Positions 1 through 64,000 of a stretch of DNA of 64,000 nucleotides are shown piece by piece. A program made the translations under genes and the position numbers. The stretch is from Chloroflexota bacterium (GTDB lineage: Bacteria; Chloroflexota; Dehalococcoidia; Lucifugimonadales; UBA3495). Every line of letters begins with the position of its first letter. The first letter of the stretch is position 1. The stretch covers positions 13,356 through 77,355 of the forward strand of contig JAQBVF010000018.1 of the NCBI GenBank assembly GCA_027623675.1, in the 5' to 3' direction. Under the pieces are notes generated by a model, which was given only the letters and a program-made list of their open reading frames with translations, was not told where the DNA came from and searched no databases.

Positions 1-32
1 TCGGTTGGGAATGTTGTTCGGGTAAACGACGC

Positions 33-62
33 AGGGGCATCCCGACACATCGGGATGCCCCT
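33..62 (-). terminator. Perfect 13-bp hairpin downstream of LLM gene, probable terminator
   Basis: AGGGGCATCCCGA-CACA-TCGGGATGCCCCT about 45 nt past the stop at 108; U-tract weak. Confidence 0.5.
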
Positions 63-107
63 TGCCGATGGCTCAGCGCCTTATGAATCGGAGACGCCGG
101 CCTAGCT

Positions 108-1271
108 CTACCGGTCGGCGTAGACCTGCTTGGCCCGGTCGATGGCCCGGGCGCGGCCGGCCACCAAGGCTTCCTGCCGTTCCGTCGCCCACTGGTTGGA
201 GGCGAAGGTGCTGGCCACGGTGCCCTGGAACTGGGGCATGACATAGCGTGCCATGAGCTCGTAGCTGTGCAGCATCTTCTCCCGCGACGTCCAGTCGATG
301 GTCTGCACCAGGAACCCGCCGAACCCGCCGCTCTGCTCCTGCAGCCGGTTGATTGCTTCGATACAGTCGTCGGGAGTGCCCACGATCCAGGAACCGGCCT
401 CAGCCATGTTATCGACCACTTTGTCAAAGGGGCCGTCGAAGACCGGCTTCCTGCCGTTGGTGCCTTCAGAATACTCACGCAGATACCGGGCAGAGCCCAT
501 CCGGATGTCGTCCAAGGCTTCTTTCTTGGACTCGGCAAGGTGCACGGGTAGGACCAGTCTCCAGTCGTGACGGTTCATGGTTTGATCGTGCTCCGCCGCT
601 GATTCCTCGGCGATCGACCAGAGGCCCTTGAGGTCTGAAGGGCCGGCTGACGGGTCTCGCGGCACCGTGATGGTCAAAACCGATGCCCCGTGCTTCCCCG
701 CCAGCGCGACACCGGCCGGGGTCTGGATGGATGCAACCGCCACCGGCATGTGGGGCTGTTGGTAGGGCCGCAATTGGAGCATCCCCTCGTTGAGTTCGAA
801 CCAATCGGACTTGTAGGTGATCGGCTCGGTCTCAGTGAACAGACGCATGATGATTCCCAATGATTCGTCCATCCGCTCCCGTTGGGTCTCGTGGGGGATG
901 CCCATCATGTAGGCGTCTCCTGGCAGGGCCCCTGGCCCCACTCCAAATAAGACCCGGCCGCGGCTCATGTGATCGAGCTGCACCATGCGGTTTGCCACCA
1001 TCAGAGGGTGGTGGTAAGGCAGGCTTACGACCCCGGTGCCCAGTTTGATGTACCGGGTCCTTTGGGAGGCGGCGGCGATGAACACCTCGGGCGAAGAGAT
1101 GATCTCCCAGCCGGCCGAGTGGTGTTCACCGACCCACACCTCGTCGAAGCCCAGGTTGTCCATCCAGTCAACCAGGTCCAGGTCGCGGTCCATGGCCAAG
1201 GTTGGGTTCTCTCCGACGCGGTGAAACGGACCCAGGAACGAACCGAATTTCATTCGCTTTGGCATGTCCAT
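108..1271 (-). CDS. LLM-class flavin-dependent oxidoreductase (limonene 1,2-monooxygenase-like)
   Basis: GFDEVWVGEHHS, LGTGVVSLPYHHP, LDHMSRGR, GVGPGALP and VGTPDDC motifs of the luciferase-like fold. Confidence 0.9.
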   Translation of the reverse strand: MDMPKRMKFGSFLGPFHRVGENPTLAMDRDLDLVDWMDNLGFDEVWVGEHHSAGWEIISSPEVFIAAASQRTRYIKLGTGVVSLPYHHPLMVANRMVQLDHMSRGRVLFGVGPGALPGDAYMMGIPHETQRERMDESLGIIMRLFTETEPITYKSDWFELNEGMLQLRPYQQPHMPVAVASIQTPAGVALAGKHGASVLTITVPRDPSAGPSDLKGLWSIAEESAAEHDQTMNRHDWRLVLPVHLAESKKEALDDIRMGSARYLREYSEGTNGRKPVFDGPFDKVVDNMAEAGSWIVGTPDDCIEAINRLQEQSGGFGGFLVQTIDWTSREKMLHSYELMARYVMPQFQGTVASTFASNQWATERQEALVAGRARAIDRAKQVYADR

Positions 1272-1479
1272 GCTTCTCTTCCTCGTTTATCCTTTTTGGC
1301 GCGTTTGTCTGCTTGCCCAGACCCGGTCCCGTGCGTGCCTAAGTTGAATGGGAAACAGTTAGGTCAGTTTACTCCCCGGTGAGTTTAAATCCAAATCCGG
1401 CCGGGCCACCCCCACGGCCCCGGTATTTTGCTAGAATGCCTTAGATCGACCTGAGCCTGCGCCCTGAGCCAGAAAGAGC

Positions 1480-2910
1480 ATGACGACCGACAACATGGAA
1501 ACCGCCTATCAGGCGTTCTTAATATCTGATCCGGTGTTTGAGACCACCAAGCCTTTAGACGACCTGCGCCGCACCGATTACGGGCGTCTGGACCGGTTGG
1601 GGCAGGTGTTCCTCGACTACACCGGCGGCGGATTGTACGGGGATTCTCAGATACGTCGGTTCGCCGAATTGCTGGACGGCAGCGTGTTTGGGAATCCCCA
1701 TTCGGACAGCCCCGCGTCATCGGCGACCACTGAGTTGGTTGAGCGGGCCCGGTCCTTGGTCTTGGAGTATTTCAACTCCCCGCCTGGCGAGTACGTGGCC
1801 ATCTTCACGCCCAACGCCACTGGGGCCATCAAGCTGGTGGGCGAGGCATACCCATTCCAGCCTGGCGACCGGTACCTGCTGACTTTCGACAACCACAACT
1901 CGATCAATGGGGTACGAGAGTTCGCCAGGACCGCTGGGGGAGACGTTACCTACGTGCCGGTGCAGCCTCCCGACCTGCGCCTGGACGAAGCCCAGCTACG
2001 CGAACAACTGGACCACCCCAATGAGGGCGGCCACAACCTGTTCGCCTATCCCTCCCAGTCCAACTTCTCGGGCGTGCAGCATTCGATGGACTGGACCGCC
2101 TACGCCCAGGATAGGGGTTGGGACGTACTGCTGGACTGCGCGGCCTTCGCCCCGACCAACCGGCTGGACCTGAGTGAGACGCATCCCGACTTCGTGCCCC
2201 TGTCCTTCTACAAGATGTTCGGTTATCCCACGGGCGTGGGGTGCCTGTTGGCCCGGAAAAGCGCCCTGGCCAAGCTCATCAGGCCCTGGTTCGCCGGAGG
2301 CACCATCACCATCGCGTCGGTGCAGGCGGAAAGGCATTTCTTGGCCGAGGGCGAGCAGGCTTTCGAGGAAGGAACGCTGAACTACCTGAACATCCCCGCC
2401 GTGGAGATAGGCTTAAAACACCTTCAGTCGGTTGGAATCGAGATGATCCACGCCCGGGTGATGAGCCTGACATCCTGGCTGTTGTCGAACCTGCTTGAGC
2501 TGCGCCACAGCACCGGCGCGCCGGTGGTACGGGTCTACGGCCCGACCAACATGGAGGCCCGTGGGGGCACGCTGACGATCAACTTCTTTGACCCCAAAGA
2601 AGCCTTGATCGACCACCGCCGCATCGACGACCTGGCGGGGCGGGTTGGGATATCCCTGCGGACCGGCTGCTTCTGCAACCCGGGGGCGGGGGAGATGGCC
2701 CACGGCCTGACCGAGGAAGACATGGCCCTGGCGTTCGAGAACAGCGAACGCATGACCTTTGAGCAGTTCTTGGCTGTGCTGGAAGACCGGGAAGGCAAGA
2801 GCGCCGGGGCGGTCCGCATATCCATCGGACTGGCCTCCAACTTCGCCGACGTCTACCGGTTCTGGGAGTTCGCCCAGAGCTTCATCGACCAGGTGGCCGG
2901 AGAAGTCTGA
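1480..2910 (+). CDS. Aminotransferase class V PLP enzyme, similar to the NifS-like domain of molybdenum cofactor sulfurase
   Basis: FLDYTG, GNPHS, DNHNS, SFYKMFGYPTG (PLP Lys) and RTGCFCNPG motifs; no MOSC domain visible. Confidence 0.85.
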   Translation: MTTDNMETAYQAFLISDPVFETTKPLDDLRRTDYGRLDRLGQVFLDYTGGGLYGDSQIRRFAELLDGSVFGNPHSDSPASSATTELVERARSLVLEYFNSPPGEYVAIFTPNATGAIKLVGEAYPFQPGDRYLLTFDNHNSINGVREFARTAGGDVTYVPVQPPDLRLDEAQLREQLDHPNEGGHNLFAYPSQSNFSGVQHSMDWTAYAQDRGWDVLLDCAAFAPTNRLDLSETHPDFVPLSFYKMFGYPTGVGCLLARKSALAKLIRPWFAGGTITIASVQAERHFLAEGEQAFEEGTLNYLNIPAVEIGLKHLQSVGIEMIHARVMSLTSWLLSNLLELRHSTGAPVVRVYGPTNMEARGGTLTINFFDPKEALIDHRRIDDLAGRVGISLRTGCFCNPGAGEMAHGLTEEDMALAFENSERMTFEQFLAVLEDREGKSAGAVRISIGLASNFADVYRFWEFAQSFIDQVAGEV

Positions 2911-2979
2911 CCCAGGCCATATAGCCATATATCTGACGAAATATCTGACGAAACACACGAGAACATGGAGGAACCCCCG

Positions 2980-4740
2980 ATGCCCGTTAAAGGGACCACG
3001 CTAACCAGCCTAAGGCCGTTGATGCAGGGGCAGAACGGCATGGTAGTCGCCAGTCATCCCGCCGCCGCCATGGCCGGACTGGAAGTGCTGCGGAAGGGCG
3101 GCAACGCCATCGATGCCGGAGTGGCCGTTGGTTTGGCGTTGAACGTAGTGCACGTGGACGATTGCAGCTTCCTGGGCGTGGCCCCGACGGTGATCTACCT
3201 GGCCGGCCGCAAAGAGGTGACGACGATTGACGGGCTGGGCGTCTGGCCCCAGGCGGCATCGGTTGACTACTTCCGGAAGAACCACGGCGGCAAGATGCCG
3301 GCCGGCGTGCTCTCGTCCATAACTCCGGCGGCGGCCGATGCCTGGATCACGGCCCTGTCGCGGTTCGGCACCATGACCTTCGGCCAAGTGGCGTCCGCGG
3401 CGACGGAATTGGCCGGCAACGGGTTCCCCATGTTCCGCTATCTGGCGGACCGGTTCAAGACCGCCTACGACCAATACAACACCTACCCGACGACCGCCGA
3501 GATCTACCTGCCCGGCGGGCGCGCCCCCAAACGAGGGGAGATGTTTTACCAGAAGGACCTGGCGGCAACGTTAGCCCGGGTTGCCGAGATCGAAAGCTCC
3601 AACGCCGGTCAGGGCCGGGAAGCGGCGCTACAGGCGGCCAGAGACTACATCTACACCGGCGAGTTGGGTAAGAAGATCGCGGCCTACAACCAGGAGATGG
3701 GCGGTCTGCTCACCGAAGATGACCTGGCCCGGTATCACGTGCAGGTGGCCCCGCCGGTAACCGTGAATTACAGAGGTTACGACGTCTACAGCACCGGGCC
3801 GTGGGGGCAGGGCCCCACGTTCCCCCAGGCGCTGAAGATACTAGAGGGCTTCGACCTGGCTGGCATGGGCCACAACTCGGCCCAGTACATCCACACGGTC
3901 AACCAGGCCCTGAATCTGGCGTTCGCCGACCGGGAACAGTACACCGGCGACCCGGATTTCGTGGACGTTCCCATCAAGGAGATGCTCTCCGAGGAATATC
4001 TGTCCCAGCGCCGGTCCATGATCGACCCGGACCTGGCCTGGCCCGGCACTCCTCCGGCGGGCGACCCCCGCGGCCTCAAGGCGGCGTTGAACGGCGGCCC
4101 AACTTCGCCCCGCGACGCGGCGGAGCCGGTTGGGACGGCCGGAGTCAGCGGCGGCGGGACATCTTATTTCGCCGTGATCGACCGCGACGGCAACATCTTT
4201 TCCAGCACGCCCAGCGAAGGGACCAAGAACGGTGGGCCGATAATCCCGGGCACCGGCCTGGCCTTCTCGCTGCGGGGCACCCAGTCGAAGTTGGACGAGA
4301 ACCATGCGGCGTCCCTCCAACCGGGCAAGCGGCCCAGGCTCACTCCCGCGCCGGCCCTGGTGCTGCGGGACGGCGAGCCGGTGATGGCGCTGGGCGCGCA
4401 CGGCGGCGACCACATCCCCCAGGGCACCCTCCAATTGCTGTTGAACGTGCTGGAATTCGGACTGGACCCCCAGGAGGCCGTGGAGGAACCCCGGTTCTAC
4501 AGCTATAACTTCCCAAGCTCCAACTGGGCATCCAAGTACGAGCCTGGAATGTTGCGCCTGGAGGGCCGGATCCCAGGCGAGGTTGCCGACAGCCTGCGGC
4601 AGAAGGGCCACACCATCGAGCAATACCCCGACTGGTGGGAGGGTTCGGCGTTATACGGGGTTATCACCCGCAACCCGGAGACCAAGGTGCTACAAGGGGG
4701 CGCCGACCCCCGGAGCGAAGCCTATGCGGTTGGATATTAG
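2980..4740 (+). CDS. Gamma-glutamyltransferase family protein
   Basis: GMVVASHPAA, GGNAIDA, nucleophile Thr in GGTSYFAVIDRDGN, PGKRP, GGADPR; GGAGGA RBS favours ATG at 2980 over 2965. Confidence 0.9.
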   Translation: MPVKGTTLTSLRPLMQGQNGMVVASHPAAAMAGLEVLRKGGNAIDAGVAVGLALNVVHVDDCSFLGVAPTVIYLAGRKEVTTIDGLGVWPQAASVDYFRKNHGGKMPAGVLSSITPAAADAWITALSRFGTMTFGQVASAATELAGNGFPMFRYLADRFKTAYDQYNTYPTTAEIYLPGGRAPKRGEMFYQKDLAATLARVAEIESSNAGQGREAALQAARDYIYTGELGKKIAAYNQEMGGLLTEDDLARYHVQVAPPVTVNYRGYDVYSTGPWGQGPTFPQALKILEGFDLAGMGHNSAQYIHTVNQALNLAFADREQYTGDPDFVDVPIKEMLSEEYLSQRRSMIDPDLAWPGTPPAGDPRGLKAALNGGPTSPRDAAEPVGTAGVSGGGTSYFAVIDRDGNIFSSTPSEGTKNGGPIIPGTGLAFSLRGTQSKLDENHAASLQPGKRPRLTPAPALVLRDGEPVMALGAHGGDHIPQGTLQLLLNVLEFGLDPQEAVEEPRFYSYNFPSSNWASKYEPGMLRLEGRIPGEVADSLRQKGHTIEQYPDWWEGSALYGVITRNPETKVLQGGADPRSEAYAVGY

Positions 4741-4917
4741 GGTCGCGTTTTTTGTGCGACGCCCCTGATCTGTCACCCCGGTCCTTCTGGAGAAGGAGAG
4801 GGGTCTCATTGCTCTCGGACAGCACTGGTGATCTAGCAAAGAGGTTCTTCGGCTGACGCCTAATAATTACAGAATCAGAGCGGCGGAAAAGGGATTCATG
4901 AAAACCAGGAGGCCTGG

Positions 4918-6276
4918 ATGCCTGACCTAGAGAACCTGTTGGACCAAGTCGATGAGATGCGCGACCAGATCGTGGCGCTGGAGCAGGACTTGGTGCGCAT
5001 ACCCACGGTTAACACTGGAGCCATGCCCACGGGCAACGAGACTGAGGCCTGCCTATATTTGGAGAAATGGCTAGCAGCCGATGGCATCCATTCGGAGACC
5101 ATCGAGTCCGCTCCGGGCCGGGGTAACCTGATCGCCCGGCTGGAGGGTAACTCGGGCAAGGCCGGGTTGATGTTCATGTCCCATCTAGACGTGGTGCCGG
5201 TGGAGGAAGAGGAGAAATGGCGCTTCCCTCCCTTCAGCGCCACGGTGGCGGATGGCCGGGTCTTTGGCCGGGGGGCGTCGGACTGCAAAGCGCTACTGAC
5301 CTGCCAACTTATCGCCATGCGCATCCTCAAGCGGAATGGCATCGAGCTTAAGGACAGTCTGATCTTGGCTTCCTGCGCCGACGAGGAGCACGGTGGGCGC
5401 TACGGGTTCGGCTGGATGGCCGAGCATCACCCCGAGAAGCTGGCCGCGCCCTTCGCGGTGAACGAAGGCGGCGGCGTGCCCATCCAGGCGGCAGGCGCTC
5501 TGACTTACCTGTTGGGCATCGGCGAGAAGGGCCGGCTGCAATTGGAGATCGAGGTCCGTGGCGCCAGCGCCCACGCGTCCACTCCCTGGCAGGGCTCCAA
5601 CGCCCTGTTCGGCCTGTCGGAGGTCGTGAAGCGCATCGAAGCCTATGAGCCGGAACGGGACACATCCACCAGCCTGTTCGAGCACCTGTCCACGTTCGCC
5701 ATCGAGGACAAACCCTCGGCGGCCAACATCGACCAGATCATCGCCGATAACGAAGAGAAGCAGCCGCGGTTCGCGTCCATCATGAAGGCCCTGTCCCGCA
5801 TGACCATCACGCCCACCATGATCCAGGGCGGCATCAAGTCCAACAGTGTGCCGGAGACCGTGCGGCTGACCTGCGACGTGCGGACCCTGCCCCATCAGGA
5901 CGAGGCCTACGTGCGGCAGGAGTTGGACAAGATACTGGACGGCATCCCCGGCGTGACGATCGACATCGACTATATGTCGGTGCCCAACTCGTCGCCCTTC
6001 GAGACCGAATTCGCCCACCGGATCCAGATCAGCACGGCCAACGCGCTAAAGCGGGACGATATCCAGTGGGTTCCGTCGCTGAACACCGGGTTCACCGACT
6101 CGCGGTTCACCCGCAACCTGGGCACCACCACCTACGGCATGGTGGGCTCCCACCCCGACGACGACCCCATGATCAGCTTCATCCACGGCACCAACGAGTC
6201 GGTGGGTATCAGAAGTCTGATCAGCGGCACGCGGATAATGCTGGCCCTGGCCTACGACATCCTAGCCGTGAAGTAG
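4918..6276 (+). CDS. M20/M25/M40 family metallopeptidase/amidohydrolase
   Basis: SHLDVVP, GRGASDCK, ADEEHGG, NEGG, GFTDSR, HGTNE metal-binding motifs. Confidence 0.9.
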   Translation: MPDLENLLDQVDEMRDQIVALEQDLVRIPTVNTGAMPTGNETEACLYLEKWLAADGIHSETIESAPGRGNLIARLEGNSGKAGLMFMSHLDVVPVEEEEKWRFPPFSATVADGRVFGRGASDCKALLTCQLIAMRILKRNGIELKDSLILASCADEEHGGRYGFGWMAEHHPEKLAAPFAVNEGGGVPIQAAGALTYLLGIGEKGRLQLEIEVRGASAHASTPWQGSNALFGLSEVVKRIEAYEPERDTSTSLFEHLSTFAIEDKPSAANIDQIIADNEEKQPRFASIMKALSRMTITPTMIQGGIKSNSVPETVRLTCDVRTLPHQDEAYVRQELDKILDGIPGVTIDIDYMSVPNSSPFETEFAHRIQISTANALKRDDIQWVPSLNTGFTDSRFTRNLGTTTYGMVGSHPDDDPMISFIHGTNESVGIRSLISGTRIMLALAYDILAVK

Positions 6277-6340
6277 GTCCCAAAGGGACATTTAGTAGGG
6301 GGCGACCGTCCCAACTACAGCCTGACCTGGAGGTCTCGAC

Positions 6341-6850
6341 ATGATCACTGACCCTGATGTCTTTTTGCGGTATTTCCAGTCTTTCCACCGGCGGACGCTG
6401 CGGGACATCCAAGCCCTGCCCGAGGCGGCGGAGGGTTGGGAGCCGTCGACCGGAGAGGGCGAGAAGGGCTGGGGAATCGCCAAGATCGTCTACCATATCG
6501 CCGAGTCCCGGTTGTACTTCGCTTCGGCTTACCGGGGCGAGGGGTGGCGGTACGACTGGTCGCCGGGAAGCACTGAGCAGCAGTCGGGCTGGCTGCCCGC
6601 GCTGGAAACCTCGGCGGTCGAATTCCAGAAGCGCATCGAGGGTACGCCCAAGGAGTGGCTTGATCGCCGTATCAAGATGATCGACACCGACGGCATGCTA
6701 AGCGGCTGGCGCATCCTGATGATGCTGTTGGAACACGAGGTCCACCACCGCTCACAGATCGACACCTACGCCGGCCTGGAAGGCTGGGACGTGCCCCAGA
6801 TCTACGGCCGCACCCGCGAGCAGATCGACGAACTGCAAGACCGGCAGTAG
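6341..6850 (+). CDS. DinB family protein
   Basis: HIAE and HEVHHRSQI His triad; GGAGG RBS. Confidence 0.8.
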   Translation: MITDPDVFLRYFQSFHRRTLRDIQALPEAAEGWEPSTGEGEKGWGIAKIVYHIAESRLYFASAYRGEGWRYDWSPGSTEQQSGWLPALETSAVEFQKRIEGTPKEWLDRRIKMIDTDGMLSGWRILMMLLEHEVHHRSQIDTYAGLEGWDVPQIYGRTREQIDELQDRQ

Positions 6851-6863
6851 GCGGTCTACCCGG

Positions 6864-7670
6864 TCAATACGTCTCAATTTCCTCAGGGGCAACACCAAGG
6901 TGGAGCGCTAGGGAATCTAGAGTCTTCTGATGCACCGTTTTCACTTCACCGCGTTCGATGCGGCCGACTTCCTTGGCGCTGAGACTTGGCGAAAAATCGC
7001 TCTGCTTCAAGCCTTTCTGTAGCCTGAGCCGGCGCAAAGCCCCGCCGAAAGAGTCATCCGAATCCAAACGTCGTTCTTTATCCCTGCGGCGATAGGATGG
7101 ATCGAATTCGTACAAGATCGCATCTGCGCCAGCTTCAAATTCGCCCAACCTAACGGTCTGGCCAAAGTCGATTATCTCGAAGTCGTCTGGATCTGGCTGA
7201 GGAGAATTCGGTCCAGCTTCGAACCACGACAGCGGCAGTGTTATGGGCTCAAGATTGCCCCGGTATAAGATTACCGAATCATTTGCCTTATCGATCGTTC
7301 CGCCAAGGAAGAAATCTTCGCTGTCTGCGGAAGCAAAGATTTCTGCGATCTCTCCCAGCGGGAGCAGCTTGAGTTGGTCGTCGGGCGATACCACTCGGCT
7401 GAATTTGGCATCAAGGTAATGCTTGATTGACCCTTCGGTTGGTTCTAAACATAAAAGGCGATGGTTCCCCTTCGGACTTCCAACAATGTTGCCTAGCAGG
7501 AGCATATCGGAATGACGGGGCGCGAGCCAGACAAAATTCGACGCTGCCGTGGCATACAATTCCCGAACGTCCTCGTTAGTGCGCGCGATAGTTGCACCAA
7601 TTTCAGACCAGATATCGGCGATATCCGGGTCATCGCTAACCAATATTCGGTTATCTTTCTTCGTCGTCAT
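6864..7670 (-). CDS. XRE-HTH protein with DUF2442-like middle region, putative antitoxin
   Basis: C-terminal LRRLRLQKGLKQSDF...VGRIERG HTH; LPLSWF...FEIIDFGQTV segment; overlaps upstream small ORF; visibly lower GC. Confidence 0.65.
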   Translation of the reverse strand: MTTKKDNRILVSDDPDIADIWSEIGATIARTNEDVRELYATAASNFVWLAPRHSDMLLLGNIVGSPKGNHRLLCLEPTEGSIKHYLDAKFSRVVSPDDQLKLLPLGEIAEIFASADSEDFFLGGTIDKANDSVILYRGNLEPITLPLSWFEAGPNSPQPDPDDFEIIDFGQTVRLGEFEAGADAILYEFDPSYRRRDKERRLDSDDSFGGALRRLRLQKGLKQSDFSPSLSAKEVGRIERGEVKTVHQKTLDSLALHLGVAPEEIETY

Positions 7671-7941
7671 GGTGCCCTAGGATGGGATTATTGGGGTACA
7701 TCTGGTCCCATTCATTGCAGAGGGAGGTGTAGTTCTTGAGGATCTGTTCCATCAGCACTTCAGGGACATCTGATGGCATGGGAGTTTTGTCCATGAATCG
7801 ACGCTCTCTGAGATTCCAACGCCATAATCTGCCCCTGCGAAGGATCGTGAGATGAGGAGCTTCCCGGATCTCCTTGTCCCGAATCTTTACCTGCCACCCC
7901 TGATTTTTTAGATTCACCGGAAGCGGGAATGAAAACGCCAA
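7651..7941 (-). CDS. DUF4160-like small protein, putative toxin
   Basis: 96 aa, VKIRDKEIREAPHLTI motif and terminal EWDQMYP; TTG start with GGGAG RBS. Confidence 0.55.
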   Translation of the reverse strand: MAFSFPLPVNLKNQGWQVKIRDKEIREAPHLTILRRGRLWRWNLRERRFMDKTPMPSDVPEVLMEQILKNYTSLCNEWDQMYPNNPILGHHDDEER

Positions 7942-7962
7942 ACTACTTTGCTCCCATTATTA

Positions 7963-7997
7963 TATGTCCTTTGTTATGAAATTGCCAAAAGGACATA
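7963..7997. promoter_or_regulatory. Inverted-repeat operator upstream of putative TA operon
   Basis: TATGTCCTTT-N15-AAAGGACATA perfect 10-bp inverted repeat in AT-rich promoter region. Confidence 0.55.
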
Positions 7998-8041
7998 ATT
8001 CGCAATTGGAGTCAGTTGTGGCCGTTCAGCAACAATGCCGT

Positions 8042-9520
8042 TCAGATGGGGAGCGCCGCCGGCGGGATGCGTTGGTTCCAGGTTACGGCTTGCTCGTAGG
8101 CGTGGGCCACGCGTAGGACGGTTGCCTCGTCGAAGGGGCGTCCGGCGATCTGCATGGCCAACGGCAGGCCGCCGCTATCATTTATCCCTTCCCCACCCGC
8201 CCTACTTGGGTCTGAAGTGAAGCCGCAGAGGATGGACAGGGCTGGGGCGCCGCTGAGGCTGTAGGGGCCACGGAACCCACCGGCGGCCAGCGCGCTTTTG
8301 GCGCCGTCTTGGCTCACCACGTTCTGGTCCATGTTGATGATGTTGGCTGGGCGTCCGGACGTGGGTTGGATCAGGACATCGACGTCTTCCAGCAGGCCGA
8401 GCACCTGGTTCCGCACCATGGTCCGCAGCTTTTGGGCTTTGTAGTAGACCTGGGCGGGTATCAGGTTGGCGGTGGTGAAGTGCACGCGGGTGTTGTAGTG
8501 GTAGTCTTCGGGGCGTTCCCGCAGCCATTCGGGCCGCAGGCTCACCCGGTCCACATGGGTGATGGCGCGGGTGATGTAGCCTGTCTTCTCGGCCAGGGGC
8601 ATGGACACCTCACGCACCTCAGCGCCCAGCTCGGCCAGCACGGTGATGGCGGCCAAAACCGCCTCGCGCATCTGCGGGTCCAGGTCCAGTTCTACGGGGT
8701 CGATCAACTCTTTGACCACGCCCACCTTCAGGCCCTTCAGGTCTCCGGTCAAAGCCGCTTGGTAGTCGGGCACCGGCGCCCGGTGGGTGGACGGGTCCTT
8801 GGGGTCGTAGCCCGCTATCCCGCCGATGGTGATGGCGCAGTCCTCCACGGTGCGGGAGATCGGCCCGATGGTGTCGAAGGACCAGCCGGCGCCGTCCACG
8901 CCGTATCGGCTGACCCGGCCCCAGGTTGGGCGCAGTCCCACCAGGCCGCAATTGGCCGCCGGACCACGGATGGAACCGCCGGTGTCCTCGCCAAGGGACG
9001 TGGCGCAGAGGCGGGCGGCGGTGGCGGCGCCGGAGCCGGTGGAGGATACGCCGGGACTTCGGGACAGGTCCCAGGGATTGCGCGCCGGGCCGAAGGCCGA
9101 GCTCTGTGGCTCGCCGTGGGCGAACTCGCTCATGTTCAGCTTGCCCAGCAGGATGGCCCCGGCCTGCTTGAGGTTCGCGACAACCGTGGCGTCCTCTTTG
9201 GGCACGAAGTCGGAACGTATCTTGGAGGCGTCGGTGGTGCGCACGCCCTTGGTGTAGATCTGGTCTTTAACGGCGATGGGGATGCCGTGCAATGGCCCCC
9301 GGTACCCGCCGCGGCGTATCTCGGCCTCAGCCTGCAGGGCTTCCTGACGGGCCTGGTCGGCGGTAACGGTGATGTATGAATTGACCTTGGGGTCGATGCG
9401 GTCGATGCGCTCCAAATAAGCTTCCACCGCTTCGGTCGGAGAGACCTGCCGGGCCTTGATGGCGGCGCCCAACTCCGTTGCGGACAGGAAGGCTATGTCC
9501 CCTATGTCATTCATGGCCAT
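8042..9520 (-). CDS. Amidase signature family protein
   Basis: PLHGIPIAVKD, GKLNMSEFA, SPGVSSTGS, GEDTGGSIRGPA (Ser-cisSer-Lys triad). Confidence 0.9.
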   Translation of the reverse strand: MAMNDIGDIAFLSATELGAAIKARQVSPTEAVEAYLERIDRIDPKVNSYITVTADQARQEALQAEAEIRRGGYRGPLHGIPIAVKDQIYTKGVRTTDASKIRSDFVPKEDATVVANLKQAGAILLGKLNMSEFAHGEPQSSAFGPARNPWDLSRSPGVSSTGSGAATAARLCATSLGEDTGGSIRGPAANCGLVGLRPTWGRVSRYGVDGAGWSFDTIGPISRTVEDCAITIGGIAGYDPKDPSTHRAPVPDYQAALTGDLKGLKVGVVKELIDPVELDLDPQMREAVLAAITVLAELGAEVREVSMPLAEKTGYITRAITHVDRVSLRPEWLRERPEDYHYNTRVHFTTANLIPAQVYYKAQKLRTMVRNQVLGLLEDVDVLIQPTSGRPANIINMDQNVVSQDGAKSALAAGGFRGPYSLSGAPALSILCGFTSDPSRAGGEGINDSGGLPLAMQIAGRPFDEATVLRVAHAYEQAVTWNQRIPPAALPI

Positions 9521-9692
9521 GATGTACCTCCATGCTCTTTCGATGCTCCGATTATGCTCCGACGTCGGTCCCCTGCTCCAATTTCCATGTCACCCATGGC
9601 GGTTGGCGGGTTGAGAGTGGTTAGATTCCTCGTCGCTTAACTTTTCGGAACGACAGATGTGAAGTAGGCTCCGATTCCCGAATTTGTGGGAG

Positions 9693-10820
9693 CTATACGC
9701 CGGAGTCGAGCATGCGCTGGCGCATCTCGGGCGGGACCTCGCGTAGGCGTTGGCGGAAGGCCGTGTTGGCCCGGTCGGAGACCCGGCGGGCGGCTTCGGT
9801 GATCAGGTCCACGCCGCCCAGATAGTCGTCGACATGGATGTATTCGGCTTCGATGCGGCCCTCGGGCGCGCCGTTGTGGTAGTTGCCCAGCGGGAAGGCG
9901 ATGCCGGTGGTCTGGTAGCCATACACGGCGAAGGCGCTGGCCTCGCAGGTGCCGCCGCTCATCAGTTGGCGTTGGCATTTGAACCCGCTGTCCTTTTCCC
10001 GGAGCGTCTCGCGGGCGCGGACCAAGACTGCTTCGGCGTCGGCGGTGAAGGTGAAACCGGCGTCCCCCACCCGGATGACCGGGCCCTCGCCCATCTCGGC
10101 GCCGGGCAGCGTGCGGCTGGATTCGGCGGAAATGACCAGCGTCTCCGGCGGCAGCGTGCCTGCCTCGGCCATTAGCCGCGCTCCGACCAGGCCGACCTCT
10201 TCGGCCCGGGTGAAGACGCCGTAGACGTCTCCCGGCGGCGGGTCTCCCGCGGTGAGCCGGGCCAATGCGGCCAGGATGCTGCCGCAGCCGGCCAGGTCGT
10301 CCACGGCCCGCATGCGGATGTGCTGGCCGTCCAATTCGAAGTCAACCAGGTCGAACACCACCGAGATGGGCGGTTCCAGGTCTAATGGTTGGGCAAATTT
10401 GATCAGGACCTGCCGCTTGTTGGTGTCTGCGTCATCGTCGATCCTCCCGGCGGTGACGCCGCTGACCCGGCTGCCGTCGGGGAGCAGCGCCAGGACCGGC
10501 ACGGCGTCTTCGAAGCTGGCGGGCGGCACTCCGCCCATGGCCGTGGCGATATAGTTTGTTTGGGGCGCGCCGGGTTGGCTGGCGGTGATCTCAAAGCCCG
10601 GGTGGTCCATGTGGGCAACTATGGCCAGCGGGTTGGCTGTTTGGTCGGAGCCCGCGACCTTGGCGATGATATTTCCGAAGGAGTCCTGGCTGTATGCCAC
10701 TCCCGACTCGTCCAGGATGGCTTTGATCTCGGCAGCGACGCCGGCTTCTTTATATGCCGTCGCCGGGTTGCCGCCCAGCCGGGAAAGGAAGTCCAGCGCC
10801 TGCTGTTGGGGGTCGGTCAT
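9693..10820 (-). CDS. M28/M42-type zinc metallopeptidase
   Basis: AHMDHPGF, RAVDDLAG, AEEVG, GGTCEA, NYH motifs. Confidence 0.75.
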   Translation of the reverse strand: MTDPQQQALDFLSRLGGNPATAYKEAGVAAEIKAILDESGVAYSQDSFGNIIAKVAGSDQTANPLAIVAHMDHPGFEITASQPGAPQTNYIATAMGGVPPASFEDAVPVLALLPDGSRVSGVTAGRIDDDADTNKRQVLIKFAQPLDLEPPISVVFDLVDFELDGQHIRMRAVDDLAGCGSILAALARLTAGDPPPGDVYGVFTRAEEVGLVGARLMAEAGTLPPETLVISAESSRTLPGAEMGEGPVIRVGDAGFTFTADAEAVLVRARETLREKDSGFKCQRQLMSGGTCEASAFAVYGYQTTGIAFPLGNYHNGAPEGRIEAEYIHVDDYLGGVDLITEAARRVSDRANTAFRQRLREVPPEMRQRMLDSGV

Positions 10821-10973
10821 AGAGCACCTTTGGGAAAGATATGCGGTTGGAAGCTGGCGGGATTATAGCAATGGCGGGCTTGAGGCTCAATGCGAATATC
10901 GGATGCTATACTTTTGGCCAAGATTAAAGGGCAGGCCAGGGTGAGCCCAGCCTGCGAGCTGAGGAGACAGTAG

Positions 10974-12050
10974 GTGCTAGAGCAATTTAAGGTTAGCCAC
11001 GACGACGCCCGATTCGTGCAGGCGGACGACCTGAAGAAGACGGTGGCGGGCATATTCGAGAAGCTGGGCGTGCCGTCGGAGGACGCTCTCTTGGCGGCCG
11101 ATGTGCAAGTCTTGGCCGATCTGCGGGGCGTGGACTCCCACGGCGTTTCCAACATGTTGAAGAGTTACATCACCGGCTACCAGGAGGGGTCCATCAACCC
11201 CCGGCCCAACTGGAAGATCGTAAGGGAGACCCCCAGCACGGCGACCGTCGATTCAGACCGGGGACTGGGCACGATCATAACGCCCAAGGCGATGGACATC
11301 GCCATCGAGAAGGCCCGGAAGGTCGGCGTGGGCATGGTGACCATCGGCAACGCGCGGCACCTGGGCATGGCGTCGTACCACGCCATGATGGCCCTGAAAC
11401 ACGACATGATCGGCATCTGCATGACCAGTTGCCCGCCTTCGGTGCTGCCCACGTTCGGCGCGGAGCCGCGTCTGGGCACCAACCCCATCGCCATCGCGGT
11501 GCCGGCCAAGGACCAGCCTCCCTTCGTGTTCGACGCGGCGACCAGTTCCGTGGCGGTGAACAAGATACGCATCGCGGCGCGGTTGGGCGCGGAGATCCCC
11601 GGCGGCTGGCTGGCGGCTGAGGATGGCAGCCCGATCATGGAGCCGTCGCAGGCCCCGGAGAATGTGATCCTGCTGCCGCTGGGCAGTGACCGGAAACTTG
11701 GCTCCCACAAGGGCTACGGCCTTTCCTGCATGGTGGACATCTTGGCGGGGGTGTTGACCGGCTTCGGTTACGGCGCGGTGCCCGGACGGCCCAACTTCGG
11801 CCACATGGTCGCGGCCTACAGCATCGACGCGTTCACCGACGTTGAGCCGTTCAAGGCGGAGATGGATGAGTGGCTGACCATGATGAAAACCACCAAGCCG
11901 GCGCCAGGCCACGACCGGGTGCTGGTGGCCGGCCAGCCCGAAGCTGAGGTGGAAGCGGTCCGCCGGGAGGAGGGCATACCGCTGCATCCCGACGTCGCCG
12001 ACTGGATCCGGGACACCTGCGGCGAGATGTCGGTGCCGTGTTTGTTTTAG
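10974..12050 (+). CDS. Ldh_2 family (malate/L-lactate/ureidoglycolate-type) oxidoreductase
   Basis: ADLRGVDSHGV, GTNPIAIA, FDAATS, HKGYGL motifs. Confidence 0.9.
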   Translation: MLEQFKVSHDDARFVQADDLKKTVAGIFEKLGVPSEDALLAADVQVLADLRGVDSHGVSNMLKSYITGYQEGSINPRPNWKIVRETPSTATVDSDRGLGTIITPKAMDIAIEKARKVGVGMVTIGNARHLGMASYHAMMALKHDMIGICMTSCPPSVLPTFGAEPRLGTNPIAIAVPAKDQPPFVFDAATSSVAVNKIRIAARLGAEIPGGWLAAEDGSPIMEPSQAPENVILLPLGSDRKLGSHKGYGLSCMVDILAGVLTGFGYGAVPGRPNFGHMVAAYSIDAFTDVEPFKAEMDEWLTMMKTTKPAPGHDRVLVAGQPEAEVEAVRREEGIPLHPDVADWIRDTCGEMSVPCLF

Positions 12051-12054
12051 GGGT

Positions 12055-12708
12055 GTGATGGCCGATCTATTACAGCCGGAAACGGCCAACAACGATGGCT
12101 TCTACTTTCATGAGGCCTATGTTGTTTGGGAGATTGCCTTCAATGAAGCCCTCTCGATGCAGCAGAACCCCGGTTTTGTGCATTTGGCCGGGGCATGCTT
12201 GTACCGGCTCAGGGAGTCCGACCTGACCCTGGCCAAAGAGTTGGGAATCACGGTCTACCATCTTCGGAATTGGGCGATGGAGAACCTGCCGACGACAAAC
12301 TCGTTTGCCCGCCGCTACGATGGCCATATCGATTTCGACTACACCATCGAAAGAAGGGCCGACAAGATGCATGTTCGCCAAGTCAAGAAGTGCGACAACG
12401 GGTCGCCAATGCCTCACCCGGACCAGGTTCATCTTCCGGATGAGGGTCTGATTGTCCGGGAAAGGATCGATCCGGCGGCCAGTGAGATGTGGGCTACCGC
12501 GATGATGTCCACCTATGAATTTGCTCAAGAGGTTTATGCGGACTCCGGGGATGCCGAATCGCCTGTTGCCTCGGGGCGCAGGATACTTTTGGCCTTGTTG
12601 GACACAGTCGAAGTGCGAAGCTGCGTTGAGAATGTTGGGTTCTCAGTGGGCGAAATGAGGGGCAAGCTGGAGTTGGTGGGTTTACGCGAGGACTCGCCCC
12701 CTTCCTAA
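12055..12708 (+). CDS. Hypothetical protein, possibly with two Clp N-terminal-like repeats
   Basis: 217-aa ORF directly after the Ldh gene; AFNEA...VHL...ELGI and EFAQE...RILLALL...NVGF segments. Confidence 0.5.
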   Translation: MMADLLQPETANNDGFYFHEAYVVWEIAFNEALSMQQNPGFVHLAGACLYRLRESDLTLAKELGITVYHLRNWAMENLPTTNSFARRYDGHIDFDYTIERRADKMHVRQVKKCDNGSPMPHPDQVHLPDEGLIVRERIDPAASEMWATAMMSTYEFAQEVYADSGDAESPVASGRRILLALLDTVEVRSCVENVGFSVGEMRGKLELVGLREDSPPS

Positions 12709-12769
12709 CTTGAGGTTTCCTCGAGTTTTGTGGGTGGATGCCGCCGCCTTTGACATTCCGGCCGTCTTG

Positions 12770-12886
12770 GTCATTCCGAGCGAAGCGAGGAATCTCGTTG
12801 CTGACGTGAGACCAACTGGCGGTACGATAGCAACCTTGAAGTCAGGCAATGAGATTCTGGTCATTCCGCGGAAGGACCAGAATGAC
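12770..12886. repeat. Inverted pair of GTCA-type REP-like palindromes (REPIN-like)
   Basis: GTCATTCCGAGCGAAGCGAGGAATCT (12770-12795) faces a minus-strand copy GTCATTCTGGTC...GACCAGAATCT (12852-12886) between convergent genes. Confidence 0.6.
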
Positions 12887-13011
12887 GGCTGGCGAGTGTG
12901 GTTGCTCGGCACGCCCGTCATTCCAACTTTCGCCGAGACGACGGCATCGGCCCCGTAGCGTGCGGGCCATGATGAAACTCTGGGATGACTCTTGTTTCAG
13001 TTTTCTAGAGG

Positions 13012-14145
13012 CTAGTCCTGTAGCGCGGGAATCACTTCTTCGCCCATGAGTTTTATGGACCGCATGGTGTCCTCGTGGGATAGCGGGCCGCCCTGGGCTT
13101 CCAGCAGCAAGGAGCCGATGCCAAGTTCTTCTTTGATGTGGCGGAGCTTCTTGATAACGGTCTCCGGACTGCCGACCACCAGGTGATAATTATCCTGGAG
13201 TTCTTCATAGGACATCTCGTTCATTGGCTTCTGACGGCGTGCGGCGTTGGCGGCGACACCGGCTTGGGAGAAGTAACCCGGCGGGGCCCAGTACTCTCTC
13301 GGTCCCTTTAGCGGGTGGCCCATGCGCCACATGAAGGCTTTGCCCGATTCCTGAGCTTTCTCGTCGGTCTCGTTAACGTGGGCGCAGATCATGAAGGCGA
13401 ACTTGTCCGGGCCTGCCTGCCAGCCCTGCTGGGCTGCCTGCTCCCGGTAGCTGCCGAACAATTGTTTAGCCCTGTTTATCTCGGTCAAGAACGCGGCGTA
13501 GGTGTAGCGGTGCTTTACCGCCCATTCCACCGTCTCCGGGCTGCCGGTGCCTGGCACCCAGGCGGGGGGATGGGGCTTTTGCACGGGCACCATCCAAGGG
13601 TTCACCGCCCGGTATTGGTAGTGTTTGCCCTCCCAGCGGAACGGGCCGGGGGTGGTCCACGTCTTGATGATCAGGTCGTGGCACTCTTCGAACCGCTCCC
13701 GGTTGTAGACCGGATTGGTGTTGTTGGCCCAGCTCTCCACCCCGATGCCCCGGACAAACCCGGAGACGATGCGGCCGCCGGATATGACGTCCAGCATTGC
13801 GATCTCTTCGGCCAGTCTTGGCGGGTTGTCGGACGTGGGCAGCATATTCCCCAGCATCAAGATCTTCGCTTTTGACGTCAGACGGGCCAGGATGCCGCCG
13901 GTGATGTTCACTTCAACGTCCATACACGATGGTGTGTTGTGGTGCTCGTTGATCATCAGCCCCTGGAACCCGGCCTCCTCGGCGTACTGGAACTCGTCCA
14001 GGTAGCGCTTGAACAGGTCGGTGGCCTTGTTGGGGTCGAAGTAGCTATTGGGAAAGGTCAGCCGCAGAGAGGGCCACTGCTCGGCGAGTTCATCGTCGAT
14101 GTAGTGGTATGGCATCTCGGTGAAGTAATAAACGTCCAGACTCAA
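13012..14145 (-). CDS. LLM-class flavin-dependent oxidoreductase
   Basis: GLMINEHHNT, LAEEIAMLDVISGGR, GFVRG, QKPHPP, VGSPETV. Confidence 0.9.
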   Translation of the reverse strand: MSLDVYYFTEMPYHYIDDELAEQWPSLRLTFPNSYFDPNKATDLFKRYLDEFQYAEEAGFQGLMINEHHNTPSCMDVEVNITGGILARLTSKAKILMLGNMLPTSDNPPRLAEEIAMLDVISGGRIVSGFVRGIGVESWANNTNPVYNRERFEECHDLIIKTWTTPGPFRWEGKHYQYRAVNPWMVPVQKPHPPAWVPGTGSPETVEWAVKHRYTYAAFLTEINRAKQLFGSYREQAAQQGWQAGPDKFAFMICAHVNETDEKAQESGKAFMWRMGHPLKGPREYWAPPGYFSQAGVAANAARRQKPMNEMSYEELQDNYHLVVGSPETVIKKLRHIKEELGIGSLLLEAQGGPLSHEDTMRSIKLMGEEVIPALQD

Positions 14146-14178
14146 TGTGGTTCTCCTTGGAGAAAGCTGTTTGCTGAT

Positions 14179-14961
14179 TTACGCCAGGAATTCCAGAGCG
14201 GTCTTGATGAAATCGTCGGGCCTCTCGACCTGGGGCGAATGGCCGCAGTTGTCGATGACCACGAGGTCGGAGCCCTTGATGGTCCGCTGGTAGATCTCGC
14301 CACACTCCACCGGGACGATCCGGTCGTTCTTCCCCCAGACCATGCGCGCGGGGATGCTGACGCGCTTGAGCAGGCTGGTCAGGCGGGGGTCGTGCATGTA
14401 GGGCTTCCAGCAAAGGCGCACCGCCATCTCGCGGTTGGACTCGGCGGCCATCGCCTCCTCGGGCGTGGGATCCTTGCCGTAGACCGCCTGGTACTCAGGG
14501 GCCTGGGCCGGATCGTGGAACATCAGGTCCAGCACCTGGGCGGGACTGATTATGAATATGTCGGTGATCTCGGAGTTGTTGGGTTTCACGCCCGCCGCGC
14601 CAACCAGCATCAGTTTGCTGAAGGAGTGGCCGCACATGGCGGCGATCTCGGATGCGATCCACCCGCCCATGGAGAAGCCGATGGTGCGGACGCCCTCCAA
14701 CCCCAGGGTTTCCAGATACCAGGTGTAGAAGCAGGCCATGTCGGGGATGGTCTCCAGCCAATCTGGCCGTTCCGACTTTCCGTAGCCGGGGTGGGACGGA
14801 TAGTACACCGTGTACTTCTCGGCCAGCGCGTCGACGGACTTGAGCCAGCCGTTGTTCCCGCCGGCGCCGTGGAGCAGCAGCAGGGGCTCGCCGGAGCCGC
14901 CCTTCAGCGTATGGACCTTGGTCCCGCCTACGTCCACCATCTCTTCGGTAAAGGCAACCAT
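14179..14961 (-). CDS. Alpha/beta hydrolase
   Basis: LLLLHGAGG, nucleophile elbow GFSMGG, WGKNDRIVP, GHSPQVERP. Confidence 0.9.
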   Translation of the reverse strand: MVAFTEEMVDVGGTKVHTLKGGSGEPLLLLHGAGGNNGWLKSVDALAEKYTVYYPSHPGYGKSERPDWLETIPDMACFYTWYLETLGLEGVRTIGFSMGGWIASEIAAMCGHSFSKLMLVGAAGVKPNNSEITDIFIISPAQVLDLMFHDPAQAPEYQAVYGKDPTPEEAMAAESNREMAVRLCWKPYMHDPRLTSLLKRVSIPARMVWGKNDRIVPVECGEIYQRTIKGSDLVVIDNCGHSPQVERPDDFIKTALEFLA

Positions 14962-15130
14962 TTGTTTCTCCTTTGGAAGCTAACATCTGACAGCCCCGAC
15001 TTCACCGGGGCCGGTAGTTCTCAGTATTCGGCCGGAAGGTATCCGGACATTTCTTGATCGTTCTTTTGCGTTTTATCGGCGGTGAATAAACTCTGGCCGC
15101 AGGTGGTCCCGGTCCCATCGGGACGGTTAG

Positions 15131-16351
15131 CTATATCGCCTGGGCCTGTTTCTGGAACGGGTCGGTCAGTTCCAACTCGGCGCCGATCTCGCGGATGGCG
15201 GGCAGCACCTCTTGGCCCATGAGTTCCAGGCAGCGCATGGTATCGGCGTGGGTGGTGTCGCCGTCGTTGGTCCAGACGCCCAGGATGCCGGGGCGGATGA
15301 CCGACAGGGTTTCGCGCAGCTTCCTTACCACCGTCTCCGGGCTGCCCACGATCCAGCGGTTGGAGGCCAGTATCTGGTCGTAGGTCGCGGTCTCTAGGCC
15401 CAGGCCAAGGAAGGGGTCCTTGCGGATGCGGCCCAGGTATTTGGCTACCTTGGGATCATTGCGGTTACCGCCGTAGCCTACCGGCAGCATGTAGTCCTTG
15501 GGCATCGGCACCCGCCCCACGCCAACGTTACCGGTCAAGAAGCCTTTGGCCGACTCGTAGGCCTTCTCGTCGGTGTCCTGCACGTGGATGCGGCACAGGT
15601 AGCCGAAATTCTCCGGGCCGGGTTCGTAACCGGACTCTCGGGCGGCTTCAGTATAGACATCTATCATGTCCTGGGTGCCCTGGGGGTCGGTCTCCAGATA
15701 GATGTATGGATAGCGCCGCTCGGCGGCCCAGACCAGGGTTTGGGGGCTCCCCAGGCCGGGGATCCACACCGGTGGATGGGGCTTCTGCAGCGGTGTCTGA
15801 AAGGGGTTGACCACGCGGAAGTGGTAGTGTTTGCCCTCCCAGCGGAAGGGACCGGGCGTGGTCCAAGTCTTGATGATCAGGTCGTGGGCCTCCTCGAACC
15901 GTTCCCGGTTGTGGAGGGGGTTCACGTTGGCGGCCAAACTCTCCACGCCAGTGCCGCGAACGAAGCCGGAGACGACCCGTCCGTTGGAGATCATGTCGAT
16001 CTCGGCGATCTCCTCGGCCACACGCAGGGGATTCTCGAAAGTCGGCAGGGGATTGCCCATCAGGACGATCTTCGGTTTCTTGGTGTTTCGGGCCAGGATG
16101 GCGGCTTCCAGGTTCATGGTTGCGCCCAGACAGGTGGGTGTATTGTGGTGCTCATTGAGCATCAGGCCGTCGAAACCAACCTCTTCGCAATACTCGTATT
16201 CGTCCAGGTACTCGTTGTACTGGCGGGCGCCGATCTGAGGGTCGAAGTTGCTGTTGGAAAATGTCAGCCGCACCGCCCCGTTGGGGCTGTTTCTCACGGC
16301 ATCTTCGGTGTAGCTGGTATAGGCCCGCTCGGTGAACCGCATCAAGAACAT
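15131..16351 (-). CDS. LLM-class flavin-dependent oxidoreductase (paralog of 13012-14145)
   Basis: GLMLNEHHNT, AEEIAEIDMISNGR; shares DLIIKTWTTPGPFRWEGKHY with the downstream paralog. Confidence 0.9.
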   Translation of the reverse strand: MFLMRFTERAYTSYTEDAVRNSPNGAVRLTFSNSNFDPQIGARQYNEYLDEYEYCEEVGFDGLMLNEHHNTPTCLGATMNLEAAILARNTKKPKIVLMGNPLPTFENPLRVAEEIAEIDMISNGRVVSGFVRGTGVESLAANVNPLHNRERFEEAHDLIIKTWTTPGPFRWEGKHYHFRVVNPFQTPLQKPHPPVWIPGLGSPQTLVWAAERRYPYIYLETDPQGTQDMIDVYTEAARESGYEPGPENFGYLCRIHVQDTDEKAYESAKGFLTGNVGVGRVPMPKDYMLPVGYGGNRNDPKVAKYLGRIRKDPFLGLGLETATYDQILASNRWIVGSPETVVRKLRETLSVIRPGILGVWTNDGDTTHADTMRCLELMGQEVLPAIREIGAELELTDPFQKQAQAI

Positions 16352-16382
16352 GTCGATAATCTCCTTTTGTATCAGATCGGGG

Positions 16383-16802
16383 CTAGAGTTGGCTGAGCAA
16401 CTTCACTCGAGGAAAGTCGCCTGCGGCAAGCCTTTGGAACCGCTCATCGGCGGTCCAAAGCTCACAATCCAAATGTTCCGCAAGCGCCAAGTAATAAGAG
16501 TCATATACCGCCCCCTGGCCCAGACTGCTGGCCAGTTCCAATGCCCGTCCGTGCAGCGACCTAGGCTGCCGAAGCGAAATGCCGGTATCCGTGAGTTTCA
16601 GCAGGAGTTCTAGGGCTATTTCTTCCGATATTTCTTGGCGGTGAACCTTTTGATGTAGAGCGTTCGCAACCTAGATCGGCAACAGGTAGGGCGCCGTCAC
16701 TTGAATGTGGCGTTCAATCCAAGACGCGCCCAATAGGACCGCCTGCTCCGAATCATTCTCGTCGACCAACCATTTCATTGCCAAGCTGGCGTCAACTACC
16801 AC
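16383..16802 (-). pseudogene. vapC: VapC/PIN-domain toxin interrupted by in-frame TAG (not in ORF track)
   Basis: Manual translation VVDASLAMKW...APYLLPI*VANAL...AVYDSYYLALAE...LWTADERF; TAG at 16671-16673 sits where the conserved Glu lies. Confidence 0.85.
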
Positions 16803-17100
16803 TAAGCCGGTCAAGTTCCTCAGTACGTTGCTCCCTTGCTTCTCGGATCAGATCGCCGGAATCGCTGGGTGACTTGCGCCCTTGGAAGATCTTATCCCGT
16901 AGCTCGATCAATTGATCGAAAGACGCCTTGGTGAAAGCGGTGGCATCGTCGCCGGGAAGATCATTCCTATCCAATTCTTTACCGATGATGTCGATGCAGT
17001 ACCGGCGCATGGTCACGCCCTTGAGAGCTGCGGCCACCTTGAGTTTGACCTGCATCTCGGGCTCCAGGTCCAGGGGGAAACGCTTTTTTTGTGTAGGCAT
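16792..17100 (-). CDS. Putative VapB-type antitoxin (RHH-like N-terminus)
   Basis: KRFPLDLEPEMQVKLKVAAALKGVTMRRY and C-terminal DSGDLIREAREQR; overlaps vapC start. Confidence 0.7.
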   Translation of the reverse strand: MPTQKKRFPLDLEPEMQVKLKVAAALKGVTMRRYCIDIIGKELDRNDLPGDDATAFTKASFDQLIELRDKIFQGRKSPSDSGDLIREAREQRTEELDRLSGS

Positions 17101-17307
17101 GTAGGCTCCGGGATTCCGGTTGGTCAATCTTCGCAAATTTACCGTATTTACTGCAATACGTTAAAACCATCCTGCTTTGACCTGTTGTCCCTAACCTGCG
17201 GTGGCCTACCCCTTCACATAAACCAGTTTCTCGGCTAATTTGCAGCGTTGGACGATGTCGATGGTGGCGGCGGTGGTGGGGTCCGATTGTCGCATGTGAA
17301 TCAGTCT

Positions 17308-17416
17308 AACGGCGGATGTTCTCCGTTCGGGGGGACTGCTTCGGGTAGTCAGCGCCTATCCTAGCCTGCGGGGCAGGTGGGGTCAAGCAGCCTGAAGCAG
17401 TAGCTCCCTGCCGCCC
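17308..17416 (+). ncRNA. Candidate rod-shaped structured RNA or palindromic element, unassigned
   Basis: ACTGCTTCGGG/CCTGAAGCAGT stem enclosing CCTA-CCT-GCC/GGC-AGG-TGGG; G-U pairs favour the + strand. Confidence 0.3.
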
Positions 17417-17430
17417 CTCAACCCCGATTG

Positions 17431-17439
17431 TGCTATAGT
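17431..17439 (+). promoter_or_regulatory. Extended -10 promoter element for serA
   Basis: TG-C-TATAGT about 85 nt upstream of serA ATG. Confidence 0.45.
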
Positions 17440-17523
17440 TTATGGGCTGTCTTCGCAGGCTTGGAATGTAGTGGAAATCGAGCCTGGGGACCGCGAATCC
17501 CAACAATCATCAGGAAGATTTTC

Positions 17524-19110
17524 ATGCCCAAAATTCTGGTAGCTGATCCCATCGGCGCGGAGGGCGTTGAACTGCTCCAAACCCGCGCTACGGTGGATGT
17601 AAAAACGGGTATGAAACCCGAAGAACTGCTGGCCGTGATCGCCGACTACGACGGCTTGGTGGTGCGGAGCGAGACCAAGGTGACCAAAGAGGTCATCGAG
17701 GCCGCCAAGAACCTAAAGGTCATCGGCCGGGCCGGCATCGGCGTCGATAACATAGACCTGGAAGCGGCAACGAACGCCGGCATCGCCGTGGTGAATGCGC
17801 CAACCGGCAATACCGTGGCAGCGGCCGAGCACACCATGGCGTTGATGCTGGCCCTCTCCCGTAACGTGCCCACGGCCCACCAGTCCCTCAAGTCAGGCGA
17901 GTGGAAGCGCAGTCAATTCATGGGCATCGAGGTCCGTAATAAGACGCTGGGCGTTTGCGGTCTGGGCCGGGTCGGCTCGGAAGTGGCCCGGCGCGCCCAG
18001 AGCTTTGATATGAGATTGGTGGGGTACGACCCCTTCGTCTCTCCGGAGCACGCCAAGAGCATGGGTATCGAGCTGCTTTCATTGGAAGAGCTTTTGGGCC
18101 AGTCGGATTTCATCACCCTGCACACGCCGCTGACCGACAGCACCCGCCACATGATAGGTCCCAAAGAAGTGGGGCTGCTCAAGCGCGGCGCGAGACTCAT
18201 CAACGTGGCGCGGGGCGAACTGGTTGACGAGGCGGCAATCATCGACGGACTGAACTCGGGCCAATTGGGCGGAGTGGCCCTGGACGTATTTGCTCAGGAG
18301 CCGCCGCAGAACACTGCTCTGGTTGGGCACCCCAAAGTCGTGGTGACACCCCACCTGGGCGCGTCCACCGAAGAGGCCCAGCGGGAAGTGGCGATCGAGG
18401 CCTCCGAGCAGGTGCTGGCGGTGTTGAACGGAGAACGAGCCCGGAACACCGTGAATGCGCCGTCCGTAGCCCCCGAGGTCCATGCGGTGCTGGCGCCCTA
18501 CATGCCGGTGGCCACGGTGGTGGGAAAGCTGCTGACGCATCTGGCCCAGGGCCAGTTCCTGGGGATCACCATTAGCTACGAGGGCGAGATCGCCGAGCAC
18601 GACACCCGCTCTTTGCAGGCGGCCGTATTGGCGGGACTGTTGGAACCCATCACCACCGGCCAGGTGAACCTGATCAACGCGCCGGTGCTGGCAAGAGAAC
18701 GGGGCATCAATATAACGGAGCAGCACAATACCGCATCCAGGGAATACTCCAGCATCGTAAGCGCCACGGTCGAGACCAGCGAAGGCAAGATAACGCTGGC
18801 CGGGACTTCCCTGCGGAACGAGCCCCACATCGTGAAGATCGACGACTACTGGTTGGACATCGTGCCGACCACGCCCTACATGCTATTCGTGGATAACCAG
18901 GACCAGCCGGGTTCGATCGGCGCGGTGGGCACCATCGCCGGCAAACACAACATCAACATCAGTTTCATGGAGGTGGGACGGTTGAAGTTGAGGGGCCGGG
19001 CCATGATGGTTCTCGGGCTGGACGACAACGTGCCACCCGACGTGATGGAAGAGATCAGGGATCTGGGCCATATCTATAACGTACGTTTGGCCCACCTGGG
19101 GTCTCTGTAG
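17524..19110 (+). CDS. serA: D-3-phosphoglycerate dehydrogenase (type I, ASB+ACT domains)
   Basis: MPKILVADPI, GRAGIGVDNID, GLGRVG, TPHLGAST, C-terminal DQPG..G...G...INI ACT domain. Confidence 0.95.
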   Translation: MPKILVADPIGAEGVELLQTRATVDVKTGMKPEELLAVIADYDGLVVRSETKVTKEVIEAAKNLKVIGRAGIGVDNIDLEAATNAGIAVVNAPTGNTVAAAEHTMALMLALSRNVPTAHQSLKSGEWKRSQFMGIEVRNKTLGVCGLGRVGSEVARRAQSFDMRLVGYDPFVSPEHAKSMGIELLSLEELLGQSDFITLHTPLTDSTRHMIGPKEVGLLKRGARLINVARGELVDEAAIIDGLNSGQLGGVALDVFAQEPPQNTALVGHPKVVVTPHLGASTEEAQREVAIEASEQVLAVLNGERARNTVNAPSVAPEVHAVLAPYMPVATVVGKLLTHLAQGQFLGITISYEGEIAEHDTRSLQAAVLAGLLEPITTGQVNLINAPVLARERGINITEQHNTASREYSSIVSATVETSEGKITLAGTSLRNEPHIVKIDDYWLDIVPTTPYMLFVDNQDQPGSIGAVGTIAGKHNINISFMEVGRLKLRGRAMMVLGLDDNVPPDVMEEIRDLGHIYNVRLAHLGSL

Positions 19111-19224
19111 ACAGCCGGGACGAATTTTAGAGCAGGCGCCCGGTTTTCTGCCGGAACGCTTTTTATCAAGCAACAGAAGGCGCCCGGGCCAGCTGCCGGA
19201 GCGCCGATTTAGGAGAGGACGAAC

Positions 19225-20274
19225 ATGGGCGACAAGATCGGCATCATGGGCGCAGGGGCGCTGGGCAGCTACGTCGGCGCCTTCTTGAGCAAGATTGGTG
19301 AGGACGTGACATTCATCGACATGTGGCCCGAGCACGTGGATAAGATGCGGACCGACGGCCTGCATGTCACCGGCAGCCAGGGTCCGTTCACCGTGCCGGT
19401 CAAGGCCATGCACCTGACCGAAGCCCAGAATATCTCGGAACCCTTTGATTTCGTCTTCATCTCGGTCAAGTCCTACGACACCGAATGGGCCACCCACTTC
19501 ATCAAGCGTTACGTGCGGGAAGACGGCTTCTTCATCTCCCTGCAGAACTGTTGGAACGATGTTCCCATGGGAGAGATCGTCGGCCCGTCGCGCCAGTTGG
19601 GCTGCATCGCTTCTCACATCGAGGTTGCTCTTTGGGAACCGGCGCTGGTCACCCGCGGCGGCGCGGTGGGCCGGGATTCGGGCCATACGGTGTTCCGCGT
19701 CGCCGAGCAGGACGGCCGCATCACCCCCCGGGCTGAGAAAGTGGCCGCCCTATTGGACAACATTGACGGCGCCTATGCTTCGGACAACCTCTGGGGTGAG
19801 CGCTGGGCTAAGTTGAGCCAGAACTCGATGGGAAATGGGATATCGGCCTCCACCGGGATGGGCTCGCAGCAGATGGCCGATGACCCCCGCTTACGCTTGA
19901 TCCGCATCAACCTGGCCAAGGAAGCCGCCAAGGTGGGTTTGGCGATGGGCTTGAAGGTTGTGCCCATCCAAGGCGTGCCGGCAGAGACCTGGGCCGACGC
20001 CGACAAGGGAGACGTGTTCGAGGAACTGGACGCCCATATGTCCTCCCATGGCGGCCGGGTCAACTGGCTGGCGTCCATGGCGCAGGACGTATACAAGGGA
20101 CGCCGCTCGGAGATAAACATGATGAACGGCTTGGTCGCCCAGAAGGGCCGGGAAGTGGCCATCCCCACGCCGTTCAACGACGCCGTGATCGAGGTCATGA
20201 ACGGCATCGACGACAAGACGCTGGAACAGAGCGAAGCCCACGTTGACCGAATCCTAAAGGCGGTTGGCCGCTGA
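19225..20274 (+). CDS. Ketopantoate reductase (ApbA/PanE) family protein
   Basis: GAGALG, VKSYDT, SLQN, WAKL, SMAQD..KGRRSEI..MNG, PTPFN. Confidence 0.85.
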   Translation: MGDKIGIMGAGALGSYVGAFLSKIGEDVTFIDMWPEHVDKMRTDGLHVTGSQGPFTVPVKAMHLTEAQNISEPFDFVFISVKSYDTEWATHFIKRYVREDGFFISLQNCWNDVPMGEIVGPSRQLGCIASHIEVALWEPALVTRGGAVGRDSGHTVFRVAEQDGRITPRAEKVAALLDNIDGAYASDNLWGERWAKLSQNSMGNGISASTGMGSQQMADDPRLRLIRINLAKEAAKVGLAMGLKVVPIQGVPAETWADADKGDVFEELDAHMSSHGGRVNWLASMAQDVYKGRRSEINMMNGLVAQKGREVAIPTPFNDAVIEVMNGIDDKTLEQSEAHVDRILKAVGR

Positions 20275-20306
20275 TCGACTGACCCTGCTGTCCCGGAGGT
20301 GACCCG

Positions 20307-20762
20307 GTGATCATCAAAGTAGAGCCGGCTGACATGTTCATGTATACCGTGATCATGATTTCCAACCTGGAGACCCCCGACCCGGAGGACCAGGAGATCC
20401 GGGACTACATGGAAGCCGAGGAGTTGGAGCCCAAGTACCGGAGCGAGGGTGACTTCGAGGGGCGGCACAGCGAGTCGATGCAGTTCGGCGGGTGCTACCT
20501 GGGCCGGCACCTTGGCGAGATCAACCTGATCCAACAGAAGTACATCGAAGTGGAACTCATCACCCACGAGATCAAACGCCATCTGGGAGAGTCGGACCGC
20601 CCGGTGGAGCTTCCCGATGAGAAACAGGACGCCGCCGTTGCTGAATTGCTGAAGAGTTTCAACAATGACAAAGCATTCAGGGAAAGAGAAGATGGCAAAT
20701 ACGAAGTGGCGTTGGACGGTGAAGCGGTCCGGGAGGCGGCGAGGGCCCTGCTGAAGAACTAA
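20307..20762 (+). CDS. Hypothetical acidic protein
   Basis: 151-aa ORF, GGAGGT RBS, host-like codon usage, followed by terminator. Confidence 0.7.
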   Translation: MIIKVEPADMFMYTVIMISNLETPDPEDQEIRDYMEAEELEPKYRSEGDFEGRHSESMQFGGCYLGRHLGEINLIQQKYIEVELITHEIKRHLGESDRPVELPDEKQDAAVAELLKSFNNDKAFREREDGKYEVALDGEAVREAARALLKN

Positions 20763-20784
20763 CCGCCGATCGAGTCAATGATAG

Positions 20785-20820
20785 AAAGAGTCCTTCCTGG
20801 TAGACCGGGAAGGACTCTTT
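20785..20820. terminator. Bidirectional intrinsic terminator
   Basis: AAAGAGTCCTTCCTGG-TAGA-CCGGGAAGGACTCTTT between convergent CDS and tRNA. Confidence 0.85.
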
Positions 20821-20832
20821 AGTTTTACGGGG

Positions 20833-20906
20833 TGGAGCGGGTGATGGGAATCGAACCCACATGGCCAGCTTGGAAGGCTGGAGCTCTACCACTGAGCTAC
20901 ACCCGC
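20833..20906 (-). tRNA. tRNA-Gly (anticodon TCC), CCA encoded
   Basis: Reverse complement GCGGGTGTAGCTCAGTGGTAGAGCT-CCAGC-CTTCCAA-GCTGG...GGTTCGATTCCCATCACCCGCTCCA. Confidence 0.97.
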
Positions 20907-21081
20907 CCGTTGGGATAGGCGCCTTCTATCCACTGTTTATCACCAGAAGGCGTAGAGAATTATAGATGCTGGGAGTGCTCCGTGCCAGACCATATGGTGA
21001 CTCGGTCTGGTCGATTGATTAGAATGCCCGTGACTCATCTTCCACTATCTGATATCTGACCGACGAATTAGGAGGGTCAAG

Positions 21082-21471
21082 ATGGCATTGGAACGAAAGC
21101 AATACCCCGGCATAGCGCCGGCGGGTCCGACCTACAGCCGGGCGGTAAAGGCCGGCAACCTGCTGTTCATCTCCGGGTGCACCGCCCGGGGGACGGATTC
21201 CCAAGGCAAGTCCATGATGGAACAACTGGACGTTACCCTAGGCCGTCTGGTCGCGGTGGCGGCAGAAGAAGGCGCCGGTCCTGGTGCCTTCGCCAAACTG
21301 ACCTGCTTCGTGACCAGCATGAAGGAATACCAGAAGGACTCCCAGGAACAGCAGGCCCTGTTCGCCAGGCATTTCCAGGAGCAATACCCGGCCAACTCTC
21401 TCATCGAGATTTCCGCCCTCGCCGAGCCCGGTTTGGACGTCGAGATCGAGGCGATAGTGGTCTTGGAGTAG
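21082..21471 (+). CDS. RidA/YjgF family protein
   Basis: YSRAVKAGNLLFISG, YPANSLIEISALAEPGLDVEIEA; GGAGG RBS. Confidence 0.85.
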   Translation: MALERKQYPGIAPAGPTYSRAVKAGNLLFISGCTARGTDSQGKSMMEQLDVTLGRLVAVAAEEGAGPGAFAKLTCFVTSMKEYQKDSQEQQALFARHFQEQYPANSLIEISALAEPGLDVEIEAIVVLE

Positions 21472-21499
21472 GGGCGGTGGCAGTGCCCACCCTGACACC

Positions 21500-21529
21500 G
21501 TGGTTCGACAAGCATCCCACCATGAGCGG
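21500..21529 (+). repeat. Degenerate REP-like unit (TTCGACAAGC...ATGAGCGG family)
   Basis: GTGGTTCGACAAGCATCCCACCATGAGCGG, similar to 62887-62913. Confidence 0.45.
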
Positions 21530-21664
21530 GAAGGGGGCGAGTTGGTTTGGTAAAGTGTTGATTCTCGTTCAGCTCGTCCTGGGCCGAGGCCTGCTTCGCG
21601 TGCCGGTTCCCATCCTTAAGAGACTTTAACCAGTGACGATTGCCAACGAGATAGGTCAGGTTTT

Positions 21665-23602
21665 TCAGCCTGAGGCCGTGATGACGGTCGTGACGCACCC
21701 TTGGTTGTTGGCAGAGTTCCGGTCATCATTGTGGTCGACCGTGGCGCAATTGACCACCGCGTCGGACCCACCGGGAAACTTGTCGATGGGGGCAACGGTC
21801 ACATTGATTATTAAAGTGGGAAGTAATCCTCCTGGAGAGATTGGCGGGCCGGTATACGTGCAGGTCACTAACTGGCCAGAGGCGCTACAGGCCCAGTCGG
21901 TTGAATAGGGGTCGGAGAAGGAATCAAAGGTAATGCCGTTTGGCAGGTCATCCACCACGGTTATGGGGCTGCTGGCGGACCCTTGGCCCACGTTCGAAAC
22001 CTGGACCGTATACGAGGCAGACTGCCCGTAGTGGAACTCACTGTTCAGGAACTTCTCGGTGGTTAGGTCGGGATTTTCCCTAGGAGGGGTAGGCGTGACA
22101 GTCGGCGCAGGCGTCGGAGTCTGGGTTGGAGGTGGCGTGGTCCTAGGCCTTACCAGCGTCCCAAATATACTTAACGGAGTGGGCGTAGGCGTTGCAGGCA
22201 CGCCGCATACGGTTACGCTTAGCGTGGCGTAGTCCACCCTCGTATCATCTTGGACGAGCACGTCTAAGAAGCCGGAGGCGTTCATGTCAGCCAGAAGGCT
22301 TACTCCTTGCGGTGGTAGCTGGCTAAGGTCAAGGACGAAGGTGTATTGGTCATACAGCGGCCACGATTGAGGCAGCAGCCCCGCAGGGCTCCCGATCCTC
22401 GATGTCCACGCAGTGCCGGCGAGGTTGCCGTTTGAGTCGGTGAACCGCAGAGCGATGGTGTCGTTTTCTGTGTTTGCGCCCCAGGGCATCAGACCGATTT
22501 CCAATTGGGCAGAGATGATGTCGTCTGGCAACCCAACGAAGGTATGGGCAAACCATTTGTCCCAGTCGAGTTGGTCAAAGTCCATCAGTGGACTCGTGAT
22601 GCTAGCAGATAGTCCGGCGCTGGGATTGGCAGGAGGGGTGTCGGAGTTGGGATCGTAGTTGTCGTTCACTCCGGCGTAGAAGATAGACTGAATCTCCGTT
22701 TCACCACGCGGACAGGTGAGCGGCGGTCCCGTTGGTGAAACTGCAGAGGTGATAGTGGATGGGAGGAAAGCAGTGGCCGCCGGGGTGGGTGTCAGCCTCG
22801 TCCGAGTCGCGGGGGGGATGAACGGGCTTGCCACCGGCGTAACTGTCCCAATCGGAGGCTCGGGGACAAACGGACTCAAACCAGAGACTCTCCCTACTGC
22901 GTTAAAACCCGTGACAACGCCGCACCCGGCGGCTAGAGGGTAGGCGCCCGTCTCAATGACCTTGACCTCAAGAACGTTCGTTCCAGCAAGGAAGTAGCTG
23001 GCATCGGAGTTAGAGACCGACGTCTGGCCTTGAGACGCCTGGAGTGGCCAGTCGGGCACCGTGCCGATGGTATTTCCATTGAGAGAGATGGTCGCCTGCT
23101 GGTCAGCGTAAATGTCCATGGTCAGGGCCATGTTTGTTGCGCCCGGAGCAAGGGTGAACTCGTAGACGTACGAGAATTCCTCAAGAGGCGCGACACCTGG
23201 CCTGCCCCTCTCGTCTACAGATATCCATCGCGAATCCGGACCCGCCAAAACACTACCCCACCGACTAGACCAGTCCTGTGCCAGAATCACAACTGCGTCA
23301 GCGGGCGTACTCGGCGCCGGTGGAGGGTCGGGAGCGTTGTATGCCGCAAGACCGCAACCGTAGGTGGTGTTGGGTCCGTACACCAACGTAGGGGTATCAA
23401 CCCACGTTTCCAGATTCCAGTTGTCGTCAGCCGTGCCGTAGGCTATCTCCATGCCCGCGGCCTGGTCATATCCGGTATTAAGAACAATCTCGAAGGGGGT
23501 CAGTACGGGTGTAGGGGTCGGCGAAGACTGGGTACAAGCGGCCAGGACCAGCACGAGCACGCCCGAAGCCCAAATGAAAGGCCAAATTGGCAGTTTAATC
23601 AT
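21665..23602 (-). CDS. Putative lipoprotein/surface protein with beta-sandwich domains, Pro/Thr linkers and C-terminal DUF11-like domain
   Basis: Signal with LAAC lipobox after ATG 23602; TPTP repeats; PDLTTEK...YTVQVSNVG...ITVVDDLPNG...NCATV...NN DUF11-like pattern. Confidence 0.7.
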   Translation of the reverse strand: MIKLPIWPFIWASGVLVLVLAACTQSSPTPTPVLTPFEIVLNTGYDQAAGMEIAYGTADDNWNLETWVDTPTLVYGPNTTYGCGLAAYNAPDPPPAPSTPADAVVILAQDWSSRWGSVLAGPDSRWISVDERGRPGVAPLEEFSYVYEFTLAPGATNMALTMDIYADQQATISLNGNTIGTVPDWPLQASQGQTSVSNSDASYFLAGTNVLEVKVIETGAYPLAAGCGVVTGFNAVGRVSGLSPFVPEPPIGTVTPVASPFIPPATRTRLTPTPAATAFLPSTITSAVSPTGPPLTCPRGETEIQSIFYAGVNDNYDPNSDTPPANPSAGLSASITSPLMDFDQLDWDKWFAHTFVGLPDDIISAQLEIGLMPWGANTENDTIALRFTDSNGNLAGTAWTSRIGSPAGLLPQSWPLYDQYTFVLDLSQLPPQGVSLLADMNASGFLDVLVQDDTRVDYATLSVTVCGVPATPTPTPLSIFGTLVRPRTTPPPTQTPTPAPTVTPTPPRENPDLTTEKFLNSEFHYGQSASYTVQVSNVGQGSASSPITVVDDLPNGITFDSFSDPYSTDWACSASGQLVTCTYTGPPISPGGLLPTLIINVTVAPIDKFPGGSDAVVNCATVDHNDDRNSANNQGCVTTVITASG

Positions 23603-23952
23603 GGCGGGCGTTATATCCCATCCCCGTCGATTCAGATTTGCGCCTGGATGAATCGGATGGAGAATTCGTAACTGATTCAGCAATGTCTACTTGCGGTGAT
23701 CAAGTGGATAACGTGGCGGGAATAATTCCCAGGCCGGAAGCTTCTTTTCAGCAGCACAAGTAGGTCGAGACGGCCAGCCATATGTTGGGAGACCCAAATG
23801 TTGAGAGCCAAGTAACGTTTTCGCCGCAGCCCACATATCATCTAGGTTCTGTTGGCATTTCATCGTAGCCAGGTACGAGTACTCACGAAGTGAACAAAAG
23901 CGAGGTAAGTCGCGGCGAGTTTGTCGTACCGCGAGAATACGCTTGCGGCCGG

Positions 23953-24786
23953 CTAACCCCGCGTAAGAAACTCTTTGGCCGTCCTGACGCGGCGGCCCCA
24001 CCATTCGGGGCCTTCCAGCACGTACTTCCACTCGGGGTTCTGTTGGGTGTCGCGGAGTCCGGCCATCACTTCCCGGAAGACGGGGGCGTCGGCCTCGGCG
24101 AACTCGAAGTACCCAACGAAGTCGTAACTGCCCTCCAAACCGTAACCCTCCGGCGCGTGGACCAAGCGGCGGTTGATGCCGGGGACGCCGGCGGCGCTGG
24201 CCAGGGCGTGCCCCTTCACCACCATGTTCTCGTTCTCGTCGTAGCGGGGCAGGAAGAAACTCTCCCGGTGGAGGAAGTCCATCTGCCACCAGGCCTCGGT
24301 CTTGTTCATGGGGGTCACGGCGGCCAGGGGGAACTTGTCGCCGGGTCCGGGCGGCATGGCGTGGGCGTAGGCGAACTGGGTCATGGCGTGGCTGGTGTAG
24401 CTGCGGGGCCGCATCACCCCGGCCAGGGTTTCAACCGAGGAGCCAAAGGGCTCAATCAATTTGCGCAGCTCACTCTCATATTCTCCGATTGGCTCGAATG
24501 TGGCGCACTCCAATCTGATCAACCCGTGGGACTCGGACACCGCCGGGTGAATGATTTGCTGCTCGGATGTCAGCGCGGATTCCGCCCGCAGCAACTGGAA
24601 CCGCCCCCGTGCAAACGCTTCGTCTGAGGGCGGCCCGTCAACGTCATGCACGTTCTCCATGTTTTGGCCAAGCAAATCGATGGCCTCGGCCAGTTTTCCG
24701 TCGGACTCACCGTCGCCCAGTGTCACAAACAAGAATAGCTGGTGGCCGGTGACGGTGGTGGTCATGTTCAGGTCTTGGGGTTGCAT
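23953..24786 (-). CDS. Chlorite dismutase family heme protein
   Basis: PMNKTEAWW, proximal His (GHALAS), Arg 13 residues later (INRRLVH), YDFVGYFE, NPEWKYV. Confidence 0.8.
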   Translation of the reverse strand: MQPQDLNMTTTVTGHQLFLFVTLGDGESDGKLAEAIDLLGQNMENVHDVDGPPSDEAFARGRFQLLRAESALTSEQQIIHPAVSESHGLIRLECATFEPIGEYESELRKLIEPFGSSVETLAGVMRPRSYTSHAMTQFAYAHAMPPGPGDKFPLAAVTPMNKTEAWWQMDFLHRESFFLPRYDENENMVVKGHALASAAGVPGINRRLVHAPEGYGLEGSYDFVGYFEFAEADAPVFREVMAGLRDTQQNPEWKYVLEGPEWWGRRVRTAKEFLTRG

Positions 24787-24959
24787 GGTTGGTTTCCCTC
24801 ACTGGCGGATTCAGGTGACTTCGCATAGGTTATCATCCCCCGCCAGCCTTGAGAGACCCCCTTGATTAGGGTACGATTGGTGGGCCGCGCCGACCTGGGA
24901 ACCAAGTTATGTCTTTTGACCCCTTTAATCGGCGGCTCAGCGATCTTTCGGAGTTGGCC

Positions 24960-26627
<1,668 letters not shown>

Positions 26628-26696
26628 TTCGCGGAGGCTAACCAGCCTCAAAAGTGTACTGAATGGGTAAATTATGCTTGGTATAAATGGAGAAAT

Positions 26697-27857
26697 GTGA
26701 TGCCTGATCTGATATTGACCGAAGAGGAGCAGATGCTCCAGACCACCCTTCGGGATTTCGTTGACCGGGAGATTGCGCCGAGGGCCAAAGAGAGCGACCA
26801 GAAGGGCGAGTTCCAATGGGACAACTGGCGCGGGTTGGCCGATCTGGGGATGACCGGTCTGGGCATCGACACCAAGTACGGCGGCAGCGGCCCGGCGGGC
26901 TACCGACAGGTGTCGCTCGCCGCCGAGGAAGTGGCCCGGGGCGACGCTTCAACCAGCGTGAGTTGGCTGGCGCACCTGGCGTTGGGGACGGCCTGCGTGG
27001 CCCGGTTCGGCAACGACGAACAGAAAGACCGGCTGCTGACTCCCCTGGCGTCCGGCGAGGAAGTTGCCGCCTTTGGCCTCACCGAGCCCAGCGGCGGCTC
27101 CGATGCGGCGGCGCTGCAGACCACGGCCACCGAACGCGACGGGACCTACTTCCTCAACGGCAGCAAGATGTTCATCACCAACGCCTCCGTGGCATCAACC
27201 ATCGTGGTATTCGCCACTGAGGACCGGTCCAAGGGCTACAAGGGGATCAGCGCATTCTTGGTGCGGAAGGACTCGCCGGGGCTGACCATCAACCCGATGC
27301 ACGGCAAGTTGGGCATGCGCAGTTCCACCACCGATGAAATCGTGTTCCAGGACACGCCGGTGGGCTCGGAGAACCTGCTGGGCGAGCGGGGCCGTGGTTT
27401 CAACCACGCCATGGAGATATTGACCCAGAGCCGAATCATCATTGCCGCCCAGAGCGTTGGAATCGGCCAGTCGGCCCTGGAGGCTGCGGTGCGGTTCGCC
27501 CAGCAGCGGGAGACCTTCGGCAAACCCATCGCCCAGCACCAGGCCATACAGTTCATGCTGGCCGACATGGCGGTGGGCGTGCATACGGCAAGGGTGGCCA
27601 CCATGAACGCGGCGACCTTGATGGACGCCGGCCTGCCCTTCCTGCAAGAGGCGTCCATCGCCAAGCTGATGGCTTCCGAGATGTGCATCGACGTGGCCAA
27701 CAAGGCGGTCCAGATCCACGGCGGCGCTGGCTACTTTCAGGAGGCCGGGGTGGAGCGGATCTTCCGGGACGCCCGGGTGACCACCATCTATGAGGGGACT
27801 TCGGAAGTGCAACGGCTGTTGATCGCCCGGCAATTGATGGAGCAGTATCCGGTATAG
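26697..27857 (+). CDS. Acyl-CoA dehydrogenase
   Basis: FGLTEPSGGSD, LNGSKMFITN, KLGMRSS, RETFGKPI, QIHGGAG, IYEGTSEVQR. Confidence 0.93.
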   Translation: MMPDLILTEEEQMLQTTLRDFVDREIAPRAKESDQKGEFQWDNWRGLADLGMTGLGIDTKYGGSGPAGYRQVSLAAEEVARGDASTSVSWLAHLALGTACVARFGNDEQKDRLLTPLASGEEVAAFGLTEPSGGSDAAALQTTATERDGTYFLNGSKMFITNASVASTIVVFATEDRSKGYKGISAFLVRKDSPGLTINPMHGKLGMRSSTTDEIVFQDTPVGSENLLGERGRGFNHAMEILTQSRIIIAAQSVGIGQSALEAAVRFAQQRETFGKPIAQHQAIQFMLADMAVGVHTARVATMNAATLMDAGLPFLQEASIAKLMASEMCIDVANKAVQIHGGAGYFQEAGVERIFRDARVTTIYEGTSEVQRLLIARQLMEQYPV

Positions 27858-27999
27858 GGGCGGGCGCATGCCTTGGTGAGAGTAGCCGGATGAATGACGA
27901 CGCTCTGGCACCAGCCCTCCCTTCCCGTCTGCGCGCGCACGACTATAAAGGCGGTTTGGGCCTGGTGTCGGACCACTTTGATTGGAGATGACCTGAAGC

Positions 28000-28419
28000 G
28001 TGACTGAGGTTTGTACGGTTAATCACATCGACCACGTGGGCGTGGCCGTGAATGACATTGAGGCGGCGTTGGCTTTCTTTAAGAAGGTGTTCGACGTCCC
28101 GGACGCGGAGATCGTTTTGATGGAGGACCAGGGCGTCCGGGCCACGTTGATCGAGGTTGGGCAGACCCGGCTGGAACTGTTGGAGCCGACCAGCCCCGAA
28201 TCCGGGGTCGGCCGCTTCATCGGACGCCGGGGTGAGGGCCTGCACCATCTGGCATTCAACGTGACCGACATCTCGGGGAAGCTGCAAACGCTGAAGACCC
28301 TGGGGGTGGACCTGATCGACCAGAGTCCCAGGGAGGGTTTGTCGGGCACCATTGCCTTCGTTCATCCGAGGTCGGTGTTTGGCATCTTGACCGAGCTGGT
28401 GGAGTCGGTTCCGGAGTAG
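28000..28419 (+). CDS. mce: Methylmalonyl-CoA epimerase
   Basis: IDHVGVAV, LELLEP, GEGLHHLAF, FVHP..VFGILTELVE; MCM context. Confidence 0.9.
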   Translation: MTEVCTVNHIDHVGVAVNDIEAALAFFKKVFDVPDAEIVLMEDQGVRATLIEVGQTRLELLEPTSPESGVGRFIGRRGEGLHHLAFNVTDISGKLQTLKTLGVDLIDQSPREGLSGTIAFVHPRSVFGILTELVESVPE

Positions 28420-28646
28420 GTTTCTTGGCCGGGATATACCCGGTCGTTCGATGGGGTCTTTCCAAGTAATGTGAACTTCGTCGACCAACCGCCAGGGGTG
28501 GGCCCGGCTTTTCTTGACCCGGGACCAGACCGGTGCGCGTCTTTCGAGGGCCTCGGGAAGAGCGGCGAGATTGGCGCTGGGCCAATAATAGAAAGGTTCT
28601 GGGCAGTCCAAGTCAATGATTGAAAATAACGGAAATGTAGAGAGAG

Positions 28647-29063
28647 ATGCAGGATAGAAACCGCCCAATCAGAGTGCTAGTGGCGAAACCGGGGCTTGAC
28701 GGACACGACCGGGGCGCCAAGGTGATTGCCCGGGCGCTTCGTGACGCCGGCATGGAAGTGATCTACACCGGCATCAGGCAGAGTCCGCAGATGATAACCC
28801 AGGCCGCGTCGCAAGAAGACGTCGACGTTATCGGGCTCAGCATCCTGTCGGGCGCTCACCTTGAGATACTGCCCGAGATCATGAGCCTCATGCGGGAACA
28901 GGGCATGGAGGACGTGATCGTGGTTGTGGGCGGGATAATTCCGGAGGTGGACCGCCAGCCCTTGAAGGACCTGGGTATATCCGAGGTCTTTGGACCTGGG
29001 ACCTCCACCGGGGAAATCGTGGAATATATACGAGAGAGCGCTAAGGACCGCGCCGGGGCGTGA
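28647..29063 (+). CDS. Methylmalonyl-CoA mutase cobalamin-binding small subunit
   Basis: [13 protein letters not shown] (DxHxxG), GLSILSG, VGGIIP. Confidence 0.93.
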
Positions 29064-29178
29064 TCGGGCATTTTCGGGGCCGCCCGCTCGCCATATCACC
29101 GGTGACGGGAGGACATGACCGGGCCGGTTCGTGCGGTTAACATAATCGGTGCCGCCACACCTGGGGAATGACCGACTC

Positions 29179-29209
29179 TTGACAGCCAACCATGAGGGCA
29201 AACTATAAT
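29179..29209 (+). promoter_or_regulatory. Sigma70-type promoter for yceD
   Basis: TTGACA-N19-TATAAT; consensus hexamers with long spacer. Confidence 0.5.
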
Positions 29210-29268
29210 TACCATCGCTCCATAGTGGGGCGTGGACGAGGGCCATCAACAGAGTGTGAGCAGGCTCA

Positions 29269-29793
29269 ATGCAGTACAACTTGGCTCAGTTGTTGAAGGA
29301 GCCTACGGGTTCGTGGCGAGAGTACGAGGTAGACGAACCAATCACGGGTCCTGAGGACGGCGCAGACCGTGCCCGAGGGCGGGTCGAGGTGATTCGAACC
29401 CATCAGGGTTTGGTCGTCCGGGCCAGCCTGGAGACCCAGGTCAAGTTGACCTGCGGCAGGTGCCTCAAGGGGTTCGAGTACAGTTCCGTTTTAACGCTGG
29501 AAGAAGAGTCCTTTCCGATCAATGACCCGGGGCCGGGTGAAGAGTCAGAATCTTCGGCAGAACCGGACGACGTGATCTATCTGGATGCCGATCATGTTCT
29601 GGACATGGATGACGTAGTTCGTCAGTATGTTCTCACCGGTGTACCGATGAAACCTTTATGTCGAGATGGGTGTCTGGGCCTCTGCCCGGAGTGCGGGAGC
29701 GACCTAAACGAGGAAAAATGTAAATGTAACACAGCTCTAGTTGACCCCCGATGGGGGGCGTTGGCAGAGCTGTTAACCGAGGGGCGGGAATAA
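29269..29793 (+). CDS. YceD/DUF177 family protein
   Basis: CGRCL, PMKPLCRDGCLGLCPECG, DPRW; upstream of rpmF. Confidence 0.9.
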   Translation: MQYNLAQLLKEPTGSWREYEVDEPITGPEDGADRARGRVEVIRTHQGLVVRASLETQVKLTCGRCLKGFEYSSVLTLEEESFPINDPGPGEESESSAEPDDVIYLDADHVLDMDDVVRQYVLTGVPMKPLCRDGCLGLCPECGSDLNEEKCKCNTALVDPRWGALAELLTEGRE

Positions 29794-30094
29794 CCGGTGT
29801 TCTCTTTCTTATAGCCTTATGGGGCGGCGCAACCCCTACTGAGTAAACGCCGAATAAGCAAACGCCGAAAATAACTATCCGTCTGATTGCGTTCGTCCGG
29901 TGACTTCGCATCTGTAATTCGGCCTAATACGCAGAACCGAACCGGTCTCCCCTCTCAAAAACACCCCTATACGGGAAAAGTGTACGTCATCGCGTATGCC
30001 TGGTAGAATTACCGGCGGATATTCGTTTTGCGCAAGGTGCGCGGCGTGCGTGGCGCCTCAGCCAGCAGACCAATCAAAAAGGACGTGACCAATC

Positions 30095-30277
30095 ATGGGT
30101 GCGGTACCCAGAAAGAAATTAACCAGGGCCAGAAAAGGGCGACGGCTAGCCTCGTATAGGCTCAGCCCCCTGCATCCAGCTTTGTGCCCCCGTTGCCGCA
30201 GCGCCAAGCTGCCGCACGTTGTCTGCCGTCAGTGCGGTTTTTACCGCGGACGCCAGGTGCTAGAGGAGAAGGTCTAA
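30095..30277 (+). CDS. rpmF: 50S ribosomal protein L32
   Basis: MGAVPRKK, CPRC...PHVVCRQCGFYRGR zinc ribbon. Confidence 0.95.
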   Translation: MGAVPRKKLTRARKGRRLASYRLSPLHPALCPRCRSAKLPHVVCRQCGFYRGRQVLEEKV

Positions 30278-30462
30278 CTGGCACTATCAACCGAGCCCGG
30301 AGGATCGCGTTAGCAGGCCGCCGGTTGGGATAGTCCGATCTTTGACCGAATAGTTATGTCCGATAAGCATCAAAAAAGGGGAATAGAGGAGTGGATTTCA
30401 GGTTGTATTTTTTTGGCGCAGTGTCCTAAAATCCATGGGATGTCGAATTACGGCCTTAAATC

Positions 30463-31422
30463 GTGGAGGTAGCTACGAGTACCGAAGATGTGAATAACCG
30501 AGCGTATGTGTTCCCTGGACAGGGGTCGCAAAGCGTGGGTATGGGAGCTGAACTCTTCGAATCGTCTCAAGCTGCGCGTGAAACCTTTGAAGAGGCCAAC
30601 GATAGCTTGGGATTCCCGCTCTCGCGTCTGATATTTGAGGGGCCGGCCCAAGAGCTTCAGAACACAGCGAATTCCCAACCGGCGATCATGACCATGAGCA
30701 TCGCCGCTTGGCGGACCTGGCAGGAGATGCAGGGTTCCAAAGCAATGCAAGCCAAGGCGGTCGCGGGCCACAGCCTGGGTGAATACACCTCCCTTGTGGC
30801 GGCTGGCGTCATCGACTTTTCCGATGCCGTTAGGCTGGTCCGCAAGCGGGGCGAACTGATGAACCAGGCCGCGGTCAACCGCCCGGGCGCCATGGCGGCC
30901 ATACTGGGGCTGAACGAGCTGGCCTTTGAGCAGATCTGCGACGAGACCGGCGTGGAACTGGCGAATATAAACACCGATGATCAGATAGTGATCAGCGGTG
31001 ATAAGATTGCGGTAGCACGGGCGATGGACTTGGCCTCGGCCCGCGGCGCTAAGAAGACCATTCCTCTGCCGGTTAGCGGGGCGTTCCATTCCTCGCTGAT
31101 GGAAGAGGCTAAAGAAGGACTGGCCCATGCGGTCAGGTCTCTTGACTTCAAAAACCCCAAGATGCCAGTGGTTGGCAACTGCGATTCCCGGCCGTTGTCC
31201 ACCGGCGATGAGATACGCGCCGAGTTGGTAAATGGCCTCTGCCAGTGTGTCCAGTGGAAAGATTCGGTCCGCCACCTAGTTGGTTCTGGGGTAACCCAGT
31301 TCGTGGAGTTTGGCTCCGGTGGTGTTCTGGCAGGCCTGATTAAAAGAATCGACCGAGGCGTAAAGGTTTCCACCGTGTCAGATACCGCTTCCATGCGGAA
31401 ACTGGCGGAGAGTGGAGATTAG
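30463..31422 (+). CDS. fabD: Malonyl-CoA-ACP transacylase
   Basis: FPGQGSQ, GHSLGEY, VSGAFHS. Confidence 0.95.
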   Translation: MEVATSTEDVNNRAYVFPGQGSQSVGMGAELFESSQAARETFEEANDSLGFPLSRLIFEGPAQELQNTANSQPAIMTMSIAAWRTWQEMQGSKAMQAKAVAGHSLGEYTSLVAAGVIDFSDAVRLVRKRGELMNQAAVNRPGAMAAILGLNELAFEQICDETGVELANINTDDQIVISGDKIAVARAMDLASARGAKKTIPLPVSGAFHSSLMEEAKEGLAHAVRSLDFKNPKMPVVGNCDSRPLSTGDEIRAELVNGLCQCVQWKDSVRHLVGSGVTQFVEFGSGGVLAGLIKRIDRGVKVSTVSDTASMRKLAESGD

Positions 31423-31447
31423 ACCGCTCGGTTTTTGACGGTGACCC

Positions 31448-31912
31448 ATGGATAGGGTTCTATACACTGACCTAAGGCGACAATCACGAACGGCGGCGTT
31501 GCAATCCTTGTTTGCGGCCGATGTGCGGGGTATCTGGGTGGACCCGCCATTGGAATGGCTAGATGAGGACGAAGACCTGCCGGAAGATTCCATAGAGTTC
31601 GCAGAAGACCTGCTGGGCGGCGTTTCTAACAGCCGCCCCGGGTTGGACAATGTGATCACTCGCTACGCTCCGGCGTGGCCGGTGAGCCAATTGTCAGTCA
31701 TTGACCGCAACATCCTACGCATTGCGCTATTTGAACTGATATACACCCCTGCGACACCCAGAAAAACGGCCATCAACGAGGCGGTTGAATTGGCGAAAAT
31801 CTTTGGCAGCGAGAGCTCGGCCAGGTTCATCAACGGAGTCTTAGGCTCCGCCATGTCTGAACTGGAATCGGGCGAGATCGCCACCATTGAGCCGGTGCCC
31901 GAAGGGAGATGA
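31448..31912 (+). CDS. nusB: Transcription antitermination factor NusB
   Basis: [38 protein letters not shown]. Confidence 0.93.
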
Positions 31913-31916
31913 AGGA

Positions 31917-32174
31917 TTGACCACTGTATACGACAGAGTAAAAACCATCGTGGTCGATAAGTTGGGAGTTGACGAGGACGCGGTAACCGAGTCTGCGTCG
32001 TTCGTGGAAAACCTTAATGCAGACTCCCTCGACCTGGTGGAGCTTATAATGGCGTTCGAAGAGGAATTCTCCACAGACGATTCTCAAATGGAGATATCCG
32101 ACGAAGACGCTGCCAAGATAGCGACGGTCAAAGATGCCGTGAATTACCTGAAGGAACACGGTATCAACGACTAG
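31917..32174 (+). CDS. acpP: Acyl carrier protein
   Basis: [22 protein letters not shown] start at 31917 after AAGGA. Confidence 0.95.
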
Positions 32175-32541
32175 GTTTTTACCGGCCCGGTGCCTGGCTG
32201 TTGGGGATGCGGTGTGGCGGTGGTGGGGCCAAATCTTCGGATCATCACCTCTGAACACGCCTTTTTCCCATTTCCCTCGGCTCGTCTCGATTTTCCTGTT
32301 GCCGGCCGTTCGTTCTATCCGCTGGCAAACTTAACATAACAGGGAAAAATGCTGGTTACTGCTCTTAGATCGGCTGATTGCTAGAGAGATTCCAGAGTAA
32401 AAAGGTATTCGATGCCGTAGTGGACCCCGGCTGAGGTTCACGGTTCCGGCCCGGCATGACGCCATTGGCAGCCCATCTCAATAGTGTGAGGGACCGCTCA
32501 CCCCAGTTGGCTAACTTAGTCTAACCGGGAGGTTTGGATCC

Positions 32542-33345
32542 ATGACTGCGAGTGCGGGGGACGGCGCCTACGCCGATGCGACCTCCGGCATGCCCACTGG
32601 AATGGAAACGCTGGACCAGGTCGCTGCCTTGGTCAGAGGGTGTCAAGGATGCTCGCTGGCCGGAGGCCGCACCAATGCGGTGCCCGGCGAAGGAAATCCG
32701 AAGGCCGATGTTATGTTCATCGGCGAGGGGCCGGGAGCCCAGGAAGACCGGCAGGGACGCCCCTTCGTTGGCCCCGCAGGAAAGCTGCTTGACGGATTGC
32801 TCGCGTCCATGGGCGCCAACCGCCAAGACGTGTTCATCGCCAACATGGTCAAGTGCCGCCCTCCCGGCAACCGCGACCCCGCGCCGGCGGAGCTGGCAGC
32901 CTGCACCAAGTACCTTGACCGGCAGGTAGAGTTGGTCAACCCCAAACTCATCGTTACCCTGGGCCGGTTCGCGTTCAACCGGTACTTCCCCGGCGAGGGC
33001 ATCACCAAGGCTCGCGGGAAGCTGAGGGAGATAGGCGACCGCAAGATTTTCCCTGTGCTGCACCCGGCCGCAGTGTTGCGCCGGGATGAGCTTAGGCCCA
33101 CAATGGTAAAAGACTTCGAAGCGATCGCAGAGATATTGGCGGAGGGGCCAAAGGACACCGAAAAGGGTCCGGGAGGAGTCCAGACCAACCGCGTCATTCC
33201 CGCGACTCCCCAGGCTACCCAGTTGTCTTTGATGGACGCGCCAGATCCGGCCGCCTTTCTGGCGCCGGTGGAAGCGCTGGCCCCCGAGATACCGGCCGAC
33301 GCGAAAGAGGGACCGCTCAGCCCTGAGCAGTTGACCCTCTTTTAG
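32542..33345 (+). CDS. Uracil-DNA glycosylase family 4
   Basis: [29 protein letters not shown]. Confidence 0.9.
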
Positions 33346-33447
33346 ATCGCAATAAGAAGCAACCCGGCCCGGTTGGTTGACCTTGGTTTACACCAGAGGT
33401 CCAACCCCGGTTTCTGCCGGGCATTACATATAGGAACGAAAAATACG

Positions 33448-35106
33448 GTGACATCTTCGCTACGCGTAATTCCCCTGGGAGGTCTCGGGGAGATCGGCAA
33501 AAATATGATGGCCCTGGAGTATGAAGACGATATCGTGATCGTCGACTGCGGGGTCCAATTCCCTGATGACGGCATGTTTGGGGTGGACCTGATCATCCCC
33601 GACATCTCCTACCTGATGGACCGGATAGACAAGGTCCGCGCCATCCTCATCACCCACGGTCACGAAGACCACATCGGCGCATTGCCGTTCATCCTGCCCC
33701 AGTTGAAGGTTCCGGTTTACGCCCCGCGCTTGGCCCACGGACTGATCACCGCCAAGTTGAAAGAGCGGCGGGCGGCCCGCTACAGCGTGGTGAACCCCAT
33801 CGACCCCGGCGTGATTCACCACATCGGTGACGCCTTCGAGGTGTCATGGTTCCGGGTGTGTCACAGCATCCCCGACGCCATGGGCATCGCCATCGGGACG
33901 CCGTTGGGCACCGTGATCCACACCGGTGACTTCAAAATTGACCACACCCCGGTGGACGGCCGAATCTTCGACCTGCCCTCCCTGTCCCACTATGGGGACG
34001 ACGGCGTTCTGCTGCTCTGCTCCGACTCGACCTATGCTGAGGTCCCCGGTTATACAACTTCGGAGCGGGTTGTGGGAGAGGCCCTAGACCGGGCCATCGG
34101 AGAGGCGGAAGGGAGGGTAATGGTCGCCACCTTCGCGTCGTTGGTATCCAGGGTCCAACAGGTTGTCGACGCCGCGGTGAAGTACGACCGCAAGGTAAGC
34201 ATCGTTGGCCGAAGCATGGTAGACACCGTGAAAGTGTCCACCGATCTGGGCTACCTGACGCTGCCCCCGGGTGTTCTGGTGCCGCTGGCCGAAACCAGGA
34301 AGCTGCCTCCGGAGAAAGTGGTCCTGATGACCACGGGCAGCCAGGGGGAGCCGACCTCGGCCCTGGTGCGCATCGCCAAGCAAGAGCACCGCGACGTGAA
34401 TATCGTGGCCGGAGACACCGTCATAATCTCGGCCACGCCCATCCCGGGCAACGAACTGCCGGTGAGCCGCACCATCGACAACCTGCTGCGTCAGGGCGCC
34501 AAGGTGCTCTACGACCGCATCGCCACCGTCCATGTGCACGGTCACGCCAGTCAGGAAGAACTCAAGCTGGTCTTGCGCCTGGTGCGGCCTCGCTATTTCG
34601 TGCCGGTCCATGGTGAATTCCGGCATCTTACCGCCCATGCCCAACTAGCCTGGGACCTGGATGTGGCCAAAGACGGCATATTCGTCTTGGAAGACGGCGA
34701 TGTGCTGGAGTTGTCGGAGAGCGGCGGCAAGATGGGCGAACGCGTCTCGGCCGGTCCGATCTACGTGGACGGTCTGACCACCCGGGACACCCAGAGCCCG
34801 GTCCTCAGCCAGCGGCGCACCCTCTCCCAGGATGGAGTGGTCGTTGTGGTGGCGACCAAAGACAAGAAGCAAGGCGTGCTGTTGGGCCAGCCGACGGCGG
34901 TAACCAGCGGATTTTTGGATGACTCGGAAACGGGCACTCTCTTAGATGACTTGTGCGCGGCGGTGGCCAAGGAATTGAACGCCAGCGACATCAGTCACGA
35001 GGGAATCGACGATTTAAAGGCAAAAGTCAGAGAAACTGCCCGAAGCTTCATAGCTGGCGCCGCGCGGCGTTCACCTATGATAATCCCAGTGGTTTTGGAG
35101 GTTTAG
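33448..35106 (+). CDS. rnj: Ribonuclease J
   Basis: PLGGLGEIGKN, THGHEDHIG, HSIPD, HTGDFK, GSQGEP, PVHGE; GTG start near 33448. Confidence 0.93.
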   Translation: MTSSLRVIPLGGLGEIGKNMMALEYEDDIVIVDCGVQFPDDGMFGVDLIIPDISYLMDRIDKVRAILITHGHEDHIGALPFILPQLKVPVYAPRLAHGLITAKLKERRAARYSVVNPIDPGVIHHIGDAFEVSWFRVCHSIPDAMGIAIGTPLGTVIHTGDFKIDHTPVDGRIFDLPSLSHYGDDGVLLLCSDSTYAEVPGYTTSERVVGEALDRAIGEAEGRVMVATFASLVSRVQQVVDAAVKYDRKVSIVGRSMVDTVKVSTDLGYLTLPPGVLVPLAETRKLPPEKVVLMTTGSQGEPTSALVRIAKQEHRDVNIVAGDTVIISATPIPGNELPVSRTIDNLLRQGAKVLYDRIATVHVHGHASQEELKLVLRLVRPRYFVPVHGEFRHLTAHAQLAWDLDVAKDGIFVLEDGDVLELSESGGKMGERVSAGPIYVDGLTTRDTQSPVLSQRRTLSQDGVVVVVATKDKKQGVLLGQPTAVTSGFLDDSETGTLLDDLCAAVAKELNASDISHEGIDDLKAKVRETARSFIAGAARRSPMIIPVVLEV

Positions 35107-35157
35107 TCCAGCCACTCGCCGGATACCGGCCAAAGTAACTGCCACTGGAGGGATATA

Positions 35158-37530
35158 GTGGCCAGTTCAGTTGGGAGGAAGCGGCGCGATGCCGCTTCGC
35201 CATCGATAAAGGAAGTCGTTAAAGGAACCCCCGGGTCGCTCATAGACGCCCTGGTAGTCTTAGCTATCGGTTTGTCTGTCGGGCTCTACTTCGGTTTCTC
35301 TGCTGACGCGCGTGAATGGGCCATCGAAGCCCTTGGATACGGCTGGGTTCCCGTTGGCCTCTGGATCGCCGTAACCATCGCCACGCTCCGCTATAGCCGC
35401 CGCACCCTCTTCAGCCATTGGCGACATTGGACCGTGGCCGCCGCATTGACCGCCATGTCCATCGGCGTGCTGTCCACCATATTCCCCCCGGACGGAGCTC
35501 TTGAATACGTGAGCCTTGGAGGAAGGTGGGGCGCCGTCCTGGGCGGGACCCCCGTGATATTGGCCGTTCTCAAGATTTCAGGAATGGCCCTGATACTGCC
35601 CCTCGTAATCAGACCCAAGAGGGCTGGCTGGCTCTATTTCCGGTACGCCAGGAAGGGGCTTCTCTGGTTCCAGCTAGGTCTCATTTCTCTCTACATCGGC
35701 GCCTCCCACACCGCCAGGTTCTTGGACCGCCGGTTTCGTGTCTTGCGCTACGGCGTGCTCCGCCACAGCAAGGGCCGGTCACTGTTGAAGCTGCTGATTC
35801 TCGGCCCATCAAAGTCACCCGTGCGCACAAAAGCCTTTCAGGGAGACCTGGATGAAGACCTTAAGAGCCTAGAGTCCGGTCTTGGATCTCGCCGGCAGAC
35901 CAACGCGGCAGATGATTTTGGGTTGATGGGCGCTGACAGCGATGACGAAGACCGGTGGGCCATGCCATCGTCGGGCCTGATACCCACCTGGGACTCGGAC
36001 GAACCCGCCCCGCGGAACTCCCCTGGGGCATCCAGGGCCATCGCCGCCGGAAAAGGCGCGGTGAGCGGGGCTGCCGCCGATGCCGGACCAGTGAGGAAAG
36101 GCAAGGGGGGTTGGCAGGTACCCTCGGTGGACCTGCTGTCGCCGCCCGACACCCATCATGCTCCCGAAGCGGCCCTTCAAGAGATGGCGCGTCTGGTGGA
36201 GACCACCCTGGGCGACCATGGTGTCAGGGTCGAGGTCACCGACATTAAGGCCGGGCCCAGGATCGTGCGCTTCGGCCTGGTTCCCGGATGGGTCTCCAGG
36301 CGTGGGGACGGCGCCCGCGCCGCCATCGGCCTGGACAAGGACAACTCCGACCCATCGGCCCTGGAACGCAGCCGGGTGAAAGTCCAGAGCATCCTGATCC
36401 GCGAGAAGGACATGGCCCTAGCCCTGAAGACCCCCTATCTGAGGATCGAGGCGCCGGTGCCCGGAGAGGCTCTGGTGGGTCTGGAAGTGCCCAGTCCCTC
36501 GCCCAGCAAGGTCCACCTGCGAGAGGTTATGGAAACCTCCGCCTTCGCCAGGATAGCGGCCAAGGGCGGCCTGCCCATCGCCTTGGGCCAGGACACTGGG
36601 GGCAGCTCGGTGGTGCTGGACCTGGCATCGCTGCCACACATGCTGATCGCTGGCGCCACCGGCAGCGGCAAGAGTGTCTGCATCAACTCCATCGTGGCGT
36701 CGTTCCTGCTGACCAAGACGCCAGACCAGTTGCGCATACTCATGGTGGACCCCAAACGGGTGGAGCTGACGCCATTCAACGGCATCCCCCATCTCATCGG
36801 CCCGGTGATCGTTGACGCCCATGAAGTCAACACCGCCCTGCGCGGCTTGATCCGGGAGATGCTGGCACGCTACAAGTTGATGGAGGAAACCGGCGCCCGG
36901 AACATCGACGGCTACAACAAACGGGCCAAAGACAAGATGCCCTTCCTGGTGTTGATCGTCGACGAGCTGGCCGACCTGATGATGGTTGGCGGGTTCGAGG
37001 TGGAGCAGAACCTGGTGCGGCTGGCCCAACTGGGGCGGGCCACCGGGATCCACCTGGTGCTGGCCACCCAGCGGCCCTCGGTGAATGTGGTGACCGGGCT
37101 GCTCAAGGCGAATATACCCGCCCGAGCCGCCTTTGCCGTGGCCTCCCAGGTTGATTCCAGGGTAATCCTGGACGCCATCGGGGCGGAGAAGTTGTTGGGC
37201 AAGGGCGATATGCTCCTGCTGCACAACGAGTCTCCCAAGCCCAGCCGCGTCCAAGGCACCCTGGTTTACGATCAGGAGATCGACCACATGGTGGAGTTCT
37301 GGTTGAGTCAGGAAGGCCCTCCGGTGCCGGCCATCGACTTGGGTGAGCCTGATGTGGGGGAGGACGGGGATGGCGTGGACGCCCGCATCATGGAGGAAGC
37401 CAGAGAGTTGGCAGCCCGAAACCCTCAGTTGACCTCGTCATACCTGGAGCGGCGCCTGAAGATCGGTTCACGCAAAGCCGAAGAGGTGATGGAGACTCTG
37501 GAGGAAGAAGGGTTCTTCGATCCCCGCTAA
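35158..37530 (+). CDS. ftsK: FtsK/SpoIIIE DNA translocase
   Basis: N-terminal TM region, PHMLIAGATGSGKS, DPKRVEL, VDELADLM, ATQRPS, GAEKLLGKGDML, short gamma-like C-terminus. Confidence 0.92.
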   Translation: MASSVGRKRRDAASPSIKEVVKGTPGSLIDALVVLAIGLSVGLYFGFSADAREWAIEALGYGWVPVGLWIAVTIATLRYSRRTLFSHWRHWTVAAALTAMSIGVLSTIFPPDGALEYVSLGGRWGAVLGGTPVILAVLKISGMALILPLVIRPKRAGWLYFRYARKGLLWFQLGLISLYIGASHTARFLDRRFRVLRYGVLRHSKGRSLLKLLILGPSKSPVRTKAFQGDLDEDLKSLESGLGSRRQTNAADDFGLMGADSDDEDRWAMPSSGLIPTWDSDEPAPRNSPGASRAIAAGKGAVSGAAADAGPVRKGKGGWQVPSVDLLSPPDTHHAPEAALQEMARLVETTLGDHGVRVEVTDIKAGPRIVRFGLVPGWVSRRGDGARAAIGLDKDNSDPSALERSRVKVQSILIREKDMALALKTPYLRIEAPVPGEALVGLEVPSPSPSKVHLREVMETSAFARIAAKGGLPIALGQDTGGSSVVLDLASLPHMLIAGATGSGKSVCINSIVASFLLTKTPDQLRILMVDPKRVELTPFNGIPHLIGPVIVDAHEVNTALRGLIREMLARYKLMEETGARNIDGYNKRAKDKMPFLVLIVDELADLMMVGGFEVEQNLVRLAQLGRATGIHLVLATQRPSVNVVTGLLKANIPARAAFAVASQVDSRVILDAIGAEKLLGKGDMLLLHNESPKPSRVQGTLVYDQEIDHMVEFWLSQEGPPVPAIDLGEPDVGEDGDGVDARIMEEARELAARNPQLTSSYLERRLKIGSRKAEEVMETLEEEGFFDPR

Positions 37531-37704
37531 CCAGCCGTGTGCGCTTCAGTCCGGAAAGTTACCAGGTCAAAACGGCGAGTCACAACACTCGCCGTTTTCT
37601 TTTTGGCCTAATCTTGGCGGGCTAATTTCACGGGGCATTTTTAATAAAAGCCCCGGTTTGCTATCATTGCCCCATCTTGAGAATCCACATTCGCGAATCA
37701 ACCA

Positions 37705-38343
37705 TTGCTGATTGACCTTCACACCCATAGTTACCCCCACTCTGACGATAGTTTCATGAGCGTGGACGAATTGATCGAAGGCTCCAAGTCGCTGGGATTG
37801 GACGGCATCTGTCTCACCGACCACGACAATTTCTGGACCGATGAAGAGGTCGATAGTCTTTCCCGCAAGCACGATTTCCTGGTGATTCCAGGATGTGAGA
37901 TTAATACGGACGCCGGCCACGTATTAGTATTTGGACTAACCGGTTATACCTTTGGCATGCACAAGCCCGAGGTCCTGCGGGAATACGTAGAACGGGCGGG
38001 GGGCGCCATGATCGCGGCGCATCCCTACCGCCGGCGCTTCCTGGAGGAACCGGCCGAGAAGCCGGGAGCCAGGGACGAGATGCTGGAACGGGCCGGCGGG
38101 GACGAGTTCTTCCAGATGTGCCAGGGCATTGAGGCGCTGAATGGCCGGGGGTTGGAGATTCAGAACCGGTTTTCATTGGACCTGTGCGGACGTATGAGTG
38201 TGAACATGACAGCCGGCAGCGACGCGCACAAGGTGGAACAGATCGGGACGGTTGCCACCGAATTCGAGAGGCCGGTATCGTGCCTGAAAGAGTTGATCAA
38301 GGAGCTGCGGGATGGCCGTTACCGCCCCGTGGACCTGCGTTAG
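37705..38343 (+). CDS. PHP domain metal-dependent phosphoesterase
   Basis: DLHTHS, TDHD, AAHP, GSDAH. Confidence 0.85.
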   Translation: MLIDLHTHSYPHSDDSFMSVDELIEGSKSLGLDGICLTDHDNFWTDEEVDSLSRKHDFLVIPGCEINTDAGHVLVFGLTGYTFGMHKPEVLREYVERAGGAMIAAHPYRRRFLEEPAEKPGARDEMLERAGGDEFFQMCQGIEALNGRGLEIQNRFSLDLCGRMSVNMTAGSDAHKVEQIGTVATEFERPVSCLKELIKELRDGRYRPVDLR

Positions 38344-38407
38344 CCATAAGACGAGACATTTGCCATATCGCCGGAGAGGGCCGGTCCGGATACTTTGACG
38401 GGAAGGA

Positions 38408-39403
38408 TTGGCGTATATGACCGAACTGCTAAAGATAGAAGACCTCACCGTGAGCTTCCGCACCTCCGCGGGTCGTGTGAAAGCCCTGAACAATGTGGAC
38501 GTCACCCTGGACGAGGGCGAGGTGTACTGCATGGTTGGGGAGAGCGGCGCTGGCAAGAGCACGCTGGCCCTGGCCGTGATGGGACTATTGCCGCAGAACT
38601 CCGAGGTCTCCGACGGCCGGATCATGTACAAAGATATCGACCTGCTGCGGGCCGGCCCGGAACAGATGCGTGACCTGAGGGGCAGAGAGATATCGCTGGT
38701 TTTCCAGGATGCTCAAGCGGCCCTGAATCCCATCGAGTCCATCGGCCCTCAGCTGGAAGAGGTCATATTGGAGCACAGCGACATCTCGCTCCGGGTCGCC
38801 AACAGCATGGCCCAAGACATCCTCTACGAGATGGGTCTGCCCGACCCCAAACGGATCATGGGCCAGTATCCCTTCGCCCTCAGCGGAGGCATGTGCCAGC
38901 GGGTGATGATGGCCATGGCTCTGGTGCTGCGCCCCAAATTATTGATCGCCGACGAACCGACTTCGGGCCTGGACGTCACCATTCAAGCCGAGATATTGCA
39001 CCGCCTCAAGGACCTGGTAAAGGAACAGAACTCCTCGATCCTGCTCATCACCCACGACATGGGAGTGGTGGCGGCCATGGCCAACAAGGTGGGGGTGATC
39101 TATGCGGGCACCGTGGTGGAGAACGCCGACGCGGTGCCTCTGTTCCGACGGCCACGGCACCCGTACACCTGGTCGCTGCTGCAAGCCCTGCCGCGTATCG
39201 ACGACCCTGGCCGGAGGATCGAGCCGATGCCGGGCAACCCTCCCGACCTGATCAACCTCCCGGATGAGTGTCCCTTTGTGCCCCGGTGCTTCAAGGCCCA
39301 GAGCCAATGCCGGGAGCAACCGAAGCCGGAGTTTCGGGAGATCGAAGGTCGGCATTTCGTCGCCTGCTACAACCCGGTGGAGCCGCCGGCGCTGGAGGAC
39401 TAG
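38408..39403 (+). CDS. Oligopeptide/dipeptide ABC transporter ATP-binding subunit (OppD/DppD-like)
   Basis: GESGAGKS, LSGGMCQR, ADEPT, ITHD, HPYT, C-terminal CPF..RC Cys motif. Confidence 0.9.
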   Translation: MAYMTELLKIEDLTVSFRTSAGRVKALNNVDVTLDEGEVYCMVGESGAGKSTLALAVMGLLPQNSEVSDGRIMYKDIDLLRAGPEQMRDLRGREISLVFQDAQAALNPIESIGPQLEEVILEHSDISLRVANSMAQDILYEMGLPDPKRIMGQYPFALSGGMCQRVMMAMALVLRPKLLIADEPTSGLDVTIQAEILHRLKDLVKEQNSSILLITHDMGVVAAMANKVGVIYAGTVVENADAVPLFRRPRHPYTWSLLQALPRIDDPGRRIEPMPGNPPDLINLPDECPFVPRCFKAQSQCREQPKPEFREIEGRHFVACYNPVEPPALED

Positions 39404-39532
39404 CGGTCAGCTATCGGCGCGCAACAGCACGTGAGCTTGGCGTAGGAGCCGGAAGACTCGAAGCGGGATTTCCGTCATCGGACAAGCGGGGTGGGGCGCC
39501 GGAGGTAATCGAGTTAAGGCCCCGCCTGGAGC

Positions 39533-40558
39533 TCAGCCCGGACCGGCCACGCTGTCGCCGGCCAGCAGTTCTAGGGCGAGGTCGGGGGCGAGCTTGCCCC
39601 GTTTGATGGCGAGGTCAGTCTCCAGGAGCCGGTTATAGCGCGTGATGATATCCGGCATGGGATGACGCCGGGCCTGCTCCGTGGTTTTCCGCACCACGAA
39701 ATCTGAGGTCGTGCCCAGGCGGCCCCGCATCTCGCTCTGCGGCAGACCTCGGTCGATGGAGTCTCTAGCCAGGGCCAGCAGGCGCAACTGGCGTTCGACC
39801 ATGCCGATGATCTGGGAAGCATCCTGGCCGTCTTCCTTCAGCCGGTGGAGCAGCCGCAAGGCTACGCCGGGCCGCCCGTCGATCATGGCGTCGATGGCGG
39901 CGAAGATGCTGGCCTCACGCACCTGAGAGACCATCTCGTTCACATCCGATTCCTCTATCTGCCGTCCGGCGCAATATAGGGACAGCTTTTCCAATTCTTG
40001 GGTCAGGGTCCAGAGGTCGCTGCCAACCAGGTCGGTGATCGACCGGATGGCCGCCGGGCTGATAAACGCCCCCCTTTCCTCAGCAGCAGACTTAACCCAG
40101 CGGGCCAGTTCTTCACCTTTTGGCGCGGGCAAATCCTCGTCGTTGGCCAGGGGTTTCAGCATCCGCAGCATGGGGTTGGTGGCTTTGATGACGCCGTCAG
40201 TGAAAACCAGAACGGTGGTATCCGGCATCTGGGGGATGGCGTCGCCCAGGGCCTTCCACTGGCTGGCAACGCTTGTTTCCTTGGTAGAACCGCCGGTAGC
40301 CCCGCCGGCAGGCCCACGACGGGCGCTTCGGCCTTTGGGTTCCGCGGTGCCCAGCAGACCTTCGACGATCACCAGGCGGTAATCGTCCATGAAAGGCAGG
40401 GCGTTGCACATGCTGAGGAGTTCGCCGGGTTTGGTCTGCGACCCGATCATGCGGTGCCGGTTGGCGTCCAGCACATCCGCGGCCCCCGACTCGACGATCA
40501 ACTCGCTCAGCCGTTGGGGCACCAGGAAACTGTCGCCGTGGAGGAGATGTACTGGCAT
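39533..40558 (-). CDS. holA: DNA polymerase III delta subunit
   Basis: LLHGD, ALPFMDDYRLVIV, ELEKLSLY, IFAAIDA, ETDLAIKRG. Confidence 0.88.
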   Translation of the reverse strand: MPVHLLHGDSFLVPQRLSELIVESGAADVLDANRHRMIGSQTKPGELLSMCNALPFMDDYRLVIVEGLLGTAEPKGRSARRGPAGGATGGSTKETSVASQWKALGDAIPQMPDTTVLVFTDGVIKATNPMLRMLKPLANDEDLPAPKGEELARWVKSAAEERGAFISPAAIRSITDLVGSDLWTLTQELEKLSLYCAGRQIEESDVNEMVSQVREASIFAAIDAMIDGRPGVALRLLHRLKEDGQDASQIIGMVERQLRLLALARDSIDRGLPQSEMRGRLGTTSDFVVRKTTEQARRHPMPDIITRYNRLLETDLAIKRGKLAPDLALELLAGDSVAGPG

Positions 40559-40807
40559 AGGGCCTCCGCGAGAAGGGGTGCGTGGTCCGGTTATCCGGAT
40601 TGGCTGGCCGGGCGGCCTGAATTATATCACCGGCCGATCTGGCCTTCGCACGGATCGGGGCGGGGCCATTGTCAGTAGCAAGGGTGGCTGCCGTTCCGGT
40701 GGCGGGAGGGCTGGCGGCGTGGCTGGCTGTGCGGTTTGTTGTGTGGTTTAATGATGCGAGCTTCAGATAAGAAGAATCAAAATCTCCGATGTTATGAGAA
40801 GTCACAG

Positions 40808-41848
40808 ATGGAATTTGCCCTTTTCTCACACGTACCCTGGCCCGAAGGGACCAACCCCAAGCAGGTCTACGATGACATCACCGAAGAGTTTCAATTAGGC
40901 GAAGAACTGGGATTCAAAAGCGCCTGGATGGCGGAGCACCATTTTACCCGCTACGGACTAGGCGCCGCGCCGATGGTGCTTGCCAGCAATATCCTGGCTA
41001 AGACCACAACCTTGCGGTTGGGATTCGCCGTTCTGGTATCGCCGCTCCATCTTCCGGCCAGATTGGCTGAAGAGGTTGCGACCTTGGATGTGCTGAGCGG
41101 AGGGCGGGTTGACGTGGGGTTCGGCCGGGGCGCCGCCGGGTCCGAGTACAACGTGGCCAATGTCCCCGGAGAAGAGAGCCAATCCCGGTTTCAAGAGTCC
41201 ATCACCATGGTTGAAGGTCTCTGGACGAACAGGGACTACAGTTTTGAAGGGCAGCACTACAAGATAACCAGGGCCAACCTGGTCCCGCAGCCGGTGCAGC
41301 AACCCCATCCGCCGATCTACATCGCCGCCACCCGCACCAAGGCGACCCAGGAATTCGTCGCCGGAACGGGGCACCCCCTGATCATCGGAGTGGTCCTGGA
41401 TACGGTGGACGCCCTGAACCTATGTCACACCATGGTCGGCCTGGCCAAGTCCAAGGGCAACAACATGACAATGGACCAGATCCCCTTCTTCCGCTATTTC
41501 TATGTGGCTGAGACGGAGGAGCAGGCCAAGGCCGACACTAAGGCGGCTCTGGACTGGAACATAGACATGATCCAGTGGCGGCGCACGTTTGATGTTGGCA
41601 GTGAGGTCTGGGAGAAGATGGAAGACTTCCGAAGAACCCGCACGGAGCTTCCGCCCAGCTACGAGTACCTGTACGAGAACCGGGCCTTCATCGGCGACCC
41701 GGACCAAATCACCGCCAAGATCAAAGCACTGCAGGATGAGGGTATCAACCTCTTTGGCTGCAACTTCTCATTTGGCGGTATGCCTCAGGACAAGGTGCTC
41801 AGGTCCATGAACCTATTCGCCAAAGAGGTCATGCCCGCGTTCAAGTAG
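40808..41848 (+). CDS. LLM-class flavin-dependent oxidoreductase
   Basis: AWMAEHHF, LAEEVATLDVLSGGR, GFGRG, PVQQPHPP; ATG at 40808. Confidence 0.9.
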   Translation: MEFALFSHVPWPEGTNPKQVYDDITEEFQLGEELGFKSAWMAEHHFTRYGLGAAPMVLASNILAKTTTLRLGFAVLVSPLHLPARLAEEVATLDVLSGGRVDVGFGRGAAGSEYNVANVPGEESQSRFQESITMVEGLWTNRDYSFEGQHYKITRANLVPQPVQQPHPPIYIAATRTKATQEFVAGTGHPLIIGVVLDTVDALNLCHTMVGLAKSKGNNMTMDQIPFFRYFYVAETEEQAKADTKAALDWNIDMIQWRRTFDVGSEVWEKMEDFRRTRTELPPSYEYLYENRAFIGDPDQITAKIKALQDEGINLFGCNFSFGGMPQDKVLRSMNLFAKEVMPAFK

Positions 41849-41858
41849 CTGGCCGGCG

Positions 41859-42153
41859 TCATAATTCCGGGCTTTCACTGCGGTTGGAATGCGAGAATGC
41901 TAGTATCTCGATTGAATCGGGGAGCGCCCGATAGTAAAGATGATATCGGAGTCGGCCTAAGTGGACTCGCCGGACGCCTTGCAGCGACGCATTGTCGCAA
42001 GGGCTCCAATGCCGGGATGCACCGAGATCAATTCAAGGCCTGTCGTAGGTCATCTCGCAATGCGAGCGGAGCGGCAGGCCGGTTCACCCGCCACCGATCC
42101 GCTGCCTCATGAATCCGCAAATAGGCGCTATGGGTAACTCTGATCAATGCCAT
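41859..42153 (-). pseudogene. ParE/RelE-family toxin pseudogene with two -1 frameshifts (not in ORF track)
   Basis: MALIRVT...WRVNRPAAP...LRQA / ELISVHPGIGALA / NASLQGVRRVHLGRLRYHLYYR...IEILAFSH...PEL*; 295 nt, restoring 2 nt gives 99 codons. Confidence 0.75.
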
Positions 42154-42161
42154 GATGACGG

Positions 42162-42355
42162 CTAAGAGATTTTCTGAATCACGTCATCGCCGTCAATCAC
42201 CTCACCCTTGTCAGCTTCAGAGATGGATTGAAGAAGGGCAGCCTCGTCCTCAGCCGGCAGCGTAAATTCACTCTCATCGGGGACCAAGATCGTGACGCTG
42301 GAACCTTCATCGAGCGGTTCGCCTTGTACGACCACTTGCCCTTGGTGATTCGCGC
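42162..42355 (-). pseudogene. Degenerate antitoxin remnant upstream of ParE-like pseudogene
   Basis: VVVQGEPLDEGSSVTILVP...EDEAALLQSISEADKGEVIDGDDVIQKI; no usable start codon. Confidence 0.55.
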
Positions 42356-42387
42356 GTCGAAAGTTTAGCCTCGGTCGCTCGCGATTT

Positions 42388-42798
42388 CTACGGGTGGGCC
42401 GGCAGGCGTTCTCCGTGGAAGCCGGAGCGGTCTTCGAAGGATGTTCCCGGCTCGGGGTAGACCTGGTGGTAGAGTCCCCTGGTGCGGGCTTTGATGGTCT
42501 CATTGACCCGCAGATATAGCTCTGTGGGGTGGGCGTTCTGGTCCTTGTACATCTCGCTCTGCAGCGGGCTGCCGTCTTCCATTTCCCAGATGCAAAGGTA
42601 CTGTAGGGCGTTGTTGCCGTCTTCCAGCTTGAAGCGGCGGGCGCTGACGTAACCGGGGATGGCCATGCGCTCGGGCAGGTGCTGTTCGTTGTACCACTTG
42701 TTGAATTCGGCTTCGTCGGCTTCATCAACTTCCATGGTCACCACTAACACGGTGTTGCCGATGTGCTGCGAGGGAGCGTTGCCGTTCCGTTGTGTCAT
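42388..42798 (-). CDS. Dimeric alpha-beta barrel protein (DUF4286/EthD-like)
   Basis: EAEFNKWYNEQHLPERMAIPGYVSARRF, YLCIWE. Confidence 0.75.
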   Translation of the reverse strand: MTQRNGNAPSQHIGNTVLVVTMEVDEADEAEFNKWYNEQHLPERMAIPGYVSARRFKLEDGNNALQYLCIWEMEDGSPLQSEMYKDQNAHPTELYLRVNETIKARTRGLYHQVYPEPGTSFEDRSGFHGERLPAHP

Positions 42799-42969
42799 TG
42801 TTCTCACCATCTCCAGTGATTTGAGAGTCATTTACGGGATTAACCAGCCTACCAAAATACCGGCTCGCCGGTTGCGGGCGGTGGAGGGGTAGTATACCAT
42901 TGGGCTGGAAATTTCAGGCGTATATTCAAGATTAACATCGAAGGTAAACGAGACCGGAAAGGGGTTTAA

Positions 42970-43452
42970 ATGAACCAGAAGGTCCGCCTAAAGGTCAACG
43001 GAACCGACCATGAATTGGACATCCCGGCGAGGCGTATGCTGGTTGATTGCATCCGCTATGACATTGGCCTCACCGGAACCAAAGAGGGGTGCAGCGTTGG
43101 CGTTTGCGGCGCATGCGCGGTGTTGGTCGACGGCGAGATGTTCGCCTCTTGCATCACTCTGGCGGCCGCGGTGGACGGCTCGGAGATCACCACCATTGAG
43201 GGCATCGCCGAGAATGGAAACCTTCACCCCGTGCAGCAGGCGTTCATCGACAATGGCGGGTTCCAATGCGGCATCTGCACCCCCGGCCAGGTCATCGCCG
43301 CAAAATCGTTGCTGGATGAGAACCCCAGTCCCACCGAAGACGAGATCAAAGAGTGGATGATGGGGAACCTTTGCCGGTGCACCGGCTATTACGGCATCTT
43401 GAACTCGGTTGCCGCGGCTGCCCGGGATATGAAGGATGGGGCCGGGCGATGA
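42970..43452 (+). CDS. [2Fe-2S] subunit of xanthine oxidase/CO dehydrogenase family (CoxS-like)
   Basis: GCSVGVCGAC, QCGICTPG, NLCRCTGY. Confidence 0.92.
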   Translation: MNQKVRLKVNGTDHELDIPARRMLVDCIRYDIGLTGTKEGCSVGVCGACAVLVDGEMFASCITLAAAVDGSEITTIEGIAENGNLHPVQQAFIDNGGFQCGICTPGQVIAAKSLLDENPSPTEDEIKEWMMGNLCRCTGYYGILNSVAAAARDMKDGAGR

Positions 43453-44339
43453 TTGATTTCGAGTATCACCATCCCACCAGCCTGGACGAGGTGTTTGGGC
43501 TATTGGACCAGCACGGTGAAGACGCCCGGGTTCTGGCCGGCGGCACCGCTTTGGTGATTCAGATGAAACAGCGGTTGCTCCAGCCTTCCCACGTAGTAGG
43601 ACTGCGGCGGGTTTCCGGTCTCAACACCATTGAGTCCACGGCCGACGGAGTAAGGATCGGCGCCCTCTGCACCCAACGCCAGATCGAGAACAGCCCTGTG
43701 ATCAGGGACGAACTGCCCTTGTTGGCCGCGACGTTTCGGAAAGTTGCCACGCCCCGGATCCGCAACATGGCAACCGTCGGCGGCGGCTTGGTCAACGGCG
43801 ACCCCAACCAAGACCCGCCCCCCTCGCTGATCGCCCTGGGAGCTTCAGCGGTGTTGAACTCGAAGAGCGGTGACCGGGTCGTTCCTCTGGAAGATTTCTT
43901 CATCGATTACTATGAAACCGACGTTCAGCAGGGCGAGGTGCTGACCAGCGTTCTGGTCCCCCGGGCTCCCGCCGGTTCGGGCTCGGTTTACCTGAAATTT
44001 CTGCCCCGGACCGCCGATGACTACGGCACGGTTTCCGTGGCGGCAGTGGTCTCCAAAGAGCAGGACGGCTCCTGCAAGGACGTCCGTATCGTGCTCGGAT
44101 CGGCAGGTGTTACACCCATCAGGGCCACCGGCGCGGAAGACGCCCTGCGGGGAAAGCCTCTCACCGACGAGAATATCCGGGCGGCGGCCTCTCTGGTGAA
44201 AGACGCTGTTGACCCTTTGGATGATTTTAGGGGCTCGGCCGAGTACAAGACCGACATGGCCGTGGTCTTCGCCCGCCGCGCCTTGGAACAGGCCATGGCG
44301 GCCATCCCATCTAACCCCTCAGGCTCGGCAAGGGTCTAG
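43449..44339 (+). CDS. FAD-binding subunit of xanthine oxidase/CO dehydrogenase family (CoxM-like)
   Basis: FEYHHP, LAGGT, IRNMATVGG, DDFRGSAEYK; ATGA overlap with CoxS-like gene. Confidence 0.9.
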   Translation: MIDFEYHHPTSLDEVFGLLDQHGEDARVLAGGTALVIQMKQRLLQPSHVVGLRRVSGLNTIESTADGVRIGALCTQRQIENSPVIRDELPLLAATFRKVATPRIRNMATVGGGLVNGDPNQDPPPSLIALGASAVLNSKSGDRVVPLEDFFIDYYETDVQQGEVLTSVLVPRAPAGSGSVYLKFLPRTADDYGTVSVAAVVSKEQDGSCKDVRIVLGSAGVTPIRATGAEDALRGKPLTDENIRAAASLVKDAVDPLDDFRGSAEYKTDMAVVFARRALEQAMAAIPSNPSGSARV

Positions 44340-44343
44340 CGGC

Positions 44344-44802
44344 GTGAAGCTGGAGATACGATCGGTGGTGCCCGCCAGCCGCGAGGCTACTTGGGCTGCG
44401 GTCATGGACATCCCCAAGGCCGCCGGCTGCATCCCTGGGATAAAAGAGGTAACACCCGACGGCGAAGGACGCTACCAGGCCACATTGCAGGCCAGGGTCG
44501 GCCCGATGGGCATGAACCTGAGCGGCACCATCACCGTTCTGTCTCAGGACGCCGAGTCGGGTGAGGCCGAATTCTTGGTCGAGGCCAATGACCGGCGGGT
44601 CGGAGGCGGGGTCAAGACCAGCATGACCATGAAAGTGACCGCCCGGCCGGACGGCGAGACGGATTTGGAGATTGTCAGCGACACCACCTTCATGGGCCGG
44701 TTGGGCGAACTGGGCCAGCCTCTGATCCGCAGGAAGGCCCGCAACACGTTGGAGGACTTTTCCAAGAACCTGAGCAAGCTGCTGGCGGCGGAGTCCTCGT
44801 AG
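44344..44802 (+). CDS. CoxG-like SRPBCC protein
   Basis: W..VMD....AGCIPG, RVGP, GRLGELGQPLI. Confidence 0.8.
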   Translation: MKLEIRSVVPASREATWAAVMDIPKAAGCIPGIKEVTPDGEGRYQATLQARVGPMGMNLSGTITVLSQDAESGEAEFLVEANDRRVGGGVKTSMTMKVTARPDGETDLEIVSDTTFMGRLGELGQPLIRRKARNTLEDFSKNLSKLLAAESS

Positions 44803-44877
44803 CAGCCCAGTGCCCCGCTTCCATCTTCTTATCCGCTGCAACCCCGGATTAAAGGGTTCTTAGACCAGTCCTTTTCG

Positions 44878-44907
44878 TTGACACTGAATTTCATCGGTTC
44901 CTATACT
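44878..44907 (+). promoter_or_regulatory. Sigma70-type promoter for glmS
   Basis: TTGACA-N18-TATACT. Confidence 0.65.
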
Positions 44908-45031
44908 GTTTTAAGACGCTTTTCGTTTCCCGGCCCCCGGTTCCTAGACCGGGACCTTGACCCGGTAGGGAGCGTTGGCGCGGTCGAATCGATTCTGCGG
45001 CTCAGCGCTTCGTGCGTTGCCGGGAGGGCCT

Positions 45032-46894
45032 GTGTGCGGCATCGTAGGGTACGTTGGGGGACAAGAAGCCTGGCCAATCATTTATGAGGGGCTGAGACGG
45101 CTTGAATACCGGGGCTACGACAGCGCCGGGATCGCTGTTGTCGATGCCAACGGCGACATCCAACTGCGTAAGACCGTTGGCAAGGTCAACGGCTTGGATG
45201 GTGATGGCGTCGGCTCACACCTCAAGGGTACGATTGGACTCGGCCACACCCGCTGGGCGACTCACGGGCGTCCTTCCCACGAGAATGCCCATCCCCATAT
45301 CGACTGCGAGCAACGCGTTGCCGTGGTCCACAACGGCATCGTCGAGAATTACCTAGAACTGAAACGCCGTCTGATCGGCGATGGCCACGTGTTCGAATCG
45401 GACACCGATACCGAGGTCCTAACCCATCTGGTTGAGGAGGGCATGGACCGGGGCCTGAGCTTTCAGGAATCGTTCCGGCGCATGGGCCGCATGGTCAAGG
45501 GCTCCCAGGCCATATCAGCCATCAACCAGGGCGATGCCGCCGAGATCTGCGCCCTCCGCTTGGGCCATGCCGGCGGCATCGTGGTGGCCCAGTCAGAAGG
45601 CCAGGCGATCATCGGTAGCGACCTGCCGGCATTGTTGCCACTGCTCCATACCGCGTCCAACACGGGTCAGGTTGGCTTCTTGGAAACGGGCGAGATGGTG
45701 GTGGTTACCCCCAGTGGCGTGGAATACCAGGATTTGGAAGGCAACCACATCGACAAGCAGCCCCGGATGGTCACCCAGGAAGAAGTGCTGGTGGACAAGG
45801 CGGGATACCAGCATTTCATGTTGAAAGAGATCATGGAACAACCCCAGGCGGTGGCCAGCGCCATCCGCGAGCGGGTCAACTTTGAGACCCGGCGGGTGGT
45901 ATTGCCCGATTTCCCGTTCTCATCCCAGGAGATCGCCGAACTGGACCGGGTGATGCTCATCGGCTGCGGCACCAGTTTGAACGCCGCGCACGTGGGCCGT
46001 ACCTTGGTGGAGCGCTACGGCGGTCTGCCCGCTGAGGCCGAAAGCGCGTCCGAGTTCCGCTACCGCAACCCCTACATCGGTCCCCGCACTTTGGTCGTGT
46101 CCATCGGCCAGTCGGGCGAGACCGCCGACACCGTGGCCGCCATGCAGATGGTCAAGGAGAAAGGCGGCAAGTTAATCACCATCTGCAACTCCGAGGGGAG
46201 CCAGGCGTCGCGCATCGCAGATGGCACCCTATACATGCGGGCCGGTCTGGAGATCGGCGTCGCCAGCACCAAGACCTTCGTGGCTTCGTTGACCATCTTG
46301 AACCTATTGGCCATTTTCCTGGGCCAGTCCAGAGGCGTTTTGGACACGGCCAAGACCCACGAATTAGTGGACGGCCTGGCCCAGATGCCCAGGCTGATCG
46401 GAGACCTGTTGGCCGACAGAGCGGTCTACCAGCTTCTGGCCGAGGAGTACGCGGGCTTCAACAATTTCTTGTTCCTAGGCCGGGGACTGAACGCGCCCAT
46501 CGCCTCCGAGGGGGCATTGAAGCTGAAAGAGATCAGCTACATCCATGCGGAGGGCTACCCGGCCGGGGAGATGAAGCACGGGCCCATCGCCCTCATCGAC
46601 AGCGCCATGGCCACTGTTGCCCTGGCGCCCAAGGACTCACTGTACGACAAGGTTGCCAACAACGTGAAAGAGGTCAAGGCCAGGGATGGCCGGGTCCTGG
46701 CCGTGCTTACCCAGGGAGATGTGGACCTGGCGGCCGAAGTGGACGACGCCATCTACATCCCAGAAGCTCCCGAGCACCTGATCCCGCTGTTGCTCACCGT
46801 GCCGCTGCAATTGCTGGCCTATCACATAGCCTTGCTGCGGGACCGGGACGTTGACCAGCCTAGAAACCTGGCCAAGTCCGTCACTGTCGAGTAA
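45032..46894 (+). CDS. glmS: Glutamine-fructose-6-phosphate aminotransferase
   Basis: (M)CGIVG, LEYRGYDSAG, GHTRWATHG, QSGETADT, LKLKEISY, PRNLAKSVTVE; GTG start after GGGAGG. Confidence 0.96.
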   Translation: MCGIVGYVGGQEAWPIIYEGLRRLEYRGYDSAGIAVVDANGDIQLRKTVGKVNGLDGDGVGSHLKGTIGLGHTRWATHGRPSHENAHPHIDCEQRVAVVHNGIVENYLELKRRLIGDGHVFESDTDTEVLTHLVEEGMDRGLSFQESFRRMGRMVKGSQAISAINQGDAAEICALRLGHAGGIVVAQSEGQAIIGSDLPALLPLLHTASNTGQVGFLETGEMVVVTPSGVEYQDLEGNHIDKQPRMVTQEEVLVDKAGYQHFMLKEIMEQPQAVASAIRERVNFETRRVVLPDFPFSSQEIAELDRVMLIGCGTSLNAAHVGRTLVERYGGLPAEAESASEFRYRNPYIGPRTLVVSIGQSGETADTVAAMQMVKEKGGKLITICNSEGSQASRIADGTLYMRAGLEIGVASTKTFVASLTILNLLAIFLGQSRGVLDTAKTHELVDGLAQMPRLIGDLLADRAVYQLLAEEYAGFNNFLFLGRGLNAPIASEGALKLKEISYIHAEGYPAGEMKHGPIALIDSAMATVALAPKDSLYDKVANNVKEVKARDGRVLAVLTQGDVDLAAEVDDAIYIPEAPEHLIPLLLTVPLQLLAYHIALLRDRDVDQPRNLAKSVTVE

Positions 46895-46957
46895 GGCGCT
46901 CGGCGCCATTCCCCATAAACCGCTGCCGCGCTCCCTTTTTCACAGTTGGTGTATTCA

Positions 46958-47156
46958 CGCAGGTCAAGTTGAGTGGATACCCGCATGACCGCGCCCGGCC
47001 GACGTGGGACCATGAGTTGTAAGAATCTCAATCGGCGTTTCACTACAGGCCGATAAGGAGACAGCTATAGGCAACAAGCAGGCTCCAACTCTTTACGGGT
47101 CCGGATAAGGCTAAGAACGAATCCGGCGTGTATCCATTCGGGCTGCCTGGTTTGCG
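46958..47156 (+). ncRNA. Candidate ~200-nt rod-like structured RNA (6S-like architecture, unconfirmed)
   Basis: Nested helices 46958-66/47148-56, 46971-84/47126-39, 47007-11/47098-102, 47014-19/47086-91, 47026-36/47049-61 in an intergenic gap lacking a credible ORF. Confidence 0.35.
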
Positions 47157-47308
47157 GTATGCAAGCGCCGAGATTCAGCAACACTCGCCGGATAGAGGAT
47201 TGCACTAAGGCCACCACGGTGTAATCATGTTTTTACCTTAGCTTTAGAAATCTAATCACTTTCCGCCATCCTAATGGATTCCCGGGACCGGAAAAGGACA
47301 GATTACAG

Positions 47309-48601
47309 ATGTTTTCCAGGCTCGACCACCCACCGGTATCTTTCGACGACTACCGCCCGCTGCTTGATCCGAAACTGGCCGACGAACTGGCCAACACCGC
47401 TAAGCAGATGGGCCGGTTGCGCGTGTTGCATCTGAACAGCACGGCCACCGGCGGCGGAGTTGCCGAGATACTTCAATCCATGGTCCCGCTGGGCAATTCT
47501 TTGGGCGTGGAGACCGAAAGGATCGTGATCAACCCGGACGCCGCTGAGTTCTTCCAGGTCACCAAGAAGATTCACAACATGCTGCAGGGCGCCGAGGGGT
47601 CCCTGTCCCCGCAAGAACTGGACATCTACATGAGTTGCATCCAGAGAGTGGCCGACGACATGCAGGCCAAGGCGCTATCGGCGGATGTCTGGTTCGTGCA
47701 CGACCCCCAGTTGCTCCCTCTGGCCAGATTGCTCCCTAAGAAAGACGGTGAGGTCTGGATCTGGATCTGCCACATCGACCTGACGACTCCCAATAAGTCG
47801 GTGCTGGATGCCCTGATGCCGCTGACGCAGGACTATGACCAATTGATCTTTTCCCAGACCGCCTATGTTCCCGAAGATCTGGGAAGCAAAGTGCCGGTGC
47901 TGATCGCGCCGCCGGCCATCGACCCTCTGACCATCAAGAACACGCCGATGGACCTGCCCCAAGCCCGGAAGATCGTCCAGGCCATGGGCATCGACACCGA
48001 ACGGCCACTGATCACCCAGGTCTCGCGGTTCGACCTCTGGAAAGACCCCTGGGGCGTCATCGACGCCTACCGCATCGCTAGAAAGTCGGTGCCGGGTCTG
48101 CAATTGGCCCTCTTGGGCTTGGTCCAAGCCACCGACGACCCGGAAGCGCTGGAAGTCTTGAAGACCGTGGCCGACCATGCCGAGGGCGACCCCGACATCC
48201 ACATGTACTTTGACCCCAAAGATATGCCGGTCTCGGTGGACGAGGTGGTCAACGCCGTCCAGATGGCCTCCCAGGTGCTGATGCAGAAGTCCACCAGGGA
48301 AGGGTTCGGACTTACCGTCACCGAAGGCATGTGGAAGGGCAAACCGGTCATTGGCGGCGACGCCGGTGGCATTCGCGTCCAGATCGATGACGGAGTCAGC
48401 GGGTTCCTGGTCTCCTCCCCGGAGCAGTGCGCCCAGAGACTGGTGGAACTGCTGCAGGACCAGGCCCTCAGCGCCCGCATCGGACAGGCGGCGAAAGAGA
48501 GCGTTAGGAAGCAATTTCTGCTGCCTCGCCTGGCCCTCGATTACCTGAAGACCGCTTTGTTTCACGCAACCGGTCAGGTATCGGCGGTCGGCGGCGACTA
48601 G
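47309..48601 (+). CDS. GT4 glycosyltransferase, trehalose synthase TreT-like
   Basis: HLNSTATGGGVAEIL, TKKIHNMLQG, HDPQ, CHID, SRFDLWKDP, QKSTREGFGLTVTEGMWK. Confidence 0.85.
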   Translation: MFSRLDHPPVSFDDYRPLLDPKLADELANTAKQMGRLRVLHLNSTATGGGVAEILQSMVPLGNSLGVETERIVINPDAAEFFQVTKKIHNMLQGAEGSLSPQELDIYMSCIQRVADDMQAKALSADVWFVHDPQLLPLARLLPKKDGEVWIWICHIDLTTPNKSVLDALMPLTQDYDQLIFSQTAYVPEDLGSKVPVLIAPPAIDPLTIKNTPMDLPQARKIVQAMGIDTERPLITQVSRFDLWKDPWGVIDAYRIARKSVPGLQLALLGLVQATDDPEALEVLKTVADHAEGDPDIHMYFDPKDMPVSVDEVVNAVQMASQVLMQKSTREGFGLTVTEGMWKGKPVIGGDAGGIRVQIDDGVSGFLVSSPEQCAQRLVELLQDQALSARIGQAAKESVRKQFLLPRLALDYLKTALFHATGQVSAVGGD

Positions 48602-48829
48602 GCCTTATCCATTTATCGCGCCCCCACCCGCCTAACCTTTCTTTTGGGTTTCAGGTCTCCTGGGTCTCAGGTCTCCGCGATACTTGGCCGCTTGTATCCC
48701 TAGCTGTCCGCGCCCTCAGTTGCCGAATATTTGGTGATAGAGTAGAGTCTGTTTCGCGGCCTGATCGGGCCTCGATCCAGCGTTTCATTCCGGATTCGTT
48801 CGGCAGCACAAGGGACCACCAAGGTAGGG

Positions 48830-49750
48830 ATGAGAATAGTCCGCGTTAAAGCCCCCGCCACCACCGCCAACATGGGCCCTGGGTACGATTGCCTTGGCCT
48901 GGCCCTGGACGTTTGGAATACCATCGAAGTCGAAACCGTTCCCGGCGGCGAACCTACGGTCGAGGTTACGGGCGAGGGCGCGGGCGAGTTGGGAGAGGGC
49001 CGGGACAACCTGGTCTACCGGTCAATGGAATTTCTGTTCCGGGAGGCGGACCAAGACATGCCCCCGGTCCAGGTCCGTTGCAACAATGAGATTCCCCTGG
49101 CCCGGGGCATGGGCAGCAGCGCCGCAGCCATCGCTGGTGGTCTGGTGGCGGCCAACGCCATCTGCTCCCAGAATTTCTCGGCCAACGACCTGCTGGAGAT
49201 GGCGGCAACCATCGAGGGCCACCCGGACAACGTTGCGGCGGCGGTCATGGGCGGGATGCAGCTGGTCATCGTGAACGAAACCGATGAAGGCCGTCAACTT
49301 TACACCGTGCCGATCAACGTGCCGCCCGAGCTGCATGCGGTGGTTTTTGTCCCCGACGTGAGGATAGCCACGGAGGACGCACGGGCCGTATTGCCGGAAA
49401 AGGTGTCCATGGCCGACGCGGTACATAACATGGGCCGTGTTGGGCTTCTGGTGGCCAGTATGGCGACCAATCACCCCGAATACCTGGCCGTGGCAACCCA
49501 GGACCGGCTGCACCAACCCTACCGCCAACCCCTGTTCCCCGCCATGAAAGTGATATTCAAAGCGGCCACCGATGCGGGAGCGCTGGGGGTTTTCCTGTCG
49601 GGAAGCGGCTCCACCGTGCTGGCCCTGACCCAAGGGCGGGAGATGACGGTGGCTTACGAGATGGCTGAAGCGGCACGGCAGGCGTCTGTCGAGGGCAAAG
49701 TGAGCGTCACCCAGCCGACGGTGCGCGGCGCCCACCTGATCGCCGGGTAA
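48830..49750 (+). CDS. thrB: Homoserine kinase
   Basis: PATTANMGPGYD, PLARGMGSSAA, EGHPDN, DRLHQPYR, SGSGST. Confidence 0.95.
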   Translation: MRIVRVKAPATTANMGPGYDCLGLALDVWNTIEVETVPGGEPTVEVTGEGAGELGEGRDNLVYRSMEFLFREADQDMPPVQVRCNNEIPLARGMGSSAAAIAGGLVAANAICSQNFSANDLLEMAATIEGHPDNVAAAVMGGMQLVIVNETDEGRQLYTVPINVPPELHAVVFVPDVRIATEDARAVLPEKVSMADAVHNMGRVGLLVASMATNHPEYLAVATQDRLHQPYRQPLFPAMKVIFKAATDAGALGVFLSGSGSTVLALTQGREMTVAYEMAEAARQASVEGKVSVTQPTVRGAHLIAG

Positions 49751-49764
49751 ACATACTTCCAACC

Positions 49765-51006
49765 ATGCCATTAGTCGTCCACAAATATGGTGGCTCTTCC
49801 GTCGCCGACGCCGAGAAGATCAAGAACGTCGCCAGCCGCATCGCCCAGGTCAGAAAGGGAGGCACCGGCGTGGTGGCGGTGGTCTCGGCCATGGGAGACT
49901 CCACCGACGACCTGATTAACTTGGCCCATTCCGTGTCTGGGCAGCCCCATCCGAGAGAGATGGACCTGCTGCTGTCCACCGGCGAACTGGTGTCCTGCAC
50001 CCTGTTGACCATGGCCTTGGCGGACCTGGGACACGAAGCCGTGAGCTTGACCGGCTTCCAGGCCGGCATCCATACCGACACCAGCCACGGCCGCGCCCGC
50101 ATCGACCGGGTGGACACGGCGCGGATGCAGAAGGAGCTTGAAGCAGGCCGCATCGTGGTGGTGGCGGGGTTTCAGGGGATCACCGAACAGGAAGACATCA
50201 CCACACTGGGCCGAGGCGGCTCGGACACTACGGCGGTGGCTTTGGCGGCAGCCTTGGGGGCCAGCAGGTGCGAGATATACACCGATGTCGACGGCATCTA
50301 CACCGCCGACCCCCGGATCGTCCCCGAGGCCCGTAAACTGGATGAGATCGGCTATGAGGAAATGCTGGAGTTGGCCAACTACGGGGCCAAGATGCATCCC
50401 CGGTCCATCGAGCTGGGCGCGGTCTATCAGGTGCCCATCTACGTGGCCTCCAGCTTCAACGACACCCCCGGAACACTGATTCACCAAAACCCGGACAAGA
50501 TTGGGGCCGACAGTAAGAAGATGGAAAACAGAATCAAAGTCACCGGCATAGCCTGTACCACCAACGTGGCCAAGATCACCGTGCGCAGCGTGCCGGACCG
50601 CCCCGGAGTGGCCGCCGCCCTGTTTGAACCCCTTGCCGGGTCGGGGATCAGCGTCGATACCATCGTCCAGAACACGAGCGAAGACCGTACCACCGACATC
50701 AGCTTCACGGTGAGTGGCACCGACCTTAACGCCGCCCTGGCCAAGGTTGAAGACCTGGCTAAGGAGATTGGCGTTGGCAAGGTGGTCAGCGAGGCCGGTC
50801 TGGCGGCGGTGAGCGTTGTCGGCTCGGGGATGCAGAATACCCCAGGATATGCTTCCCGCATGTTCCGGGTGCTGGCCGACGGCAACGTGAATATCGATAT
50901 GATCACCACCTCGGAGATCCGGATCTCCTGCATCATCAGAGAGGAGCAATCCCAAGAGGCCGTGAGGCTCCTGCACCGGGGATTCGCCCTGGATGAGCCG
51001 GAATAG
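49765..51006 (+). CDS. lysC: Aspartate kinase
   Basis: KYGGSS, VVSAMG, TLGRGGSDTTA, DVDGIYTADPR, two ACT domains. Confidence 0.93.
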   Translation: MPLVVHKYGGSSVADAEKIKNVASRIAQVRKGGTGVVAVVSAMGDSTDDLINLAHSVSGQPHPREMDLLLSTGELVSCTLLTMALADLGHEAVSLTGFQAGIHTDTSHGRARIDRVDTARMQKELEAGRIVVVAGFQGITEQEDITTLGRGGSDTTAVALAAALGASRCEIYTDVDGIYTADPRIVPEARKLDEIGYEEMLELANYGAKMHPRSIELGAVYQVPIYVASSFNDTPGTLIHQNPDKIGADSKKMENRIKVTGIACTTNVAKITVRSVPDRPGVAAALFEPLAGSGISVDTIVQNTSEDRTTDISFTVSGTDLNAALAKVEDLAKEIGVGKVVSEAGLAAVSVVGSGMQNTPGYASRMFRVLADGNVNIDMITTSEIRISCIIREEQSQEAVRLLHRGFALDEPE

Positions 51007-51057
51007 TACAGCGTTCAGCTTTCGGCCCCCAGCCCATGATGCACCGGGAGTAGCCCT

Positions 51058-51777
51058 TTGCCTCAGCCATTCCTTTCAATAGTGATTCCTGCGTACAACG
51101 AGGAGCCGCGGATCGCGGGAACCCTGACCCGGGTGCTCGAATACCTCACGGCGCAGGACTACGAATGGGAAGTGGTGGTTGCCGACGACGGCAGCGAAGA
51201 CCGCACCGGCATTTTAGTAGGCCAAGTCATCTTGGACCACCCTCACAACGTCCGCATCCTGCGTTTGCCGCACCGAGGCAAGGGCTGGGCGGTCAAGAAC
51301 GGTATGCTGGCGGCGCAGGGCGAATACCGCCTGCTGTGCGACGCCGACTTATCGGTCCCCATCGAGCAGGTGGAGCGCATGCTCCCACCCCTGGCGCCGG
51401 ACTGCGATATCGTATTGGGATCGCGAGAAGCCCCCGGGTCGGCCCGTATCGGCGAACCGGCCCGCCGCCACCTGATGGGCCGGTTCTTCAACCTGCTGGT
51501 GACCCGCCTGGTGGTCCCCGGGCTGGCCGACACCCAGTGCGGCTTCAAATGCGTCCGGGGTGAGGCGGCGCGGGACCTGTTCCGGCGGCAGACCATGGAG
51601 GGGTTCTCCTTCGACGTGGAGCTGCTGCACCTGGCACGCAAACGGGGGTGGACCTTCGCTGAGGTCGGGGTCGACTGGCACTACCGCTCGGAAAGCAAGG
51701 TCCGGGCCATTCGGGACTCCTTGTCGATGACCCTGGACCTGCTCAAGATCCGCTGGCGGCACCGGCGCCTGGCATAG
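51058..51777 (+). CDS. GT2 glycosyltransferase (dolichyl-phosphate beta-glucosyltransferase-like)
   Basis: SIVIPAYNE, DDGS.D.T, GKG, DADLS, DTQCGFK, FDVE. Confidence 0.88.
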   Translation: MPQPFLSIVIPAYNEEPRIAGTLTRVLEYLTAQDYEWEVVVADDGSEDRTGILVGQVILDHPHNVRILRLPHRGKGWAVKNGMLAAQGEYRLLCDADLSVPIEQVERMLPPLAPDCDIVLGSREAPGSARIGEPARRHLMGRFFNLLVTRLVVPGLADTQCGFKCVRGEAARDLFRRQTMEGFSFDVELLHLARKRGWTFAEVGVDWHYRSESKVRAIRDSLSMTLDLLKIRWRHRRLA

Positions 51778-52102
51778 CCCCTTTTCCTCCGCATCGGCCT
51801 CCTGCTCAACTAGCAATACCCCTTGGTCTACCCATGTTCTTCGGCAACCGCGCGAATGCGGGGGGAATTTCTAGAAATTACGCGTTTTTGGGCTTGACCT
51901 TTGGCGAGACGATAGTGTAACTACTAGATAGACCGCAGGCATAAATCGAGCCTCGACTGTCTGACGCCCTTGAGACTGGCTGATAATCCAGAGGGCAAAT
52001 AACATAAAAGAAGAATAAGTTGCTTGTTGGGGCATGCGGTACGCGGACAAAGCTGATTCATGTGTCCGGCCCCAAAGCATGGGACGTCATACAGGAGACG
52101 CA

Positions 52103-52897
52103 ATGGACTCGGAAACGATTCAAACACCCGGCAGCGCAAGGTTGAAGCGGGACCTGGGACTAGAGGCCGTGAACCTGGCCCTTCAGGGAGAATGGCAACG
52201 CGCCACCGAGGTTAACAAGGCCATATTGGAGTTGTTTCCGGGCGAAGTCGAGGCGATGAACCGCCTGGTCAAAGCGCTTATCGAGTTGGGCAGCTACCTA
52301 GACGCGCGGGCGGTGCTGGACCGGGTGATTGAGATCGCTCCCTACAACAAGATCGCCAAGAAGAACCTGGCGCGGTTGGACCAATTGTCGGCCAATCCCG
52401 GCTCCGCCAAACAGCCCAAGAAATCGGCCGGCGCTCCCCAGATATTCATCGAGGAAAGCGGCAAATCGGCCACTACTCTCCTGCGCCAGATGTCCGGCAA
52501 AAGGTCGGTGGTTGACGTGTCACCCAGCGATCAGGTGGTCCTTTCTCCCGAAAGGACCACGGTTGCCGTGCGGACGTTGGACGGTCAGTTGCTAGGGCAG
52601 GTGGAGCCCAAGATGGGCAAGAGGCTGGCCCGCCTGATCGAGGGCGGCAACCGGTACACCGCCGCGGTGGTTACCGTGGGCGAAGAGGGCGTTACGGTGA
52701 TTATCCGGGAGACGTTCAAAGACCGCGGTCTTCAGAATGTCTGCTCCTTCCCATCGAAGTTGAAAGATGAGGACCGGGTATACCTGAAAGAGGCGGTGGC
52801 CCGGTTCATGCAGGATGATGATCTCGAAGAGGACGACGAAGAAGAGAACGTCATCGACGAAGACGCGCTGGACACCGGAGTGACCGAAGACGAGTAG
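52103..52897 (+). CDS. Tetratricopeptide-repeat protein with acidic tail
   Basis: TPR-like helices (AVNLALQGEWQRA...EAMNRL.KAL...P.N.IAKKNL), FIEESGKS, D/E-rich C-terminus; AGGAG RBS. Confidence 0.75.
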   Translation: MDSETIQTPGSARLKRDLGLEAVNLALQGEWQRATEVNKAILELFPGEVEAMNRLVKALIELGSYLDARAVLDRVIEIAPYNKIAKKNLARLDQLSANPGSAKQPKKSAGAPQIFIEESGKSATTLLRQMSGKRSVVDVSPSDQVVLSPERTTVAVRTLDGQLLGQVEPKMGKRLARLIEGGNRYTAAVVTVGEEGVTVIIRETFKDRGLQNVCSFPSKLKDEDRVYLKEAVARFMQDDDLEEDDEEENVIDEDALDTGVTEDE

Positions 52898-53189
52898 CCC
52901 CATCCCGCCTCCCCGGTGTTCTTGAGGGTGACCGGCTGGTCCCGGTACTTTTCTCCGGCCTGACCGTCCTCGCCCGTTACCCCTTTCCCTCCAAACCCCT
53001 GCCGCCGCCGTTGACCGCATACCGGAGTTCCCGGGCGGTGATTACCCCTGGTGTCCCCATGCCAGCGCCGCAGTCGCCGTGAATCGAAGGGTTTCTGCCC
53101 CGCCGGCGGCCCAATCGCAACTTCCGGGTTGAAGCCCCAAGTTACTTACCGGCAACCAGCAGGTCAATGGCGTTCAGGGCATCGCCGGT

Positions 53190-54164
53190 TCAGTCTAGCG
53201 ATACCCTGAGGACCGCAGTGTCGGGGTCGGCCCCGGAGCGCTCCACCGGCTCAACGCTGGATACCCCGCTGGCCCCCAGAAGGATGGACCGCAGCGGGTT
53301 GGGCTCTTGGAGGCGCAGCCAAACATCCATGCCGTCTCCGCTGGGGTTGGAGACGGTGCGCAGCAGATGAAGCTGGGGGTACTCCCACAGGGTATCGACG
53401 AAGTCGGCCAGGTTCCTGATCTCACCGGCGGTCTCTACGGCCAACCTCACCAAGCCTTGGTATAGCTCTGGTGCCGCTGGTTCATCAGGTTTCGCCTGGG
53501 CAGCAGCGGCGGTGATCACCGAATCATCAACCGGGGGCTGGTTAGTTCGGGACTTGAATCTCCTGGATGGGGTGATCGCCAAGTGTTCTCCGAACTCGCT
53601 GTCGGCCTCAAAGGCTGGTTCCGGCGGCTTTAGAGTTTCAGCCTGCGTAGTGACTTGAGCCGGACTGTCACTTCCGATCTTATTGGGCATGTCCTCGAAG
53701 AATGACGTGTTGGGTTGATTTGCCAGCGGCCTTATCGCCGAAGGCCGGGCTGGGCCGTTATTGACGCGCCGGAGGACCGCTTTGACTCGGCCGCTGAGTT
53801 CATAGACCGAGAAAGGCTTGGTGATGTAGTCCTGCGCCCCCATCTCAAGGCCGCGGACCTTGTCCCTGTCGCGGCCGGCGCCGGTTACCATGATTATGGG
53901 CACTTGAGACGACTCGCGAATCTTCTGGCAGACGGTGAAGCCGTCCATGCCGGGCAGGTAGATGTCCAAGAGAACCAGCACCGGAGAGGCGCCTTCGAGG
54001 ACCTCCAGTGCTTCTTCTCCGCTGCCGGAGTTGATGACTGTGTAGCCTTCCTGTTCCAGTACGAAACGCTCTATCGTTGCGGTGTTTTTGTCGTCTTCGA
54101 CGACTAGGATCAGTTCGCCGTTTTGGTCGGGTACGCCGTCCGATCCCGTCCTGTCCGTCTCCAT
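53190..54164 (-). CDS. Response regulator: receiver domain plus non-canonical C-terminal domain
   Basis: ILVVEDD, LLDIYLPGMDG, PIIMVT, GAQDYITKPF; low-complexity linker; no winged HTH evident. Confidence 0.8.
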   Translation of the reverse strand: METDRTGSDGVPDQNGELILVVEDDKNTATIERFVLEQEGYTVINSGSGEEALEVLEGASPVLVLLDIYLPGMDGFTVCQKIRESSQVPIIMVTGAGRDRDKVRGLEMGAQDYITKPFSVYELSGRVKAVLRRVNNGPARPSAIRPLANQPNTSFFEDMPNKIGSDSPAQVTTQAETLKPPEPAFEADSEFGEHLAITPSRRFKSRTNQPPVDDSVITAAAAQAKPDEPAAPELYQGLVRLAVETAGEIRNLADFVDTLWEYPQLHLLRTVSNPSGDGMDVWLRLQEPNPLRSILLGASGVSSVEPVERSGADPDTAVLRVSLD

Positions 54165-54427
54165 GTTACGGAACGCCTCCAGGGTTTTGGTTAAAGCCAA
54201 TCTTAGGTTCAACGCTAACATGGAACGGTTTTAAAAGAGAGCCGCGCCGCCATCAGACAAGATCAAGCGTAACAATGGCCACCGGCCGATCAGAGGAGCC
54301 CCTTTAACGCGGGGTATTGCCTAGCCATGATTTGGCCTATAGAATGTCTAATTGTTGCGCTTAGATATACCGGTTTTAGATTTCAGGCCGTTTGCTGGCC
54401 AACCGATAACTTCAGGAGGACAGGTGA

Positions 54428-54796
54428 TTGGAAGTACTAGGTTCTCATCTCTTGCTGGAACTCAAGAACTGTAACTCCGAGCTACTTAACGACCTCTCTT
54501 ACATTCGCAAGGCGATGATAGAGACAGCCCAGGACGTAGGCGCCACCATCGTCGGCGAATCTTTCCACCACTTCTCTCCTCAGGGCGTTACCGGGATCCT
54601 GGCTATCGCCGAGTCCCATATATCGATTCACACCTGGCCCGAATACGGATATGCAGCGGCGGATATCTTTTCCTGCGGGACCTCATTCCGCCCCATGGAA
54701 GCCGCGACCAAGCTGGCCGAGGCTCTGGAATGCCGCACACCGGAGATTCGAGAGATTCAACGGGGACTGGCGGTCCACGAGGCTGTGGGACGCTAA
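54428..54796 (+). CDS. speD: S-adenosylmethionine decarboxylase proenzyme
   Basis: HFSPQGVTG, AESHISIHTWPEYG (pyruvoyl site), DIFSCG. Confidence 0.93.
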   Translation: MEVLGSHLLLELKNCNSELLNDLSYIRKAMIETAQDVGATIVGESFHHFSPQGVTGILAIAESHISIHTWPEYGYAAADIFSCGTSFRPMEAATKLAEALECRTPEIREIQRGLAVHEAVGR

Positions 54797-54815
54797 GCGG
54801 GTTCCTAACCTTTCT

Positions 54816-55727
54816 ATGGATATGACCGGCAACTGGTTCATCGAGGGCGTCTACGCCGACCTGTCCGTTATGCTCAAGGTCCGGCAGATCTTGTATTCAG
54901 GCCAAACCGAATACCAGAAGGTTGAAGTCCTGGATTCGGAGCTCTTTGGACGTAGCCTGGTCCTGGACGGGAAAACCCAGTCCACGGAACGGGACGAGTA
55001 CATCTACCACGAAACGCTGGTCCACCCCGCCATGTTCTGTCACCCGGAGCCCAAACAGGTCTTCATCGGCGGAGGCGGCGAAGGCGGCACGCTCCGCGAG
55101 GTCCTGGCCCACAAGTCGGTGGAACGCGCCACCATGATTGACCTCGACCCGCAGGTGGTAGCGCTCTGCCGGGAACACCTTCCCAACCATCACCAGGGCA
55201 GCTTCGACGACCCCAGGACCAACCTGATTCATGAGGACGCGCGCGGCTATCTGGAAAACACGTCCGACTTCTACGACGCCATAATCCTGGACCTGGTCGA
55301 CCCGCTGGAAGGCGGCACCGCCGCTCTGCTCTACACCCACGAGTTCTACGCCGCGGCCAAGGCCAGGCTTAACCCCGGCGGAGTGCTGGTTACCCAGTCT
55401 GGCCCGGCTGGGCTGCTCAGTTTCACCGAGTGTTTCACCACGATCTTCAACACGCTTGGCGGCATCTTCGCTCACACCAAGGCGGTCCAGGTGCACGTGC
55501 CTGCTTTCCAGACCCTGTGGGGGTTTACCATCGCTTCGGACGCAGCATTCTCCCCAACTTCCGAGGATGAGGTTGACGCGGAGATAGCGCGGAGATTGTC
55601 CAAACCGCTGAGATACTACGACGGCGAGAGTCACCGCAATATGCACGCTCTGACCCGTTTCCAGCGGGAGGGCCTGAAGAGCGAGACCAGGGTCAACACG
55701 GACGCCGACCCGGTGTTCATGATTTAG
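54816..55727 (+). CDS. speE: Polyamine aminopropyltransferase (spermidine synthase)
   Basis: LVLDG..QS...DE..YHE, IGGGGEGG..REVL, IILDLVDP. Confidence 0.92.
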   Translation: MDMTGNWFIEGVYADLSVMLKVRQILYSGQTEYQKVEVLDSELFGRSLVLDGKTQSTERDEYIYHETLVHPAMFCHPEPKQVFIGGGGEGGTLREVLAHKSVERATMIDLDPQVVALCREHLPNHHQGSFDDPRTNLIHEDARGYLENTSDFYDAIILDLVDPLEGGTAALLYTHEFYAAAKARLNPGGVLVTQSGPAGLLSFTECFTTIFNTLGGIFAHTKAVQVHVPAFQTLWGFTIASDAAFSPTSEDEVDAEIARRLSKPLRYYDGESHRNMHALTRFQREGLKSETRVNTDADPVFMI

Positions 55728-55788
55728 GTGGCGGCACAGCCGCGGTTAAGACCTGCCGGTTACGGCGGGAATCTGGTTAATCAACAAA

Positions 55789-55818
55789 AAAACGGAGCGC
55801 TGAAGAGCGCTCCGTTTT
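55789..55818. terminator. Bidirectional intrinsic terminator
   Basis: AAAACGGAGCGCT-GAAG-AGCGCTCCGTTTT between convergent genes. Confidence 0.88.
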
Positions 55819-55845
55819 GCTTTCGCCTTTATGTATCCTTGCTGT

Positions 55846-57879
55846 TTACGGGCGGATGAGCACGCGAGTGGTGCCATCAGGGTCGGTCCTCTTGGTCATG
55901 ACCTCGTGTCCGGCCTTCTCGGCCCATAGCGAGACATCGTAGATGTTCAAGGCGTCGGCCAGGATGGCTTCCACGAAGGAATCCTTGTCCATGTCCACCT
56001 GGCGGGTCAGGGCGGCGATGACGCCGGCGCAACTCTTGCCCCGGCCGTCGATGACGATCCAGCCGCCGGAGCCAGTCACCGGTATCTCCTCGCCGTCGTA
56101 GACGTCAACCTCGCCGCTCTTGCGGAGGTCCAGTTGGCGCTTGAATTCAGCCACTGCCTCCCAGGCCACGGCCCGGTCGCGTTCGCCGTTGCCGCAGACC
56201 GCCCCCCGCACGCCGACGATGTCGGGGTTGATGCGGGCCAGTTCGTCCAGGTCGGCAATCTTCAAGTGGCCGGACAGAGCCGTGCTCATGCCCAGTTCCT
56301 TGCCCTTGAGCACGATGTCTTTCAGTACCGGCTCGGACATGAAATCGAACAGGTTGCGGCCGTCCTTGGTCAGGGTGTCGATGAGGAACCCGTCACACTC
56401 GCCGTCCTTGGCCAGCTCAACCATGCACATGGGGTCGAGGCCGTTCTCGAACATCTCGTTATCGGCGAAGACCGACCCGACGAGTTTGGTGTTGAAACCT
56501 TCCAGGGCCATCCGTGACTCTCTGAGGACCTCAACCGCCTGGTCGTAGTTGGCTTCTTGAAATCCAACTTTCACCGACGTGGCGTCCATCACGGCGGCGG
56601 CGTACACGGCCATGGCCACTGTGCCGGGCTGGTTGGGAACCACGCCCAGTGTGACGCTGACATGCTTCTCCACCGGCATGATTCCCCTGACGGCTTTAAC
56701 GATGTTGGGGTGGCCGGAACCCACCAGTGCTTCTTGCAGGTTCTTGACGTCCACCACGTCGGCGCCACCCTGCTCGGCCTCCATCGCCTCTTCCATATTC
56801 TGGACGCTGACCATGAGCAGCATGCCCGAGGCGAAGTTATTGTTTCCGTCGAGCCATGATCCGCGGGACCGGGTGGGTTGGGCGTGGATCACGGGAGGCG
56901 CTGGGACGGGCTTTAGGGGCTGTAGTTCTTCTCTCAATTCAGACTTCTCCACTGGTGATAGATCAAATAATGGTGGCCGTACCGACCCGGCCGACATGCC
57001 CATGAGCTCGCCCCAATGCTTGACCATGGAGACGGGCAGAGCGCCGTTGAACTTGGTCTGGGTCCTTGTCCACCAGGTATCGGACAGTTCCTTCAGGCGG
57101 CGCAGTTTGTTATCGTAAAAGGTCTCGTCCAGGTCGCCTCGGCAGGCCCGGTCGATCCACTGGACGTAGTTGTTTACGCCCGGCACGTCGAAGCGCCAGT
57201 CGGACGTGTTGGCGAACATGGCCTGTTGTTGGATGCCCAGTTCCTGGCCCTTGAAGAATATCCACTCGTCGGGGGTGCTGATGACGTGGTCTTTACCGAG
57301 GGAAAGATGGGTTTCGATGGATATCTGCTGATTGAAGCTGGCCTCTTTCACTCCAACAACGTTGGGGATGCTGCAGACCCGGCCTAGGCCGTAGGGGCTC
57401 ATGATGATGCCGAACTGGGGCGAGTTGTAGAACATTATCGCCAGATTGGTGTTGTCCGCCAGTATCCGCACGAACTCAACCACCTGGTCCTCGGTCTTGG
57501 TGGCCATATAGGACGGTGCGACGATCAGAAGGTCAAAACCCGTGGCCTCGGCATGTTGGGCCAGCGAGACCATGTCAGAAGCTGAGGTGTGGGTGACGTG
57601 GGCGCCGATGGGCCATTTGCCGGCGGCTTCTTCGGCGGTGGCGTCCATAACCTGGATACGCTCATCGTAGGTCAGGCTCCAGAACTCCCCCATGTTCCAG
57701 GTGCAGCCGGCGCCGGTGGTGCCAAGGCTACGAACGTGGCGTATGTTCCGCTTGATCCCGTCAACGTCGATGCGGTTGTCGGGAGTGAAGGGAGTGATGA
57801 GGGTGGTCCATTGTCCCTTGATGGTTTCCCATGCCCAATCCTGGGCCTCGTGTTTCTTATAGCTCGCCATTGGCTCCAT
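55846..57879 (-). CDS. Three-domain fusion: DapA/NAL-family aldolase + MfnB (4-HFC-P synthase, DUF556)-like + TusA-like domain
   Basis: ITPF, NMGEF, FYNSP, VGVKEAS; then MLLMVS..NMEEA..GGADVVDVKN, KVG, DTLTKDG, PDIVGVRGAVC; then IDGRGKSC...W....GHEV. Confidence 0.85.
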   Translation of the reverse strand: MEPMASYKKHEAQDWAWETIKGQWTTLITPFTPDNRIDVDGIKRNIRHVRSLGTTGAGCTWNMGEFWSLTYDERIQVMDATAEEAAGKWPIGAHVTHTSASDMVSLAQHAEATGFDLLIVAPSYMATKTEDQVVEFVRILADNTNLAIMFYNSPQFGIIMSPYGLGRVCSIPNVVGVKEASFNQQISIETHLSLGKDHVISTPDEWIFFKGQELGIQQQAMFANTSDWRFDVPGVNNYVQWIDRACRGDLDETFYDNKLRRLKELSDTWWTRTQTKFNGALPVSMVKHWGELMGMSAGSVRPPLFDLSPVEKSELREELQPLKPVPAPPVIHAQPTRSRGSWLDGNNNFASGMLLMVSVQNMEEAMEAEQGGADVVDVKNLQEALVGSGHPNIVKAVRGIMPVEKHVSVTLGVVPNQPGTVAMAVYAAAVMDATSVKVGFQEANYDQAVEVLRESRMALEGFNTKLVGSVFADNEMFENGLDPMCMVELAKDGECDGFLIDTLTKDGRNLFDFMSEPVLKDIVLKGKELGMSTALSGHLKIADLDELARINPDIVGVRGAVCGNGERDRAVAWEAVAEFKRQLDLRKSGEVDVYDGEEIPVTGSGGWIVIDGRGKSCAGVIAALTRQVDMDKDSFVEAILADALNIYDVSLWAEKAGHEVMTKRTDPDGTTRVLIRP

Positions 57880-57959
57880 GCTCCGTGAGTTAATGTGGTA
57901 AGGTCCGGTCTATCGCACGGTGATTGGTTGCAGCCCTGATTGTTGGCGCGGCGTTACCG

Positions 57960-59933
57960 CTAATCCTCGTCGCCATATTGCTCCTTTAGAGAGTCTACCA
58001 CTGCCGGGTCGGCCAGGGTTGTGGTGTCGCCCAAGGCCCGGCCCTCCGCCACGTCCCGCAGCAGCCGGCGCATGATCTTGCCGCTGCGGGTCTTGGGCAG
58101 TTCGGCGGCGAAGATGATGTCGTCGGGGCGGGCCATGGCGCCGATCTTGCCGGCCACATGGGCCTTCAATTCGGTGATGACGTCTTCGGACATGCTCACG
58201 GTGTCTTTGAGGGTAACAAATGCGACCACCGCCTGGCCCTTGATCTCGTGGGCCTTGCCGATGCAGGCGGCCTCGGCGACCTTGGGGTTGTCCACCAAGG
58301 CGCTTTCGACCTCCATGGTGCCGATTCGGTGGCCGGAGACGTTGATCACATCGTCCACCCGGCCCAGGAGCCAGAAATCGCCGTCCTCGTCAAGCTTGGC
58401 GCCGTCGGCGGTGAAGTAGATATCCGGATAGCGCGACCAATATTGCTCCACGTAGCGCTCTTCGTCTCCGTAGATGGTGCGGAGCATGGACGGCCAGGGT
58501 TTCTTGATCGTGAGATAACCGCCGCCTCCCGGTCCCACCGAGTTGCCTTGGTCGTCCAGGATCGCAGCCTCGATCCCGGGGAATGCCCGGGTGGCCGAGC
58601 CGGGTTTGAGGGTGGTTATGCCCGGCAGCGGCGCGATAAGGATGCTGCCGGTCTCGGTTTGCCACCAGGTGTCCACCACCGGGCAATTTCCGCCGCCGAT
58701 GTTCTCGTGGTACCACATCCAGGCCTCGGGGTTGATGGGCTCGCCCACCGAGCCGAGGAGACGCAGGCTGGTTAGGTCGTGCTTCTGGGGATAGCTTTCG
58801 CCCCAGCGCATGAACGTGCGGATGGCCGTGGGCGCCGTGTAGAGGATACTCACGCCATACTTGGCGACGATTTCCCAGAACCGGTCCCGGTCGGGATAAT
58901 CGGGCGAGCCTTCGTACATCACCGACGTGGCGCCGTTGGCCAGCGGGCCGTAGACGATGTAGCTGTGTCCGGTCACCCATCCGATGTCGGCGGTGCACCA
59001 ATAGGTGTCGTTCTCTTTGATGTCGAAGATCCACTTGAAGGTGGCATAGGTACCCAGGAGATAGCCGGCGGAGGTATGGACGATACCCTTGGGCTTGCCG
59101 GTGGTGCCGCTGGTGTAGAGCAGGTACAGCATGTCCTCGCTGTCCATCTTCTCCGGTTCGCAGGTCAGGGGCTGGCCCTTCATAAGGTCGTGCCACCAGA
59201 TGTCGCGGCCTTCCACCATCTTGTCGTCGGCGGTCTCGGTCCGGCGCAGCACCACAACCTTCTCGATGCTGGGAGCGCCGCCTTCTTTGCCGTCCTCCGT
59301 CAGCAGGGAATCGTCGGAGTTCTGTTTCAGCGGGACGACGCCGCCGCGCCGATAACCGCCGTCGGCGGTTATTAATATCTTGGACTCGGAGTCGTTGATG
59401 CGGTCGCGCAGGGACTCGGCGCTGAACCCGCCGAATACCACGCTGTGGGCGGCGCCGATACGGGCGCAGGCAAGCATGGCGATGGGGAGCTCTGGCACCA
59501 TGGGCAGGTAGATGGTGACCCGGTCGCCCTTCTTAACGCCCAGGCTCTTCAGGCCGTTGGCGAACTGGCAGACCTCGCGGTAGAGGTCGAAGTAGGTGTA
59601 GACCCGGCGGTCGCCCGGCTCGCCCTCCCAGATGATGGCTGCCTTGTTGCGGCGGCTGCCGGTTAGATGCCGGTCCAAGCAGTTGTAGGCGACATTGAGC
59701 TGGCCGCCAAGGAACCACTGGGCGTGGGGCGGCTTCCAGTCCAGCACTTGGTCCCATTTCTTGAACCAGTCGAGCTCTTCAGCAAACTTTGCCCAGAATG
59801 ATTCGGGGTCGCGTGCCGCTCCTTCGTAAACATTGGGGTCGGAGATGTTAGCCTGGGCCCGGAACGCCTCGGCAGGAGGAAATAATCGATCCTCTTGGAG
59901 CAAGGCATCGAATCTTCCGGAATCTTCTACCAC
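57960..59933 (-). CDS. acs: Acetate-CoA ligase
   Basis: [54 protein letters not shown]. Confidence 0.96.
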
Positions 59934-60109
59934 TTGGCAACCTCCTGACCGGTTTGAACTCGTCTAGGCCGGCGGGAACACGGCCAGGTGGCTCGCTCCG
60001 CCGTAGGCTGAATCACCAGGAATTTTCACACAAGCGGGTAAGCATTGCAATCAGAATCTGCTCGGCGGCGTATCGACATTTAAGGCTGATGGCGTAGAAT
60101 TCGTTACCT

Positions 60110-61600
60110 ATGAGCTTTGACCTTGGGAATGTCCCGGACGATACACCGGAGATGACCGTGGATAAGGCTGAGGAAGCCGCTGCTCCGCTGGGCAAGGTCC
60201 TAGTGGCCGTTGCCGCCACTCTGGGCATGTTTCTGGCGGCCATGGACACCTCGTTGAACGTGGCGCTGCCGGCCATCACCGAAGACTTGAACGCCGATCT
60301 CCAGAGCATCCAGTGGGTGATCGTCGTATTCATCGCCACCCAGGCGTCGTTGGTCATGGGCGCCGGCAGTTTCGCCGACCGGTTCGGTCTGAAGCCGGTT
60401 TATCTCTTTGGCACCACCACGTATCTGGTGTCCATGTTCTTTATCGCCTTCTCGCCCAACCTGGAAATGGTGGTGGGGTTCCGGGTGCTGCAGGCGTTGG
60501 GCACCGGGTGCTTGTTCGCAGTGTCGCCGGCCATCGCCGCCGGCGTTTTCCCCAGTCACCGCCGGGGCTTGGGCATGGGTTTCACCATGGGCAGCCAGGC
60601 CTTGGGCATGCTGGCGGGCACTATCGGCGCCGGATTGCTCGTCGGGTGGCTTGGCTGGGAGTGGATATTCTTGGGCCGGACGCCCTTCGCTGTGACCGCC
60701 ACGGTTCTCGGTATCTTTGTGTTAGAACGCCGCCGGCGCACTATGACGGCCGGCCCGGGGTTTGACGTTTTGGGGGCCGCGATGCTGGTCGGCGGACTGC
60801 TTTCTTTGGTGGTTGGCCTGAGATTGGGCCGGTCCCTTGGCTGGAGTTCCCCGGCGGTGCTTACGTTGCTGCCTTTGGCTCCCATTTTCCTGGCCGCATT
60901 TTGGCGGGTGGAACGCACCGCCCAATGGCCGGTCCTGCCGGGCTATATGCTCAGAATCAGGGGTTTCACCGTCTCCTGTACTTGTATGTTCATGGCTAAT
61001 CTCAGCGTTTTTGTCATCTGGTTCATATTTCCCTTCTACATGGCCGACAGCCTGGGGGAGGGCGCTCTGGCCCTGGGGTTGATGCTGGCGACCATGGCTT
61101 TCTTGAACACGGTTTGCGCCGGTGTGGGCGGCTGGCTCTGCGATAGGTTCGGCAACCTGCCCGTGGGGTGCGCCGGCCTGTTGGTGGTGGCTTTTGGGCT
61201 GCTGAATATGGGCTTCCTAGACACGCGGTCTAACCTGGGTGATGTGGCCTTGAGCATCGCGGTGGTCGGCGCCGGGTTGGGGTTCTTCCAGGCCGCAGCC
61301 TACGCTCTGATGTTGGGGAGCGTGCCGTCCGAGAGGTTCGGGACTGCCGGGGCGGCACTGTCGCTGTCGCAGTCCTGCGGACGAGTCCTGGCCGTGGCGG
61401 TGATCGGCGGTGTTTTCGCCTGGCGGAGCGAACATTACCTGGCTGGGTCGGTTGCGGGTGTAGACGCGGAAGGGGTGGCGTTCATCAAGGCGTTCAAAGA
61501 TGTTTTTCTTATCGGATCCTCCATCGGGCTGCTGGCCGCCTTGGTGTTCCTGTCTGGAGGCTGGAGGCGGGGCCGGACAGCTCCGTCTTTTCCTTTATAA
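60110..61600 (+). CDS. MFS transporter (DHA2/EmrB-like)
   Basis: MDTSLNVALP, GSFADRFG, FRVLQALG, W.WIF; many hydrophobic segments. Confidence 0.88.
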   Translation: MSFDLGNVPDDTPEMTVDKAEEAAAPLGKVLVAVAATLGMFLAAMDTSLNVALPAITEDLNADLQSIQWVIVVFIATQASLVMGAGSFADRFGLKPVYLFGTTTYLVSMFFIAFSPNLEMVVGFRVLQALGTGCLFAVSPAIAAGVFPSHRRGLGMGFTMGSQALGMLAGTIGAGLLVGWLGWEWIFLGRTPFAVTATVLGIFVLERRRRTMTAGPGFDVLGAAMLVGGLLSLVVGLRLGRSLGWSSPAVLTLLPLAPIFLAAFWRVERTAQWPVLPGYMLRIRGFTVSCTCMFMANLSVFVIWFIFPFYMADSLGEGALALGLMLATMAFLNTVCAGVGGWLCDRFGNLPVGCAGLLVVAFGLLNMGFLDTRSNLGDVALSIAVVGAGLGFFQAAAYALMLGSVPSERFGTAGAALSLSQSCGRVLAVAVIGGVFAWRSEHYLAGSVAGVDAEGVAFIKAFKDVFLIGSSIGLLAALVFLSGGWRRGRTAPSFPL

Positions 61601-61712
61601 CCAGGTCTATAACCAGGCCCGAATGACCAAGCCCGTGACACGCGGGTTTGACGGGGATAGTAAACTTTCGGCGGGACCCCAACTAATAATGATGATTCAG
61701 GAGATTGGGTAA

Positions 61713-62870
61713 ATGGCCCTTCAATTCGGCGTATTCGACCACATCGAGCCTGTTCCAGGTTTGGGACTACAAGAAACCTACAACCTGCGCATGGAACAGA
61801 TAGAGGTGCTGGATAAAGCCGGCTATTATGCCTACCACCTGGCTGAGCATCACACTCCGGCGGTACACAGTCTAGCTCCCTCTCAGAACGTGTTCCTGGC
61901 CGCGGTGTCACAGCGTACCAGCAACATCCGGTTCGGGCCGGGAATCTGCGTGCTGCCACTGCATCACCCCGTCCAGCTCATAGAGGAATACTGCATGCTG
62001 GACCATCTGAGCGGCGGACGCCTGGAGATCGGTGTTGGCCGGGGCGGCGTATTCGAAGCCTTCTTCTGGGGCCAGGACGCGGATGTGGAATCCAACTACG
62101 CCCGCTACCGCGAGACGCTGAGCGCCGTGCAAAACGGTTTGAGCCACGATGAGCTGACCCACCACGGTGAATTTTACAACTTCGACGAGTTACCCATGCG
62201 CCTGCGGCCGCTTCAGGAACCCATGCCGCCTTTCTGGTACATGCGTAACGTGGAAACGGCGGCGATGGACGGTATGAACACCATCATCGTGGGTGGTCTG
62301 GATAGCTTTGAAGCCAACGTTAGACGCTACCACCGAGAGTGGGATAAGCATCAGGGTGTTGGGGCGCTCACGGCCCAGGGCACCGAGCCCAAGATTGGTT
62401 TGGTCGTCCACCTGCTGCTGGCGGACACCGATGAAGAAGCGATGGCGCAGGCCAAGCCGGCCTGGGACCATTACAGTTGGAACCTGGGAACGCCCAGGAG
62501 ACTGGAGGCCGAAAGGCGGGGTCTGACCCAGTTTCAGGGCGAAGGGATGAACCCCCGGCCTGCAGCCATTCCTGCCAGGGAGATCCCCCAGGAAGAAAGG
62601 CGCGACCTTGCCGCCACGCTCGAGGATGAGGAGCGGATCGAGCGGAGGCAGAACCTGCGAGGCAGGGTGGAAAACGGCCCGGGCGGCGGCGCCGGGTTTG
62701 GCTCGGTGGCTGGCGCGCCGGAAACCATCAGGAAGTACATGGACGAATACGTGGCGACCGGCGCCAACTACTTCGTGGCCGCATTTCAGTGGGGCGACCT
62801 AAGCAACGAACAAGCCATGCGGTCCATAGAGTTGTTCACCAACGAGGTCATGCCCCATTACGCGGGGTAG
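61713..62870 (+). CDS. LLM-class flavin-dependent oxidoreductase
   Basis: YHLAEHHT, LDHLSGGRLEIGVGRG, SIELFTNEVMP. Confidence 0.9.
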   Translation: MALQFGVFDHIEPVPGLGLQETYNLRMEQIEVLDKAGYYAYHLAEHHTPAVHSLAPSQNVFLAAVSQRTSNIRFGPGICVLPLHHPVQLIEEYCMLDHLSGGRLEIGVGRGGVFEAFFWGQDADVESNYARYRETLSAVQNGLSHDELTHHGEFYNFDELPMRLRPLQEPMPPFWYMRNVETAAMDGMNTIIVGGLDSFEANVRRYHREWDKHQGVGALTAQGTEPKIGLVVHLLLADTDEEAMAQAKPAWDHYSWNLGTPRRLEAERRGLTQFQGEGMNPRPAAIPAREIPQEERRDLAATLEDEERIERRQNLRGRVENGPGGGAGFGSVAGAPETIRKYMDEYVATGANYFVAAFQWGDLSNEQAMRSIELFTNEVMPHYAG

Positions 62871-62886
62871 GCCCCAGAGGGACCTG

Positions 62887-63059
62887 GTCCTTCGACAAGC
62901 TCAGGATGAGCGGGATGGCGAGCTCAGGATGAGCGGGATGGCGAGCTCAGGATGAGCGGGATGGCGAGCTGAGGGTGAACGTGGATGGCGGGTTCGGGGC
63001 GAACTTGAGGATTGTCTCAGAATGAGCGAGAGGGCGAGTTCAGGATGACCGAAAGGGAA
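62887..63059 (+). repeat. REP-like unit followed by a decaying 23-bp tandem array (~7 units)
   Basis: AGCTCAGGATGAGCGGGATGGCG identical x3 (62898-62966), then four divergent units; begins within CCTTCGACAAGCTCAGGATGAGCGG. Confidence 0.85.
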
Positions 63060-63162
63060 TGGATCATGACTTGGTCTCGCCGCCGCAGGTGGTGGGATCG
63101 TTGAACCGCCCTTTTTGAGCATCGAGTTTCGTTCCGGAAGATCGAGCATCTCGGTCGCCTGA

Positions 63163-63720
63163 TTATCCGCTCAGAAACTGTTCGCGGGTTACTCCGTAGA
63201 GCGCCAGGTCTTCAAAACTGCCCCACTTCTCAGTGTGCCCTTTAAGGAAACCCTCGGGGAGCATGCCGGCTTTCTGCATGACGCGGCCCGAGGACGGGTT
63301 TCGAGTGAAATGGGCGGCGTAGACCCGGTCGAATCCCAGCCGGTGGAAAGCATGGTCCAGAACGGCTTGCAGCGCTTCGGTGGCGTAGCCCTGGTTCCAG
63401 AACGGCTTGCCGACCCAGTAGGAAAGCTCTGCTTGTTTAGGGGAGCCGGGCTGGCCGTTTTCTGCTAGGTCCAGGTGCAGGGTGATCGCCCCCATAAACG
63501 TACCGTCGGCAGCCAGAGTGATGGCGAAGTGGACCAACTCCCCGGCCTCGCTCTGGCGGCGGCAGGATTCGACCCACCTCTCGGCCATGCCTTTCTCATA
63601 GGGATGCTCGATGTCCCTGGTAGTGGCGGCCACCTCGCGCTCTCCAGCCAAGCGCTGGATATCAGGGGCGTCCGTCAAGGTCAGCGGTCGCAGGACCAGG
63701 CGTTCGGTGTGGATAATCAA
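63163..63720 (-). CDS. GNAT N-acetyltransferase (RimJ/RimL type)
   Basis: TERLVLRP, ELSYWVG.PFWNQGYATEA, NPSSGRVMQKAGM. Confidence 0.9.
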   Translation of the reverse strand: MIIHTERLVLRPLTLTDAPDIQRLAGEREVAATTRDIEHPYEKGMAERWVESCRRQSEAGELVHFAITLAADGTFMGAITLHLDLAENGQPGSPKQAELSYWVGKPFWNQGYATEALQAVLDHAFHRLGFDRVYAAHFTRNPSSGRVMQKAGMLPEGFLKGHTEKWGSFEDLALYGVTREQFLSG

Positions 63721-63770
63721 AGTGGCCCAATACTAGCATGGGAGGGCATAGGGCGGCGTGACTGGGTGCA

Positions 63771-64000
63771 CAGGGCAATCGCATCTCATAGGGATAACAC
63801 CTTGAGAAGGTAGTCCTCATCCCAGCCGGCCCTCAATCTTCTGGCCTTGACCCCACCTTTGGAACTGGTTTCCCGTCTGATCATGTTCAAGGCCATGTGT
63901 CTCATGGTGGCCAGGTTCTCAGGTCCATGTCCCTTGCGCACTCTACTCTCGTCTTCCCGAAAGGCGATATCCAACACCCAATGTAGACTGTTCTCTATGC
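63771..64000 (-). mobile_element. ISAs1-family insertion sequence, right end (transposase C-terminus 63786->64000, cut by window edge)
   Basis: IENSLHWVLDIAFREDESR...N...RH.ALN...R..AGWD..YL motif; terminal sequence GATGCGATTGCCCTG at 63771-63785 immediately after the stop. Confidence 0.9.

Follow-up and report, generated by a model that had tools for sequence, protein, structure and literature searches.

A DHDPS-like barrel, an MfnB-like barrel and a TusA-like domain joined in one protein of SAR202-type Dehalococcoidia

The window analysed here, a 64,000-nucleotide stretch of a Dehalococcoidia genome, contains an open reading frame whose product, P0001, combines a DHDPS-like barrel, an MfnB-like barrel and a TusA-like domain. 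Two questions arise from this: whether the three parts truly belong to one protein, and what an MfnB-family enzyme in such company would make. An earlier note on the same DNA had described one uninterrupted frame with three domains and had suggested an enzyme of furan or sulfur-heterocycle biosynthesis; its remark that it knew of no described protein with this architecture agrees with full-text literature searches, in which no paper on an aldolase-MfnB-TusA fusion was found.

The gene and its protein

The gene is divided as follows.

55846..57879, minus strand: the whole open reading frame of P0001 (DHDPS-like, MfnB-like, TusA-like), 677 amino acids and a stop codon, ATG start, from the ORF list and translation
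56920..57819, minus strand: DHDPS-family (beta/alpha)8 barrel, residues 21-320 (PF00701, E 2.4e-27, profile 3-287 of 289)
56836..56892, minus strand: Pro-rich disordered linker 1, residues 330-348 (pLDDT <50)
56131..56823, minus strand: MfnB-family barrel, residues 353-583 (PF04476, E 4.3e-56, residues 355-579, profile 1-227 of 228)
56065..56094, minus strand: disordered linker 2, residues 596-605 (pLDDT <50)
55849..56061, minus strand: TusA-fold domain, residues 607-677, beta-alpha-beta-alpha-beta-beta (PF01206 at 609-676, E 5.5e-4; AF2 models)
55789..55818, minus strand: intrinsic-terminator-like hairpin, a stem of 13 bp and then a T run, 28 nt past the stop codon

A Pfam scan of P0001 returned three families, DHDPS (PF00701), 4HFCP_synth (PF04476) and TusA (PF01206), and no stop codon interrupts the translated frame. 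P0001 is thus three folded domains in one polypeptide with two disordered linkers between them, as the earlier note had read it, and the motifs listed there (WNMGE, FYNSP, VGVKEAS, DVKN, KVG, DTLTKDG and DGRGKSC) are all present. That note had also seen no ribosome-binding site before the internal ATG, and no Shine-Dalgarno-like run was found 5' of the internal ATGs at residues 353 and 356. At the other end of the frame, homologues start near M-A-x-Y and a GGAG lies just 1 nt 5' of the first ATG, so translation may start at Met4 rather than Met1.

The gene fusion is genuine. Two sequencing runs of a single study, possibly the source samples themselves, gave contigs that span the whole reading frame and the domain junction with no differences or indels. 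A look-up of RNA records listed none that carries the stretch. Moreover, 67 other genome loci carry the full-length fusion (67-91% identity to P0001), and all 120 of the best database homologues listed have 671-740 residues and at least 99% coverage, which is far beyond chance. Linker 1 differs in length between homologues, the fused reading frames having 671-746 codons' worth of residues. Eight residues (D377, K379, K437, D501, K505, Y151, K178 and C617) are invariant in the 68 full-length sequences; together with the full-length identity, this suggests that the fusion is under purifying selection.

In deeper relatives the same parts are found as two adjacent genes, first the DHDPS-like gene and then MfnB-TusA (for example P0124, 331 aa, and P0125, 330 aa). 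A stop separates the halves in seven loci (L038, L039, L043, L044, L045, L046 and L073), and in L038, L039 and L043-L046 it is at the site that matches linker 1. The existence of both fused and split forms points to functional coupling rather than an artefact. Homologues that are always split, which the earlier note had named as grounds for doubt, are not what was found: split forms do occur, but of the 21 carriers among 301 sampled Dehalococcoidia genomes 14 are fused and 7 split. The distribution within the class is patchy, and the family is highly conserved, single-copy and restricted to a lineage of ocean SAR202-type bacteria. Five metagenome loci (L091, L092 and L094-L096) have a closely similar DHDPS-like gene (E ~1e-171 to the domain profile) with no MfnB-TusA gene in the flanking DNA available, which at L092 reaches 8 kb on each side, so the two genes are not always adjacent. 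When metagenomes were scanned with distant DHDPS-like proteins, no MfnB or TusA neighbour turned up at any locus beyond the SAR202-like clade.

The two barrels

The MfnB-like barrel scores 190.7 bits against PF04476, for which the gathering score is 22.4. It resembles MfnB of M. jannaschii, MJ1099 (PDB 4RC1, 4U9P), the synthase that turns two glyceraldehyde-3-phosphate into 4-(hydroxymethyl)-2-furancarboxaldehyde phosphate (4-HFC-P), over the full length of the barrel (E 8e-45 and 38% identity to 4rc1), and Foldseek superposes it on MfnB structures with TMt 0.92-0.95 and rmsd 1.1-1.7 Å. Retained are D377 and K379 (56743-56751; DVKN), K437 (KVG), D501 and K505 (DTLTKDG), R558 and C562. The first five align with D25, K27, K85, D151 and K155 of MJ1099, and the R217 loop is kept as well. 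D25, K27, K85 and D151 are catalytic residues of MJ1099, with roles reportedly described by Wang et al. in 2015. The motifs DVKN, KVG and DTxxKDG, which the earlier note had found preserved, thus carry residues that are invariant in 68/68 sequences. K155 and R217 are named in one article (PMC11365854).

The simplest reading would be that this is an ordinary MfnB, making 4-HFC-P for methanofuran or methylofuran and merely fused to unrelated domains. The full-length Pfam match, the closeness to MJ1099 and the retention of all five residues that are reportedly catalytic in MJ1099 are what such an enzyme should have. However, the barrel falls below both NCBIfam MfnB equivalog cut-offs (NF002573, 192.1 against 341 bits; NF002575, 183.6 against 304 bits). 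Three near-invariant residues of single-domain MfnB are also lost: V413 (56641-56643) occupies the site of MJ1099 D61, which is Asp in 59/60 single-domain MfnB representatives, A384 that of Gly32 (Gly in 59/60) and L381 that of Pro29 (Pro in 54/60). V413, A384 and L381 are found in 19/19 clade members, along with further clade-specific changes relative to single-domain MfnB (Tyr to Phe, Ser to His and Ala to Ser). In a quick tree the MfnB part of the fusion is a clade of its own (SH-aLRT 100), and its stem is long, at 1.77 changes per site. It appears, therefore, to be a distinct and divergent subfamily of MfnB, in keeping with the motif differences pointed out in the earlier note, and its fusion to two other domains sets it apart from the usual single-domain form. 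An ESM Atlas look-up with the MfnB-TusA half returned MfnB-family clusters and nothing else.

The genomes give the same answer. The methanofuran-dependent formyltransferase FTR and MCH of the H4MPT route were not found in the genome that holds the fusion (G000, 91% complete), control genomes being positive, nor in any of five further carrier genomes (92-98% complete), and a Pfam scan of 49 open reading frames of the window found no methanofuran or H4MPT family. The earlier note had likewise seen no other such gene in the window. The fusion does not serve methanofuran synthesis, and the ordinary-MfnB explanation is close to refuted. No earlier case was found in which an enzyme of the MfnB family is clearly dissociated from methanofuran.

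The DHDPS-like barrel scores 95.8 bits against PF00701 (gathering score 22.1), and Foldseek gives TMt 0.83-0.87 to DHDPS, MosA, YagE and NAL. With the class I aldolases of this family (DapA, NanA, YagE, KdgD and MosA) it shares the barrel fold, the Schiff-base lysine, Lys178 (57346-57348; VGVKEAS), and the tyrosine of Y-N-x-P, Tyr151 (57427-57429; FYNSP), both invariant among the 68 fused sequences. Tyr124, aligned with DapA Tyr107, is present as well. The GTTGE loop of the family is replaced by T-W-N-M-G-E-F-W (W61 at 57697-57699), so that both halves of the earlier description, a kept Lys and Tyr and an altered loop, stand. In an alignment to solved DHDPS, no Arg of P0001 falls at the aspartate semialdehyde-binding Arg of DapA, and the carboxylate-binding pattern G-[ST]-[ST]-G-E (Thr44/Thr45 in DapA) is broken by N62 and M63 (G/S/P and M/Y/G/A in relatives). 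Since the Thr positions of the DHDPS catalytic triad are not kept, the barrel may catalyse something other than a pyruvate aldolase reaction. P0001 is far under the family-model cut-offs applied, those of DapA, NanA and KdgD: TIGR00674 (82 against 206 bits), TIGR00683 (51.7 against 382), TIGR03249 (70.1 against 374) and PRK03620 (92.9 against 278). Unlike the DHDPS/NAL family it has an extra N-terminal helix and an inserted D-W-x-F-D-x-P segment, and these recur in a small stand-alone subfamily (P0135, P0136 and P0138, 36-39% identity) and in P0147 (31%). No NahE-like hydratase-aldolase structure or model was among the listed sequence and fold matches to this barrel.

The altered loop bears on one proposal for how the barrels might be coupled, in which the DHDPS-like domain would work ahead of the MfnB-like barrel: cleaving a 2-keto-3-deoxy sugar acid phosphate in the manner of a KD(P)G aldolase, it would supply that barrel with glyceraldehyde-3-phosphate. 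KD(P)G aldolases do belong to the family, the NCBIfam model of the archaeal KDG/KDPG aldolase matches weakly (E 4.8e-11), and the DHDPS-like part comes first in fused and split forms alike. But it is the [ST]-[ST]-G-E loop for the carboxylate of a 2-oxo acid that has been replaced, glyceraldehyde-3-phosphate is a central metabolite that needs no channelling, and the conserved neighbours include neither a sugar-acid dehydratase nor a sugar-acid kinase. We consider this proposal quite improbable.

The TusA-like domain and the question of sulfur

PF01206 matches the C-terminal domain with 20.2 bits, under the gathering score of 28.6, and a precomputed match exists for 3/120 of the best homologues listed. 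The AF2 model (pLDDT 89) shows a two-layer beta-alpha-beta-alpha-beta-beta fold. Its closest VIA-align matches are SirA-like 3hz7 (Z 12.4), YeeD (Z 11.2) and E. coli TusA (Z 10.6), and the top six rows are all SirA-like, YeeD or TusA (Z 10.3-12.4, rmsd 1.1-2.5 Å, 70-73 residues). Cys617 (56029-56031), part of the motif D-G-R-G-K-x-C-A-G, sits at the start of helix 1 and aligns with the Cys of 1pav (Ta1170); it is invariant in 68/68 fused sequences and in 17/17 TusA-like domains, fused and split. CPxP is absent from these 17 domains, 15 of which have C-A-G-[VI] and two C-A-S-I instead. A TusA-like domain with a Cys but without CPxP, as the earlier note had it, is thus confirmed. Fold and helix-1 Cys are common to P0001 and the TusA, SirA-like and YeeD (TsuB) carriers (PDB 3LVJ, 1DCJ, 3HZ7, 8K1R); the carriers, however, are free proteins with C-P-x-P, whereas in P0001 the counterpart is the C-terminal domain of an enzyme and reads C-A-G-V. 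A search with the 78-residue domain found 44 short proteins (64-93% identity), mostly fragments on short contigs and all from Dehalococcoidia where named; it reached no distant or archaeal stand-alone relatives.

Such a domain need not handle sulfur. It might be a structural, regulatory or redox-sensing lid, which would be compatible with the other readings. The missing CPxP and the sub-threshold Pfam score would fit, as would the non-sulfur roles found in the same fold class (Alba, IF3-C and Smr, Z up to 9.4 against the model). Nor do the conserved neighbours include a gene for a cysteine desulfurase, a rhodanese or DsrE. On the other side, the best structural matches are all to TusA, SirA and YeeD, above the rest, and the Cys is invariant and in the canonical position. 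A role apart from sulfur is, on balance, rather unlikely. When the three domains were submitted as separate chains to complex prediction, the scores for a partner of the TusA-like domain were 0.16 and 0.12 (mark 0.32).

If sulfur is involved, there is precedent for what it might do. ThiG (thiazole synthase) and BexX (2-thiosugar synthase) are TIM barrels in which a ketone derived from a sugar phosphate is bound to a lysine as an imine and receives sulfur from a protein-bound donor. With their ThiS-type carriers they offer an analogy for the formation of a C-S bond by an MfnB-like barrel and TusA, although they belong to other barrel families than P0001 and their carrier presents a C-terminal thiocarboxylate, not a cysteine persulfide. 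By this analogy the MfnB-like barrel and the tethered Cys might form a sulfur-inserting heterocycle synthase, the cysteine-persulfide counterpart of ThiG and BexX, giving a thiophene or thio-furan aldehyde phosphate from triose phosphates that the DHDPS-like barrel would extend. This scheme is unlikely; if true, one of the most abundant groups of ocean bacteria would be making a sulfur heterocycle not yet described, as a cofactor or a quinone-pathway accessory. The earlier note's own ideas, that the aldolase may channel a non-standard substrate to the MfnB-like barrel and that the Cys may donate sulfur to a thiophene or thio-furan, gained no support from the analysis, although they are compatible with it. 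The fusion is not a substitute thiazole, PLP or quinolinate synthase: the genome has ThiG (352 bits), PdxS (364), NadA (316) and NadC, and the presence of the first three implies that the fusion does not replace them.

Neighbourhood and possible function

No neighbour is common to all synteny groups. A link to the menaquinone tail operon occurs in the split lineages only. The pair could accordingly be imagined to act in the biosynthesis or modification of menaquinone, the respiratory quinone, or of another prenylated (hetero)aromatic acid via UbiA, UbiD and UbiX. In six of the seven split-type genome loci ubiD lies within 8 kb. L043 and L044 have the co-directional order pair, ubiD, ubiA, ubiX, with ubiD starting ~70 nt after the pair; L046 has ubiD-ubiA-ubiX in convergent orientation; and ubiD is 6.7 kb downstream in L038, L039 and L073. 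UbiD is encoded in 19/21 carriers (the two without it are 55-57% complete) as against 80/301 genomes overall, and a UbiD-like neighbour occurs even beside a distant stand-alone DHDPS-like relative (L087). Yet the split loci are themselves relatives and cannot count as six independent observations, and ubiD, ubiA, ubiX and ubiE are in the flanks of 0/68 fused loci. G000 carries its ubiD-ubiA-ubiX-ubiE operon on another contig, together with two genes of the MqnA/MqnD family (PF02621). With these its futalosine route looks complete without the fusion, and replacement of the early futalosine steps was rejected on the same grounds. In family f11 UbiD is present in 17/17 genomes and the pair in none, which implies that menaquinone can be made without the pair. 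A part in quinone metabolism thus seems improbable.

The reading to which we incline, though tentatively and with more doubt than confidence, is that P0001 is a self-contained pathway enzyme of SAR202-type Dehalococcoidia which makes a heterocyclic metabolite, possibly containing sulfur, from triose phosphates, and not methanofuran. We infer the order of the barrels, their substrates and any transfer of sulfur. In a first step the MfnB-like barrel would condense triose phosphates, by means of K379, K505, D377, K437 and D501, to a C6 heterocyclic aldehyde phosphate. This could be 4-HFC-P or, as the clade has lost the canonical Asp (V413) and changed at other sites, a modified ring. The DHDPS-like barrel would then form an imine through Lys178 and Tyr151 and elaborate the aldehyde of the first step, a role proposed because aldehydes are the normal second substrate of the DHDPS family. 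The change in the carboxylate-binding loop of this barrel speaks against a donor bound as pyruvate is in DapA or NanA. Finally, the flexibly tethered TusA-like domain would bring Cys617 to one of the barrels, where it would either donate persulfide sulfur, in analogy to the sulfur carriers of ThiG and BexX, or hold the aldehyde covalently. The absence of any neighbour shared by all lineages makes central metabolites the probable substrates, and what is made may be a small metabolite or cofactor used elsewhere.

Two Schiff-base barrels joined to a sulfur-carrier fold point to an undescribed small molecule derived from central metabolites. Much of the prokaryotic population of the deep ocean consists of SAR202 bacteria, whose chemistry matters for the fate of recalcitrant dissolved organic matter and of organosulfur compounds.

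One further gene lies close to the fusion in the window.

57960..59933, minus strand: acetate-CoA ligase gene (AcsA), upstream of the fusion and co-directional (Pfam; NCBIfam TIGR02188, 988 bits, cut-off 725)

An acyl-CoA synthetase, a Mo-hydroxylase and UbiD/X make up the context of Hmf-like furan catabolism, and neighbours of this kind were considered for the fusion. The idea was weakened on each count: AcsA is bona fide by its score, CoxM/S/L-type genes adjoin the fusion in one synteny group only, and the UbiD is the menaquinone-operon orthologue. The gap between AcsA and the fusion is 80 nt and has no terminator-like site, so co-transcription of the two genes is possible. AcsA, which is regarded as context, is directly upstream of the fusion in 21 of the 68 loci and within six genes of it in 34.

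Architecture of the fused and split forms

The fusion gene and its parts are as follows.

55846-57879, minus strand: fusion gene, a single uninterrupted frame of 677 codons that opens with ATG
Residues 21-320: DHDPS domain (PF00701), Pfam E 2.4e-27
Residues 355-579: 4-HFC-P synthase/MfnB domain (PF04476), Pfam E 4.3e-56, profile covered whole
Residues 609-676: TusA domain (PF01206), Pfam E 5.5e-4, 20.2 bits, gathering score of 28.6 not reached
Residues 330-348 and 596-605: disordered linkers 1 and 2 of the AlphaFold2 model
55789-55818: strong terminator-like hairpin after the fusion stop codon

The HMM scan thus recovered the three domains described in the earlier note, DHDPS and MfnB above the gathering score and TusA below it, and all the motifs quoted there were found in the translation. 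The AlphaFold2 model (mean pLDDT 89.9, alignment of 79 rows) likewise showed three confidently folded domains joined by the two linkers. As, at the start of the gene (57868-57879), the annotated ATG has GGAG just 1 nt upstream and homologues begin near the second Met (M-A-x-Y), the true start may be Met4 at 57870.

A stop codon hidden at the junction had been named as grounds for doubting the fusion. Contigs from two runs of one study, whose samples may be those that yielded this DNA, read through the ORF and domain junction with zero differences or indels. The codons for Met353 and Met356 lack a preceding Shine-Dalgarno-like run, in agreement with the absence of an internal RBS noted earlier.

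A search over 5.8 billion proteins gave 501 relatives among 7998 scored candidates. The best 120 were each 671-740 aa long, with at least 99% query coverage and 70-90% identity; precomputed PF00701 and PF04476 were present in all of these 120, and PF01206 in three. In a species-representative genome collection relatives were encoded on 107 stretches, from which 79 loci were retained. Their titles were Dehalococcoidia, SAR202 or Chloroflexota, with one exception, a Planctomycetota-labelled bin (L014, JADFOJ010000064.1) whose fusion is 87% identical to the query; this contig is probably mis-binned. Full-length fused ORFs occurred at 67 genome loci which, with the window, give 68 proteins of 67-91% identity to the query (median 76%). 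The genome holding the window, G000, has a single copy.

Among 1.84 billion representatives at 50% clustering, only one other full-length fused protein was found (P0122, 699 aa, 65%), together with the split representatives P0124 (331 aa, DHDPS-like) and P0125 (330 aa, MfnB and TusA). At the seven most divergent genome loci (L038, L039, L043-L046 and L073; 56-66% identity) a stop ends the DHDPS-like part, and the second ORF, MfnB-TusA, starts M-L-L-M-V-S-V, matching the start of MJ1099, the MfnB of M. jannaschii. As the same parts occur both fused and as adjacent genes, they form a Rosetta-stone pair, and the linker, which varies in length (fused ORFs are 671-746 aa), is the point where the two genes were joined. 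Of 301 Dehalococcoidia genomes sampled, 32 matched at E <=1e-20, 11 of them merely at DapA level; the 21 carriers comprised 14 with the fused form and 7 with a split or interrupted one. The gene is therefore a true fusion, and its homologues are not always split.

The individual domains are already known. A full-text literature search found no paper on the DHDPS-MfnB-TusA architecture, in keeping with the earlier note; nor did the literature searched describe how they are combined here, the divergent MfnB clade or the separation of that clade from methanofuran.

A divergent MfnB-like domain and the roles excluded for it

The MfnB-like domain aligned over its whole length with MJ1099 (4rc1; E 8e-45), and its model resembled MfnB structures closely (TMt 0.92-0.95, rmsd 1.1-1.7 Å). 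The counterparts of D25, K27, K85, D151, K155 and the capping-loop Arg were invariant in all 68 fused proteins, so the catalytic residues are kept as had been claimed. The MfnB catalytic residues other than K155 and R217 were reportedly found to be essential by Wang and co-workers in 2015. K155 and R217 are themselves named as substrate-binding or catalytic in PMC11365854.

The domain scored 192 and 184 bits against the NCBIfam MfnB models, below both cut-offs (341 and 304), and is not an MfnB equivalog. When 19 sampled clade members were compared with 60 single-domain MfnB representatives, Val replaced the Asp found in 59 of the 60 (Asp61 in MJ1099), Ala replaced Gly (59/60) and Leu replaced Pro (54/60), each in 19/19 clade members; further changes in the clade were Tyr to Phe, Ser to His and Ala to Ser. 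The motif divergence noted earlier was confirmed, and in a quick maximum-likelihood tree the clade formed a single branch (SH-aLRT 100, stem 1.77 changes/site) apart from all 60 single-domain rows. Because the catalytic set is intact, this barrel would still carry out the two-lysine condensation of triose phosphates; as the near-universal Asp and adjacent loop are changed, it probably yields an altered ring or takes an altered partner.

Plain methanofuran synthesis is scarcely credible. Neither methanofuran-dependent formyltransferase (PF01913) nor methenyl-H4MPT cyclohydrolase (PF02289) turned up in G000, which is 91% complete, or in a further five carriers of 92-98% completeness, four of which are single contigs; the methanogen controls were positive each time, and this role was rejected. 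Of the 49 window ORFs, none falls in a methanofuran or H4MPT family, extending the earlier observation on context. Substitution for thiazole, PLP or quinolinate synthase was also rejected, since ThiG, PdxS, NadA and NadC are all in the genome, as was substitution for the early futalosine steps, G000 having two MqnA/MqnD-family genes elsewhere (contigs C27 and C39).

The DHDPS-like and TusA-like domains

The first barrel has the fold of DHDPS, MosA, YagE and NAL (TMt 0.83-0.87). K178 (the Schiff-base Lys), Y151 (the Tyr within F-Y-N-S-P) and Tyr124 do not vary, which upholds the reported retention of Lys and Tyr. In the DHDPS family the G-T-T-G-E loop binds the 2-oxo-acid carboxylate. The altered loop was also seen: in the fusion it reads T-W-N-M-G-E-F-W, the two Thr positions varying among relatives (N/G/S/P and M/Y/G/A), and all the specific NCBIfam DHDPS-family models scored far under cut-off. 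The change suggests a mode of donor binding unlike that of pyruvate. This domain would form an imine through K178 and act on an aldehyde, since aldehydes are the usual second substrate of the family and exactly the product of MfnB chemistry. The reverse order, with the aldolase domain acting first to supply GA3P, seems very unlikely.

A small stand-alone subfamily (P0135, P0136 and P0138, 36-39% identity; P0147, 31%) has both the W-x-x-G-E-[FY]-W loop and the D-W-x-F-D-x-P insert of the fusion. No MfnB or TusA neighbour was found at metagenome loci of this subfamily or of more distant relatives. The gene for P0136, the closest stand-alone relative (37% to the query; L086:1-3036, L087:353-7402), is preceded by genes for a flavoprotein of SdhA/NadB type and a 2Fe-2S protein; after it come genes for two proteins that Pfam does not match, for several solute-binding proteins and for a divergent UbiD-like protein of 553 aa. 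Distant relatives (about 32-34% to P0136; L104-L130) lie in a recurring cluster with genes for 3-hydroxyanthranilate 3,4-dioxygenase, an Asp-dehydrogenase-like protein, aldehyde dehydrogenase, a LysR regulator, kynureninase, an FAD monooxygenase and TRAP transporters. We know of no assigned role for a DHDPS-like member of such a kynurenine/3-HAA-type cluster.

The C-terminal domain, modelled both within the whole protein and by itself (residues 600-677, pLDDT 89.1), had a beta-alpha-beta-alpha-beta-beta topology each time. The best whole-domain Foldseek matches were E. coli TusA, YeeD and a SirA-like protein (TM 0.72-0.79, with weak E values of 5e-3 to 3.5e-2). VIA-align placed SirA-like 3hz7 first (Z 12.4, rmsd 1.1 Å over 70 residues), then YeeD (Z 11.2 and 11.1) and TusA (Z 10.6, 10.6 and 10.3), ahead of Alba and IF3-C-like folds (Z 9.4 and lower). 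Cys617, at the N-terminus of helix 1 and aligned with the Ta1170 (1pav) Cys, is invariant in 68/68 fused proteins and in 17/17 domains including split forms; the CPxP of TusA is replaced by C-A-G-[VI] or C-A-S-I. The proposed TusA-like domain with a conserved Cys and no CPxP is therefore borne out. The tethered Cys may donate persulfide sulfur, for which ThiG and BexX with their carrier proteins are precedents, or carry the aldehyde as a thiohemiacetal. A non-sulfur function for this domain, judged separately from the other readings, is rather unlikely.

Genomic neighbours and the proposed pathway

No neighbour was common to all lineages among the genome loci, which suggests that the substrates come from central metabolism and that the product is used elsewhere. 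In group A, to which the window belongs, a co-directional gene for a genuine acetate-CoA ligase lies directly upstream at 21 of 68 loci (within six genes at 34), with a convergent spermidine synthase gene downstream. Group B has genes for a ThiD/PdxK-like kinase, IleRS and Fpg upstream and co-directional CoxM/CoxS/CoxL-type molybdenum hydroxylase genes downstream, CoxM-like being immediately downstream at 16/68. We tentatively favour a pathway in which MfnB-type condensation, a DHDPS-like imine step and the TusA Cys would act together on central metabolites to make a product used elsewhere.

The split loci raise an unlikely alternative, a quinone-linked role. In six of the seven, ubiD lies inside the 8-kb flank, in three arrangements: the order pair, ubiD, ubiA, ubiX, all co-directional (L043, L044); convergent with the pair (L046); and 6.7 kb away (L038, L039, L073). 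UbiD also occurs in 19 of the 21 carriers, the other two being just 55-57% complete, against 80 of the 301 genomes overall. A strictly menaquinone role is opposed by the fused loci, none of which (0/68) has ubiD, ubiA, ubiX or ubiE nearby; G000 carries these genes on another contig:

G000:C39:61600-65500 (L085:5639-9458): compact ubiD-ubiA-ubiX-ubiE (menaquinone tail) operon, adjoining prfA and prmC

Likewise, all 17 genomes of one Dehalococcoidia family (f11) have UbiD and none has the pair, and five metagenome loci (L091, L092, L094, L095, L096) carry a near-identical DHDPS-like gene (profile E ~1e-171) with neither an MfnB nor a TusA match in the sequence covered, 8 kb each side for L092. 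In this last lineage, whose flanks otherwise resemble the split-type loci L098-L100, the second gene has either moved or been lost.

L043 also has a LarC-type nickel-insertion gene (2584-3762) about 4 kb upstream of the pair and a eukaryotic-type carbonic anhydrase gene downstream with ubiD, ubiA and ubiX. The window itself contains five luciferase-like (LLM) monooxygenase genes (108-1271, 13012-14145, 15131-16351, 40736-41848 and 61713-62870), which fit the flavin-monooxygenase expansions reported for SAR202.
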